The notes: generated by a model not told the origin, from the letters alone. DNA of 64,000 nt from Calcarisporiella thermophila CBS 279.70 (GCF_041956535.1 NW_027192191.1:1127443-1191442), one strand, 5' to 3'. Counted from the stretch's first letter, positions 1 through 64,000 are shown. Numbers and translations: made by a program.

Positions 1-384
1 ACTTTAATGGAAGATCGAGCGGCTTAAAGAGGTATTGAACTGGTTTCATAGGCGAGACTCGGCCGAGGGCGTTTGAAAAACGGAGGAGAAAACTCCCATC
101 GTCTTGCGCGTGCAAACGATTGCGGTGAAGATGCCTGTTATCAGGCCTCGGCCACACGCAGTGGAGGGGAGAAGGGATGATCCCGTCAAAACTATAACAA
201 ACAGCCAACCCCCGAAAAAGAGGATCTTCCTAGTTTCTTGCAAAGTGCTTCTTTTTTGATAGGAGAGGGTCGAAGGCTCGAGGGCCCGAGCAATTATTTG
301 TCTGAGTTTCAATCGATGAGTTCATTAATAGAACCCTGGCAGGGCTAGCTTTCAACCTCCCTCTTCCCCACCATAGCCTGTTCC

Positions 385-1280
385 ATGCTCTCCATCATGA
401 ATCAGGGTGCTCTTCAACCGCGACCAATGGCTGCCGCTTTGAGTCGCTGCGGCTACGACTGCTCCTACACAGACTCCTCCAGTTGCACGTCAAGAGCCTC
501 TACGCCCGTACCGGGTGAGGAGGAGCCGCCCGCGAACCACAGGGGGGGTAGGCGGTTAAAGGCGGCAAGGAAGCAAGTCGCATACGTGGTGAATGGGGTC
601 AACATTCTGAACAGGTACTTTCCCCCTTTTTACTGCATATTGTATTTGGAGATGACCAAAATGGGATTAACTGTGCGAGTAGAAATGAAATCGACTCCAA
701 GACCACCATGGAGCGCATCATACGGCGACGCGAATGCCATAATAATGTCGAACGGCGGAGAAGAGACAACATCAATCAGCTTATCACCGAGATTGGCGAG
801 CTGATTCCCGCGCCGAACCAAGATAAGCGCAACAAGGGGGCAATACTTGGGCTGGCTGTCGAGTATATTCGCGTAAGCCAACGAGTCCTTTTATCGCATG
901 GGCCGCTGGCAAGACCACGGTGTTCTAACCAAGCACTTTACCCTTCACACTCACAATAGGAACTGCAGCAGATAAACCAGGCCCTCCTTACCACCTACAA
1001 ACAACAGCAGCGCCAGCGCAAGCAATCGCTGGCCCCTTATACTGCCCCACGAACTTCCGCCACCCTCTCGCCCGCGCTCGTTTTCGAACAGTCCAAACTC
1101 GCCCCCATCCCCGAACTCGGCCCACCCCATTCTATACATCAAGATATCAGGAGAGAGCATTACTCCATGTGTGGCCCCGCCCACAGCCAGATAGCCTCTG
1201 CCCTCCATCCCCTTACCGCAGAGTCAGGGTCGCTTTTTCCTCAATCCCTTGCCAAGGATACACCGCCTGAGCTACTCTGA
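385..1280 (+). CDS. bHLH transcription factor (USF/Cbf1/Rtg-like), 3 exons
   Basis: Splicing introns ~614-681 and ~872-959 gives ...NGVNILNRNEIDSKTTMERIIRRRECHNNVERRRRDNINQLITEIGELIP...NKGAILGLAVEYIRELQQ..., the bHLH basic region (HNxVERRRR) plus helix 2; stop TGA 1278-1280. Confidence 0.9.
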
Positions 1281-1732
1281 ATAGACAGTCCTATAGAAAC
1301 CTTATCCACTCCCGAAATCACCTGGCCCCAAAAGCGTGTATATACATGCATATATATATGTATACATCAAAAATGACATCTCCGGCCAATTCATCCTCAC
1401 CGCATGCTAGACATTTTCTCGCCCTCCTTGATTTCTCCCCTCACCATCCAAAAAAAAAGGCATTTTCTTTTCCCTATCCCTTTTTTTTTAAAAAAAAAAT
1501 ACGTAGCATTGCATTATAAGTAAAGGTGGTTTATATAATAAAAAAAACACTAAAGAAAAAAAAAAAAGAAAAACAACAAAGAATTAGATTTACTTTTACA
1601 AGTTGAATGAATAGTATTTTTTAATAAAAAAGAAGAGCCCAAAAAAATGGCATAGTAAATTCTACAAGAAAAATAAACAAGCAAGGGGGTCGTAGGAAAT
1701 AAACAATCAGGATTGGGTAGGGGCATGTCGAG

Positions 1733-4297
1733 CTATATATCCATGGACAGGATCTTCTTTGCCGGTCTGGATGGGTCGTCGGTTGCCTTTCGCCTTTCGC
1801 CCTTGGTGGGGGATATCGGGGATACGAGGGCTGGCACGTTTGCAATCGTTGGTACTGCCGTCGTGGATGGCAGAGGCTGCGCATAGAGTCCCGTCAAAGT
1901 CGCCAATGAATCGCCTCCGTCGGAAATAGGTCTCGGAACGATCAGAGCTCTCCCGCCCGCATCACCCATGGCGTACATTCGAAGTTGCGACGAGGGGGGA
2001 TTCTGGAGCCCGGCCATCGTATATTCTGAAGGCCGAGGAGCAATGGTTGGGGGATGCAAGGGTGGAGGCTTGGGGGGATTCTCTTGGAGCTTTAGCCATT
2101 TGGGTTTGCGGCCGCGTTTCTTTTTCTCTCGCGGAGGGACCAGCGTCTCAGGAGGGGGAGTCTGATGAGGAGTCGGAGGCTGGTATATGGAGGAGGAGGA
2201 AGAGGAGGAAGCTGAGGAAGTCGACAAACGAGGCCGCGGTATGTGTTGGCTTATAGAGGGAGGGGTATCCGCGACTGAAGCCACGGAAGAGGTACTAGGG
2301 CTTGCGTGTGGCAAGGAAGTGGATGCTTCATTCAGTTGGGACGATTCCAGAGCTTTCGATTCTTCCGTGGGCTGCATTGGGCCGGATTGGTGCAGTAGTT
2401 GGGAGAGCAAAGCTTTCTCTGCCTTGGACTTACGGCCACGTTTCTTTTTAATCGGGAGACCAGATGTTGACTGGGCGAGAGAGAGTTTGTCAGAAGGGGT
2501 TGTGCTGGTTTGTGTGGCCCCGGATGGCTGTGATCGTGAGGATATAGATGATTTCGGTGCCGAGGACTCTCTCCACTGAGGTGAGGAGTCATTTTGTGAA
2601 GCCTGTTCTGGGGTGGATATCTGATTTTGTGATGCTTGCTGTGCCTGCAGTGCCTGTTGTGCCAATTGGGCCTTGAGCCAATTGGGCTTTCTTCCTCGCT
2701 TTTTTTTCAAAGGCAATTCTACTTGCTGCACTTGCGGTTGCTGGGCATTTTGTTTTTGCTCCTGCTGCTGCTTCTGCGGATCTTTTACAGGTACCACGTG
2801 AGATGTAGTATAGGTGGACACCAGCTTCCCAGGATAGCTTCCACCATACAAGGATAGTGGGGTGACACTGGGCGGCTTCATCAGTTTTTCATATAACGAT
2901 TCTACTGTGCGGGGCTTGCGTCCTCTCTTCTTCTTCTCAGTAGGCAGATTGCTTCCCGCAGAACTTGCTAAGGCTGGTGCACCGTCTTTTGAGGCACTCG
3001 AAGAGCACACAGGAGCTGCACTGCTCTGAGAGGCTAGATTGGATAAAGTCGAAGTAGGCGCGGCTGTATCTGCCACCTTGCTCTGATTTGCCTGAAGCTG
3101 AGCAGCCATCTGAGCCTTTAACCAATTCGGCTTACGCCCGCGCTTCTTCTTCATTGGCACGCCGCCCACCGACCCAGGGAGGGATGGGGTGCCAGCCGGG
3201 GTTGGAGCGGAGGTAGGCGGCAATGTGTTATTACCCTGGGTATCGACTGGTCTCGAGGAGGGTGGCGCAAGAGACACTTTTGTTTCCAACTGCGCAGGTG
3301 GTTGAGCGGGTGCTCTATGTGGAGCAGACAAATGAAAGACGGGCTCTTTACTAGGCGCTTGGCTGTCGAGCACCGTCGTAGGCAAAATGATGAAGTCGGA
3401 CACCCGTGGCGGACCCTCTGTCCCCTCCGCCTGCGGCAGTATCGGGGGAGAAACCGATACGTGCATGGGTGGTGACGAAGAAAGCACTACTTCCCTCTCC
3501 ACCTCGCTGCTCCACTCATCGCCATTCTGCGATCCGCCCTCCAAGTACGGCTCATCCTCTCCGTCAAATCGCAACTCCCTTCCTATATCCACCATCGTTT
3601 CTTTCTCTACCTCTCTCCACCCATCCTTCTCATCTTCCTCTGCGTCCACCTCTTCTTCCGACTCTTCCCCCTCTGAATAATCCTCTTCCCCTCCAAGCGT
3701 AAGTGAAAACACCTTTGGCGCCTTTCCCGATGCCCCGATATCGAAAGGCCGAGGTGCCCTCTGGTCGACAACGCCGGCCTCCGCTCCATGTTCGATTTCA
3801 TCCATATCTTCCTCAGCGCCGCGATCATAATGCATGAATGTATCCTCACGCGTCAGCTGAGGCCGGACGCGAGGCTCAAGCCGTAACGGGTGGACTTCTT
3901 CTGCGTCTTTCTCAAACTCGGCAAGCTCTTCCGTGAAAAGCTCGCATTTCCCTTTCCCCTTTTCTTCTGCCGTGAATCTCCTCTCTCCTCCCTCCATGTT
4001 CGCTCTCTCGTTTATCTGCTTTTCCCCATTACCTTGCTCCTCCATGATTGTCCCTTCGTCATACGAGTCGTAGTCGGTCAAAGAAAATGGCCTGTAGTTG
4101 GCTGAGCTGGCCAATGAGCCATTACTAATAAGAAGCACCACATCGTCGTTCTCAGCCTCCGCATCGGAGCTGGCATTCTTGTCGTACATTATGGGTTGTT
4201 TGGGTCGCATGTGCCCTGGGTGGAAGCCGTCACTATATCCAGCGACTGGTGCATAAATGGGATGGCTCACGGTCGACACCGACAAATCCTCATCCAT
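1733..4297 (-). CDS. Intronless low-complexity nuclear protein with five AT-hook-like KKKRGRK(P/S) motifs and an acidic N-terminal half
   Basis: 854-aa ORF; KKKRGRKPNWLKAQ twice, plus KKKRGRKPR, KKKRGRKSK and KKKRGRKPKWLK; S/P/Q-rich linkers. Confidence 0.85.
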   Translation of the reverse strand: MDEDLSVSTVSHPIYAPVAGYSDGFHPGHMRPKQPIMYDKNASSDAEAENDDVVLLISNGSLASSANYRPFSLTDYDSYDEGTIMEEQGNGEKQINERANMEGGERRFTAEEKGKGKCELFTEELAEFEKDAEEVHPLRLEPRVRPQLTREDTFMHYDRGAEEDMDEIEHGAEAGVVDQRAPRPFDIGASGKAPKVFSLTLGGEEDYSEGEESEEEVDAEEDEKDGWREVEKETMVDIGRELRFDGEDEPYLEGGSQNGDEWSSEVEREVVLSSSPPMHVSVSPPILPQAEGTEGPPRVSDFIILPTTVLDSQAPSKEPVFHLSAPHRAPAQPPAQLETKVSLAPPSSRPVDTQGNNTLPPTSAPTPAGTPSLPGSVGGVPMKKKRGRKPNWLKAQMAAQLQANQSKVADTAAPTSTLSNLASQSSAAPVCSSSASKDGAPALASSAGSNLPTEKKKRGRKPRTVESLYEKLMKPPSVTPLSLYGGSYPGKLVSTYTTSHVVPVKDPQKQQQEQKQNAQQPQVQQVELPLKKKRGRKPNWLKAQLAQQALQAQQASQNQISTPEQASQNDSSPQWRESSAPKSSISSRSQPSGATQTSTTPSDKLSLAQSTSGLPIKKKRGRKSKAEKALLSQLLHQSGPMQPTEESKALESSQLNEASTSLPHASPSTSSVASVADTPPSISQHIPRPRLSTSSASSSSSSSIYQPPTPHQTPPPETLVPPREKKKRGRKPKWLKLQENPPKPPPLHPPTIAPRPSEYTMAGLQNPPSSQLRMYAMGDAGGRALIVPRPISDGGDSLATLTGLYAQPLPSTTAVPTIANVPALVSPISPTKGERRKATDDPSRPAKKILSMDI

Positions 4298-4953
4298 GAC
4301 AATTTTATATGCGAGCTATCGAATAAAACTGCCTGGAACGAAGAGGCAAAAAGATAGGGTGGCAAATGCTCTCTTAAAAGGATTATTAAAGAGGATGACC
4401 TCCAGTAGATTATTTTTGATTTTCTTTTGAAGGTGTTTCGCGTTTTTTCAAAAAATTAAAAGATGATTCGTGGGTCCTTAAAAATTGAGTGCTGCGCCGA
4501 ATTTTTATTTTCGAAATCGCCTCGAGAGCCGAGAAAGGGGCCAAGAGGGGGGAGCTACCCAACCCTGCAAGTCCCTGCTCGGCTCCTGTGACTCCGATAG
4601 AGAAGAAACAATCCAGCAAGGTCGCGCTCCAATAGCAGAACCATCCTTGGCTATAACAATGGATGAGCTAGGAATTATATAAATGAATATGGATATATTT
4701 ATTATCAAATAGTCGTAGGATTACACAACAACCTGAAGGGGGAAAAAAAAAATTATACAGACAGAGTAAGTTAAAAAATATTAATATAAAGAAAAAAGAA
4801 AAGCCGATTTCAATCCCGAGCTCAAAAGGGATGGACTGGTGTGCTATTAAAGGGAAATTTAGTATCGCACGGTCCCCTTCGACACGGTTCACAGTCTAGT
4901 CATCATCATCGTATAACAAATAGATAGATTTTATAGCATTAAATACGCCGCTT

Positions 4954-7628
4954 CTATTTCTGCTGCCGCCGCTGCATGGTCGCGTAGTCGGTCACCTCCA
5001 TTTGGGGAGCGCCGTCCCGCTCTTGGCCGACGATCTGGGACCAGTAGTTTTGGTACGGCAACCTGCGGTGTTTTTTCCGCAGTTCCTTGGGCGGAGGGGG
5101 GCTCAGCGGCGAGAGCTTCTCGCACGACACCTCCTCGTTCAGGATCTCGTCGGGGCCGAAGCTCTGCCCACTCAGGCTCTCGGTCATGCTGGTCTCTCCG
5201 GTGAACACGCTTAGCTTCTCGTCCCTCAGCAGGTCGAGCTCGAGCAGCGCGGTGTGAAGTTTGAAGAGCAGGGTGCCGTGCAAACTGAATTTGCCGCGGC
5301 CCGTGGGGCGGTGGTTGCTGTGCAGCACCTTTTCGTATTCTAAGCGGGCCAGCTCCAGCTTCCCCAGGCACATGTACGTTCTCCCGAGTTCGTAGCGCGC
5401 GTAATAGGCAACGTAGTGGTCGTAGTGGATCTTGGGGGCGTGGGCCAGCGCGGTGTTGAATGCGTTCAGCGCAAGATGATAATAGGCCTCGTAAGGGGGC
5501 GGGGTCATGGTATTGCTCCTTGGCAGGAAGGCGAGGCGAGAGGCGATGACGCCCTGCAGGAAGTATCCCAGGCAGAAGTCGTCCCAGAAGTTGATGTAGA
5601 CGGACGAGTCCTCCGTCTGGACCTTGGATGGGGTGGTCGACCGCGAGCGGGACGACTTCTCCGACAGGGTCGAGGAGATCGAGAGCCGGCGGGCGCGCAA
5701 TTTTCGGGGCGAGCCCGGCTTGGAGGTCTCCGGGATAATCCCCTGCTCGCGGATGACTTCCAGGCGTGCGAGCTCTCGGCTGACGACCTCCAGCGCCTGG
5801 TGCAGCTCGTCCACCCCCATGAAGTCGTAGCAGTTCCACATGTAGAGGTACTCGTACCCGGGGAGGAAGAGGCGGTTCCCCTGCTCGATGAACTTGCGTG
5901 CCTTCCTAGCTACAAATTTCTGTCAAAAGGGAGAGACCTCGTTAGCCCATGCTATGCCATTGGGGAGAGGGAGGGGAGGAGGAGGGGAGGGGGGGGGGGG
6001 GGTCGGAGTGGCCTACCTCTGACGGAATCGATTTTCCGGAGAACTTTTGCAATAGCGAGGGCACGTTCTCCATGATCTGGACGATCTGCTCCTTGTCTTC
6101 TTCCCGGCCCAGCATATACATGGCGATGGCCTTGTGGTAGCTGTAGATCGACTTGGTCCACAGGCTCTCCTTGGCGAGCACGTCGATGGTGTAGAGGGCG
6201 TTCCTCCAATCCTGCATGCTGCTGTAGCAGACAAACAGCTCCCAGTAGCACACGTGGTGGAGCTGTTTCCATTCCTTCTGCTTGTGGATGGAGAATTCGT
6301 AGTGCTGGATGGCGGCGGGGATGTTGTGTCTATGCGCGGAGAAGCAAGCCATTAGTACCGCCAGGGTCCCGTTCGGGGGAGGGATCGCGCACACTTACCG
6401 GAACTGGTGGATTTTGCCCGCGAAGTACATGAAGATCACGCTGTTGGGGTACAGCTCGATGTTGAAGTTGGTGATTTTGATGGCGATGGTCAGATCGAAG
6501 TGGGAGTTGGTGACGAACCCGGACACGATCAGGTGGAACACCAGCAGCATGATGTCGCAGAACTGCCTGCGGATACCCTGGCTGGCCATCGGATCGCAGG
6601 GCGCGGGCGTGTCGGGGATATCCTTTGGGTCGTGCGTCCAGCCGCCGATGGCCTCGAGGGTGGCCAGCCCCAGGACCCGGTCGCCCGAGAACCCGACGAT
6701 TTCGAGGAGCTTGAGCAGCCGGGTGGGGAAGAACGAGAGAATCACGTTGAAGATGCCGATCCCCAGGGCGACGCCGGACGTGAAGTGATAGTCGATCTGG
6801 TAGTGCGAGATGTCGACTCCTTTCTCGGCCTCGGCCTCGACGACATCCAGGAACTTCTGCAGCGAGCGGTACGTGCTGTAGCTCTGGCGCACGTAGAAGC
6901 CCTCGCGCAACAAGCCCCAGATGCCCTCGTCCCGGATCACGCACAGTATGGCCATGAACATGTGGCTCTCGGCGAACACCAGTTCCTAGCCCACAAACAC
7001 GGTTAGGCCGAAGAAAATGAAAAATGCCCGAGAGGCAAGGGGGGGGGGGGGAGGGGAGCAAACTTACCGCATGCCGCTGCCGCGGCGTCATGGACTTGAG
7101 ATGGCGAATGGAGGGGCCGCCGCGCACCAGGCTTGTGACGCTGCCGAAAATGGAGTCCTTTTTCCGCATGGAGTTGGCGAGATTGATGGTGTTGTTGAAT
7201 GCCTTCATGGCGGTGTCAAGATCATCCTGGTGGAAGGTGAGCAGGGCGCGAAAGCAGGACAGCACGCCGTAGCCCAGGGTGAAGTAGAGGGAGGTTCCGT
7301 AGCCCTTCAGCAGCAGTGATTCGGCATCGTTCATCCGGGAATCGAGGAACAGATCGAGCGCGCGACGCACGCTGGCAATCTCGGCAAACAGATCGGATGT
7401 GAGATTGGGATCGAAGTTGAAGTCGGATTGCGATTCGATGGGCTCCGAGACGCTCGCGGCGCCGAGATTGGGCGAGGAGTTTGAGGAGGGGAAGGAGGCC
7501 TTGGCCCGGAGAAATTCGAGGGAATGGAGATACGTCTGATTGCCCGACGCGGGCTGGTACGAGTCATCGCGGGTGCCGTAGCGCTGGTCGATCCAGCGCT
7601 CGGCGGGGCGTTTGCCGAACGAGGACAT
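4954..7628 (-). CDS. IML2: IML2/TTC39 family TPR protein, 4 exons
   Basis: Spliced ORFs 6330-7628, 6395-6979, 5942-6394 and 4954-5841 carry family-typical segments (FTSGVALGIGIFNVILSFFPTRLLKLLEIVGFSGDR, QKEWKQLHHVCYWEL, GKSIPSEKFVARK, YARYELG); GT-AG introns visible. Confidence 0.9.
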
Positions 7629-8203
7629 GGTGGAAGCTTTGGGAGGAGCGATGGCGGGGGGCGTTGATCAAGAAGGCTCGGAGATGGCGAGGGGAATGGA
7701 CTGCGAAGCGAGCACTTGGAACAAGGGAAAAAAAAAAAGCAACCTCTTAATACTCCAAAGCGGGAAAGGCCAGCTCGTCTGAGGCGGGCAAAGTGAACTG
7801 CACGACTCTGTTTGGGGGCACGAAATTGAGGCAGCCAAATGAATCTGAAGTCTCGGCCTCACCCCTTGCCTCTGGCCTATCCCGTGGAGAAACTTGCGCA
7901 ATGATCGGCGGAATTGAAGTCTAAATGAGCGGGCCCGCCGACTCATTCGCCGGCCCTTCCCCCCCACACCGGCCCTTTCGGGTGGTTTGGCCCGTCGCAC
8001 GACCCAGGCCCTGCGCGCGATAGGTCTGCGCGAGGCAAGTGATCTCACCGATCGAGCAGCCTGCAGCTTGATGGCTCGTCTCCTTAATTGCAATCTGTGT
8101 AACGCCTCTGGCCCCAAGGCTTGCGAGCGGTGGCGGCTTAGCTCATGCCGCAGGGCTTGCAGCGTCATCCTTGGGCCTCGAGCTAGGTTAAGCTTTGCAA
8201 AGC

Positions 8204-9652
8204 ATGTCAGATCTGGCCTTCTCCTCGCAACCTGCGGCGGCCGCCCGCCGCATCGACTTGAGTAAGTCGCCGTCCTGCTTTCTCCCCATTGTGCGCCCGC
8301 TAATCCTCCCCTCTCCTCTTTCTCTCCTCTCCAGCGCGGCCGCGCTACGACCAGTCCTCCTACTGGGGCCGCCTCCTCCATTTCATGGATGTCACCGATC
8401 CCCGCACCCTGTTTGTCTCCAGCAGGCGGCTCGCCGAGGCTAAGCAACTCATGGACGACTACCGCGCCGGCCGTGCGGTCAGAGCCAGCGAGGACGAGCT
8501 GTGGAAGGCAAAAAAGAGTACATGCCCGCAACCGCTGCCGATCTGGCCCATCAACCCCAACTGACTAGATCCTCTGCCTTTTTCCCTTTCCCCTTAGTTG
8601 TTGACTCAACGCTGCATCCAGACACCGGCAAGCCGATTTTCCTGCCATGGCGGATGAGCTCATTTGTGCCAACCAACATGCTCATTCTCTTTGGGATGCT
8701 TTTACCCAATCCATCGGTATTAAATATTCATTTCCTTTTTCAAGCTAGACTTTGCACAAAAACTTAACCTTTTTTTTTGGCATGCCCTCGTGCAGATCAA
8801 GAGCATCATCTTCTGGCAATGGGCTAACCAAAGCGTCAATGTGGCCATCAATTTTGCAAATGCCAATAAAACCACCGAGATGAGCCTGAAAGAGACCGGA
8901 AGTAAGTAAACCCGGAGGCCACTCTCGCTTCTAGAACCATCTCACTCAGCCCTCTCCATCTCCTTAAGTTGCCTATGCCGCGGCCGTGACCACCTCGTGC
9001 GGACTTGCCGTGGGCCTGAACCAGGCCGTGCCCCGCCTGCGCAAGATCTCTCCCACCGTGCGGGGCGTGCTTACCCGCCTCGTCCCCTTCGTCGCGGTTG
9101 CCGCAGCCGGAACGGTGAACGTGTATTTGATGCGCTGGAAGGAACTCCGGTAATACCCGCTGGATGACCCCAAACTATCCCCGATCCCTCTCACCTCTGT
9201 TGAATCTGTAGGGATGGCATCGATGTCTTGGATGCACAAGGCCAGAGTCTTGGGCGGTCCCAGAAGGCAGGCTCCTCTGCTGTCGGCCAGGTTGCCATCT
9301 CTAGAGTCCTCACCTCGATGCCGGCCCTGCTCATTCCCCCGCTCATCATGGGCCAACTGGAGCGCACGCGCTTCATTCGCAACCGGCCTTACTTGGCCAC
9401 CCCAATTAACTTCGGTAACCACGACGCATCTTTCATCCCACCATGCGGTGGAGACTGGGTCACCGATGCTAATCCTTTTCCCCTTCCATAGGCGTCATTG
9501 GGTTGACCCTGATGACCGCGCTTCCCATGGCCATTGCCGTGTTCCCCCAGCGCGCCACCGTGCCCGTGACCAGCCTTGAGGAGCGTTTCCACCACCTGAA
9601 GGACTCTCTTGGAAGGCCGGTGACCACCGTTACTTACAACAAGGGACTTTAG
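8204..9652 (+). CDS. FSF1: Sideroflexin (mitochondrial tricarboxylate/serine carrier), multi-exon
   Basis: RYDQSSYWGRLLHFMDVTDPRTL, DSTLHPDTGKPIFLPWRMSSFVPTN, FWQWANQSVNVAINFANAN, LVPFVAVAAAG, and C-terminal YNKGL* are sideroflexin motifs. Confidence 0.93.
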
Positions 9653-9884
9653 ACGGATTATAGACGTGCCTCTGTTGGATGTTTTATTTCAGCTCTCTTA
9701 CACTCCCCTTCCCTCCCCTCTCTCTCTCTATTTCCTAGCCAATGAATCCTCATCAATGCAGCATCTAGTTGTGTTTTGTTTTTCATTGGGAATAGGCTGT
9801 ATTATAAGATAATAGATAAGGCTATTGAACACAATGGAACAATAAAATCGAATTTAGAACTGCTTCCTCGGGAAATAAATTAGG

Positions 9885-10857
9885 TCAGATCTTCGACAGC
9901 CGCAACGCGCCATCCAGCCGAATCACGCCTCCATTGAGGTAGCGGTTCTGGATAATGTGCATGGCCAGCTGGGCGAATTCTTCGGGTCGACCCGGACGCT
10001 CCGGAAACTCGAGCGTGTGGGCGATCTTATGGTATACTGGATGGTCTCTGGACATCATACTCGTTTCTACAGAAAAAACAATAGCGCCGTCCGCCAGTCC
10101 GTAAGCTTGGGGTTGCTTTGCCCAACACGGCCGGTTTGCTTACCAAACATCCCGGGGGCAATCGTCATCGCGCGCACTCCCGCTTTCGCCAAATCTCTTG
10201 CGACCGGCAGGGTCAGGGACGAGACCCCCCCCTTCGATGCCGCATAGGAGGCCTGGCCCTTCTGCCCGTCCTGGTACGCCACGGAGGACACGCTGATCAG
10301 CACCCCGCGCTCACCTGGATCCGTCGACATTAGTTTACCATAAAAGTCTCCCGGAGAGCGGCTAAACCACTGCCTTACCGTCCTCGTCGGGCTCCAGCCG
10401 GACCAACCGAGAGGCCACCAACCGCCACACATTAAAGGTGCCCACCAGATTAACCTCAATCACCTCTCGAAATGTGTCCAAATTACAGGGCGTACCATCT
10501 CGTTCCACGATCTTTCCGAGCCCAATAATGCCCCCGCAATGCACTACCCCACGAATGGAGCCAAACCGGGAGACCGCTTGGTCAATGGCTGCATCCACCT
10601 CCTGCTCGGATGTGATGTCAACTTTGCCCGGCCACAATGCACGAGAACCGAGCTCCTCCGCAAGACGCTCGCCCCAACTTTCATTCACATCGATGAGCAG
10701 AACATTGGCTCCATTCGCAACGAGAAGGCGGGCGGTTGCCTCGCCCAATCCACTTGCCCTACATACAACCATTAGCCATCGAGCCCATTGTGCATTCGAA
10801 AAGGAGCCACTATACTAACGCTCCAGTAACCGCAAACGTGTTTCCTTCGACCTTCAT
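9885..10857 (-). CDS. HSD17B10-like short-chain dehydrogenase (3-hydroxyacyl-CoA dehydrogenase type 2)
   Basis: VTGA|ASGLG nucleotide-binding motif, [37 protein letters not shown] (YxxxK), ends [16 protein letters not shown]. Confidence 0.92.
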
Positions 10858-11693
10858 GATGCTTTTCTCAAAAAACCAATGTTCCATAGACCCTTAATGT
10901 CTCTTAAATAAAGTATCCCTGGAAAATAGCACGTGCCTTTTCGATTCCATGTGAACCGGCCCGAGATGCAAACCAGAAATCTGCGGAAAAAAAAAAGATT
11001 TCTCGGTTCGGGCCATGCTTTTCATCTATTTTTTTTTTTAAACACGCACGAAAAAAGTGAAAGTTGAACCTATCCTCGAAGCTATTTAACCGATGTCGGT
11101 GGGAGGGATGAAGGCTCGGGATGGCTCTAAGGGATCCTTCGAATGGGAACACCGGCGGGCTACTTCGCAAGAGACCGTGATTAGAATCCGGCCGCATCCT
11201 TTCCGAACTCGAACACTTTATCCTTCACCCCCTCTCTTTCGCAAAAGATTTACCGGAACATCGACGAGATAATAAGAGAGGACGCAAAGAGATGCAGGGA
11301 GATGCAGCCCAACCGCAGATTCGTTCAAAGGACAGCAGCCCCAAGGTGGACCTGGGCCTTTTTGGCGGTTGAAGAAAGGACAAAAAGACTTCATACAAGA
11401 CCAGTCGCGGGATGAAGGGCAGGTTTAATGCTCATTTCAGCGACCCGAAATATCTCTTCTCTAATCTGAAGATGGATTTTACTGGTTTACATAGAAATAA
11501 ATATTAGTATTATATATAGGCGAGATAAAAGAGAAAGTATCAAAGCGAATGAAAAAAAAAAAAATGTATATAAGAAATTGACGCAATAAAAAAGTCTAAA
11601 AAAACAAAGCAACCAAAGCCCCCATCGTCTATGAACAAGAACAAACTTTTGTGCAAATAAAAAACCGCTTTCAGCCCTTGGATCATAACCATT

Positions 11694-13610
11694 TTAGCCC
11701 TCTTGGAGGTTCCCCTTGAAGGAGAAATCATATACCCGATAGGGGTGTTTCCAACTCTGTGTGCTGAGCAGTCGAATGAAGCGGTAGCCTGTATCGGGAA
11801 CGAAGAAAGTGCAATCAAGAGGCCTAATATCTCCATCTGTGATGCTGGACTCTTGGCAAAGGACTCGAGGGGGGGGATTCAACGGAATCTAGAGCATTTC
11901 ACAGGTGAGTAAAACACGATCCAAGCCAGGAAAAGCCGGCTCCAACTTACCCATTCGGACCCATCATAGGAAATGTGGATCATAAGGGCAGAAAAGTAGG
12001 CCTTCTCATGCCCAATAAGCAGGCGGAAGGTGGCAGGAAGGGGGAGAGGCAGGAGGAGATCGAGGCCGATGTAGTCACCCGCCGATATATCTAGCCAATG
12101 TTCTGTTAGGGAGCGTCTCTCTCCGGAAGCCACAACAAGCTAGCCACTCACCTTTCTGCGACTTCCAGGCCGTCCAATCTCCACCATCAACCGCGTGGCT
12201 GTACGGATTCGAGATGAACGGGCTTGTCTTGAAGAGGTTCTCGTGGGTATCCTCGTTCTCCGTGATGTTGATGTGGGGTAGATAGCGAAGCACCCGCACG
12301 TTGGGGAACGAGTGCTTGTTGGTGAGGAACAGGCATCGGTCGTGGTGGCAAGGAGAGCGCACATCGCGCTGATACAGAGTGGGGGCGAGCTCTTCAGCTT
12401 CAAAGAGGCCAGTCTTATTGTGAAGATGAGAGAAGATGTGTTCAAGCGCCTTGTGCTGGAACGGAGATCAACGAAACGTGTTAGCGAAAATTCAAAAAGA
12501 AGTGGGGGAGAGGGCCACGGAGGGGGTGGGCGATGGCTTACCATATATATTTTGTTTCGAATGCGGCCCTCTCCGGCACTGAACGCATTCTCTTGCGGCA
12601 GCTCCAGCAGCTCGTTTTCTAATTGGTATGGCGGCTGATTCATAAAGGTGGTGAAATACATGTCAGCATAGGCAAATTCGGTGGGGTCCATCCCCGTAGT
12701 CGAGGTCATTTTGAGGAATTGGACGACTTTGTCACGGGCGACAAAAGCTCCAGTTCCGACCCAAGAGAAGCAGGTATGAAGGCTGACACCTATTAGAAAG
12801 GACGAAATAAACGGGGTCGTTTAGCTATAGACGTCACTTAACCCATGCTCCAAGACAAAACCCACCATCGTTGTAAAAGCACCATTTCCAATTGGTGAGA
12901 CTATAGACATCCGCATTCGTATCCGTGTGGACAAATTGCGGGAACCTCAAGAAATTGGCATACATACTTCGAAGATGGCGAATAATCCAATCGTCATCTT
13001 GGAAGTAGCAGTAGGGAGTGCTGGCGGCTGCACAGGCCATGTATCGTGCAACAAAATGCATATTGCCTGGAGAATTGAAAATAGAGACTCTGCCCGGACA
13101 GCTCTCTTCAAACAACTACAGCATCGAACAGTAATCACATCAGATCCCCCGTTCAGGGATGTTTCTAGTCAAGTCCAAGCATACCTTTGATTCCAATCGC
13201 ACATTCTGATTGTTGTTCCAAATAACGATGGTCTTGAACATATCATACTGACACAAATGCTTCACGATGATGCGCATGTTCTCCAGCCTAGCCCAGTTGA
13301 GCAGGATGGCCGTAGCTTGCCCTCGGCCCTCCTGGGGCCGAGCACCAGCTAGCAGATCCAGCGATTCAGCAGGTTTGGTTAAGGATGAGTAGAGCGAAAA
13401 GGATGAGAAGAAGTGGAGGGTCATAAACAGGACGAGAGCCGTCAGGATGAGATAGCGCTTTCGAGTCAGGAGACTGGAAAGCCATCCTCGCCCTATAAGG
13501 AGCAGCTTCCGCTTGTGGAGGCGGGTATGATGCTTGAAAATGTCCGTGTTGATGTTGATGTGGAGAGCTGCCCGATGGGGGGGCATTTTTTCATTCTCTC
13601 CTGCCACCAT
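11694..13610 (-). CDS. Type II membrane putative glycosyltransferase (GT-A fold, GT64/EXTL2-like) with C-terminal extension; start uncertain (an upstream in-frame ATG lies at 13745)
   Basis: N-terminal TM (YLILTALVLFMTLHFFSSF), then TAILLNWARLENMRIIV...IVIWNNN, ARYMAC, CYFQDDDW (DxD-type), HTCFSWVGTGAFV, YADMYFT across spliced ORFs. Confidence 0.65.
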
Positions 13611-14012
13611 GGATAAGCGGTGCGGTTTCCAGAAAATAAGGTGGTTTAACCTATGCTTCCCTGGCATATTTATTGAAATGTTTCTGGACTGCCAAAGGTG
13701 GCTTTGATCCAATTGGGTTAAAAATATCGTGCCCAATATGGTCATACGTCCAGCGAATCACCTTGGAGAGCTTGGCATTTAGTGAGTATGTTAATGCAAA
13801 GTTGATCGCCAGAAAACTAAATTCCTATTTTAATGCTCCTCTTCTCCTCAGAGGACGTAGAAAAAAAGGTGATTCGAGAAAACATTTGCCGGTTGACAAG
13901 AAGGGAGAGGAGGAGGTGGGGTGGGAGGAGGGAGGAGAGAGGGGAGAGGAGAGAGGGAAGGGGAAATGTCGCAACAAAATGAAAACAAAGAGCAAAACCA
14001 AGTACACCTAGT

Positions 14013-14720
14013 CTATCGACTCTCACTCATCTCAACATCCTTCGATCCCTCACCATTCACGTTGTCATTCTCGGCCTCATCCTCTGCAGCCTCTTCGTCG
14101 CCGTCCTCTTCTTCTTCCGGTGCCATCGTCTCCAATAGATAATCCACCACTTTCTCATGGTCACCCTGCTGTGCATCGAAAATAGGCGTTCTTCCCGACT
14201 TGTTCTTTATCTATTCACACCATTAAACAGAGCATATTAGTTCATGGATGCCACGCCCTCTTGCTGTGGAACTTGGCTAGTATTCACCTTGGCATCGGCG
14301 CCAGCCTCTACTAGGGCCTTGACCACCTCCAAATGTCCATTTAATGCGCTCCAGTGCAAAGGAGTGTTGCCCTCGTCGTTGGCACGCTGAATGATATCCT
14401 TCAGATCCGGTAAACTCGAGAATAACTCGATAAAATAGTGCACCACTTCTGCTCAGATTTTTAAAATTTTAAAAAAATTTTAAAATTCAGATAGATGGCC
14501 ATCAGACAACACAATTCCAAAGCTTGAAATGGACTCCAATCAAACACCTACCCAAATGCCCATTGGCACTGGCCATGTGGAGAGGGGTATTGCCACTCGG
14601 CCCTTGTGCTTTGGCAAGATCAGCGCCATGCTCCGCGACACAGGCCTTGACGTCTTCTAGCTCCCCGTACCGCGCGGCCCATATGATATCCTCGATCAAT
14701 TCAGAGTCAAAATTGGTCAT
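14013..14720 (-). CDS. YAR1: Ankyrin-repeat protein, Yar1-like (Rps3 chaperone), 3 exons
   Basis: WAARYGELEDV, GNTPLHMASANGHL, GNTPLHWSALNGHLEVVKALVEAGADAK, acidic C-terminal tail ending DVEMSESR*. Confidence 0.8.
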
Positions 14721-15015
14721 GGTGGGGGGGTGTGTGGGTGCTTTTGGATCGTTGCTGACCAGAACCCTTAAAAGGACTTGATTGTTTTCATTTAGTCATT
14801 TTTCGCAGTCCAATTTGTGATGGGCCCTAGGTTAGGTTCCGTTCCGTTTTCTCTTCGCTAGCCTTTATTGTTTTCCCTTCTATTTTGTATTTCCCTCATA
14901 GGTGTATTTCCCACGTAACAAATAATCACTCATCTACCCTGACTTTCCATCTTTATCGCTTAGCTTCTTTACCTTCCCCCACCCGCCTCTTCTCCAAAAT
15001 TGTAAACATACAACT

Positions 15016-16955
15016 ATGCAATCGCTGTTTATGAAACGCGTCGCCTCAACGACGCCTGTGTTGCTTCGTTCTACAAGCGGGCGATTGGCATCGAGCATTA
15101 CCGCCAAGGCATGTGCCTGCGAGCTTACACGGAGTCATATGCTTCATACCTCCCCATCAAATGGCCTTACTTTGCTGAAGAAATCGGGGTAACCATTTGG
15201 GACTTTTCCTCATTTACTCCCTTGTGCCTTGTTTTCCACCTTAATAATCCTTTCTTTGGCCACTTCCTATTGAATTCGTACTAATATGTCGTCCTCTTCT
15301 CTCATGTGCGAACAGAGCAACCAAACTGGGAGTTGGCTCCCTGAACCAGCAGATCCGCTTCTATGGTATATATCTACATGCATCTGATCGATGTATTTCT
15401 CTTTTGTCGCAACTGAAAATCCTTACTTTCTCCCGCTGTTAGCCGACCAAATCGTGAAGGTTCCACAAATGGCTGAATCCATCAGTGAAGGAACCTTAAA
15501 ACAATGGGTAAAAAGTAATTTGTTTATTTCACATAGAGTTAGCGTTTCTATTCCCCAGATTAACGCCACTCTTTGACCTGGACAGAGGTTGGTGACTACG
15601 TGAGCCAGGATGAGGAGGTGGCCACCATCGAGACGGATAAAATCGATGTCTCGGTGAACTCTCCCGCCGCCGGAACTATCGTTGAGACATTTGCCAATGA
15701 AGAAGACACCGTGAGTGTGGGTGCCAATCTCTTTAGGTTGGAGCTAGGAGGTGCCCCGAAAGAAGGTAAATTTTCGTATTTTCCTTCTAAAAAATTGCGC
15801 ACATCCATATGCCAACCCCATTGTGTCGTTAGGCGCTGCAAAACCAGAAGAATCAAAACCCGAGACTAAGGCGGAGGAGGCTCCAAAGAAGGAAGAAACT
15901 CCTAAGGCGGCAGCACCTCCCAAGTCTGAACCTCCAAAGACCCAGGAGACAAAACCAAGTAATGGATTTGATATTCAGTAGAAACCTCCCCCATCCTCGC
16001 GCCTTATCATCCACCTTTTTCAAATAGAAGCTGAAGCTGCTGCCCCTGCTCCAGCCTCAAAACCCAAGGAGTCTGAGGCATCAAGCACTTCCACGCCATC
16101 GCCTTTCGGCAACCGAGAGGAACGTAGGGTATGTACTCGAAGAATGCAAAAATACGAGATGTTCTTCGAGGTTGAACACTTACTCAATGTTAAATCTAGG
16201 TCAAGATGAACCGCATGCGCATGAGAATCGCTGAGCGCTTGAAGGAGTCACAAAACACGGCCGCATCGCTCACCACATTCAATGAAGTTGACATGAGGTA
16301 GCCCCCTTTTCCATGGTAGCATCTTGGGAAGCCTTACTAATGTCGAAAATTATATAGCAATTTGATTGCCCTTCGCAACGAGTATAAGGACACCTTCTTC
16401 AAGAAGCATGGCGTCAAATTCGGATTCATGTCGGCATTTGTAAAGGCATCGGTCGCCGCATTGCAAGAAATCCCCGCTGTGAATGCTTCGATTGAAGGCC
16501 CTGGCAATGGAGACACCATTGTCTACCACGACTACGTCGACATCAGCGTTGCCGTGGCAACCCCCAAGGGCCTGGTGACCCCGGTTCTGCGCAACTGCGA
16601 GCGCATGTCGTTTGCGGACGTGGAAAAGACGATTAATGACTATGGAACAAAGGCGCGCGACGGCAAGTTGACCATCGAGGATATGGCTGGAGGCACCTTC
16701 ACCATTTCAAACGGAGGAGTCTTTGGATCGCTGTATGGAACCCCCATCATCAACATGCCCCAGACGGCCATCCTTGGCATGCATGCCATTAAGGATCGCC
16801 CCGTCGCGGTCAATGGCCGGGTTGAAATCCGCCCGATGATGTACCTTGCCCTTACCTACGACCATCGTCTGATTGATGGACGCGAAGCGGTCACTTTCTT
16901 GGTGCGCGTGAAGGAATTGATCGAGGATCCTCGCCGATTCTTGATTGACGTTTAG
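15016..16955 (+). CDS. KGD2: Dihydrolipoamide succinyltransferase (2-oxoglutarate dehydrogenase E2), mitochondrial
   Basis: Presequence; lipoyl domain [11 protein letters not shown]...IETDKIDV; catalytic domain [20 protein letters not shown]...[17 protein letters not shown]. Confidence 0.97.
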
Positions 16956-17589
16956 AAACCGAGATAACCATTATTTTCCTTTCACATATTTCCATTCTTT
17001 TTCTTTTTATATTATGGATTGTTTAGTAGTGAACGTGAGTGAGGTTGAGCTATCTAGAGTTAACGGTGAAACTTTTTTTTCTCCCTCCACATAAATCCTA
17101 AGAAAACCAAGGCATCAATGATTATTAACAACCGAGTGGACTGGCAAACATGGGCGTCTCCGTGCGACAATGCCCTTAGAGGCAACACCGCTCTACTCCC
17201 AAACTGGGTTGTTGATTCCTTTGCTCCTTTTATACAAATTATTCCTTTATTTCTCGAACCAAAACCCACCTTCCAGGTGAAAATACACATAGTTAAATAT
17301 ATTATACCATTAAACCGTTACCAACATCCGGCTTTCACTCGGTGCATTTTTTCGCCACTTCTCAAGGCTATTTATCTTGCAAATGAAGCCTGGTTCATGA
17401 AGAGTAAGCAAGCTGTAGATTAACATGAAATATAAATAATATATATGATGTGAAGCGTTAAAAATGGAATACGAACATCCCCTCCCGTGGGCGCTGCTTC
17501 TGACTGATAACTTGGGTGCTTTTTTTCACGGTTCCACCTCTTTAGTCTCTAGCCACATAGCTACTCCCAGTGCCATCAAAACATATAAG

Positions 17590-18254
17590 CCACTGCAAAT
17601 AATGTTAAGCCTGATAGCAGGTGCGTACTATGCAAAGAACCTGCTAGAGTACCGCCAGGGGATTTAGTGTTTATTTTGTTTCGCACCAGTGCATCACCTA
17701 ATAAATTATAGTGTAATCAATCCATTAAAGCATAATGTGGGATATCTTGGAATGAATGACTATTGGCTTTTACTTTCAAATACTTCAAGTACTTAGAATG
17801 CTTTCCAATTGTACCCGGCTACGTGAAGCTCTGAAGATAGAAATTTCCCGAGGACGCTATTATCATGAACTTGTACCATACGCCTGAAGTGTTAATTTCA
17901 TTATTATTATTATTTATAATTTGAATATTTGCTTGATTCCATTACGTACTAAAATGGCTTCGGGATCCAATGCAACTTAAACAGAATTCTATCATTCTGT
18001 CGTTCTAACGTTCCTATAACTTTCTTTATCTCCTATTTTTCCATTACAGTCAACTGAACGCTAAAACTAGCAATAAGCTGGTGGTGGAAATTTCTTTGGT
18101 CCATGCTCAAGTCCAACAACTTTCTATTCGATTTCGCAGCCGTTCCGAAAAAATCCTAGAGCATTTTGTGTAATACCAAGCCTTGATACAAGCTCGCCTC
18201 GAAGAATTAAGGTTTGACAATATTGAGTCAGTATTGGGAGAGGATGAGAGTTGA
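17590..18254 (+). pseudogene. Possible decayed multi-exon gene remnant
   Basis: Exon-like segment 18050-18254 after a branch point and CAG acceptor reads QLNAKTSNKLVVEISLVHAQVQQLSIRFRSRSEKILEHFV*YQALIQARLEELRFDNIESVLGEDES*, with an internal TAA at 18171; upstream protein-like fragments also contain stops. Confidence 0.3.
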
Positions 18255-18569
18255 AAACCATCGGTCGCTGAAGAGAATTTATTCCTTCAGAATAGATATC
18301 ACCTTAGAAATAATTTATCTCAATTCTAGGGTTGTCGCCTTTGGCTTAATAACAAGGTCTCCTTGTATGTTGATTACACAGAGCCAACCTTAAAGTTACT
18401 GACAAAATTTGCTTTTGCAAGCTTGGATCCCCTCTATACTTTATTCGCCCAATGGTCGATTGTATCGTCCGTATTATTCCACATGGGGTACACAATGCAG
18501 TAATCGGTGTAGACAGTATAAAAGACGGACAAATGACTATAAAAAGAGAATGCATGGCAGGGTGAACAT

Positions 18570-19447
18570 ATGGAAACAATGGACAATGAGAACGACATCA
18601 AATGTTGCCCTGGTATCCCATTGAGACGCGGCGCTATCTATATAGCAAATTTAATCTTTGTAAATATGTTGTTAAACTGTTTGATATGCTCCTCAGACGT
18701 AGTCAGAACTAGCATTTTAATACGTTGATCTTTCATCTTAGCTTGAGCAACTTATTCAAACCATATTCTGCCTCCTTAATAGATATGGTATGCTACCCTA
18801 GACGTCTCTATATTGTCTGCCTGGTTGCTTACTTAATGTTCTATGTTTAGATTTTCCGAATTCCTTGAACATAGCTCTCGCGATCATAGCTACGAGCCTA
18901 ACCATTGGAGCTGGCATATGCAGTTATGGATGTGCTAAGGTAGCATGACCCACCGTTTTCTCTTACCCACCCACCTGGTTACTAATATCTTTCAAACATT
19001 AGAGAAAAATCAAAATCGTCGCCTTTTTCAACTACGTCCTCTTCCCCATTTTCCTTGTTCCTGGGTTTGCAATAAATGTCTACCAAATCCATATGAAGAA
19101 CCAGTCCAAAAACAATTGCGGACCAGCACCCAACCAGGACTGTGGAGCAGCTCAATTGGACTTCATACTTCATGTTACTTTTTTCAGTATTTTTTTCTTC
19201 ATAGACGTGAGTCGTCGCTCTCCTTTTCGAGGTGTAATATAGTGTGCTAATATATTCTATCTAGTTATACTTCTGGTCTAGTATTTGGCACTACTTGCGC
19301 TTGCTTCGCAAGAACCAGTCAAAAGAATCTAATCCTGGCCTCCCAGAAGAAGCTCCCCCGGCATACGAGGCCTACGACCTGACTCCGGTGCCAGCACAGT
19401 CCTCACAGCCTACACCACGGCTCGCAAATGCTGCTAAACCTGAATGA
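18570..19447 (+). CDS. Four-TM membrane protein (~200 aa, 5 exons) with C-terminal PPAY motif; LAPTM-like topology
   Basis: Four GT-AG introns splice in frame to METMDNENDIKCCPGIPLRRGAIYIANLIF|LEQLIQTIFCLLNRY|DFPNSLNIALAIIATSLTIGAGICSYGCAK|RKIKIVAFFNYVLFPIFLVPGFAINVY...FFSIFFFID|LYFWSSIWHYLRLLRK...EAPPAYEAY...KPE*. Not captured by the ORF track. Confidence 0.8.
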
Positions 19448-20091
19448 AACTCTTTAGTATATCTATTAAATAGTTAATAAAAATTAATAACATTTCTATT
19501 TCTGCCCAGATTTCTCCCTAACGCCCTTGGAGCATGTTCAAATAGCGTGTTATAACCAAGAGCAGCTTTTGTTGCACTACTTATATTCAACCGAACTCTT
19601 GCCTTCTCGCCTATTTTTGGAATTGACTCAAGTGATATTTTGTCTTGAAGTCTATATAGAAGCAACATGATATTATCTTTCGCAATCTATACGCCTACCA
19701 ATACCTGTATATGGGCCACTTCCTCCCATCAACATGGAGTTATCAATACATCCTAAAATCTGCCTAGCACCAATTCTCCAAATAATAACACTTTTTACCA
19801 TGCGCCTTAGTGCAATATGTCTCTGCAGAATTAAGCTTATTCGAATAGAACTTGCCCTCAACAATACAGAATTTACAAAACTCAATTTGGGACACTTTTA
19901 TCACAAAACTCGTGATATTTGTCGCCTTTCCTTGATTCTAATTCCAACTCTCTGCTCGCTTCTAATTTCTCTCCTCCTTTGATAGAAGCATCAGTGTTCT
20001 CGCATGAGAGAAGAGCTTTATTTTTTTTGAATATATATTTCGTTTTTCCTTTCCCTTTCTGCTATTGTTTATTTTTTTTTAAAAAATAATC

Positions 20092-21247
20092 ATGCCGAGC
20101 TCGACGCGAACAGAGAATGTGTTCCTATTTATTCCTAATCTAATTGGTAATATTCCATTTGGATTATTTATTAAATGATGAATAAGAAAATGGCGCAATA
20201 ATTATTTGGCAATGAAGTTTTTCAAGTAACTTCTATGAGATGGGTTATACCTGGATGCATTATTCAATCCTGATGAATCGAATTCCGAAAATGCCTTTAT
20301 TGCGGTCCTAGACTAATTTTGCATCTGTTATTTTTCTAGGCTACACAAGAATAATTCTTGCAGCCATTGCACTCTATTATATGCCGACAAATACCGCGAT
20401 ATGTGTTATTGCCTACTCGATCTCGGCATTGCTGGATGCGGTGGATGGATATGCTGCAAGATACTTTAATCAATGCAAGTCCTAATCTATCACGTTATTA
20501 TGATATTTTTCTTATCCGATGCTCCTTTTGATGTTTATAGGCAGCAGGTTTGGCTCAGTGTTGGATATGGTTACTGACAGGTAAAATATTCCAATGGGTG
20601 CGAAATGAATTTTCACTTACGTTATATTTTGTTTTTAATGAACGAATAGATCCACTACAACCTGTCTTCTCTGCTATCTCTGCATGATTTATCCAATCCA
20701 ATATGCAATCCTGTTCCAAGCTCTTATTGCTCTCGACCTTAGCAGCCATTATACGCACATGTATAGGTATGTTTTGAATCCGTTCGCTGTAAATTTCACT
20801 TCATGCTAACTCTACGTTCCTAGCACTCTTACCTCTGGAGCCTCAAGTCACAAAATTATTTCCGATAAGTGGCATCCGTTCCTACGAGCTTACTACTCGA
20901 ATAATGTAAAATCCATTTTGGCCACATATAGATTTTATTTTTAGGAAGACTCGATGCTCATATTATTTCCCACTCGTTAGATTGTTTTATTCCTTATGTG
21001 CGCGGGCAATGAGCTCTTCTTCATCATGCTCTACACGATGGGTCAGAAGGACAATGGCCAGAATCACAGCGGACCGCTCTTAATGGAGATTGGAAATCAG
21101 CCAATTCACCTCTGGCCCCTGCTTGCGGTTATCACTTTCCCTGTCTGCTTTTTAAAACAAGTCATCAATTGGATCCAATTCGTCAATGCGTCAAAAACCT
21201 TGGCCCGAATCGACATGGAGGAGCGCAAAGGTTCGAAAAAGAAGTGA
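20092..21247 (+). CDS. PIS1: Phosphatidylinositol synthase (CDP-diacylglycerol--inositol 3-phosphatidyltransferase)
   Basis: ENVFLFIPNLIGYTRI, LLDAVDGYAARYFNQCSRFGSVLDMVTDR (CDP-alcohol phosphotransferase motif), SHKI, MCAGNELFF, LKQVINWIQ. Confidence 0.95.
20170..20278 (+). ncRNA. Candidate intronic box C/D snoRNA in PIS1 intron 1
   Basis: Intron 20147-20339 is 193 nt, versus mostly 50-90 nt elsewhere. Box C ATGATGA at 20175-20181, box D CTGA at 20270-20273, ending 66 nt before the 3' splice site; weak terminal stem. Confidence 0.5.
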
Positions 21248-21842
21248 TATTATATAGGGCATGGAATCTTTGTAATTGCTTTTATATATTCTTTTTATTG
21301 GAATATTCTTTTTTTTGCTCTAAATCCTCATTCAGTTTTCACTCGATGAAGACAGAAGCTTTGTAGTAGATTTTTTTTTTTTGTTGGTATTTTACCTCTA
21401 TATATATCATAAACCTATTACTCCCGCTTTTTCATGAATCGTTTTTTTTTCCTCTCCTCATTGTCCTTTCTCCACGGATTATCCTAAAAGATGATTACAG
21501 CTAACTTATAATACTCGTTGCTCTGACGAGGCAAAAAATACTCTATATTTTCAATTCTAGAGGTGGGTTGAAAGACTGAGGTGAAAATAGAAACGTCAAG
21601 AATACATCTAAAAGCTTTCCCTCAAAGCAACATGAATAAAATAGAAGAGAAATAAAAATAACAAATTAAAATAAAAGTGATGTAGGAGAGCGAGAACGAT
21701 TAAGATAGGAAAGTCACTCATCCCCTTCTAAACGGAGAAATGTTGACTAAGAACGAGAGGAAAGAAAGAAGAAAGAGAGAAAAAGGGAAAAAAATAAAAA
21801 TAAAATGAAGAATAGATAATTAGTGGTGTGTCCTTTTTGCAT

Positions 21843-23824
21843 CTAGCCTTTCAACAAAGGCTGTCTCTCACCATCTCCTTTTTCCCTCCTCTGCTCTGCA
21901 TTGGATGTGTTTGGAGTCGCGGTGCTTGAAGTGGACCCATATCCCACTCCAGTTGTATAAGCAAAGCCACCAGGAGAACCGTTCATAGGTCCCTCTTGTG
22001 TTAATCGTCTCTCGATGGTTTGAGTGGATGCAATTGCCACTGACGTGGTTGGAGATCTTGATCGAATATAATCTCCGCCTCCATCGCTGGAATTCCTGGT
22101 GGATTGGCGGGAGACTGGGAGAGAGTAGAGATGGGGCGAGCCGGATACAGTAACCCCACCACTATTTCCCGACGAACGACGCCGCACATCGAGATGCGAA
22201 TAGATTCGTGGGCCGAGTCCGTACTTGACGGGCCGTCGCACCACTCTCACCTTCTTGTGAACATCGACATATACATCGGTTTCATCAATGATCTCCTCTC
22301 CGATCAGCTCCTCAATGATATCTTCAAGAGTGATAACGCCAATGGCGCCCCCCTCACCCCCTGGATCCTCGGTGACCAGCGCCATGTGGCTGCGCCCCTC
22401 TTGCATGAAATTAAGCATATCCAAGCAAGAAGTGGTGGGAGCCGTCTCGGGAAGGGTGGTGAGGGGGAAAGCGGACACTTTCAACGCATCCTCAGGGTCA
22501 TATGTAATAAGTTGCTTGACAAGGAGCATTCCAATGAAATTAGTGGGATCAGGGGGCGCATAGATGGGAATCCGCGAATAACCGGCCGAGAGAATCTATT
22601 CAATTAGAATGGGGTTACAACCACTTCATGCAGTCAAAAGTGCACCACCATGTGTGTAGAATACCTCGTCCATTGTGTTTTCGTCCAATATATGATCTGC
22701 ACTCAATATAAAAACATCCTCGAGGGGGGTCATCACGGCGGATACAGGCTTTTCGCGAAGATCGAGCACTGCGCCAATGATGGTCACCTCATCCTCCGTC
22801 AACCCCTCGACTTCACCACTGCTGCTCTGGTGAAGCGAGACCAAAGTCTTGAGTTCTACAAGAGAACAGTTGAAATACTACCATCAAACACAAAACAATG
22901 GGCGTGCTAACCTGCTTTACGATAAATAGTACCGCGCTCCTCACCCAGGAAATAGTCCAAGAGTATTGCAATCGGGTAGGCAATGGGGTAGAGTATGTAC
23001 ATAAGCGAAAGGACAAACCAAGAAAATGCAGCTGCAATGGATACGCCATGTCGAACGCAAACAGCTGTTACCAAAGAAGAAAAAAACAAGAGTATTAGCA
23101 TAGTACGATTGCTGGTCGAACCATGCAGGAACTGACCTTGTGGAATTATTCTTTAGCGAGAATAAGAAGAGCTAATATTAATACATCGACATGGAAAATT
23201 TTGGTTCAATGCACTTACTCTCCAAAAATAACAATGAGTGCAGTAGAAATCAGGACAGCAGGCCATCCTCCTCCGAATACTGAATCCATGATAATGGGGA
23301 GGGTCTCGTTCACAATGACGTTGGAAAGTAAAAGGGTCACTAGGATCCAGTGCTTGCCACGCTTGAGAAGTGCGTAGACTTTCTCAGCGTGCTTACGCTC
23401 TTCTGGTTCTCCCGATTGCGCCATGACTTGCAATTAGATGAGCGGGGAAAAGTTTAGACCCACTGCATACATGTATGGTAACATGGACACAAACTTACTT
23501 TGGATGTGAATTGTATCAACGGACATCAATGCCAATGTCAAGCCTACCAATTTGGGTCATTATTTATCATTCTTGCACTGATTTAATTTACGAGATCCCG
23601 TCCAAATCCTTACCGGCAAATACGCCGCCCATCAGTACTAGCACGGTAATAACCACCATTTTTAACCAGTAGCCCGGAGAGTCTGGATTCTCCTCCTCCG
23701 GGCCTTCTCTCCAGTCATGTTGCACATAAGCGACCGAGGCTGCGTAGCCGCGAGGGCGAAGTAGTGACAGAAAAAGAAGGAGAACGCGGCCAAAATACAA
23801 AGAGTTAAGTTGCCGCAATGACAT
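21843..23824 (-). CDS. MAM3: CNNM/Mam3 family (DUF21 + CBS pair) metal homeostasis membrane protein
   Basis: [43 protein letters not shown]|IIPQ|[49 protein letters not shown]. Confidence 0.95.
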
Positions 23825-24173
23825 GTGAGGAAAATGGTTTTGAGCCTCAATAGGGAAAAGGAGGTTAAAGAAGAAAAAAAGCCTCTTAAAATCATTGATA
23901 TTAAATTTTCCGTTGTTAGCGTCACCAGTTCAGGTCCCGCTCCTATCTCTTTGGTGGTCCTCTTCCTGTATTCCTATGGTGTTTTGCTTGTAACCCAGAG
24001 AGAGTAACCATATTCATCGAATAGGGCGGAAGAGCTATATAGCACGGATCTACACTACACTACTTGTAGACTTGGGCTGTGAACTCTGGCACAATACGAC
24101 AGATTAGTTTTTAGGATTTCCTCGGCCGGACGCGTATTCCATTTCACGATCTAGATTATTCCATTTGGAATCC

Positions 24174-26818
24174 ATGATGTTTTCCCGTTCGCGATGTTCA
24201 ATTTCTAATGGCCATTTACCAATAACGCGCTACTATCAGAGCTCTGCACCGACGCGAGTCTGGGCGCGGCGCCAGCACACAAACGCTAATATGCATGCGC
24301 CTGATCAGCGGCCTCCTCCTGAGCTGTCTATCCACCCTCCTTCTACTGCAAGCTCCTCTACTCCACCTCCTCAACCCCCTCCACCCTCACAGCGTGCCTG
24401 GTTTAAGCCCAAATTTAGGCATATATTTGTTGGCGCTTTTGCGTTATACTCTGCCTCAGTATATTATATGTAAATCGCGCGTTGTTGCTTATTTAACTGA
24501 GCTTTTACTAAAACGTCGGTTCGGCTCTTTGGTTGACAGGCAATGGCGTGAACAGAAGAAACGAGATACCGTCAACCCGGATACGGTTTTACACTGGAGA
24601 ATTACCGATGGGTATTCTTTTTTCTCTAGGGATATTCGTAAACGACCAACTCATGATTTTCACTTATAGCTCTATTGTTGAGACAAACATAGATACTTCA
24701 CCCACTCGAAAACTCCCCCATCTATTAAACCCAACCCCGGGGCCAGTTACAAAAGTCTCAACCCTGTATGAGATTATCCGCGCGATAAAACTCGCAAAGG
24801 ACGATGATCGCATTGTACGCAAATATAATGCATAATTATCTATGCATTTCGATGAATATTTGAACCCTCTCTCTTTTTGGTTTAGGTCGGCATCATGGCC
24901 AATATGAGTAGCGGAGGTACGACCGGCTCTGCGCCTCAATCCTCCCTCGGCTTTGCTCAAGTGCAAGAGATTCGCGAAGCTCTCGATGAGTTCCGCCAAG
25001 CTAAAATCGCAAAATTTGGAGCTGATAAATGCAAGCTAATTGCGTTTGCAGACACATATACTCAGATGTACTATTATCTGGCGAGTGCTTTTGACCACGT
25101 TGCAATTCAACCAACGGGGCAGGTGCCTCTTGTAGGATTGTCCAGCACTGTTACTGTAAATTGAAATTTAGGAGTAAAAGTACAGCAACACCAGTATTTA
25201 TCGTACAATTATACTATTTTTTTTTATAGTTCTTTAAGCAACTGCTGAACAGATTTGGTATTTATGTCCGTGGAGAAGCACGTCGCGAATACAAAAGCGC
25301 CATCAGCCCCTTCACGGAGACAAAGCTGACCCCCGAACAGCGATCTGACCTTGATCAACTCCTTAGTTCCTTGAATACAGACATGCTTCAGGATATTGCC
25401 AGCTCTCGAAAAAATTCCATGAATCTCAAAGAAAATGGGGAAACAAACCAAGATCTTTTTGAGGCCGTAAAACGTGGGCCGTTTATGTCTGAGGAAGCAC
25501 AGCAGATGGGCCTAGTTGATACCCGGACCTACAAGCGGAACATGACGGATATGATAAAAGAGAATGCAGCAATGGGCCTGATCCACTATCTGCGAGTACG
25601 AGAAGTAGAGAAATTGAAGGAGATGAAGGCCTCGAATACGCCTAATATGGTGGTTGGCGTGGTTTATCTTATTGGGACCATTACTCGCACCCCGGGATAT
25701 TTTGGAGCCAATGCAGTTGTAAAGGCACTGCGGTACGGAACTCTCTTGCCTCTAGGTGTTTGCTAGGGATTGACGGTATTGATATATCCTATTACGCTAA
25801 TAGGGAGGCAGCTGAGGATGAGACAGTGGATGCTATTGTCCTGCGTATCGATTCGGGGGGCGGTGATGTAATTGCCTCAGATACTATCCATGACGCCGTC
25901 CAATACGTACAAGAGGAAAAGAAGATCCCTGTCGTCGCATCCTTTGGAAATGTTGCCGGTAACTACCTGATTTGGTATTTGATTTCTCAGTTTCGCAAAG
26001 TTGATGTTTTCCTTTCCCTTAGCCTCTGGGGGCTACTTTGTGGCGACTCACTGCGCTAAAATACTAGCACAGCCAACTACCATCACCGGTTCAATCGGTG
26101 TTGCAATGCTTAGGCCGCATATCTCGCAAGAATTCTTCAAGTGGGCGGGTATTGATATCGAGCAAACTTTCATGGGCAGCAAGGGTAACACAGCACATTC
26201 ATTCGTTTCTCTCTACTAAGCTTTACTTAATTACTTCAAAATACTTAAGCCGAATCGCTCCTGATCGATCTGGAGGGTGAGGACCTCGAGCGTTGGAAAC
26301 GTACTGCCGACATATACTATGCTGATTTCAAATCTCGGGTCGCTGCTGGCCGTAATCTTGATCCCGAAAAGGTGGAGGACCTTGCGAAGGGGCGGCTATG
26401 GTCCGGGCGAAACGCTCTCTCCGTTGGTTTGATCGACGAGCAGGGTGGCATATACCGTGCGATTCGGGTTGCGGCGGAGCTGGGGCTGAAACGTCGACTC
26501 GAGAGTGATCTGAAGGAGGAGGTGAAGGCCCTTCTGCCTAAGAAGCTGGATGACTCGATGGAGGTTGTAGTGAAGTCTTTCCCAGCTAAACGCACCTTCA
26601 TCGAGCGACTTAAGCAGCTGGAAGAGGTCGATTCAGAGGCTTGGGAAAATTTCGCCGGGGGACAAGGAGAGAAGGCGCTGATGCTGGTCACCGCACAGGT
26701 TGCGCAATTTATCGGAGAGGCCTTACACGCAGGGATCGAGGATTTCGTGGATAATTTAAAGCAGCGTGCCGTGATGTCTTCTCAGCCGAGGTACGAGATG
26801 GAGGTTAGCATTGAATAG
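24174..26818 (+). CDS. sppA: Signal peptide peptidase SppA / protease IV (S49, tandem-domain type), probable mitochondrial presequence
   Basis: YYYLASAFDHVAIQPTG, RREYKSA (catalytic Lys), AIVLRIDSGGGDVIASDTI, VVASFGNVA|ASGGYFVA (catalytic Ser), TITGSIGV, LAKGRLWSGRNALSVGLID; Arg/Ser-rich N-terminus followed by one TM; multiple spliceosomal introns. Confidence 0.9.
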
Positions 26819-27032
26819 ATGGAGTTGAAGACGGACTTCTCTCTATTTATTTGAACGTCTAGCTGTGAAATAAACAACATCGGGTTTTCTCTTTCATTTC
26901 ATCGAATTACCGCACTCTTATTGTCACTTCAATTGAATTGAAATATATCACCAATACATAGACGAAATAATATCAAAAAAAGTATCCAAAACGTCAAGAT
27001 GGGTAGCATTAGATCCAATACACTAATTCTCT

Positions 27033-27581
27033 CTATGTGGCTATCGCTAGCGTTTTCACCCCCATTAAGCCAACTCCGTCCACGTAACCCAATATATATA
27101 TCCATATTTTCCCTCCAATGCCCTCGCTCTTCTCATCCTCAAAACCAGCTCGCTCTCCAACTCGATAGACACGCACCTCCTTCAGACCCCTTAATACCTC
27201 TCTCAATCGTTTGTATTGCTCCTTTTGCGGCTGATAGTCGTGATTTTCCAATGACGCCATGAATTCATCCAAAGTCTGCGATCTACATCTCTTCCCGCGC
27301 AAGCTGGGATTTTCTTGTGCAGCTATCGCCGGAAATTCATCGTCGGATGGAAGAGTCGATTTTTCGTACTCAAGTTGGACGACCGTATAGGGCTCGTCGG
27401 ACTCTGAGGGGTAGGTGAGCCCTCTGGTCGCGTTCTCGAGATCCACGGTGAGATCGGTGAATTGTTTAACGGCAGAGCCTTCCTCCTTGGAAGCCGTGCT
27501 GATGGCATTCCGCGAGGCCGGCGGGTTTATAGTGTTATTAGTAAGCATGTCCATGTAGTTTTGGTCGGATCGATCCGTCAT
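27033..27581 (-). CDS. Nuclease A inhibitor (NuiA)-like protein, intronless
   Basis: LENATRGLTYPSESDEPYTVVQL...LDEFM...YKRLREVLRGLKEVRVYRVGE...IWIYILGYVDGVGLMGVKTLAIAT* aligns with recalled Anabaena NuiA (LKQASDGLLFMSESEYPFEVF...FQKLLEVIKSNLKNPQVYRLGEVELDVYVIGETPAGNLAGISTKVVET). Confidence 0.85.
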   Translation of the reverse strand: MTDRSDQNYMDMLTNNTINPPASRNAISTASKEEGSAVKQFTDLTVDLENATRGLTYPSESDEPYTVVQLEYEKSTLPSDDEFPAIAAQENPSLRGKRCRSQTLDEFMASLENHDYQPQKEQYKRLREVLRGLKEVRVYRVGERAGFEDEKSEGIGGKIWIYILGYVDGVGLMGVKTLAIAT

Positions 27582-27876
27582 GTTGAACGCTCTTCAGGGA
27601 GAAAGAAAAATTTCTTGGGCAATACTATTTTTCTTTCTCAGTTCGATGGCGTAGAATTGGACCCCGACAATGTCCAAAATTTAATATTTATTTTTATTAC
27701 AAGACACTTTGGCAGCGATAAGTAATACTAGATAACGTAAAGGAGAGTGCAGACAATAGTAACAGTATATAGAATAATATAGCTCAAGCTATAGCAAAGG
27801 GGAAACATATATAATAGACTGTATAAAAAGCTCAAAAAACAAGTACTGTATATAATGTATCTATATTCATGGAACA

Positions 27877-29178
27877 TTAGGAATACCGGCTTTCCTCCAC
27901 CATTAATGCTTCGAACAGCCTAACAGTAGCGTCAGCTTCATCTTGCAAATTCTGTAATCTCAGGTAAGCGTGCGAGTTATTCGAGTTGTCTCGATCTCGG
28001 TTTTGTTGGCGGCGTGCGCGCCTTCCGCTTCCACCTCGTCCACTGCCCTGTCGTCTTCTCTGAGAATCCCGCTCCAGGTTCCTCTCTCTATGTGCTACAC
28101 TACGTGCCACTTCATCCACATCCTCCTCATCCTCCGCCTCGTTATCACGTGAGGAGCGACTGTGATGTATCCCACTATGATCGCTTGACTCATTCCTTCG
28201 CCACCCTCCATATACAATCAACCCATTATCCACGCAGAGTCCGAACTCATCCAAGAATTCCTGATAAAGCTCAAAATCATCCACATCCAACCACTCCTCA
28301 CCAATGCCGTCTTCAAATTCATCCAGATTCTCTTGCTCAAAGAACCAGAACTCGCGGCTACTCCATCCAGCCGGTTCCTGCCCACTATTACGCTGGTATT
28401 GTGGCCGCCTACGCCTTTGTTGGACGTGGCATTGTTCTTCGTCGAGCACGTGGCGTGTGCCATCCGGATTCAAGTGTGCAAAATGGCACGAGTTGCCGAA
28501 AGGACAAAATCGGTTGTTGGCCGGACTAGCACGGAAATGTTTGCAGGGTATACGTGCCGTTTTCGCACGGTATGCCCCGCAAATCTTGTTTTTCTGTGCT
28601 CCGGTTGCGTAAACACTCGATGGGATAATAAAATTGGAAACGGTGCGACAGAGAGGGCAAGATTTGCATTGCGATCCAACATCGGTCTTTTTTCTCCATT
28701 CTCTAATGCATGCTATTCAACATTATTCAAAGATTAATGAATGATCGAGCATTTCATGGATATATGCGAAACTACGACACTCACTGAGACAAAAAATATG
28801 GTCACATTCGGGCAGAAGCCCAAATGTAACTGGCACTTCCAAACAGATGGCACATGTATGGTCACCGCTAGATCTTGTAATTGAGGAGGTGGAGGCCTCA
28901 GCATTGGCTCCACCAGACGTTGCGCCAGGTAAGGCACCCCCAACTTCAGGATTTTCATGCCGGAACCAGCACCCATTGCCGCGACGACAATATCCCTGTG
29001 CAAAATACTTGCACAATTCTTTGCTCGCGGTCAATCTCGATGGTTCGCCATTGGAGGCTTCTGTGGCACAGATCGAAGGGATGGCTGCATCCGTTTGGTC
29101 ATGAAGGAAAAAACAGTCCTTCCCACGGGCACAGTAGCCCTGTGCATAGTACTTGCAAACGACCTCAGAACGAGACAT
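27877..29178 (-). CDS. Makorin-like CCCH/RING E3 ubiquitin ligase, 2 exons
   Basis: Two CCCH fingers (CKYYAQGYCARGKDCFFLH; CKYFAQGYCRRGNGCWFRH), RING CAICLE...CDHIFCL|TCIREWR...CPLCR, and a terminal CCCH (CKHF...CPFGNSCHFAH). Confidence 0.9.
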
Positions 29179-31056
29179 AACGCCTTGATTTTACACCGGA
29201 ATTTAAGAGCGCCTGAAAAAATAAACTCGCAGCACTTGGGCTATGAAATGTAGGTGCCTCAGGACGTGATTCTATTCCCTAATAAATTCTGCGACACTGG
29301 TGTGATGATAGGACGGTGGATGTAGGATGAATTTAATGCTGTCCGCGCCCCTAAGTCGCAGCAGGGTGAGAATGAAAACAGGTAAAATTGCATACTCTCA
29401 ATAAAAATTGCCACATTCTGCGTGGCGTAGTTGAAAAATTTATTGATGGACCCACCAGGTGAAGGATTCGTTAGAATTAGTTTGACCATAATCGACAGAA
29501 GTAATTGGATTGATATTTCGCGTAGCTTTATTCCATTAAAATCTTCTCAGAGTTCAATCAATTTCATAAAATCTCCAGAAAAAATGCAACTATCTCGCCC
29601 GTTGAATAAAATTGCTTTACTGATTTGCATTAATACGCGATTATTAACATATTTGAACGACTATTAAAATCTGAACATGCTGCCGTAGATTCACCACAAT
29701 CAACGCCCGTATGTAATCAAGCTCCCAAGCAAAGGACACACTCAAAGGTGCATCATCCCTTTTATATCACAAAGCTTGAGCCCTACAATATGTGGGTCTA
29801 TGGTAGTCTTGATCACTCTAGGATAAATGATCGCGTTCGATTCTGGATGTTTCATATGGCCATTCAGACTCGTTGCTGCTATTAGTTGGGTTAATCACTT
29901 TTTAAAAGATTGATGTACTCAACGAAAAAGAGAAGTTGAAGGAAGGGATAAAAATGGACTTTGTGTACTGCCTATCTCTCTCCTATGAGGATATGTGGCA
30001 GCAATAGGCACCAGATGTTTTTTCGCTCGAAGCTCCGAAGTCTTCAATTTGTAAATCCAACGAGCCTGTGGCATTAAGCCGAGAAACATTATAAAAATGG
30101 ATGAATTGTTGCGTGTTGAGTCAAGAAAAACTCTGAGACGCTCAATAAACAGCCCGATTTGCAAAAATATCTACAACAGCTGAAGGACGTAGCTGGCTAA
30201 ATGATAAGTAGTTGATAGCGCAAAAACAACCTAAATGCTACTATTAATGGAGTATTATTGCCACGCGGTATTGAGGATGGAAAATCGAAACATCATGGCC
30301 ATCAGAAGTACTATTAGTCGCATCAGGGTAGAAGTATGTCGCTTTAAATTCAGGTACTCGCTCACGGCTGGTTAAGCTATCTGATGATGAGGTTAAGAGG
30401 TCGGATTTGCCAGAAACAAGAGAGCCCGAGGAGCAAGATTGATACATCAAAAGAAATATTCGAGGATAACGAGGAACTGGCTAGTGTTCGCAATCATCAT
30501 TAAATGTTTCCGTCATTCCAGAGACAGGGTCATGGAATACTATCGCAATACGACCAAACGGCTCAGCAAGATGTTTACACTCTACCACCGTATAAATAAT
30601 GGATAATTCCTGGCCCGAGTTGGGGCAGCGTCCTCCTCCCAAGATTGCTGTTGAGGATGGCACAGGCATCTCAAGGGGGAGTGCGAGCCAGAGATGCAAC
30701 ATTGTGCGGAAGTTGAGGGTGGCAAACTCCTTGCGGCCGGCTTATGAGGCAATTAATCGGACATAGTAGGCAGGTTTTGCCGTAGGTGCAACCTTTCATT
30801 CTCCGCACACCTCGATTGATCGCTTCAAGTTGCACAGCTAAAACTCTAAAATAGACGGGCTCCACACAAGACTGATCCGTAGCCGACTACTTAGGCCAGG
30901 CTGGCTTTTCCCTCGCTTTCTCTTTTTCTCTTCTTCTTTGTTGTCCTGACTCAAATCCAAAACACACCTTCCACTCCTTTTACTAAGACGCCCTGCCTCT
31001 TCCAGCCTCCATTCCACTCCTTAACCCATCTCCATTCCTTTGAATCTTCTCACGAC

Positions 31057-31389
31057 ATGTCACGATTCCTAGAAAGCAATTCCATTCGCGGGCTGCCCTT
31101 CCGCGTACCCTCCTTCCGTAGCAGCACGACAAGTGTCCCGCGCGACCCCTTATCCGCCCGCCTCAGACGTCTCGAGCGTGAGCTGACCACCATCCTAGAA
31201 GATGCCCTTGAGGTCAAGCCTCAGGCACAAAACTCGCAAATTGTCGCAGGCTTAGGATCGAACCTTGAGGATCCATTCCCGATTTTCTCGGACCTTCTGC
31301 GACACTCGCAGCGTAAGCGGTGGTGGCGTGGTGTCAAGAAAGTAATGAACTGCTGCGTGAAGCCGTTCAAGTCGAAAGCCGTCTACTGA
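31057..31389 (+). CDS. Small orphan protein (110 aa) with basic/aromatic C-terminus and a CC motif
   Basis: GC-richer ORF after a CT-rich leader and before a T-rich 3' region; coiled segment LSARLRRLERELTTILEDAL; tail RKRWWRGVKKVMNCCVKPFK. Confidence 0.55.
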   Translation: MSRFLESNSIRGLPFRVPSFRSSTTSVPRDPLSARLRRLERELTTILEDALEVKPQAQNSQIVAGLGSNLEDPFPIFSDLLRHSQRKRWWRGVKKVMNCCVKPFKSKAVY

Positions 31390-31986
31390 TATGAGATCCT
31401 TTCAGGAAAATAGTTTGTTTTTTTTGTGGTTTAGAAGGTCTTTCTATCTTTGTTTTCTTCTGTATGGATAGGGGGGATTCGCTTTTGTTTGTTTAATATT
31501 TGTTAATTGGTATTAATAGGAACGCTTGTTTATACACTACTCCTTTCTATAGCACTAGTATTTTTGACGGATCTATTCTTGTTTCTTGATTATTTCCATC
31601 CGTCTCTCCTTATCTCTTATGCTTTCTATATCCCCACCCCTCTTATTCCCCTAATTATCTTCTCTAAATCTCCTCTACCTTCGACCCTTTCCACTCCTTA
31701 TTACCTTCTAACCTCCCTTCGATATTACCGCTTATTACCGAGTCCACTGCCTTGGAAATCTATTCGCTTCACATCATTCCCCGTTGCAGATCTACTATTC
31801 TTAGAACGACTCGTCTAAAAATAAATATAGAGCTCTCCAGAATAGCAGACTAAATTATTAAAAGCAATTTTGTACAAATCGCGGCGGATACTTGATTATA
31901 TACGGATGAATATTTATTGAATAGATACAAGTGACTGAAGCAAGGGGCTGCTCCATACAAAAGAACGAAAGCGGATTTTCCTAGCA

Positions 31987-32325
31987 CTACGATGGAAATC
32001 TTTCCATCTGCTCTAATTCTTTTTGCATTTCTGCCTCTTCCTTCTCTCTCTCTCCAGCTTTGGCCATTTTCGAGCTCCGCATGATCTTCCCTAAAGTCTT
32101 TTTCACATTACCCATGATTTTCGATGGATGCTTGGGGCCAGGTCCATCTTCGACACTAGAGGTCGACTCGCGACGCTCACCAGAGGCCAGAGGATGGCTC
32201 GTGCCTGATTGCTCCTCAGAATGTTTAGTATTCGAAGCGCTTGCGTCCTCGACGACTGCAGCACCTGCAACCTCACCTCCCGAATTGTCAGAAGCTAAAG
32301 GGTTAGCTTGAGTATTTGGATCCAT
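31987..32325 (-). CDS. Small hydrophilin with CsbD-like C-terminal segment
   Basis: MDPNTQANPLASDNSGG...PSKIMGNVKKTLGKIMRSSKMAKAGEREKEEAEM; the G-x-x-K-x-x-x-G-K...G pattern resembles stress/LEA-like CsbD proteins. Confidence 0.6.
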   Translation of the reverse strand: MDPNTQANPLASDNSGGEVAGAAVVEDASASNTKHSEEQSGTSHPLASGERRESTSSVEDGPGPKHPSKIMGNVKKTLGKIMRSSKMAKAGEREKEEAEMQKELEQMERFPS

Positions 32326-33246
32326 GTTTGAAGAAAGTTTGCAAAGAGTACGACTTATCTTGATGAAAAGCACACACTTTTAAAAATGGAATCGCGACTC
32401 TGTATATATATCTAAATGTGAAACGCCCATGTAATAAATGTTTAAAAACAAAGCATGGGATGAAGTATATGTATTCTGCATTTTTTGGAACATACGCAAT
32501 GGTTTTGGGTGCCACATCCCTTAGGTGAAAGGACAGTTTGGATTCCATGTTTATACTTGCTCTTCAGAGTACATCCAGCGTTATGTATTTCCATCCTTTC
32601 CAATTCCAAAGATGCCGAATAATTGACAATCAAGATGCGTCATTACATAATTTCTATTAGCTTTGCACCAGCCACTCCATTGAGTTGGCCATAGTTCGGG
32701 CTCCGACTGATTATGATCGCAAAAAGCCACATATAGATCCAACAAATAAAAAGCCTGCGATATCCTTTTAATGGCTATCTAGAAAATTTCATACGCCTTC
32801 AGAATAATGTGGATCAGTCGCCTGAAAACTTTTGTGGTGAACCTTACTATTTGTGGACTTTATACACCGCTTTTAAAAATAGAATCCCATTCTCTTTTAA
32901 TATGATCAGCGATTAAATAATCCTAAAAAGACAATAGTGCAATCCGCATTTTCAACTTTCGATAGGTAACTTCTTTCGATTCTTTCTTTGTTTGAGATAA
33001 AGTCCAGGCTTATTAAATTGAATAACGCGTCCGCAAACTCTTCTATAGATGACAAGTTCCTTGGATTTTATCTAATTTAATGGGAGAGATATTGTTTATC
33101 TCCTCCTTAAATATCTAGTTTATAGCCATCCTCTTATATATTGCACTCCTGAATAATCCTTAATATTTCCGCTTTTCCAGTTTCATCCTCTTTGCACACC
33201 TTGTTGTTATACAATCTTCCATTTTTCTGTTTTAATATCATTCGAC

Positions 33247-34831
33247 ATGCTCTATCTTACTAATGATGTCGCACTGTTGCCGTTCTTCCTCCCCCTTGGT
33301 ATCATCGGATTTTATCGCTACATGTGGTTCCTTATTAAAGTAGCGGCTTGGTTTGCGTATTCCCCTTTGCTTCCCAAGGAGAATCCTACCTATCGACCAG
33401 AGGAGGATGTAACCATAATTGTACCAACAATAGATGCAGGAGAGGAGTTCAAAGAGGTAATCCTTTTTAGCTACATTCTCGCTCCTCTAACTATATTTGT
33501 AACATCTATTCCCCTCTCTAGGCTGCACACTCTTGGCTTGCCAACAACCCCAAAGAGATCCTTATCATCACGGAAGAAAAAATGCAAGCTCCCCTCCAAC
33601 AACTGGCAAACGAGGTCGCGCCTGAGAAAATTCGCGTCTTGACCGTTCCCAAGGCCAACAAACGCTTGCAAATGGTTGAAGGCGTCAATAATACAATGAC
33701 AGAGATTTTGGTGTTTGCGGATGACGATGCTATCTGGCCCCCGACCATGCTTGATTATATTCTGGCATGTTTTGAGGATTTAAAGATGGGTGGCGTCGGT
33801 ACGAGCCAGAGGGTAAGGGCGGTTGGAAATCGCATGACAGTGTGGGAAATCTTGGCCGGATTTCGACTTTCGATTCGAAACATTGAGATTACCGCAAGTA
33901 CCCATATTGATGGGGGGGTGTGCTGTCTTTCTGGGAGGACCGCAGCCTATCGCACTCTTATTCTTAAGGATCCGGCTTTTCAGTATAATGTAATCAAGTT
34001 TAGAAGTGGGTGGCACATAGTGGTCTAATTAATCTTCATTTGCTTAGTTCACCAACGATTTATGGCTCGGAAAGTACCCATTGAACTCCGGCGACGATAA
34101 ATTCTTAACCCGATGGATGGTATCTCACGGGTAGTGTAGACATTTAACTTCCCAGTCATATGGATACATACATGCTGATGCTTGCTGCTTACAGATGGAA
34201 TACATATATTCAAGCCTGCCCTGAAGCCGAGCTCGCTTCCACCTTTAAGAATAACTGGCGATTTATTAAACAGATTTTGCGGTGGACGCGTAATACTTGG
34301 CGGTCAGATTTCCGTTCCATTTTTACCGAGCGATATATCTGGACGCGTCATCCTTACGTTGCATTCACCATGGTGGATAAGTTTTTCAACCCGATCACTC
34401 TGCTCTCAGGTCCAGTCATGGTTGCCATATTGGCGCTCAACGAGTTTCAACTTCCTCTGTATAATATTCTGCTCTCGTATGTAATCTGGTTATTGCTGAC
34501 GCGTACACTTAAGCTGGTTCCCCATTTCTGGCGACGTCCACAGGATGTATGGGCCATCCCAGCCTGGCTTCTGTTTAATTATTGGTTTAGCTTGTGCAAA
34601 ATCTACGCGCTCTTTACACTACATGAGGTGGGATGGGGTACGCGAGAGGGTGTTGGAGTGCAACTGGCTTCAGAGATTGCGGCGGAAGCGAAAAAAGAAG
34701 ACAACTGGACCGAGCTAAACAGAATGAACTATGATAACCCTGGTGGACATAGAGAGTACATGTACATTCCTATGCAAGAGAGCTATCGTACGGAGCAGTT
34801 TGCTGAATATCCTCTCCAAGCGCGGAAATAA
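33247..34831 (+). CDS. CPS1: Processive GT2 polysaccharide synthase, Cps1 / hyaluronan-synthase-like, 4 exons
   Basis: VTIIVPTID, ANKRLQM, FADDD (DxD), CLSGRTAAYR, SGDDKFLTRW, QILRWTRN (QxxRW), C-terminal TMs and WGTR. Confidence 0.88.
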
Positions 34832-35384
34832 CGTCTCAATGTTTATCATGTTTGAAGTGCTTAATTATTTACTTTAAGAATCATACAGTATACACTCGCT
34901 AATGTTATATATAACTTATTTCACCTGCGTTTCATTGTTTTTTTCAGCATTTTCATTAAAACACAATCATTTCACCTAGTCGTGATGACCATAGTCCTTA
35001 TAGATAGCTACATATCGCCCTTTTATTAACTAAAACGCTGGGCTTATTAATTGTTTGGCTGGCTACGTGTGATACATATTTAGAGTTTTCTGCATGGTTG
35101 TTGTTCATGTTAACTACACCGGCCGAATTTAGAAGCATTGATAGATTGGATTCCAATTCTCATATAAACGCATTGACAAGCACGATGCTAATTTCTTTAT
35201 TCCATTCTTTTAATTCGGTTAGGCAATATCCAGCTACGCCACCTTTTAAGCACCCGATATAAAAATTACCCAAATTTTAGAGGTAATAGCTCAGAATTCG
35301 ATCTACTGCTCATCATCAATTTGATAAATCGAATAAACAACTGCTCATCAATTTACTCTAATCGGGCCGCAGTAGCCAATTACC

Positions 35385-35769
35385 ATGACTTCTCTGAAAC
35401 TTGATCGCCTTTCCGCTCGCGAGATACATACTCTCGCACGGCGATATTTTTTTGCTGGCTTCATCTTCCTCCCTTTCCTCTGGTTAGTTAATGTCATCTA
35501 CCTATGGCCAACATTAAAGCGAGAGGATGTTAGACTGATGGGAGTAAAAAAATGTAAGAGTTTTTACCATTTTATTTTCACCATTTTAACTCTTTCGAAT
35601 GGATTTATTTACCTGCATTGATTCTTTTCTAGATTTAATCTGTTCAATGGTTGGGGTGGCATTTTGGGCCATAGCACTTGCAATCTGGTATGGTCTATTT
35701 GTATCAAATCGTGTCCAGTGGGGTGCAAGTGCCGACACCATCACCGTTATTATACCAAAAGGGTTATAA
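35385..35769 (+). CDS. PSENEN: Gamma-secretase subunit PEN-2 (presenilin enhancer 2), 2 exons
   Basis: Spliced product MTSLKLDRLSAREIHTLARRYFFAGFIFLPFLWLVNVIYLW...VKKY|LICSMVGVAFWAIALAIWYGLFVSNRVQWGASADTITVIIPKGL* matches PEN-2 signatures (YxxGFxxLPFLWLVN; RxxWGxxxDxxxxxIPxG). Confidence 0.92.
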
Positions 35770-37230
35770 TCGTACTGTATATATTTGTGATAATTTGCCA
35801 TTTATTTTGTAAATGAATATTTCCACCATCAACCAGTTTAGAGTCAGGTTTTCGCTTACATTGTATTTGATTCACTCGGTATATGATATTGATGAATATT
35901 CATTTGAAGTGTTGACCTATCATCAATATAAATTAAATACCATACGCAGGGAAACTATGGCTCTCATGATTATAGTTTGTCAAAAGTAAGCAATACCTAG
36001 CAACATTCTACAATTTAAATCTTGTAGTTGTGCAGCACCACATAGAGTCTTGGTAGAGGCAAATATATAAATATTTAAATTTTTACATTTTTTTGGACCC
36101 AAGGCTGCTTAATCACAAATTGCTCACTGAAAAACTCGGCTTTGCATCAATTAAGTGCCAGGAAATATGTCCTTTATTAATGCAGTTTTGTAAAGCTAGT
36201 CAGCAAGATTCCGTATAAGGCTAATCTCTATATTAAATAAATTTATCACATTTGGACGATAAACACACAAATAAAATAAGCATCTTCCTATAGGTCCTGT
36301 TAGAATCAAATGGTCAATCTTCTAAACGAGAGTGAATGAGCCGAAATTTAATCAGGCTTCAGGTCTCATCGAGAAAGCTATGAGGATTGAATGGGGAGCA
36401 AATGTTGCAAACAATCTGCAATTCGATTACAACCTCATTATATGATTTTATCATCTATCAAGCCTTAACCACCCTGCAATTCGGTCAAAGCTATCTCAAA
36501 TTTTTCGGTCTTTTATATGAAATTGTTCTTTACTTTTCTTTTCTTGCAAGATTTTCTGTCCAAGGGTCATTATTGAACCTAGGATTTTCTTCACTCAACT
36601 ACTTTCTTAGACACACATTAGGCAAGTTGCTATGATAATAAAGGCTATACCTGCTATATATTCCTTATTGCAATATATATATTTGAAGCATTCTTCGGGA
36701 TTTCATTCCGCCATATATATGACGTTCGTCAGCAAAAGCCAATGTTTAATAGGGCAAACTATCCGCACGAATGCAGTCGCATATGTAGATGTAATATACA
36801 AGTGTATTAATAATAGAAAATGAATGAGTATTATTAATACTATATTATCTCCAGCCTTTTGAATTTTTTGTAATATATTTTATGAATGAAATGGTTGCAG
36901 CCGTTGCTAGCCAATACTTTTAATTACGCGACCTTTTGAGGACATATTGTAATTATGTAAAATGTTGCGCCGAAAAAGCTTTCAGCACGCTTTCATAAGC
37001 TTGAGATTAATGATCCTCCGACATGTCTGTACCGAAAGACTCCTTTTAGTGCTCGGAACCAGTTTTTAGAAGTCTTCAAACTTCATTCTGAATTTCATCA
37101 CAATTGAATTTTATTTTAACAAGAATCGAGCATTCGACACATTGGAGTCGTATAGACTTATTGATAGTTTAAAATATTTTTTCATTCTCACATTTTATAA
37201 AGCATCCCTTCCATTACAAGTTTGCATTAC

Positions 37231-40140
37231 ATGGCGGTGCGCAAGATGCCACTTTCCAGCTATCTCCATTGTATTGATTCTCACATTTCGTGTGGTAAAC
37301 TCACGGCCGCTCGAGCAGAGCTCCAAGCAGCCGCCGCTACATATCACAACAGTCCCGAAGTTCTGGTTTGTATAAAAGTCTTTCCGATAATTCATCCAAG
37401 TATATGTATGGCATAACTTTGATGTAATGCATAGCTCCGACATCATAAAATACTCTTACTAGAGGGGAATTATCGGGATGCAGTATTTACACTTTATCAA
37501 CTGTGAGTATATAGTAGAAGGAAAGTATTTCCTATGTAATATTAATCTTTAGATGAATAGTATTGAACATAACCCATCCTCTCGGCTTCTAAAAGAGTAC
37601 TTCTGCCAAATAACGCGTGCAGTGCAGCAACACACATGCGACGAAAAGTTCGGTATGAAAAACCTTTTTATATTTTCTTTCTAAATGTCTCATGCTAGCT
37701 TGGGTTCTGTAGCTCTGTTTCTAAAGCTGTCACCAAAAATGCAAGAGAAGGTTCTGATCGAGAGCGCCAAGTACTTCGAGAGCATCGGAGAATTTCTTGA
37801 TGCTTGTAAAGTGTATCTTTTATTCATGCAAGCGTTTCCATATACTACACTAAGATATGGGGTAACTGGGAGAGAGATTAGGATATAAGAATATGCAACT
37901 CACCTAACCGGAACTAATTTTCATATAGGCTAAAGCAGCAGATCTGATTATTCTTTGTGACCTGAGATCTTCAAGGGAACTCTCTGCGATTAATCCATAC
38001 AGAATAATATTTGGTACAACGGGAAAATTCGCAAATTATTTATTTTATGAGTAATCAAACTCTTTTAATAGCAAAGGAGATTCTTCCTCAGGTCCTGCAA
38101 TATAAGTTCAGATTGGTTGACCAATACGGCGGTAAATCACATCAGCAATGTGTGGAGTTGGCCGAAAATGCAAATGAAAAGCATATCTATGTATCGTCAA
38201 GGCAACTGAGGCAATGGACAGAATTCGTTCAAGGCTACTACCTCGCTATACGAGACTGGTCATCCCTCATAAAAACATCTTTGCTTATACTAGAGTGCTG
38301 CGGATATATCCCGCGTGGAAGGTATTTACATATTGTATTGTCGATCGATGGATGATAAAACATATATCCCTTTAACTAGCAATTCCGATCTACCTAGCTC
38401 GATGTGCTTGGATTATATTCACAAACTCTTTAACCTCTTGCATCAAGCGAAAACCAAGTTTCCTCAATTGCAAGGAAGTGCTCATGGATTGAACTGTGAA
38501 ATGTCAATTTTGGCTGCTACATTCGCATACTTTGCCCATCAATATTTCGCACAAGTGAACGGTGGTGAAAAAGAGGGTGGTATCTTAATTCCTGCACATG
38601 ATTTTTCACAAATGGTGGGCAAAAAGAATTTTATCACCTCGCCAAGATCATCTGGAAGAGGGCAGAGTTTGGAAAATGTGGATCCAAAGAGAGAAATGGG
38701 TGAAGGTTGCTACACGAATTCAAAAGAGATGCACATGTGTCTTGATGCAGAATCGGAGCGAAGATTTGGGAGCCCTAGAGCTATGCAAGTTAGCAATCTC
38801 ATGAATTTTCCTGAAGAACTGACTTACAGCCAATTGAGCAGTACGCTTAAAGAAGAGACTATTGGCACGAATCTGGTTGACGATGAGAGAAACGTTAGCA
38901 ACATTGAATTGAATGAGATGGGCTTTAAATCGGTAGATAGCACGATGGAATTGCTTCATCATTGCCGCGAGCTTTTATCCTATATGGATACCACTCTGAA
39001 ATATCATGGATGTACGCGATCGCCTCAAGAAGGTATTTATCGATACATATATTCATGAGATATTTGAGATACTGATTAATTATTTACATGCCTCAGAACT
39101 GGACAATATGTGTCAGCTCTGGAAATTACAGTTGGATCTTAAATGTGCCATATTACTAGCTCAAGCAGAAATTTTTTTGATAGAGGTTAGATATCACAAT
39201 TCATTGCCAGCCAACTATTATTCACCGTGAGCAAATTCTGTTATAGGAAAATCTTCAACATGCCGTCTTTCTCTATAAGAAAATATGCTATAGTCTTGCC
39301 GATACCTGGGTTCAATATCGCCATACCGCGCATAGTCTTATAGCCAACTCTAAACAGCGGAATCAATATTCTTGGTTAGCCATTTTCCCATTACGAATCC
39401 TCTATTGCATCGCAGTTTGCTATCACAGTGTAGGGTGGCACCAGGAGGCAAGCATGGAGCTTTGGATGATACTTTATTTAGCGCCGCGATTGCAGTTGAC
39501 GCAGGGAATCTTTGAGAGAGAGAAAGTGCAGAGGCTCCGGGCAAAAAAAGGGGATACGAAAAGTCTCAATTTTATGCGGACTACATTCGATATATTTACT
39601 GCAAAATGTTTGAGATATTTGATCATCATCCTGGCGGTGAGTTGCCAAATGCAATGAAAGAAGAATCATTTGAACCATTTATTAAGGATATGTTTGTTTT
39701 AATTTGATAGAATGAATTAACTATGGACGGTTATCAAGAACGCACAATTGCTCAATTACTAGTTTTACTCCAATATAATCAGCTTGGCTGTGGAAATGTT
39801 TCTGTCCGACAACTCTTGGATATTATTCGGTGTAAAGGCAGCCTTCTATGCCGGGATTTGTTGCACTACATTCATTGTAATTATAATAGCGCACGGAGCA
39901 TGTGTACAGTTATTAATAACTTTTATATTAGGTCAGGATATCATTAAAAGCCTACAAAATCTTGTGGCCAATGATGGGGTACTCCTCGATATCTTCAGTC
40001 AGTCGTTGGAGAATTACCCGGTGGATCTCTTCCAGAGACATATTGAGGAGGTGCGAAAGTTTAATGAGGGGGATAAATTCAATCTTTTGGTGAAATTTAG
40101 CCGTCGAGTCCTAATGCCGGAGAGAGCAAGCGTAAAATAG
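37231..40140 (+). CDS. INTS10: Integrator complex subunit 10-like helical-repeat protein, ~10 exons
   Basis: AARAELQAAAATYHNSPEV ~ human AAKAWLITARSLYPADFNI; LFLKLSPKMQEKVL ~ LFETLPGRVQCEML; FMQAFPYTTLRYG ~ LLRRFPETVVQHG; AINPYRIIFAKEILP ~ PVNCFRKLFVCDVLP; IAQLLVLLQY...IIRCKGSL...LLHYIH ~ LGHVIVLLQQ...ICQQGNF...FFNYVT. Human sequence from recall. Confidence 0.7.
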
Positions 40141-40408
40141 ACTTGATACCGATATTGTGTTTATTTCCATTTTTTATTCTCTACCACTCTTATATGCTGC
40201 CTTTTTTGTAACTGGTTATTCGACAAGTGGTATATGTCGATACACTTTCTGATTTTGTGCAAGTACACATGTAGTTTTATATTTTATTCATTCACAAAAC
40301 AATGAGGTTTGGATTAGAAGCGCACCAGCTAATCCAAATGCATAAATATTGTATAAATGCCGCAAAATATAATCCACCTACAAAAGCATTATTATTGCCA
40401 TAGTGCCT

Positions 40409-41581
40409 TTAGCCAATCAACCCCTTGGCAACCGCAACTTCGGCGTTCAGTATACTACTACCCGCCGCACCCAACACAGTATTATGCGCAAGTAATACGA
40501 ATTTCACATCTAATACAGGGCATTCACGCACTCGCCCCACACTCACAGTGTAGCCTGCACCAAGATCTCGGTCTAGTCTCGGCTGGGGCCGGTCAACATC
40601 TTCGAACACCTTAATACATTGTTTAGGAGCCGAGGGACAACCCAGTTTCTGTGCTTCGGGAACGTAGTTGCGTAACACCTCCATTATTTGCTGCGAACTT
40701 GGCGGAGGGCGCTTCGCAAATTTAATAGAGACACATTCAAGATGGCCGTCTATAACGGGAACCCGATTACAAGATGCCGATACTTTGGTCTCGGAAAGCG
40801 GCACAAATCCTTCTGCTCCGCATCCTCCCAAGATCTTAAGGGTTTCCCACTCCATCTTCTCCTCCTCTCCTCCAATATGAGGCACCACATTATCCATTAT
40901 ATCCAGAGATGCAACTCCTGGGTAACCTGCACCAGAAATTGCTTGCATCGTATGAACAACAACATGGGAAAGAGGACCGAACGCATCTTGAAGTGGCTTC
41001 AATGCGGCCACAAGTCCAGTTGTCGAGCAGTTAGCATTCGTAACAAGGAAACCTTTTTGAAGAGAATAAGCAGAACGTTGTTGGGGTACAATATCAAAAT
41101 GAGGGGCGTTAACAACGGGCACAACAAGAGGAACAAGAGGATCTCGACGATAATTCTTGGCATTCGAGAACACCACCAAATCGGCCTTCAAAAACGCCAT
41201 TTCTAAGTGAAGGAGGGGGCAAAATCGTAAGTACAGCGTAATCTCTAAACGGGGATCTTATCTCATATCGTAACTACTCCTTGAGAGATCATATTTACCT
41301 ATATCACCAGCGACGTCCGCATCTAATCCCGAGAAAACTATATCGCATTCACTGAACTCCGAGGGAACGCACGGGCGCACAATGAGTGAACGTGCATTCT
41401 CGGGTATAGGGCATGAAAGCTTCCATCGGGTCGCCTCAGCATAAGTTTTACCAGCGGATTTGGGCGAGGCTCCAATAGCATGGAGGCGAAGGTAGGGATG
41501 CTCACTTATTAATAGCACAAACCGCTGACCTACCGTGCCAGTGCCACCAAGAATTCCGGCTTTGAGGGGTCGCTGAGGCAT
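40409..41581 (-). CDS. HOM2: Aspartate-semialdehyde dehydrogenase, 2 exons
   Basis: GILGGTGTVGQRF, FSNAKNYRRDPLVPLVVP, TNANCSTTG (catalytic Cys), MQAISGAGYPG, HNTVLGAAGSSILNAE. Confidence 0.97.
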
Positions 41582-41816
41582 ATTTGTTGGAGATATTTGA
41601 AATGTATTATTTGCAAGAGGTTGAAAAAGCAAAAAGTGTCTGTCACAAATGACAAAATATTAAATCACAGACTTTAAGAACGTCTTAAGACATTTGTTAT
41701 CTATATCCAGTGATAAAGTTTATTATAACAATAAGGGAGAAGAATGCACTCTGAAGTAAACTCTCAAAAGAAAAATAGCTATATTATTCATGTAAGTTAA
41801 GGTTTAAATCAACTTT

Positions 41817-43554
41817 TTAGCTACTCTCACTCTTTGATTTTTCTATAGAGAGTATGCCAACTGCTGCATTCGATAGTACATCCAAGGGTGACCACCCACT
41901 TAAGGGAGTAGGTGAATGTGGCCCGTCACCCTTTGCAGGGTCATTCTTATACGCTTTCTTTGCCGACAGTGATTGTGTTGCAGGGGTAGGATACCGCTCA
42001 TCGACCCCAATTCCAGTACCGCCTTTTAATGGCCCAAATGGTTCATCGACAATATCCGAGGAGTGTGCGCTCTTTTTGTTTGAAAAGCACTGTTGTTCAG
42101 AATCGTTACAATACGTTGTGCGACGAAGTGTGAGGTCGCGAGGAGGGGTAACTGGTGGCCCAAACTGCTCTTTCAGAGATGCAAAGGTCGTGAGATTGAT
42201 ATCGTGCCAACCGTTGTTGGTACTAAGTAGATTGCCTTTGGTGCTGGTTCCAAGAGGCCGTCGTTTTCGCCCTGACATATTCTCGCAAGCTTCTTTCAGC
42301 GCACTAGAGAGACTTGCAGTACGGAGGAGTTTCGGCGAAGGAGACACGGTGGGAAGTGACGAACACCGTGACAACTTAGCACGTTTTCTACTTGACAGTT
42401 GCTGCTGTTGGTATTGCTGACACGGAGTTAACTGAGAAAGGCTATTCTCTTTGTCTTCCAATTCATCCGGATTGAAATCGCGTTTTCGGCGGGACGAACT
42501 TGGCGTTACAAACATGGTATTTGTTGAATCACCTGGGCTGGCTAGTAGATTATGGATAGAGGCAGAGCTGGAAGCAGCGCTGGTTACGTTGAGTGGTGTT
42601 CGTTTCACGGTAGACCTAAGCGGGGTGGTGGGAGCCGTCCACTCTTCAGTGGTTTGTTCCAAGGGAGCGGTCCTTGCCTTTTGTAAAGTAGGTAAGATAG
42701 GTTCTCTGGTGGCCTTCGGCGTCACTTCAACCGTATTCTTTTTAATTTGTTTTTCGGGAACTGATGGACGTCGTTCCTGCGGGTTAGCCATCAGATTAGA
42801 ATAGAAAAGACTGCCAAAATTATCTCCACGGCACACAAGTACATTTGGCTTCTCATCAGTTATCGTCGGAGAGCTTATGCGTGGTCGTATGTTAACAAGT
42901 TTGCCACCGGTCAAAGACTGTAACTTTGGAGTTTGATTTTGATTAATAGTTGCGGTTGAGAGTCCAGCGTGGTCTGGAGGAGTTGTCGCTTCGGGAAGCG
43001 ATTCTTGTGAAGGGCTTATTGGAATATGGTCGCTTGATTGATTTTGCTGCTGATTTTCCTTCGTCATTTGATGCTTTCGTCGTAGAGATTGCCTATTAAG
43101 AATAAAATTATCTTCAGTAATTAATAAGCTAAATAATATGAATTCGGATCTCACCTTCGATTTTGAAACCAAATCTGAATAGCTCGACTTGTCATGCCTA
43201 TTATTTGAAAATTCATATTCACAATATAATACAAAATACTACAGAATAAATTTAATATTTACCTAGTTTTTTCCCAAGTTCCTCTCGAGTCTTTGCATCA
43301 GGTAATTGATTTTCTTCGAAAGCCGATTCAAGGATTGCAAGCTCCTCTTGGTTAGTGCGTCTTCTCCGTTTTTTGGGCTGTTCATTGGCCACAACTCCAA
43401 AGTTTTTAGAATCGGCATTTACCCAATTGAATTGCTTTGCCTGCTGCCAGCGTGCAGCTGCGGCATTAGATGCGATAAGCATACTGGAGGGCGTATTAGA
43501 AATGTTGGGCTGCTGACCTAACTTATAGATCGATGTGTTGGTAGATTCACTCAT
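41817..43554 (-). CDS. Homeodomain transcription factor (Yox1-like), 3 exons
   Basis: KKRRRRTNQEELAILESAFEENQLPDAKTREELGKKL|GMTSRAIQIWFQNRR|QSLRR homeodomain, followed by a long S/T-P-rich tail. Confidence 0.9.
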
Positions 43555-43869
43555 CTCTTTTCGTTATATTCAAAAAAGGGAAAAAAAATATGATACAAGA
43601 ATATATATAAAGTATATATATATGGCTGGGAAAGAAAAATTTGATGAGATTAATCCAACTGATTCGTGGTCTGTTGGAATATTATAAACTAGAGGAGAGA
43701 TTTCATCAAGATGCTTTCTCTTTGATTTTAAGAGAAAAAAAAAATTAAAGATTCGCACCCTTCTCCGCAGCCTTTGAGACAGGGAAGGGGGGAGAGTAGG
43801 GCAAAGAGGAAAAAAGAGAAGAGAACAAGATTAAGTCAACATTCAATTTAACATCATTTGGGTGACTTC

Positions 43870-43905
43870 ACGCGTCCGGCGAGCAATGATTGGAAAGACG
43901 CGAAA
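43870..43905 (-). promoter_or_regulatory. MCB/SCB/E2F-like elements (ACGCGT, ACGCGAAA) flanking a CCAAT box upstream of the homeobox gene
   Basis: ACGCGT 43870-43875, ATTGG 43889-43893, ACGCGAAA 43898-43905 in an otherwise CpG-poor AT-rich spacer about 320 nt upstream of the ATG. Confidence 0.5.
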
Positions 43906-44112
43906 TAAAATCTTTTAAGATAAATTGCTTGGATTTTTCTAGTATTTTAATAGAGAAAATAATATAATATATATGCAGGGAAAAATATGAGAAAATTCTG
44001 AAAAATTTCAGAGAAAAAAATTGATTTATAAAAGTAAACATAACAATGAATATTGTATAAAAGCAGACTTTTTTTGGCATATATATCTAAAACCCAGGGT
44101 TGTATTTTTTGT

Positions 44113-46218
44113 TTAGAGGAACTCTTTTGGTCGTCCACCAACTCCTCCTGCATAATCATATACTACACCGGCAACTCGGAAAGCCAGATCGTCGCACTCA
44201 CTGCGTGTCGCAGCTTCTGCGTATACACGTACAACATCTTCAGTGCCGGAAGGTCTAAAAGAATATAAAGTTGTTAACGCCCAAAAAATTCCAAAATAGA
44301 AGCATATTAATTACCGAACAAATGAACGGCCACTATTGTATTTTGCTACCAATTCGTCAATCTTTGCCTGCAATCCAACAGGCTCAACGAGCTGGCGTTC
44401 CGCATTTGTTGTTTTAAAAATATGACGGTCAGCAACCTTAACTTTGACAAGGCGATTCGGAAGATCAGTATATGCCTGATTCCATTCGTCTAAGCTCCAT
44501 TGGCGATGCGTTAGGATAGCTTCTACAAGGAGCAGATCAGATAGAGCGTCGCCGACCGTCTGATTAATTAGCTCAGTCAAAGCACGAAGTTTCTTAAGTG
44601 CCGTCTCCTGTGCAGGAGTGCGACCCTCGGTTGTGCGAATAATGTGGAGTGCTTGTGGGTTGAAAAGCACAGTCCCATGACCATTTGCCTCAAAATAAAC
44701 TCCAATATCATATTTTGTGGCTTCGTGATGCAAATGCTTAACCCCAGTGGCTACGCAAGATACGGGAACTTGCTATTAAAATGTGTGATTGATTGAGCCA
44801 TTTCCAAAATAATATTAATCGGTCGTTAATTATAAATTTGACATAGACATACCAGAGTATTTGATAAATAATGCGTTGAGCTTCCGTTGGCGTAAGCAGT
44901 CTGGACTACCCCGACTTTAATGGAATCAATTCCCGAAGCTTTGACAAGCTCCATAATGAACATCGATGCCAAACCGGCGATTTTATCGCCATCCAGAAGT
45001 TTAAAATGATTATCTAAATATTAAAAATTAGACAATAGGGCACAATTGGCTAAATTCTTTGAAAAGACTTACTGGAATCGGTGAAAAAGTAAACTATACG
45101 ATCAGCATCCCCATCTAAGGCAGCGCACCGATCATTAGGTGTAACTTGGAAGCCCTCAGGAAAAGCTTGGTTCGATTTAACGTAATCTGCGCCGCAGTTG
45201 TGATTAAGCTTTGTTTCCGAATTAATATCATCATTTACAATGCGCACAGAGATGATATCCTCGCCAATGTGCTTAATAAGTTCTCGAAGTTTGGGTGCGC
45301 CAACCCCATTTGCACAGTCCACAATCAGCGAAGATAGACGGGGTTTTCCTTGCTATTTAAGAATAAGGTATCAGTCATCTGTAAAATTGTTTTAGTTTAG
45401 TGCACTTGAATACATACAACAATCTGACGGTACGCAGTGGCCAACTTCTTATAATAACCTTCTTCAGTTGGCTCGCCATAGTTATCAGGAGTTCCCGCAG
45501 TATTGAGGCAACGCACAATATAATGCAATTGCGGAGTCGTTTTCAACCCATAGTCGGCATATTCAACTTCCATGGCCTTGAGAGCATCTTCTAAAGAAGC
45601 AATTAGTGCAGGGCCACTTGGGCTAATAAATAAAGTCATCATTTATATGTATTCAATATTTAAATTACAATGCAAATCATCTCACCGTGTATCCCGGGCG
45701 TATACTACTTTTGCTGGTTTAGTAATATCGATATTATTGATGGTAATAACTCGATTGATTACATCGATGAGTTGGGCTTCATCCTCTGCATTTGCCAAGT
45801 CAGTAGCATAAGTTTCCCACGATTGCTCGATCATCTCGCCGAGAGGATCAATAAGCTTAACCCCATTATCCTGTCAGAAAATATTTGTGTGTTAAATTAG
45901 ATGATGTACGACAATGTATAGGGTATTGAATGTGATTCATTTACCGGAGCAGCATTATGAGATGCAGTAATCATAATACCAATAACTTTGCCATCAAGTT
46001 TTTTTGAACGAAGAACAGCAAGGATACCCGTCCGAAATATAACAGAATCAAGAAGAGTTGCCCTTAAAACAAGACTAGTTAGGACCAAACCATTATTAGA
46101 AATAAAAGAAATTTTACTTCATGCGAAACCCAGCAGTGCCGTAACTGAACTTTAAGGCAGGCGGTTTAGGATGACGAGCCGATGCCTGCCTGATAACTGG
46201 GTTGTCGAATTTTTGCAT
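44113..46218 (-). CDS. PCM1: Phosphoacetylglucosamine mutase (PGM3/Agm1)
   Basis: [17 protein letters not shown] (catalytic Ser), [41 protein letters not shown]. Confidence 0.97.
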
Positions 46219-46443
46219 TGGATCGTAACTTTTTTCTTACAAAATATAGGCGAGAAAGTGGCAAATTGAATGAGCGTAGGAAGATGATGATTACTGACAC
46301 TGTACGCTTTTTAAATCAAATCCTATAATCATTCGAGCTACAAATAGAAAAATAGATTCTGATCGAGTCGTTTCAAATATGACGTAAATTTTGTTTGCGT
46401 TTTCTTTCTCTTTCTCTTCAGCTGCCTACACATCATATTTGCG

Positions 46444-46747
46444 ATGACTTCATTTTACGACGAGATCGAGATCGAAGATTTTGAATTTGACGAAGAGACC
46501 CGCACATTCTACTATCCATGCCCGTGTGGTGATCGGTTTGCTATTACTGAGGTACACATTTCTTTGTTTGCAAAATTTTCTTTACATAGTTATTAAGTAT
46601 ATCGAATAGGATGAATTAAAAGACGGAGAAGACATCGCTCGCTGTCCAAGCTGCTCATTAATAGTTCGAGTAATCGGAATAGAAGATTATCTCGATGATG
46701 ATGGCGGAGATACGATCGATTTAGGAGGGGAGCCAATCGCAGTTTGA
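46444..46747 (+). CDS. DPH3: Diphthamide biosynthesis protein 3 (CSL zinc finger, Kti11), 2 exons
   Basis: [36 protein letters not shown]|[22 protein letters not shown]...*. Confidence 0.95.
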
Positions 46748-47088
46748 ACATAATTACACTCGACCATTCATAGCTTATTGTACATAATCATTGTTTACTT
46801 ATTTCTCTATTATTGTCCTATTATTACTGATCCAATTACATAGATTTTCTTTTTTAACAGAATAAATAAATGAATACTGATTTAATTGTTTTAATCAGTG
46901 AGGTAGATTTGCAGAATGTAAAGGGCGTTCAAAGGTTTTATTTATACAATAACAAAGAATTTTCCAAGAAAGTGGAAGTTCTTTCAAATTAGCAGAAAAA
47001 GACAAATATCAACAATGCAGAAAAATAAATATGAAAATGCGATAAAATTTGCAGTCAGTGGAAATATAATGAGATTATATTTTCGATC

Positions 47089-48935
47089 CTATAGCAACAG
47101 TACCGAAAAGAAGACGATTGCAGCTAATATGCTCTCTTTACTCTTTGACGTATTTCCCACACTTGCAGTTGCTTCATCTGCTTCAGCTTTCGGCGACACT
47201 GCACTCTTTTTCTTTGTCTCCCCATCACCACAGTCCAGCTGGCATCGAGCAGCAAGTGATCCAGCATTATTCATAACTTCGCTCGGGGGGCAAACTTGAA
47301 AGATATTTGGTTGCATTTTACAATATTCAAGATGAGGTGGTGCTGGCACGAGCGGAAATGAGCCGCTGAGCTGGTTATAGTTCAAGGAAATGTACGTGAG
47401 GTTACCAAGTAGAGCAATTTGTTCTGGAATAGCTCCGGTGAGCTGATTATGATTCAAAGTCCTGATATGATGAAATAAAGTGAGTACAGCTAATAAGATA
47501 CATACGCTATCTTCAAAGGCTTACAATTTCTCGATGTTAGCCAGGTTACCGATAGATTTTGGGATATTTCCTCTAAGCTCATTAAATGACAGATCCCTTT
47601 ATAGTTTTATAGTATCAATAATCCTTGAATAAATGAGCATATTAGGTAGACTTACATATTTTTAATGCTGATAAGGTTCCCCAGTCTCTCAGAAATACTC
47701 CCTGAGATTTCATTATCGCCAAGCAAGAGCGAGTTCAATCTTGACAGGTTGTATAGAGATTCTGGAATTGGTCCTTTTAGCTTGTTGCCTCTCAAATTTC
47801 TATTTAAAGGAGTTTTAGAGTCTTTACTCATCAATTACATACAAAGGTACTTACAGCTGCTCTAAGCTGTGAATTGATCCGATTTCCTCTGGAATTTTTC
47901 CTGTAAAGTTGTTATGGTCTAAATACAAGTCCCGAAGACTTGATAGTTTAGCTAGTGTCTTGGGAACCGGTCCTGAAAGTTTATTGCCGCTCAGGTAGCT
48001 ATTCAAGGTAAATTACCATTGATTAGATAAGATACTGTATAGTACGAAATTTGGATAATTGATGCTTACAGGCCTTGCAGAGCGGGTAACTCCATCCATG
48101 TCTCTGGAATCGGCCCTGTAAAGCTGTTATTTCGAAGGTGCCTAAAGTAAATAGATATCGTCAATCTCATTTGTAGGAAAACCAAAAATATAAGAATTTT
48201 TTTTTAAAATTTACAGTTGCTGTAAAAGTGAAAGTTTCCCAATATCCTTTGGAAGAGATCCAGACAACTTGTTCATCTCCATATTGCTAAATTTTCAAGT
48301 ATAAAAAAAGTTAACTACTTTATCACACACTGGTTGAAGTATAAACGGTATTACATATATTTGAGGGTGTTTATGCTGCTAATTTCTGTGGGAATGCTGC
48401 CGGTCAATCCATTCTCACTTAAATCCCTTTGAAAATGTAAGAAATATACTGGATAAACTCATTGTTTCGCTAACAATAACCAAAAAACACTTACAAATGC
48501 ACCAGCCCATTTAGCTGGCCTAAGGTGGAAGGTATATTTCCAATCAGATTATTTTTGGGCAAGTTCCTATTCATCGGCAACCTTAGGACCAAATTGATTC
48601 AATATTATCACATACAGGTATACTTACAGCTGTGTCACAACACCAATGCCGCTGCACTTAACCCCAAACCATGCACAGCATCCCATCGTATCTGTTGAAT
48701 TCCAACCAGTATTTTTCACCCACCTTTCTCCTCCAAGTTCTCGGTATATCTGATTGAGAACTTGACATTCTGCTTTTAAGCTCTGTAATCGAACTTCATT
48801 CAATACAGTCGTATCAGGTAGACCTGGGAGGACACCCCCTAACTGCTCGTCTGTAGTAGGTGGCTCTGATTGTGAATTGACGGACGAAAAGAGGGAGAGT
48901 AATAATATTGCTATAGAGAAGCTATGAATTATCAT
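47089..48935 (-). CDS. Secreted / probably GPI-anchored leucine-rich-repeat protein with plant-type LRRs, 9 exons
   Basis: Signal peptide MIIHSFSIAILLLSLFSSVNS; N-cap W...CCAWFGVKC; about 11 repeats of LxLxxNxL(S/T)GxIPxx(I/L)GxL; hydrophobic C-terminus ILAAIVFFSVLLL*. Confidence 0.9.
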
Positions 48936-49539
48936 CGTTCTGTGGTGTTCTTTATCTAATTAGGAGAAAAAGAGACCATAAATATAAATAAAAAATCAAA
49001 GCATAATAAAAATAGCGTAAATAAAAGAGGTCGGTAAAATGTATAGAGCAATTATTTTATGGATATTGCAAAACCCATCTCGAGGGTGACTTTTGGCCAC
49101 CATTTTCAGTGGCTTGTTTACACAACCCATATTATCTAATGAAATTATCCTCATACAAAAATAAGCGTAGTTAAAATTTTTAGCGACTATATTGGATATT
49201 AAATTTATTAGATTAAAAAGCATGTTGAGTATTGTGAGTTCGACGCCGTACAGTTGAACTACTAATAAAGAAACACAATATCATATATTCCCATTCAAAT
49301 TGTAGTAAACAAAAGATACACGCTTTAATTTCCAGAATATTAACTATAAGTGATGCTAAAGGGATAACAAAGACACAAGTATTTGCACTGTTGAAAGAAA
49401 CGAAATGAGTATAAAGGAATATATAATCTACTTCAGAAATGAAAATCGCTCAATAACTTTTTACATGCATTATTATACAAGTTTTCGTCTTCAATGGCTG
49501 GATTTATATCTATAGGCTTCAATAGAATTGAATACTTTC

Positions 49540-50154
49540 TTAAGGGGCCGATACTGGAGTGCAAAATGAGAATGATGGATTCGAAGGTACTGGATTACCT
49601 GCGCGCCGAATAGGGGAGGCTAGTATAGGGTAGGTGAAGAGGGCTTTAGAAATTGGGTACATGAATGTAGTCTCGTTAAAATTATATAAACTTACGGGCC
49701 AGCGGCAAAAGATCCAACGTTGTCAAGAGCTGCCCATTTGGAATGGATATTTCATCTTTCTTTATATCTTCGCTCTTCGCAATTTTCATCTTCCAAGATT
49801 TGTCTGCAGTTGGTTGAGGATATTGAATTTCTACATGTTCCACGAGTCCATTCATCAGATCTTCCTCCTCATCATTTTCAGAAGAGAAAGAGATGCGACT
49901 CATAATTTCCGTAAACTCACGATAGGCATCATGCCAATTATCACTACAAGAATATATAAATTAGTTTTCTTTAAATAAAAATTGATTGTATAGCATCATT
50001 ACGTTTGATTGGGAGAATCGATTTCCTTGGTGGGCTCACTATAGGATTCGGTGCTCTTACGTCGGAATTCCTCCGTCGAATAGCTTTCACGAAAACTGAG
50101 GGTAAGTCTTTTGGGAATAGGTGTGATGATAGGGCTCTCCAATATATTTTGCAT
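49540..50154 (-). CDS. Hypothetical protein (~160 aa, 3 exons) with a C-terminal PIRRAGNPVPSNPSF segment
   Basis: Two GT-AG introns join MQNILESPIITPIPKRLTLSFRES... to ORF 49682-49903 and a last exon LAPSPIRRAGNPVPSNPSFSFCTPVSAP*; last acceptor chosen by eye. Confidence 0.55.
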
Positions 50155-50445
50155 GATTGGAAGAAAGAGGGATTATATGATTATAATATAAAGAATAATA
50201 AGGTGAGTATATACAAGAGAGAGAAAAAAATTATATTATATATGTTTTGTGGAGGAAGGGGGAAAAGTTGTAAATTTAGTTATAAGTTATCAACCCTATT
50301 CTGATTGGAGGTTGTAATTTCAGGAACGTCTTCTTCAAAATTTGAACGCAAAAAAATAGAATATTATTCAAACTATCACTCAGAGCACAAAAAAAATATA
50401 GAAATACCAAAAGAAACAAAATTTGGGCGGTATAGGTGAGAGAGA

Positions 50446-51125
50446 TTAGTAGTTATAATTTTCTTTTGAGAAATTGGGGTCCTGAAGAAATGCAGGCAAT
50501 ATTTTACTGCCGTTTTGCAACAGTGGATGGCCAGCAACTCTGTTATGTGGAAAGCAATATGATTAGTACCTTAAAAGCATGAAGCTGAAAAAGAAAAACC
50601 CCACATTTGTATAAATCTTTCCAGTCCTTCGCGTCGTTGCTCGATGACTTCATCAGCAAAACGATTTGTAAATATTTTGCCGGGGAGAGGTGGTAAATTC
50701 ACACGAGAAACTTCACGCTCCAGTGCATCTCTGAACCATTCAAACTCGCTATATCGTCTACGAACTGAAGAGGACTTAAGTTTAAAGCATGGGATGTTAG
50801 TCTACCAAAGTTTAAAAAAGATTAGATCTGAAATGAATATTATTATTATTTATTTTTTACTTCGCTTACCCGTGTAACTATTTCATAATCCGTGTACATA
50901 TTTCGTCCAAATCCTTTCATTAATGTTAATACTTAAAAACATTTCTTCTCCAAGGTAATAAAATAACTACATACCATGGGTTACTGGGTTCCGCACCTCG
51001 ATCTCTAGGAAATTTTCAGGAGCACCATACATATCTTCTGCTGACTGTTCTTTAAACTCCAGGCGAGAAATTGCACCAAAAGAACGAGGAGAGCGGGACA
51101 GAGAGGATGAGGATGGTTCCGTCAT
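50446..51125 (-). CDS. SNX3: Sorting nexin-3 (PX domain), 4 exons
   Basis: [75 protein letters not shown]. Confidence 0.95.
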
Positions 51126-51279
51126 GATTTAATGGTTTATCGCTGGTATATTCCTTAAGGTCCAGACGCTCATAAATGAGAAATTCTGCGCCTCGTGACG
51201 ATTCGATTTATTGTGACAGCTAAGTCGGAGAAGGAATATTGGGTAGCTACGAGGTAAACAGAATATTTCACTACTTCTT

Positions 51280-53473
51280 ATGTGCATTCTCCGCAATCGC
51301 CTACTTGGACAGTTTGGGAGATTAATTCGCAAAATAAATATGTCAAACGTCCCCACCAGCAGCCTCAATAAGTACATACCAGTTACTGAGGGAAAGGCTA
51401 CAATACTTTTCCCAAAAAGTAATGAGGTATTCTATAACCCTGTCCAACAGTTTAACCGCGATATGTCCATAGCAGCAATCCGGACATGGAACATGATGTT
51501 TACAGAGGAGAGACGGGTACAAGCAGAGAAAAAAAGAATTAAAAAATGTACGTATGTTAATACATGTTATAATTGTCTATAGGTACTAAAAATATCTATA
51601 TATTTAATTTTTAGTGCAACAAAAAAACGAGCAAGAAAAGCAGACTACGGCAGATTCAAATGAAGACGCTTTTGAGCATAGATTTACGATACTTGAGGCA
51701 CTTGCCGCGTCGGGATTACGTTCAATTCGCTATGCTAAGGAAATTCCCAATTTAAAATACATTGTTGCTAATGACCTAGAGCCTGACGCGGTTGAGTCTA
51801 TCAAACGCAACATGGCTCATAATGATATTCAAGAAGATCTTTTAAGACCCAACTTAGGCGATGCATGGTAATAATATTGAGCAGCTTATAAGAAATTGGC
51901 CATAAACATTAAGTTTATTATAGTGATGTGCTATACTCACACCGGCATCCAGGGAAACGCTTCGATGTAATTGACCTTGATCCTTATGGTACAGCATCGC
52001 CTTTTATAGACGGAGCGGTGCAGGCTGTCTCCGATGGTGGTTTACTCTGCGTGACATGCACGGATATGCAAGTACTTGCTGGTGCCGCTTACTCTGAAAC
52101 ATGGTATATCGAAACTAAAAATATAGGGCATTCAAATCATTTTTTAATTCAACTTATTGTTCAAACCAGCTTTTCTAAATACGGCGGATTGCCTCTTAAG
52201 GCCGAGTTTTGTCACGAAATGGTAAATACGGATGGTGATATGTCATATTATCTCAGATAATATAGCTCTTATTGTAGGGTCTTCGCCTTGTACTTAATAT
52301 GCTTCAACAATCTGCTGCAAGATATAAAAGATATATAGTGCCTCTAGTATCATGTAGCATTGATTTTTACGTACGACTTTTTGTCCGGGTTTTTACTTCC
52401 CCTGCTGAAGTCAAGAATTCGGCGAGGTTTGTATAATTTTATGTTAGAGGGTGAATATTTTCTCATAGAGTTTCTTCAATATCTAGCAAAACATCTTTGG
52501 TATATGCTTGCTCTAGTTGCCCTACTTTTGTTACTCAACCTATGGGGAAAGTATCCAAAACAGAAAAAGGGATTAAGTATGGGATTGGTAGTGTACCCAC
52601 AAATGCTGAGTGTGAATTTTGTGGAAGCAAATATCATGTAAGTCTCATCCACCTACTATCTATATTAGAGAGATATGTAATATGACTCTTGGTCTTTTTC
52701 AGGTTGGAGGACCTACTTGGGGGCACCCCATTCACAACAAGGATTTTGTAGCTAAGATGCTCGAGCATGTAAAAGAAAACAAGGAGGCATATCAAACCCA
52801 TACTCGGATGATTGGTATGCTAACTGTAATATCGGAGGAGTTAGAGGACCCCTTATATTATACACTCTCAGATTTATCTGGGACTTTACACTGCAACACT
52901 CCACCTCTTCTTACCCTTTGGTAATATAGATGATGCAGTAAAAATGATACTTAAATAGTTATGACATGGTCTTAATTCTTTTTTAGTTCTGCTATTCTTC
53001 ATGCTGGCTATAAAGTGTCTGCATCCCATGCTTGCGTGGCTTCCATTAAAACGAATGCACCCAATACCGTCATATGGGATATTATGCGCTGCTGGGTAGT
53101 AACTCGATTCAATTCTACGACCGTGTGCTGGATGTTTTAATCGTATTTCCTTATGAATAGGTGAAAGCTCACCCAGTTACTGAGAAAAACATCAAAGCAG
53201 GCTCCCCTGCAGCCAAAATCCTCTCAGTAGAGCCCATTATTGAGGCTAATTTCACGAAACATCCAGAATCTGAGCCAGAGTCTCGCAAGGTGAAACTTGT
53301 TCGTTATCAAGCTAATCCAGAAAAAAATTGGGGACCAAAAGCCAGGCATAAACGAAAGAGGTGCGCTTATTTATAATCTGTCCTAGATATTTAATAATAT
53401 TCAATAGTTAACGCATAACCTATTGGATAGAGAAGAAAATCCCGAAACCGATGAGCCGATTTCAAAGAAATAA
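51280..53473 (+). CDS. TRM1: tRNA (guanine26-N2)-dimethyltransferase
   Basis: [65 protein letters not shown]. Confidence 0.96.
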
Positions 53474-53844
53474 TTTCACCGTGTCAATAAAATTTAAATA
53501 ATATTTAAATTTCTTCTAATATTATTAGAAGAAATGCTGAAATGTAGCACAGCCATTTCCACTATCTAATCGCTTATTTCATTGTTAATAGTAGATAGTT
53601 ACTAATAGTATTGCAAAATTCGGTCATAACACCAGAATATTGGAAAAAAAAATTATGAATATCTAGGAAAAAATTTAAATGTTGGCAATCAAATACTATT
53701 GCTAAACCTATGACTCTTTTATTCTCGTATATATGTATATATACACTTTCAAATAAAATATTTTCTATCATGTTAGAGATTTTTAATAATAGAAATAAAG
53801 AAATTATAAAATTAATAAGAAATAACATAAGCAAAAAATTTCTT

Positions 53845-54707
<863 letters not shown>

Positions 54708-54881
54708 CGCATCCAAAAATATTGAGTATATAGATGTTCTAAAAAAGCTATTAGAGCTTAATGTTATATATTGATAGGAATATATATGTAAAAGCGCTCT
54801 AATTTAATAACAACAATACTAATAAAGAGATAAGAAGAATGAGATGGAGAGAGCTTTCTTTTTACCAACGGCTCTTACAAG

Positions 54882-54902
54882 TTTCGCGTTAGTGTGACGT
54901 AA
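54882..54902 (+). promoter_or_regulatory. E2F/MCB-like (TTTCGCGT) and CRE-like (TGACGTAA) sites in the RAC1/YTA7 divergent promoter
   Basis: TTTCGCGT at 54882-54889 and TGACGTAA at 54895-54902, 70-90 nt upstream of the YTA7 ATG. Confidence 0.4.
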
Positions 54903-54974
54903 CCCATCTGTGCTGAAACACAAATTTCATAATTGCAATTTCAAATAAGATATCAATTATATTAACCGACAAAG

Positions 54975-57900
54975 ATGAAGCAGGGAAAGTATGACAGCGA
55001 GGAAGATGGAGATGATGAGCATGACCTATCACCGCAAGCTACCGATCGATCAAAAAGGCGTCTTCCGCAAGACCCAGCTCATTATGATACACTTCAAAAC
55101 CGTTCACTCTTCTCCTCTGAATATCGCTCACGCCAACTTCGACCGCGTACAACAAGATTAAAATTCACAGAAGACATTACAGATAAAGATTTTGAAGCTA
55201 TGATCCGCGCGTATAATCGAAGTGGTGAGACTCGCCATAGCAAGAGATTGAGAGAATCAGTTGGGGAGAGAAAGCATAATACATCAGAAGACGAAGGGCC
55301 TTTACGCAAGCGGAAAGAGCGATGGAGCAACACCTCTGTGAATGGTCCCTACTCATTACGGAGCAGATCCATGGTCAGGGAATCAGAATCTCACAGTATA
55401 CGAAGTACAATGGGTCACACTTCTAATAATCCTTCCCCCAATAATATGGCTCAGACTGCTCTCTATACCGAAGGGCGCGTTACTCGGAACAGAGCTAGGG
55501 TGTGTCCTGAATTAGCTCCAGATTTCGAATCTAAAATCCTCTCCATTGGGTTATCTCCAGATAAGAGCGACCATGAGGCTGCCCAAAACTTACAAAATAT
55601 AGCTAGGGGTAGATCACATGTAGATGGCCAGGAATTAGACCAAGATCAAAAACATGAGAACAACTCTGATATTGAAGAGGACCAAGGGGATGAAAGCTCC
55701 GGTAACGAAGAAGGTAATCATTAAGTATTTCCACCTTGAGCCTGAGCAATAGCTAAATGCTTCTCGTGCTTAAATGTATAGGACACAATTTAAGACATAA
55801 TCGCTCGAACAACTTCTGGTCGGATGATAAGAATCACGTTAGAGATTCAACACTTCGCAAAAGTGATCGAGATTCGGATGAAGCAACGGGATATCAAGAT
55901 GATGAAGAAGATCAGGGAAAACGTAAATATTATCTTCGCGAGCGACAAGAAGTTAGCTATGTGCTACCGCAGCCTCAGTCACCTACCAATAAATCTCGGA
56001 AAAATAGTCATTCTAAGCTTGGGAACGGGTATCGCTTGAACGGCAAACGACGTGATAATATGCGCCATACTAGTAGTCGCAGTGGATACGCATTTTCCCG
56101 TTTTCAGAATAATAATTTTACTACGGTATACATCTTTGGCACAAAATTTCACACGTGTTTTTACTGATTATGTATATATATTTTATAATTCAGCCATATG
56201 ATAGTGGAGAGGATGTGAATTATGGAAATAATTTCAAGCACGTACTTGGTGGCGACAACGACTCTCGAATATTACCACTTAATCTTCGCGAGCTGCAGGG
56301 TACACGTGAGAGACGTTTACTTCCCGTTAACGTCTCTACGGAAGACCCCTTGGCACCAAATCAGAAAGTTGATTTTACATCTGTTGGAGGGTTAGATCAC
56401 CATATTAAATCTCTCAAAGAAATGGTAATGTTGCCCTTGTTGTATCCAGAGGTTTATTCTCGCTTCCAGATAACTCCACCTCGAGGTGTCCTATTCCATG
56501 GTCCACCTGGAACTGGCAAAACCTTGCTCGCCCGTGCCCTTGCATCTAGCTGCTCAACTGAATCGCAAAAGGTGGCTTTTTTTATGCGTAAAGGAGCAGA
56601 TTGTCTGAGTAAATGGGTGGGAGAAGCAGAGCGTCAATTACGAATTCTTTTTGAGGAAGCGAAGGCGTGGCAACCGAGTATTATTTTTTTTGACGAAATT
56701 GATGGTCTTGCACCTATTCGTTCAAGTAAACACGAACAAGTGCATGCTTCAATTGTCTCGACACTACTTGCTCTAATGGATGGACTTGATAGTCGAGGAC
56801 AGGTGATAGTGATCGGAGCTACTAACCGTATTGATTCGATTGACCCGGCTCTGAGACGACCGGGAAGATTTGATCGTGAATTTTATTTTCCCTTACCCAA
56901 TGAGACTGCACGTCGTAAAATAATCGAGATCGTAACGCGTGGGTGGGATCCACCAGTTCCTGAGACTTTCATAACTCATTTAGCAAAAATCACAAAAGGT
57001 TGTTGTGGTGCAGATATCAAAGCTCTTTGTACAGAGGCAGCTCTCCGTGCAATTCACCGCAGATATCCACAGATTTATGAATCTCCTGAAAAATTGCTAA
57101 TAGATTCGAATGCAATACGTGTTAGACAACACGATTTCCTCGTCTCATCAAAACGTAGTTTTATTCTCTGAACATTCCCTTCGTCATAGCCATTAATATT
57201 CTTATTTGAACTAATAGTGATAGTTCCTGCATCAGCTCGTATAGCCGGAAGCAATTCAATGCCGCTCCCGAAATTTATTGAGCCGTTACTTTTGCCTGCA
57301 CTTCACGAACTTACAAAAAATCTTCAAAGATCACTTCCTAATATCAATGAAAAGGACGAGGAAGATAACATTGCTAGCGATGATGATATGAACAATATTG
57401 ATTGGGATCAAACTAGAAGTATGCATTGTAAGTAATTTTATTTTATACGCATTGACAGCCTGATTTACAAGTGATTTACAGGTCTAAAAGAACTCAGAAC
57501 ATTCAAGCCTCGATTGTTAATATGTGGGAAGCCAGGAATGGGTCAACAGTACATTGGACGTGCGATCATAGACTTTTTGGAAGGATTTTTTGTACAATCA
57601 TTTGACCTGGCATCTCTACTCTCTGATTCTCTGCGGGTTCGGACTCAAAATTTTTTATCGTTTATGCATTATTTTAATACATATAGTACTTATAGACACC
57701 CGAGGCAACCTGTGTGCAGTTATTTATTGAAGTGAAAAGACAAAAGCCTAGTGTTATCTTTATTCCGTGTTTGGAAAAGTGGCGCGAGTCTATTTCAGAC
57801 GCGCTTTTTAATACTTTCACTACACTACTGGAGGATATTCCGCCACACGATCCAATTCTACTTCTGTCGACAAGTAGTTGCACTTTCGAAGAACTACCTG

Positions 57901-59710
57901 AAGATGTACAGTCCTGGTACAAAATTACATCTAATAGTTTTTTCGAACTCAAAGCTCCAGCTGAGGTATTTTTATTCTCTTCTCAAGGAAAAGTATAGTA
58001 GAATTTACCTCTTGCAAATTGTAGTCGCAGCGACGCGTATTCTTTCAACATCTAATTGATGATATTACAAGGGCCCCAAAGGAATTCGAATCCGGATCAA
58101 AGCGAACTTTAAAGGAAGTGAAGGAAGTTCTTCCAAAAGCCCCTCCCCCACCCCCTCGTTTACCAACTGAAGAAGAAAAGAGGTTGTTGCGAGAACACGA
58201 TGAGTATATATTCCGTGAACTTCGTATATCATTACGTACTATTGTCGATGAACTTTTTAAAGAGAAGAAATACAAGGAGTTTTCTCGTCCTGTGGTATGC
58301 ATCCCAATATCCGCATTGTTTTATCTAGAGATGCTCAATAGCTGTTTTACACTTAGGATCCTGAACTAATGCCAGATTATTATAATGTCGTTACTCAGCC
58401 GATGGACTTGCAGACCTTACGAGAAAAAATCAATATGCATGAATATTTGACTGTGGCGGATTTTCTTGAAGATATCGACTTGATGGTTTATAACACTGAG
58501 TTATATTACGACCGATATAGCCCACAGGTCAATCGTATCAAGGACATGCAGGATGTAGCTTATTCAATTGTGGGGCGATTTAATCCTGAGTTGATAAGAG
58601 AATCTGAAAAGAGTGCTGCACGACGACGGTTAGAAAATCAAAAGAGTAATCGTAAGGCAAATGATTATTCAAAGCTAGCCATACGCCGGCAGGCAGTTCC
58701 TCAACAAGTTCGCCCACAGCAACAATGGGAAAGAGATGTATTACCTAAACGAGTTAGTATGCGAGTTCGTGGTATTAGTCCAAGCCCAGTTCGTGAAATT
58801 CAGCCCACTTCACGTGCGAATCGTCGGAAATCTGACAGGGAAGGCGAAGAAGCGAGCAATGATGAAGCATCAGATAAAGTTGTGATTCCGGAAAAGGATC
58901 CAAGAAATGAAATAATGCCTGCTAACGCTAAACACTTTGATAATGCTACGTATATACCCAACATGGAAAGGAGCAAATCTGAGCCCCTCCCTTCTGGAAG
59001 ACCCATAGTAAACGTGAGAAGAGCTTCTTCTCATATATCTCGCGATGTGTCTCCAATTAGTATAACTCTCCCCGCTGACTCAGCCAGCATGTCGACCGAT
59101 AATTACGAACCGGGTAAAAAAATTGAACTGAAAGGAAGCTCTCAGGATAAACAGTCGACTGCGGACGCAGAGGGGGCAGAAAAGAGTAAATTTAAAATGT
59201 TGTTTTGTTAATCTCGTACTAAATTTTTTATTATCAGATGGCGCAAATAATATAGTCGCAGAAGCAAACGAAGAGTTAATGACTGAAGGACCCACAGTTG
59301 ATTCTGATACCCTGCCCCTATCCAATCAAATTGGCGCATCACCTTCTCCTTTCTCACAGCTCCCAGCTCAAACAACTGAAATTGAGGATCAAATGCAAAC
59401 AATGGAATTAGATCAGCAGGAATCTACCCTTCCTACCCCAGTGCTTAGAGTAGAGGAGGAGGAAGTTCAACGTTTTTCTAATTGGATTGTCGCGGAAACA
59501 AAATCATTTAGCATTGATGAACTGGACGAATTACGATCTCTCCTCTATTCAAAATTGTGGGATCACCGAATGGAATGGGACAAGACGGCTCTTCTTGAGG
59601 TTTTTATTTTAATTTTCTATATCTTTTCTGAGAGTATAATCACACACGTTGCCCTGCTTTCTCTATAGGATTTATTTGAAACGACTCGTGAATTTCTGGC
59701 AAAACACTGA
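54975..59710 (+). CDS. YTA7: AAA-ATPase/bromodomain histone chaperone (Yta7/ATAD2)
   Basis: VGGLDHHIKSLKEMVMLPLLYPE, GPPGTGKT, FFMRKGADCLSKWVGEAERQLR, FFDEIDG, LRRPGRFDREFYF; degenerate second AAA; bromodomain PDYYNVVTQPMDL. Confidence 0.96.
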
Positions 59711-59993
59711 AATTCTGTCTAATTCATCACGATGCACCTATCTAGCCAAAATTTACCCGCTTCTTATCATCAATTTGAATATTGCCATTTTTCTTTTGTA
59801 AAATAATTATTTTGCTGGGGGGTCTGCTTTGCTGTAGAACAAATAAATTGTGGATATTTAGACAAGTAGCAGTACTATAGTAATAAAATATATAAACAAT
59901 CATAGAGAATGACAGAAAAGAAATTCCGAAAAGGAAATATAGGTATGTTATTGCAAATTTTATCATAAAATAAAAAATAATAATAATATAAAT

Positions 59994-61262
59994 TTATCTG
60001 CTACTACCTAATCGTCCTTTTTCAGCTTCTATTCGGCTGTAGAGCATGTAGAGAGCCATTTGATTTGACTCTGGTGTGCCTGTGATAGTGACGAGTCGCT
60101 CATTGGTATTGCCCTGTGGCTCTGCGATCTTTATATGTGAGCCCGACATTTGACGAATTTCGTTGATTTTAGACCCTCCTTTGCCAATAATGCATCCAAC
60201 CAGATCATTAGGAATTAGAATCTGCTGTGCTTGTTCACCATGTGGCATCCGTGGGGGTGATTGCATGTAGACAAGCTGAGGAGGGGGAGGATGCGGATAA
60301 TGGCTCCCAAAGTAAGATGGACGGATTTGTGGTGGAATTGGTTGAGCAGGGAAAGGAGGGGGTTGATAACGCTGGACAGGCTGAGGACGATAAGGAATAT
60401 AACCCCCAGTTTGACGTGTAGAAAGCTCTACTAGAATGGTCGCAATTTCCCGGATCGCATTGTGAATTGATTGTGGGTTTCCGGAAATTGTAATTGCACG
60501 CTCCGATGACCCAGGCAGTACATCCTCCGATGCAAGCATACGTGTGCCCGTGCGCTCCTGAATCTCTTTAATTTTTGAACCCGCACGTCCGATGATTTGG
60601 CCCATGCTGTGATGGGGCGCAAGAATGCGTAAGGTGACTTGTGAACTAGAAGGAGAATCTTCTGCTGGATCCTCAGAGAGGATTTTTCGAGCAACATGGC
60701 CAAATGCCTATATTTGCAATCGGAATATATAAATAAAACGGATAAATAGCACTAAAGATTAAATGAAAAACTTTTTAATCACCTCAGCAACACCATCAAT
60801 AGTCCCACTAGTTGTTAAAATCCTCTCTAATGTTCCTTGGACATTCTCGGAAATTGTGACCCGTGCACCAGATCGTTCGCGAATTTCACTTACATTACGT
60901 CCACCTTTTCCAATAATCATACCTGCTTCCTTGGTTGAAACCAATGCACGCATGAATAATACTGGCCCATCTGGTGAACTGCCATCTATATTTTCTCCAA
61001 TTATATCTACATCCTCCCGCGCTTCTTGTTCTCCTCCACCTATTCCATCCTCGGTTTCTCCAAATCCCTCAACTGCTTCTAGGTAACTACTCTCTCCTTT
61101 TATCTCTTGACCTATGTCTTGATCGCTGTCATTTAAAGCTTGTCTCTTAGAATTGCGGCCTTCCCGAGATCCAGGGCTAAGTAGCTGTTCATCATCATCG
61201 TGGTCAGAACGCGATCGCTTTCTTTCTCCTCCAGGAGAACTGCCACCTTCAGAGTCTGACAT
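59994..61262 (-). CDS. Triple-KH RNA-binding protein (hnRNP K / Hek2 / Pbp2 / Rnc1 family), 2 exons
   Basis: Three KH GxxG motifs: AGMIIGKGGRNV, MGQIIGRAGSKIKEI, VGCIIGKGGSKINEIRQMSG. Confidence 0.92.
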
Positions 61263-61979
61263 TATATTTTAAAAATCAAGATTGTGTTATAAATAGTCTG
61301 TGTTTTGTGAGAAACTGTTCTGTAAGTATGGATTAATCGACGGAAAATGGAGAATAAAGAATTGGAAGCGCAATGAAGAGAGGAAGCAAGCGCGATCGGG
61401 GAAACAGAGAAGGCATGGGTAGAACGAGCGTATGGGAAGAGGCAAATATAGAAAAAGTTAATCAGAGTGAATCCAATTAAACAAATATTGGAAGAGACGA
61501 TATGAACCTAATGATCAGTTGTGAGTAAGTATTAGGGGATCTCTCTATGGGCTGATGACAAGTAGGGACAGTAATGAGTTGATCTTGAAAAAAGGAAGTT
61601 TTGTTATTTAACTGCGCCATCTTGATACCAAACAAGCAAGCCATTAAATTGAAACCAGAACAAATGTGCCTATTGGATTTGTGATTTAGGGATGTATGAT
61701 GTAAAAAGTATAATAAATGTTGAATCGGGTGATTTAATCTCACTATCTTGACTAAATTTCGCTCTTCAAAATCAAATTCGTACCTATGCAACAAGCTACA
61801 AAATAGGTCCTTTCAAAATATTCACTTGATAGAATAGAGATTTAAAGTGTGTTCTAACCGTTAAAGTAACAGCTTAAGATATACATTATGCTTCATTGAA
61901 TAAAATAAATGAAAATTTTAGTTTATCTTTAAAACTATAAAAATTTCGAGGAGATCAGCTCTCGAAGTTAAGAGGGGTG

Positions 61980-63953
61980 CTAATGGGACACATAATCTGG
62001 ACTCTCACATGCTTGATATTCATTAATGAGCTCTTGCACAACTTGCCTAATTAGTTACAACCAAAATACTCAGAGCAAATATTTGGATGGCGATAACGAT
62101 AGAAAATAATACCTGGACTCGTCAAACTCCTCTAAACCATCTGCAAAAAGAGATTCCTTTCGATATTGCTCCAAAAAAGCATTGCGCCGCCGCAGGCGAT
62201 CATACTGATCACAGGTTCTTTTGAAAAGCTGAGAGGAATAAATAAGTTATAGAGTTTTAACTGAAAATTAAAAAATGATTATATATATTACTTGGGAGAT
62301 ACTAGTGTGGTTGGCAAGCATTAGCCCGCTAACTCGATGTGATGTTTGGACGTAAGGTGACTTCCGTGTCAAAGCAACTTGGATATTTGCGGGACCCCAA
62401 GGAATAAATTGAGCAAGTCTACGTTCGCGAATACGTAATAAAGATTTATGCACCTAAAACGAATATTTAATGATCTTTTTATAAATTGAGATGAGAAAAA
62501 AAACTCACGTCAGTCGGATCAGCTTCTCCTTGGATAATATTGAGAATTGAGATGTAGCAACTTTTTTTCGTGGGGTTAATTGAAACCATTTTATTTTTGG
62601 GTTGCAACAACCGTCGCATAACATCAAGGACTGTTGTCTTCCTCACGGATTTTGCCTATTTAGAGAACAGATATTAGTTATTTAGGAAGAATTATATCGC
62701 AATTAGACCAAGTTAAAGTGACCTTCTCAACCTGATCTCCTGTAAATGGAGTATAAGATGTCATTAAGTAATGACAGCGTGGTGTCGGAATCAGTGAGGC
62801 GATCATCCCAACAAGGTCATTGTTCATGTAGCCTGGATAGCGTAATGTTGTAGTGCTTGCTGACATTACTGTTGATACCTAAATTCATAGAGGTCACTAA
62901 CCTAAATAAATAATGATTGCCAGTATATTATTTATAGTACATTACCAGCTGATTTGTTTGTGTGAACGTAGGGTTCTGTATGTGAAGCCGATCTGCTGCT
63001 ATTCTATTTAGTGCAGCATTATCTAATACAATCTAATAAGAAAATATATGAAAAAAATTTTATCCTGATAGAGTATAACATTTAAAGAAACTAACCACAC
63101 AGTCGGCATTGGTTGTTAATCGCTTTAAACTTAGTATGCTATTATATGGCTGTACGACTACATCTGATGTTTCCTCGTTATTAGGAAACACTGAATATGT
63201 CTGAATCAATTTCTTGGGATAACGATCATTAAGCCTTTCTAGAAGAAAAGATCCAAGTCCCGATCCGGTTCCTCCGGCTATAGAATGGAGTAACATGAAC
63301 CCCTTTAATTCATATAATTAGTTATAATAATTTGTATGTATTCAAAGCGTAAATATATACCTCAAGTGATTCGCTGCCATCTGCTTCCCTATCAATCATA
63401 TCCAGCACGTCCTCGCATATACGTTCACCCTGAGAGTAGCCAAATGCCCAGTTATTACCGGCACCACCACCATCGGTCGAAAGATATATATTCTCAGGAT
63501 TATAGAGGTTCGAGTAGGGAGATTGAAGTATATTATTGATGACCTGAAAAATATTGAGGATAAGTTATGGATTGAATGACATAGTATGCTGGATACACTT
63601 GCAGTAACTTACTCTGGGTTCAAGATCCAGAAGAATAGCTCGTGGAATGTAATGTTCATCATCAGCCTACAATGGATTCGGAAGGAAAATTAATATATCT
63701 CTAATCTTTGTTTAAATATATTCGATTTAATAATACTTGGTAAAAAAAGACATCTTTTCTATCGCCTCCTTCAGTCGCAAAGTCTTCTAAGGTACCATCC
63801 TTACTGATCCCATGCTCTGCGCATAGCTGCTTCCAAAATTCCATTCCAACTTAAATATTTAACGGTTAGTACATGCTTAAAATGGGGCAGCTGACAATAC
63901 ATACTTTGATTCCCGCATTGTCCTGTTTGTAGTGTTATGATTTCTCGCGGCAT
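61980..63953 (-). CDS. TUB4: Gamma-tubulin, multi-exon
   Basis: [85 protein letters not shown]. Confidence 0.97.
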
Positions 63954-64000
63954 CTTTTAACGGAATGATAAAATGCCTTAATTTTGTATTTATTTTAAGG

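What the first reader, a model, noticed from the sequence alone, without database searches (positions are those of the whole stretch)
27033..27581. Orphan fungal NuiA-type nuclease inhibitor with intact inhibitory residues: candidate safeguard against Nuc1/EndoG-family nucleases
Seen: an intronless 182-aa ORF in an intron-rich genome, aligning end to end with cyanobacterial NuiA. Established: Anabaena NuiA blocks the betabetaalpha-Me nuclease NucA using the Glu of its SESE motif (E24) and its C-terminal Thr, which contacts the active-site Mg2+; NucA is homologous to mitochondrial Nuc1/EndoG. Here the motif is PSESD, the protein still ends in Thr (AIAT*), and the NuiA D-W loop is plausibly matched by D-Y (ENHDYQP). 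In Anabaena nuiA is encoded next to nucA, but this window has no nuclease gene and the protein has no obvious targeting peptide. Inference: a cytosolic inhibitor that restrains leaked Nuc1/EndoG (cell death, antiviral RNA degradation, mtDNA elimination), or immunity against nucleases from bacterial competitors or endosymbionts. I know of no described fungal EndoG inhibitor of this fold.
Basis: partly seen in the sequence, partly recalled or inferred. Interest (0 to 1): 0.82.

Follow-up and report, generated by a model that had tools for sequence, protein, structure and literature searches.

The report
Fungal NuiA-type nuclease inhibitor gene
This small intronless fungal gene encodes a real relative of the cyanobacterial nuclease inhibitor NuiA that keeps NuiA's two active-site-blocking residues and is modelled confidently onto the active site of a fungal Nuc1/EndoG nuclease, so it is a good but untested candidate for a fungal EndoG inhibitor.

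Summary
Window 27033-27581 (minus strand) is a complete 182-aa ORF. It scores above the cut-off for Pfam NuiA_2 (52 bits) and NuiA (48 bits). Its AF2 model (pLDDT 84) has NuiA from the NucA-NuiA crystal complex (2O3B) as best PDB match.

In 31 aligned relatives the Ser-Glu of the SESD motif is invariant. All 31 end at the same residue: Thr in 30, Ser in one.

The genome has one NuiA-like gene and one Endonuclease_NS gene, a three-exon Nuc1/EndoG orthologue on another contig. A complex model with the closest full-length Nuc1 passed: ipSAE 0.82, best control 0.00. It puts E60 on the DRGH motif and T182 on the metal-ligand Asn. A solved like complex exists, so the pass may be from memory.

New details: a fungus-specific N-terminal motif and an acidic insertion also sit in the modelled interface.

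The novelty claim needs trimming. The family is already in Pfam, and the ESM Atlas shows clusters of hundreds of mostly fungal members. Protein inhibitors of fungal nucleases were purified in 1976 and 1989, though I found no gene assigned to them. No inhibition has been shown, and no RNA run was listed.

The scan had not noted this gene before on other DNA.

Verdict: new member of a catalogued family, with a well-supported, testable function.

The parts
27033..27581 (-). Complete intronless CDS of a 182-aa NuiA-like protein (20.5 kDa, pI 4.8), stop codon included
   Evidence: ORF listing and sequence. Pfam NuiA_2 52.4 bits and NuiA 47.6 bits. AF2 model pLDDT 84. Best PDB match 2o3b_B NuiA, E 1.7e-7, TM 0.78 by target. 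Mass and pI.
27519..27569 (-). Fungus-specific N-terminal motif (residues 5-21, S-D-Q-N-Y-M-D-M-L-T-N-N-T-I-N-P-P), absent from bacterial NuiA. Predicted extra contact with the nuclease.
   Evidence: The motif D..Y[LM].MLNN..INP is shared with all 21 Mucoromycota-type relatives in alignment A2 and absent from the 9 others. Residues 5, 8-9, 11-15 and 17-22 are in the confident interface of the complex model.
27396..27407 (-). SESD motif (S59-E60-S61-D62). E60 is the counterpart of NuiA Glu24, which enters the nuclease active site.
   Evidence: S59 and E60 are invariant and D62 is at least 90% conserved in 31 sequences. HMMER aligns the motif with SESE of 1J57/2O3B NuiA. In the model E60 touches D148, R149, G150, H151 and N183 of the nuclease with 1.4-2.0 A expected error.
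27234..27239 (-). D115-Y116, the counterpart of the NuiA Asp-Trp second contact site
   Evidence: Mucoromycota relatives carry D-P-Y in this stretch of the alignment. Residues 113-116 and 118 are in the modelled interface. The role of D75/W76 in NuiA is from my memory of the 2O3B paper and was not re-read here.
27108..27155 (-). Acidic insertion (residues 143-158, E-R-A-G-F-E-D-E-K-S-E-G-I-G-G-K) between two strands of the sheet
   Evidence: Absent from the other fungal relatives. A similar insertion occurs in two longer proteins of unknown origin, P0007 and P0016. pLDDT is about 72. Residues 146, 148-150, 153-154 and 156-158 are in the modelled interface.
27036..27041 (-). C-terminal A181-T182, directly followed by the stop. 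T182 is the counterpart of NuiA's terminal Thr, which coordinates the catalytic Mg2+.
   Evidence: All 31 aligned relatives end at this same column: Thr in 30, Ser in 1. The penultimate residue is Glu or Gln in all others and Ala here. In the model T182 touches N183, R184, A188 and H151 of the nuclease. The role of the NuiA terminal Thr is stated in PMC2790893 and PMC5587815.

Best explanation
The gene encodes a small acidic, probably cytosolic, NuiA-family protein that inhibits a beta-beta-alpha-Me (Endonuclease_NS) nuclease. The most likely target is the fungus's own single Nuc1/EndoG orthologue. Proposed mechanism, by homology with Anabaena NuiA-NucA: the inhibitor sits on the active-site face of the nuclease. 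E60 of the SESD motif enters the active site next to the DRGH motif, where the scissile phosphate would lie. The free C-terminal T182 reaches the Mg2+ held by the conserved Asn and forms a metal-ion bridge. D115-Y116 forms a second contact. Two features not present in NuiA appear to enlarge the interface: the fungal N-terminal motif (residues 5-21) and an acidic insertion (143-158). Shown here: family membership, fold, conservation of the key residues, a single candidate target in the genome, and a passing complex model. Inferred: actual binding, inhibition, localisation and physiological role, which would be to neutralise Nuc1 that is outside mitochondria or not yet imported.
For: Pfam NuiA_2 and NuiA match above cut-off. 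The AF2 model has pLDDT 84, and Foldseek's only significant PDB hit is NuiA in the NucA complex, 2o3b_B, at E 1.7e-7 and rmsd 2.5 A. S59 and E60 are invariant, and all 31 aligned relatives end at the same column, Thr in 30 of them. That fits a functional free C-terminus. A close bacterial relative, P0010 (38% identity), is encoded 3 bp downstream of an Endonuclease_NS gene, the classical nuclease-inhibitor arrangement. The genome has exactly one NuiA-like gene and one Endonuclease_NS gene, a three-exon Nuc1 orthologue with DRGH, and no Endonuclea_NS_2. Complex model of this protein with Fennellomyces Nuc1 residues 70-325 plus Mg: ipSAE 0.82, 0.82 and 0.81, best of 3 controls 0.00. In the tool's calibration that mark was reached by 51 of 78 solved complexes and 2 of 108 mismatched pairs. 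The runs agree in at least 88% of contacts and the partner's pLDDT is 81. The lowest-error contacts are E60 with D148, R149, G150, H151 and N183, and T182 with N183, R184 and H151. The E60-D148 contact has its counterpart in the hydrogen bond that PMC5374557 infers between Glu24 and Asp121 from a homology model of the wild-type 2O3B complex. 43 of 54 interface positions are identical in this genome's own Nuc1 exons, including all catalytic ones. The protein is acidic, pI 4.8.
Against: No experiment shows binding or inhibition for any fungal member. No RNA run was listed, so expression is not shown. The complex pass may be from memory of 2O3B, and the tool warns that a close relative of a true partner can also pass. 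The nuclease used was the nearest full-length orthologue (66-72% identical to the own exons), not the genome's own protein. The penultimate residue is Ala here where all 30 relatives have Glu or Gln. The protein is very divergent: the best non-self hit is 33% identical, with only 16 hits at E<1e-3 among 1.8 billion representatives. The gene is not linked to the nuclease gene. Nuc1 is normally mitochondrial, so inhibitor and target would meet only under particular conditions.
Confidence: 0.65

Rival explanations
1. The protein is an immunity factor against foreign Endonuclease_NS nucleases delivered or secreted by bacteria (competitors or endosymbionts), rather than against the fungus's own Nuc1.
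For: The family is mainly bacterial, and there it pairs with secreted nucleases (NuiA literature). The modelled interface is centred on the DRGH and Asn metal site, which all Endonuclease_NS enzymes share. The test cannot tell which family member is bound.
Against: A conserved host target is the simpler reading, because this family is retained across the Mucoromycota sampled here (Mucorales and Umbelopsis) and Atlas clusters point to Ascomycota. The N-terminal motif is conserved across the Mucoromycota-type relatives in the alignment. The modelled interface includes Nuc1 positions well outside the catalytic DRGH and Asn residues, and 43 of 54 interface positions are identical in the own Nuc1. 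No bacterial nuclease was tested.
Confidence: 0.12
2. The NuiA fold has been put to another use in fungi, for example binding a different metal enzyme or acting as a regulator, and the likeness to an inhibitor is inherited form without that function.
For: There are no functional data for any NuiA_2 member. The sequence is very divergent. The penultimate residue is non-canonical. The gene is not linked to a nuclease gene, and one bacterial relative, P0005, also lacks a neighbouring nuclease.
Against: The residues that stay invariant are exactly the two that NuiA uses to block the active site. The C-terminus falls at the same column in all 31 relatives, and that column holds Thr in 30 of them. 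That conservation is hard to explain otherwise. The complex model scored 0.82 against 0.00 for the controls.
Confidence: 0.15
3. The ORF is not a working fungal gene: a chance ORF, bacterial contamination, or a recent horizontally acquired remnant.
For: It is intronless in a genome with introns. It is unusually divergent. No expression data could be obtained.
Against: The profile match runs full length with an intact start and stop. The gene lies inside contig 1 at about 1.15 Mb (the word search records a 1.7-Mb longest contig for this protein). It carries the N-terminal motif seen only in the Mucoromycota-type relatives of the alignment. In the tree it sits at the base of that clade (SH-aLRT 90). 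The Umbelopsis orthologue is also intronless.
Confidence: 0.03

Closest known systems
Anabaena (Nostoc) sp. PCC 7120 NuiA, inhibitor of the secreted nuclease NucA (PDB 1J57, 2O3B; Pfam PF07924)
   Same: Same fold (Foldseek E 1.7e-7). Same Ser-Glu motif and same terminal Thr. Acidic small protein. The modelled docking puts the Glu on the Asp of DRGH and the terminal Thr at the metal-ligand Asn, as described for NuiA.
   Different: About 20% identity. An extra ~43-residue N-terminal region carries a conserved fungal motif. There is a 16-residue acidic insertion. The second site has Tyr instead of Trp. The penultimate residue is Ala instead of Glu. The host is eukaryotic. The gene is not next to its presumed nuclease. 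The presumed target is a mitochondrial Nuc1/EndoG rather than a secreted nuclease.
Pfam PF23151 NuiA_2 ('NuiA-like'), uncharacterised proteins of Mucoromycota, with Atlas clusters mostly from Ascomycota
   Same: Full-length profile match, 5-180 on 2-154 of 154. Shares the N-terminal motif, the SE[ST]D motif and the terminal Thr with the Umbelopsis and Mucorales members.
   Different: At most 33% identical to any of them. It branches at the base of the sampled fungal clade. It has its own acidic insertion and an A-T rather than [EQ]-T ending.
Drosophila EndoGI (cg4930) and human KU80 C-terminal domain, the known eukaryotic protein inhibitors of EndoG
   Same: Proposed job: a non-mitochondrial protein that blocks the EndoG active site and involves the metal site. 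EndoGI binds a water of the Mg2+ hydration shell and docks an acidic loop into the DNA groove.
   Different: Unrelated fold: HEAT-like repeats versus the alpha/beta NuiA fold. PMC2790893 states that EndoGI evolved independently of NuiA and that inhibitors in other eukaryotes remained to be found. KU80 was reported in 2026.
Protein inhibitors purified from fungi: the Aspergillus oryzae nuclease O inhibitor (Uozumi et al. 1976) and the Neurospora endo-exonuclease inhibitors (Hatahet and Fraser 1989)
   Same: Fungal proteins that specifically inhibit a sugar-non-specific fungal nuclease (as cited in PMC13522737). From my memory, unverified here: they are about 22-24 kDa, and nuclease O and the Neurospora enzyme are Nuc1/EndoG-type. 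Both points would fit a 20-kDa acidic NuiA_2 protein.
   Different: No sequence or gene is attached to those inhibitors in anything I could read, so identity with NuiA_2 is only a hypothesis. The original papers are not in the library. I could not check that A. oryzae or N. crassa themselves encode NuiA_2.

Membership tests
NuiA / NuiA_2 (Pfam PF07924, PF23151) | Profile HMM match above the curated gathering score over the whole domain | tested here: met
   NuiA_2 52.4 bits against 27; NuiA 47.6 bits against 22.1; both near full profile length. Confirmed on the genomic DNA.
NuiA / NuiA_2 | NuiA alpha/beta fold | tested here: met
   AF2 pLDDT 84, pTM 0.74. Top PDB matches are 2o3b_B (E 1.7e-7, TM 0.78 by target, rmsd 2.5 A) and 1j57. 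The next hits have E above 0.06. The Atlas structure search also returns NuiA clusters, TM 0.68/0.77.
NuiA-type inhibitor mechanism | Glu of the S-E-S-[ED] motif (NuiA Glu24) that enters the nuclease active site | tested here: met
   E60 aligns with the first Glu of the SESE motif and is invariant in 31 relatives.
NuiA-type inhibitor mechanism | Thr as the very last residue, free to bridge the catalytic metal ion | tested here: met
   The protein ends with T182 then TAG. All 31 relatives end at the same column, 30 with Thr. The neighbouring Glu/Gln is Ala here.
NuiA-type inhibitor mechanism | Second contact site Asp-Trp (NuiA D75/W76) | tested here: inconclusive
   D115-Y116 occupies the equivalent stretch and lies in the modelled interface. 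However it has Tyr, not Trp, the alignment in this loop is gapped, and the role in NuiA is from memory.
NuiA-type inhibitor mechanism | A cognate Endonuclease_NS nuclease in the same organism, adjacent in Anabaena | tested here: inconclusive
   One Endonuclease_NS gene exists (Nuc1-like, contig 27), but it is unlinked. Adjacency is not expected in a eukaryote. A bacterial relative, P0010, is adjacent to such a nuclease.
NuiA-type inhibitor mechanism | Physical binding to the nuclease active site | tested here: inconclusive
   The complex model passes (0.82 against a best control of 0.00; in the tool's calibration 51 of 78 solved complexes and 2 of 108 mismatched pairs reached the mark). Contacts run between E60 and DRGH and between T182 and N183. 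It is a model, it used an orthologous Nuc1, and it may lean on 2O3B.
NuiA-type inhibitor mechanism | Tight inhibition of nuclease activity | not testable with these tools
   Needs enzyme assays.
Drosophila EndoGI family | Two tandem HEAT-like helical domains | tested here: not met
   The model is a single alpha/beta domain. The EndoGI fold is described in PMC2790893.

The most novel reading that the evidence does not exclude
NuiA_2 proteins are the missing genes for the protein inhibitors of fungal endo-exonuclease and nuclease O purified in 1976-1989. On that reading they form a fungus-wide EndoG/Nuc1 inhibitor of bacterial NuiA ancestry. It would be a further kind of eukaryotic EndoG inhibitor, independent of Drosophila EndoGI and of KU80, which share a structure. 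It would use the NuiA metal-ion bridge plus a fungus-specific N-terminal clamp to control Nuc1 outside mitochondria.
Probability: 0.45. Interest if true: 0.75.

Novelty: new member of a known kind. Interest (0 to 1): 0.6.

Why it matters
EndoG/Nuc1 is lethal when it meets nuclear DNA. In yeast it has programmed extramitochondrial roles: it attenuates viruses during meiosis (PMC6697816) and degrades extranuclear DNA (PMC11372161). How fungi restrain it outside mitochondria is unknown. The only eukaryotic protein inhibitors described are Drosophila EndoGI and, since 2026, human KU80. A conserved fungal NuiA-type inhibitor would give that question a gene and precise mutations to test (E60, the terminal Thr, the N-terminal motif). 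It might also identify protein inhibitors that were purified from fungi decades ago. It could be a useful reagent for expressing toxic Nuc1-type nucleases. For this particular window the gain is modest: it is one divergent member of a family that databases already label NuiA-like.

Tried and rejected
- The word-index protein search with the single sequence found only the protein itself. The exhaustive search was therefore used.
- phmmer against PDB sequences gave only weak NuiA hits, E 0.4-0.5. The fold search settled the point.
- NCBIfam gave no match and PADLOC gave no match.
- Endonuclea_NS_2 (PF13930) is absent from the genome.
- Sequencing-run search for RNA evidence: none was listed. Read laying was therefore not used, and expression remains unshown.
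- The look-up of encoding contigs has no record of the window protein.
- There is no synteny between the window and the Umbelopsis locus.
- The papers library holds nothing with 'NuiA-like', 'nuclease A inhibitor-like', PF07924, PF23151 or IPR012489. 'NuiA' with 'fungi' gave nothing relevant. Searches for phrases such as 'Nuc1 inhibitor' and 'EndoG inhibitor' turned up only Drosophila EndoGI and KU80 among the 25 listed of 375 papers.
- The 1976 JBC paper on the A. oryzae inhibitor is not held. The 1989 Hatahet and Fraser paper was not looked up by id. Their molecular details are therefore from memory only.
- The best non-self hit of the deep search, P0002, is a 1454-aa bacterial DUF11 protein. 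It matches only the low-complexity stretch 15-55 in six places, and I treat it as compositional.
They were compared one at a time by reference. The complex was modelled with the nearest full-length database orthologue instead.
- Recent bacterial contamination or transfer was considered and rejected, given the fungal N-terminal motif and the tree position.

Full report
**1. The observation**

Window 27033-27581 holds a 182-aa ORF on the minus strand, with an ATG start and a TAG stop. The open frame around it is only 186 codons. Its first Met aligns with the first Met of the orthologues. So the gene is complete and needs no intron.

- PSESD at residues 58-62.
- ENHDYQP at residues 112-118.
- The ending AIAT followed by the stop.

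The plus-strand ORFs that overlap it (87 aa each) have no support and were not pursued.

**2. What it is**

*Family.* Pfam matches NuiA_2 (PF23151) at 52.4 bits against a cut-off of 27, covering residues 5-180 on profile 2-154 of 154. It also matches NuiA (PF07924) at 47.6 bits against 22.1, covering residues 44-182 on profile 3-130 of 130.

*Fold.* An AlphaFold2 model built on a 31-sequence alignment has mean pLDDT 84. In a Foldseek search of the PDB, its only significant match is the inhibitor chain of the NucA-NuiA crystal complex, 2o3b_B (E 1.7e-7, TM 0.78 by target, rmsd 2.5 A). Free NuiA (1j57) comes next, and all other hits have E above 0.06. The ESM Atlas's own model of this protein also lands on NuiA clusters.

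The protein is 20.5 kDa with pI 4.8. It has no N-terminal hydrophobic stretch and no basic presequence.

**3. Relatives**

The protein is very divergent. An exhaustive HMMER search of 1.8 billion representatives gave only 16 hits at E<1e-3. The best true relative is 33% identical.
- That closest relative belongs to a cluster that includes an Umbelopsis protein. The cluster's representative, from a JGI metagenome, is named 'Nuclease A inhibitor-like protein'.
- A profile search added orthologues from many Mucorales, including Phycomyces, Absidia, Apophysomyces, Pilobolus and Gongronella. All carry both Pfam domains and all are annotated as hypothetical.
- The Atlas lists clusters of 467, 198 and 100 members, mostly eukaryotic and with Ascomycota the commonest phylum. 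One structure-matched cluster of 264 members has Basidiomycota as its commonest phylum, though it is 59% bacterial.

So 'orphan' is right in the sense of 'not next to a nuclease', but the family itself is catalogued and widespread in fungi.

In a quick maximum-likelihood tree, the window protein sits at the base of the Mucoromycota-type clade, apart from the nine relatives that lack the motif (SH-aLRT 90). The N-terminal motif columns were part of that alignment, and the root is arbitrary. The tree therefore fits vertical descent within fungi but does not date the origin. The Umbelopsis orthologue is also intronless and has different neighbours.

**4. Conserved anatomy (alignment A2)**

- S59 and E60 are invariant, and D62 is conserved in at least 90% of sequences.
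- Every one of the 31 proteins stops at the same column. That column is Thr in 30 and Ser in one.
- HMMER aligns S59-E60-S61-D62 with the SESE of Anabaena NuiA.
- In NuiA the terminal Thr coordinates the catalytic Mg2+ directly (PMC2790893 and PMC5587815).
- A homology model of the wild-type 2O3B complex in PMC5374557 infers a hydrogen bond between Glu24 and Asp121. That text swaps the two proteins' names.

Conservation of exactly these two elements, and of the position of the stop codon, is the strongest sequence argument that the inhibitory mechanism is retained.

Three features are not in NuiA:
- An N-terminal motif, D..Y[LM].MLNN..INP (residues 5-21 here), is shared by all 21 Mucoromycota-type relatives in the alignment and is absent from the nine others.
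- A 16-residue acidic insertion (residues 143-158) is specific to this protein among the fungal sequences. A similar insertion occurs in two longer proteins of unknown origin, P0007 and P0016.
- The penultimate residue is Ala here, where all the others have Glu or Gln.

**5. A target**

The 28-Mb genome has one NuiA-like gene. It has one Endonuclease_NS gene, on contig 27, in three exons, with an intact DRGH motif. Its first exon opens with a short hydrophobic Gly/Ala-rich stretch. I read the gene as a Nuc1/EndoG orthologue. No Endonuclea_NS_2 domain was found.

One of the nearest bacterial relatives, P0010 from a Tepidisphaeraceae MAG, is encoded 3 bp downstream of an Endonuclease_NS gene. 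The pairing with this nuclease family therefore extends beyond Anabaena.

**6. Complex model**

I used the closest full-length database orthologue instead: Fennellomyces P0035, which is 72% and 66% identical to the two nuclease-domain exons. I took its residues 70-325 and modelled them with Mg and the whole window protein.

*Result.* The ipSAE was 0.82, 0.82 and 0.81 in three runs, and the best of 3 controls scored 0.00. In the tool's calibration the mark was reached by 51 of 78 solved complexes and 2 of 108 mismatched pairs. The runs agree in at least 88% of contacts, and the partner's pLDDT is 81.

*Contacts.* The lowest-error contacts are:
- E60 with D148, R149, G150 and H151 (the DRGH motif) and with N183.
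- T182 with N183, R184, H151 and A188.

I take N183 to be the metal-ligand Asn because it lies about 30 residues after the catalytic His, as in the Serratia and Anabaena enzymes. That spacing is from my own knowledge.

D115-Y116, the N-terminal motif (residues 5-22) and the acidic insertion (146-158) are also in the confident interface. Of the 54 nuclease positions in the interface, 43 are identical in this genome's own Nuc1 exons, including every catalytic one. The 11 changes are mostly conservative.

*Caveats given by the tool.* A like complex (2O3B) is solved, so the pass may be from memory. A pass does not tell which family member is bound. The calibration held no ligand riding along.

**7. 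Literature**

- No paper in the library mentions NuiA-like proteins of fungi.
- Two 2026 papers add human KU80 as an EndoG inhibitor and cite only the Drosophila protein for other species.
- A 2026 review (PMC13522737) cites two purified fungal protein inhibitors: that of Aspergillus oryzae nuclease O (Uozumi et al. 1976) and those of Neurospora endo-exonuclease (Hatahet and Fraser 1989).

What is missing is their gene and fold. From memory only, those inhibitors are about 22-24 kDa and the enzymes are Nuc1/EndoG-type, which would fit NuiA_2. I could not read the 1976 paper, did not look up the 1989 paper by id, and could not confirm NuiA_2 in those two species.

**8. Verdict**

Best explanation (confidence 0.65): a cytosolic NuiA-type inhibitor of the fungus's own Nuc1/EndoG. 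It would use E60 and the terminal T182 as NuiA does, with extra contacts from a fungal N-terminal motif and an acidic insertion.

Rivals:
- Immunity against foreign Endonuclease_NS nucleases (0.12).
- A repurposed fold (0.15).
- A non-functional ORF (0.03).

It is a new, divergent member of a catalogued family. The value lies in the testable link between that family and the control of fungal EndoG.

Noticed in passing
G000 contig 27, 130942-132063 (loci L001, L011-L013): The genome's only Endonuclease_NS gene is a three-exon Nuc1/EndoG orthologue on the minus strand. It has an intact DRGH motif, and its first exon opens with a short hydrophobic Gly/Ala-rich stretch. It is 51-72% identical, exon by exon, to Fennellomyces Nuc1. 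No whole-protein model of it was found in the protein database.
   Followed up: partly
Alignment A2; window 27519-27569 (-): A short N-terminal motif, D..Y[LM].MLNN..INP, is conserved in all 21 Mucoromycota-type NuiA_2 proteins in the alignment and is absent from the nine other relatives. The complex model places it on the nuclease surface away from the active site. Its role is unknown.
   Followed up: partly
L005 3003-4528 (Tepidisphaeraceae MAG contig): An Endonuclease_NS gene (331 aa) is followed 3 bp later by a NuiA/NuiA_2 gene (P0010). A T4-type RNA ligase gene and a gene with Peptidase_M56 and Secretin domains lie nearby. It looks like a nuclease-inhibitor operon outside cyanobacteria.
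   Followed up: partly
P0007 (267 aa) and P0016 (298 aa), metagenomic: These are longer NuiA proteins whose N-terminal ~130-150 residues match no Pfam family. They share with the window protein an insertion between the last strands of the sheet. Their organisms are unknown.
   Followed up: partly
P0002 (1454 aa, Arcticibacterium DUF11/DUF7507 protein): This was the best non-self hit of the exhaustive search. It matches only residues 15-55 of the window protein, in six repeated stretches. The match is most likely compositional (a Thr/Asn/Pro-rich linker) and not homology.
   Followed up: no
window 27877-28473 (-): The next ORF on the same strand (198 aa, TTG start as listed) is very rich in Arg, Glu and Asp and has no obvious family. 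It was not examined.
   Followed up: no
whole genome G000: For both genes looked at, the best matches are Mucoromycota (Umbelopsis and Mucorales), but at only 33% (NuiA-like) and 66-72% (Nuc1) identity. The genome seems to come from a poorly sampled early-diverging fungal lineage.
   Followed up: no
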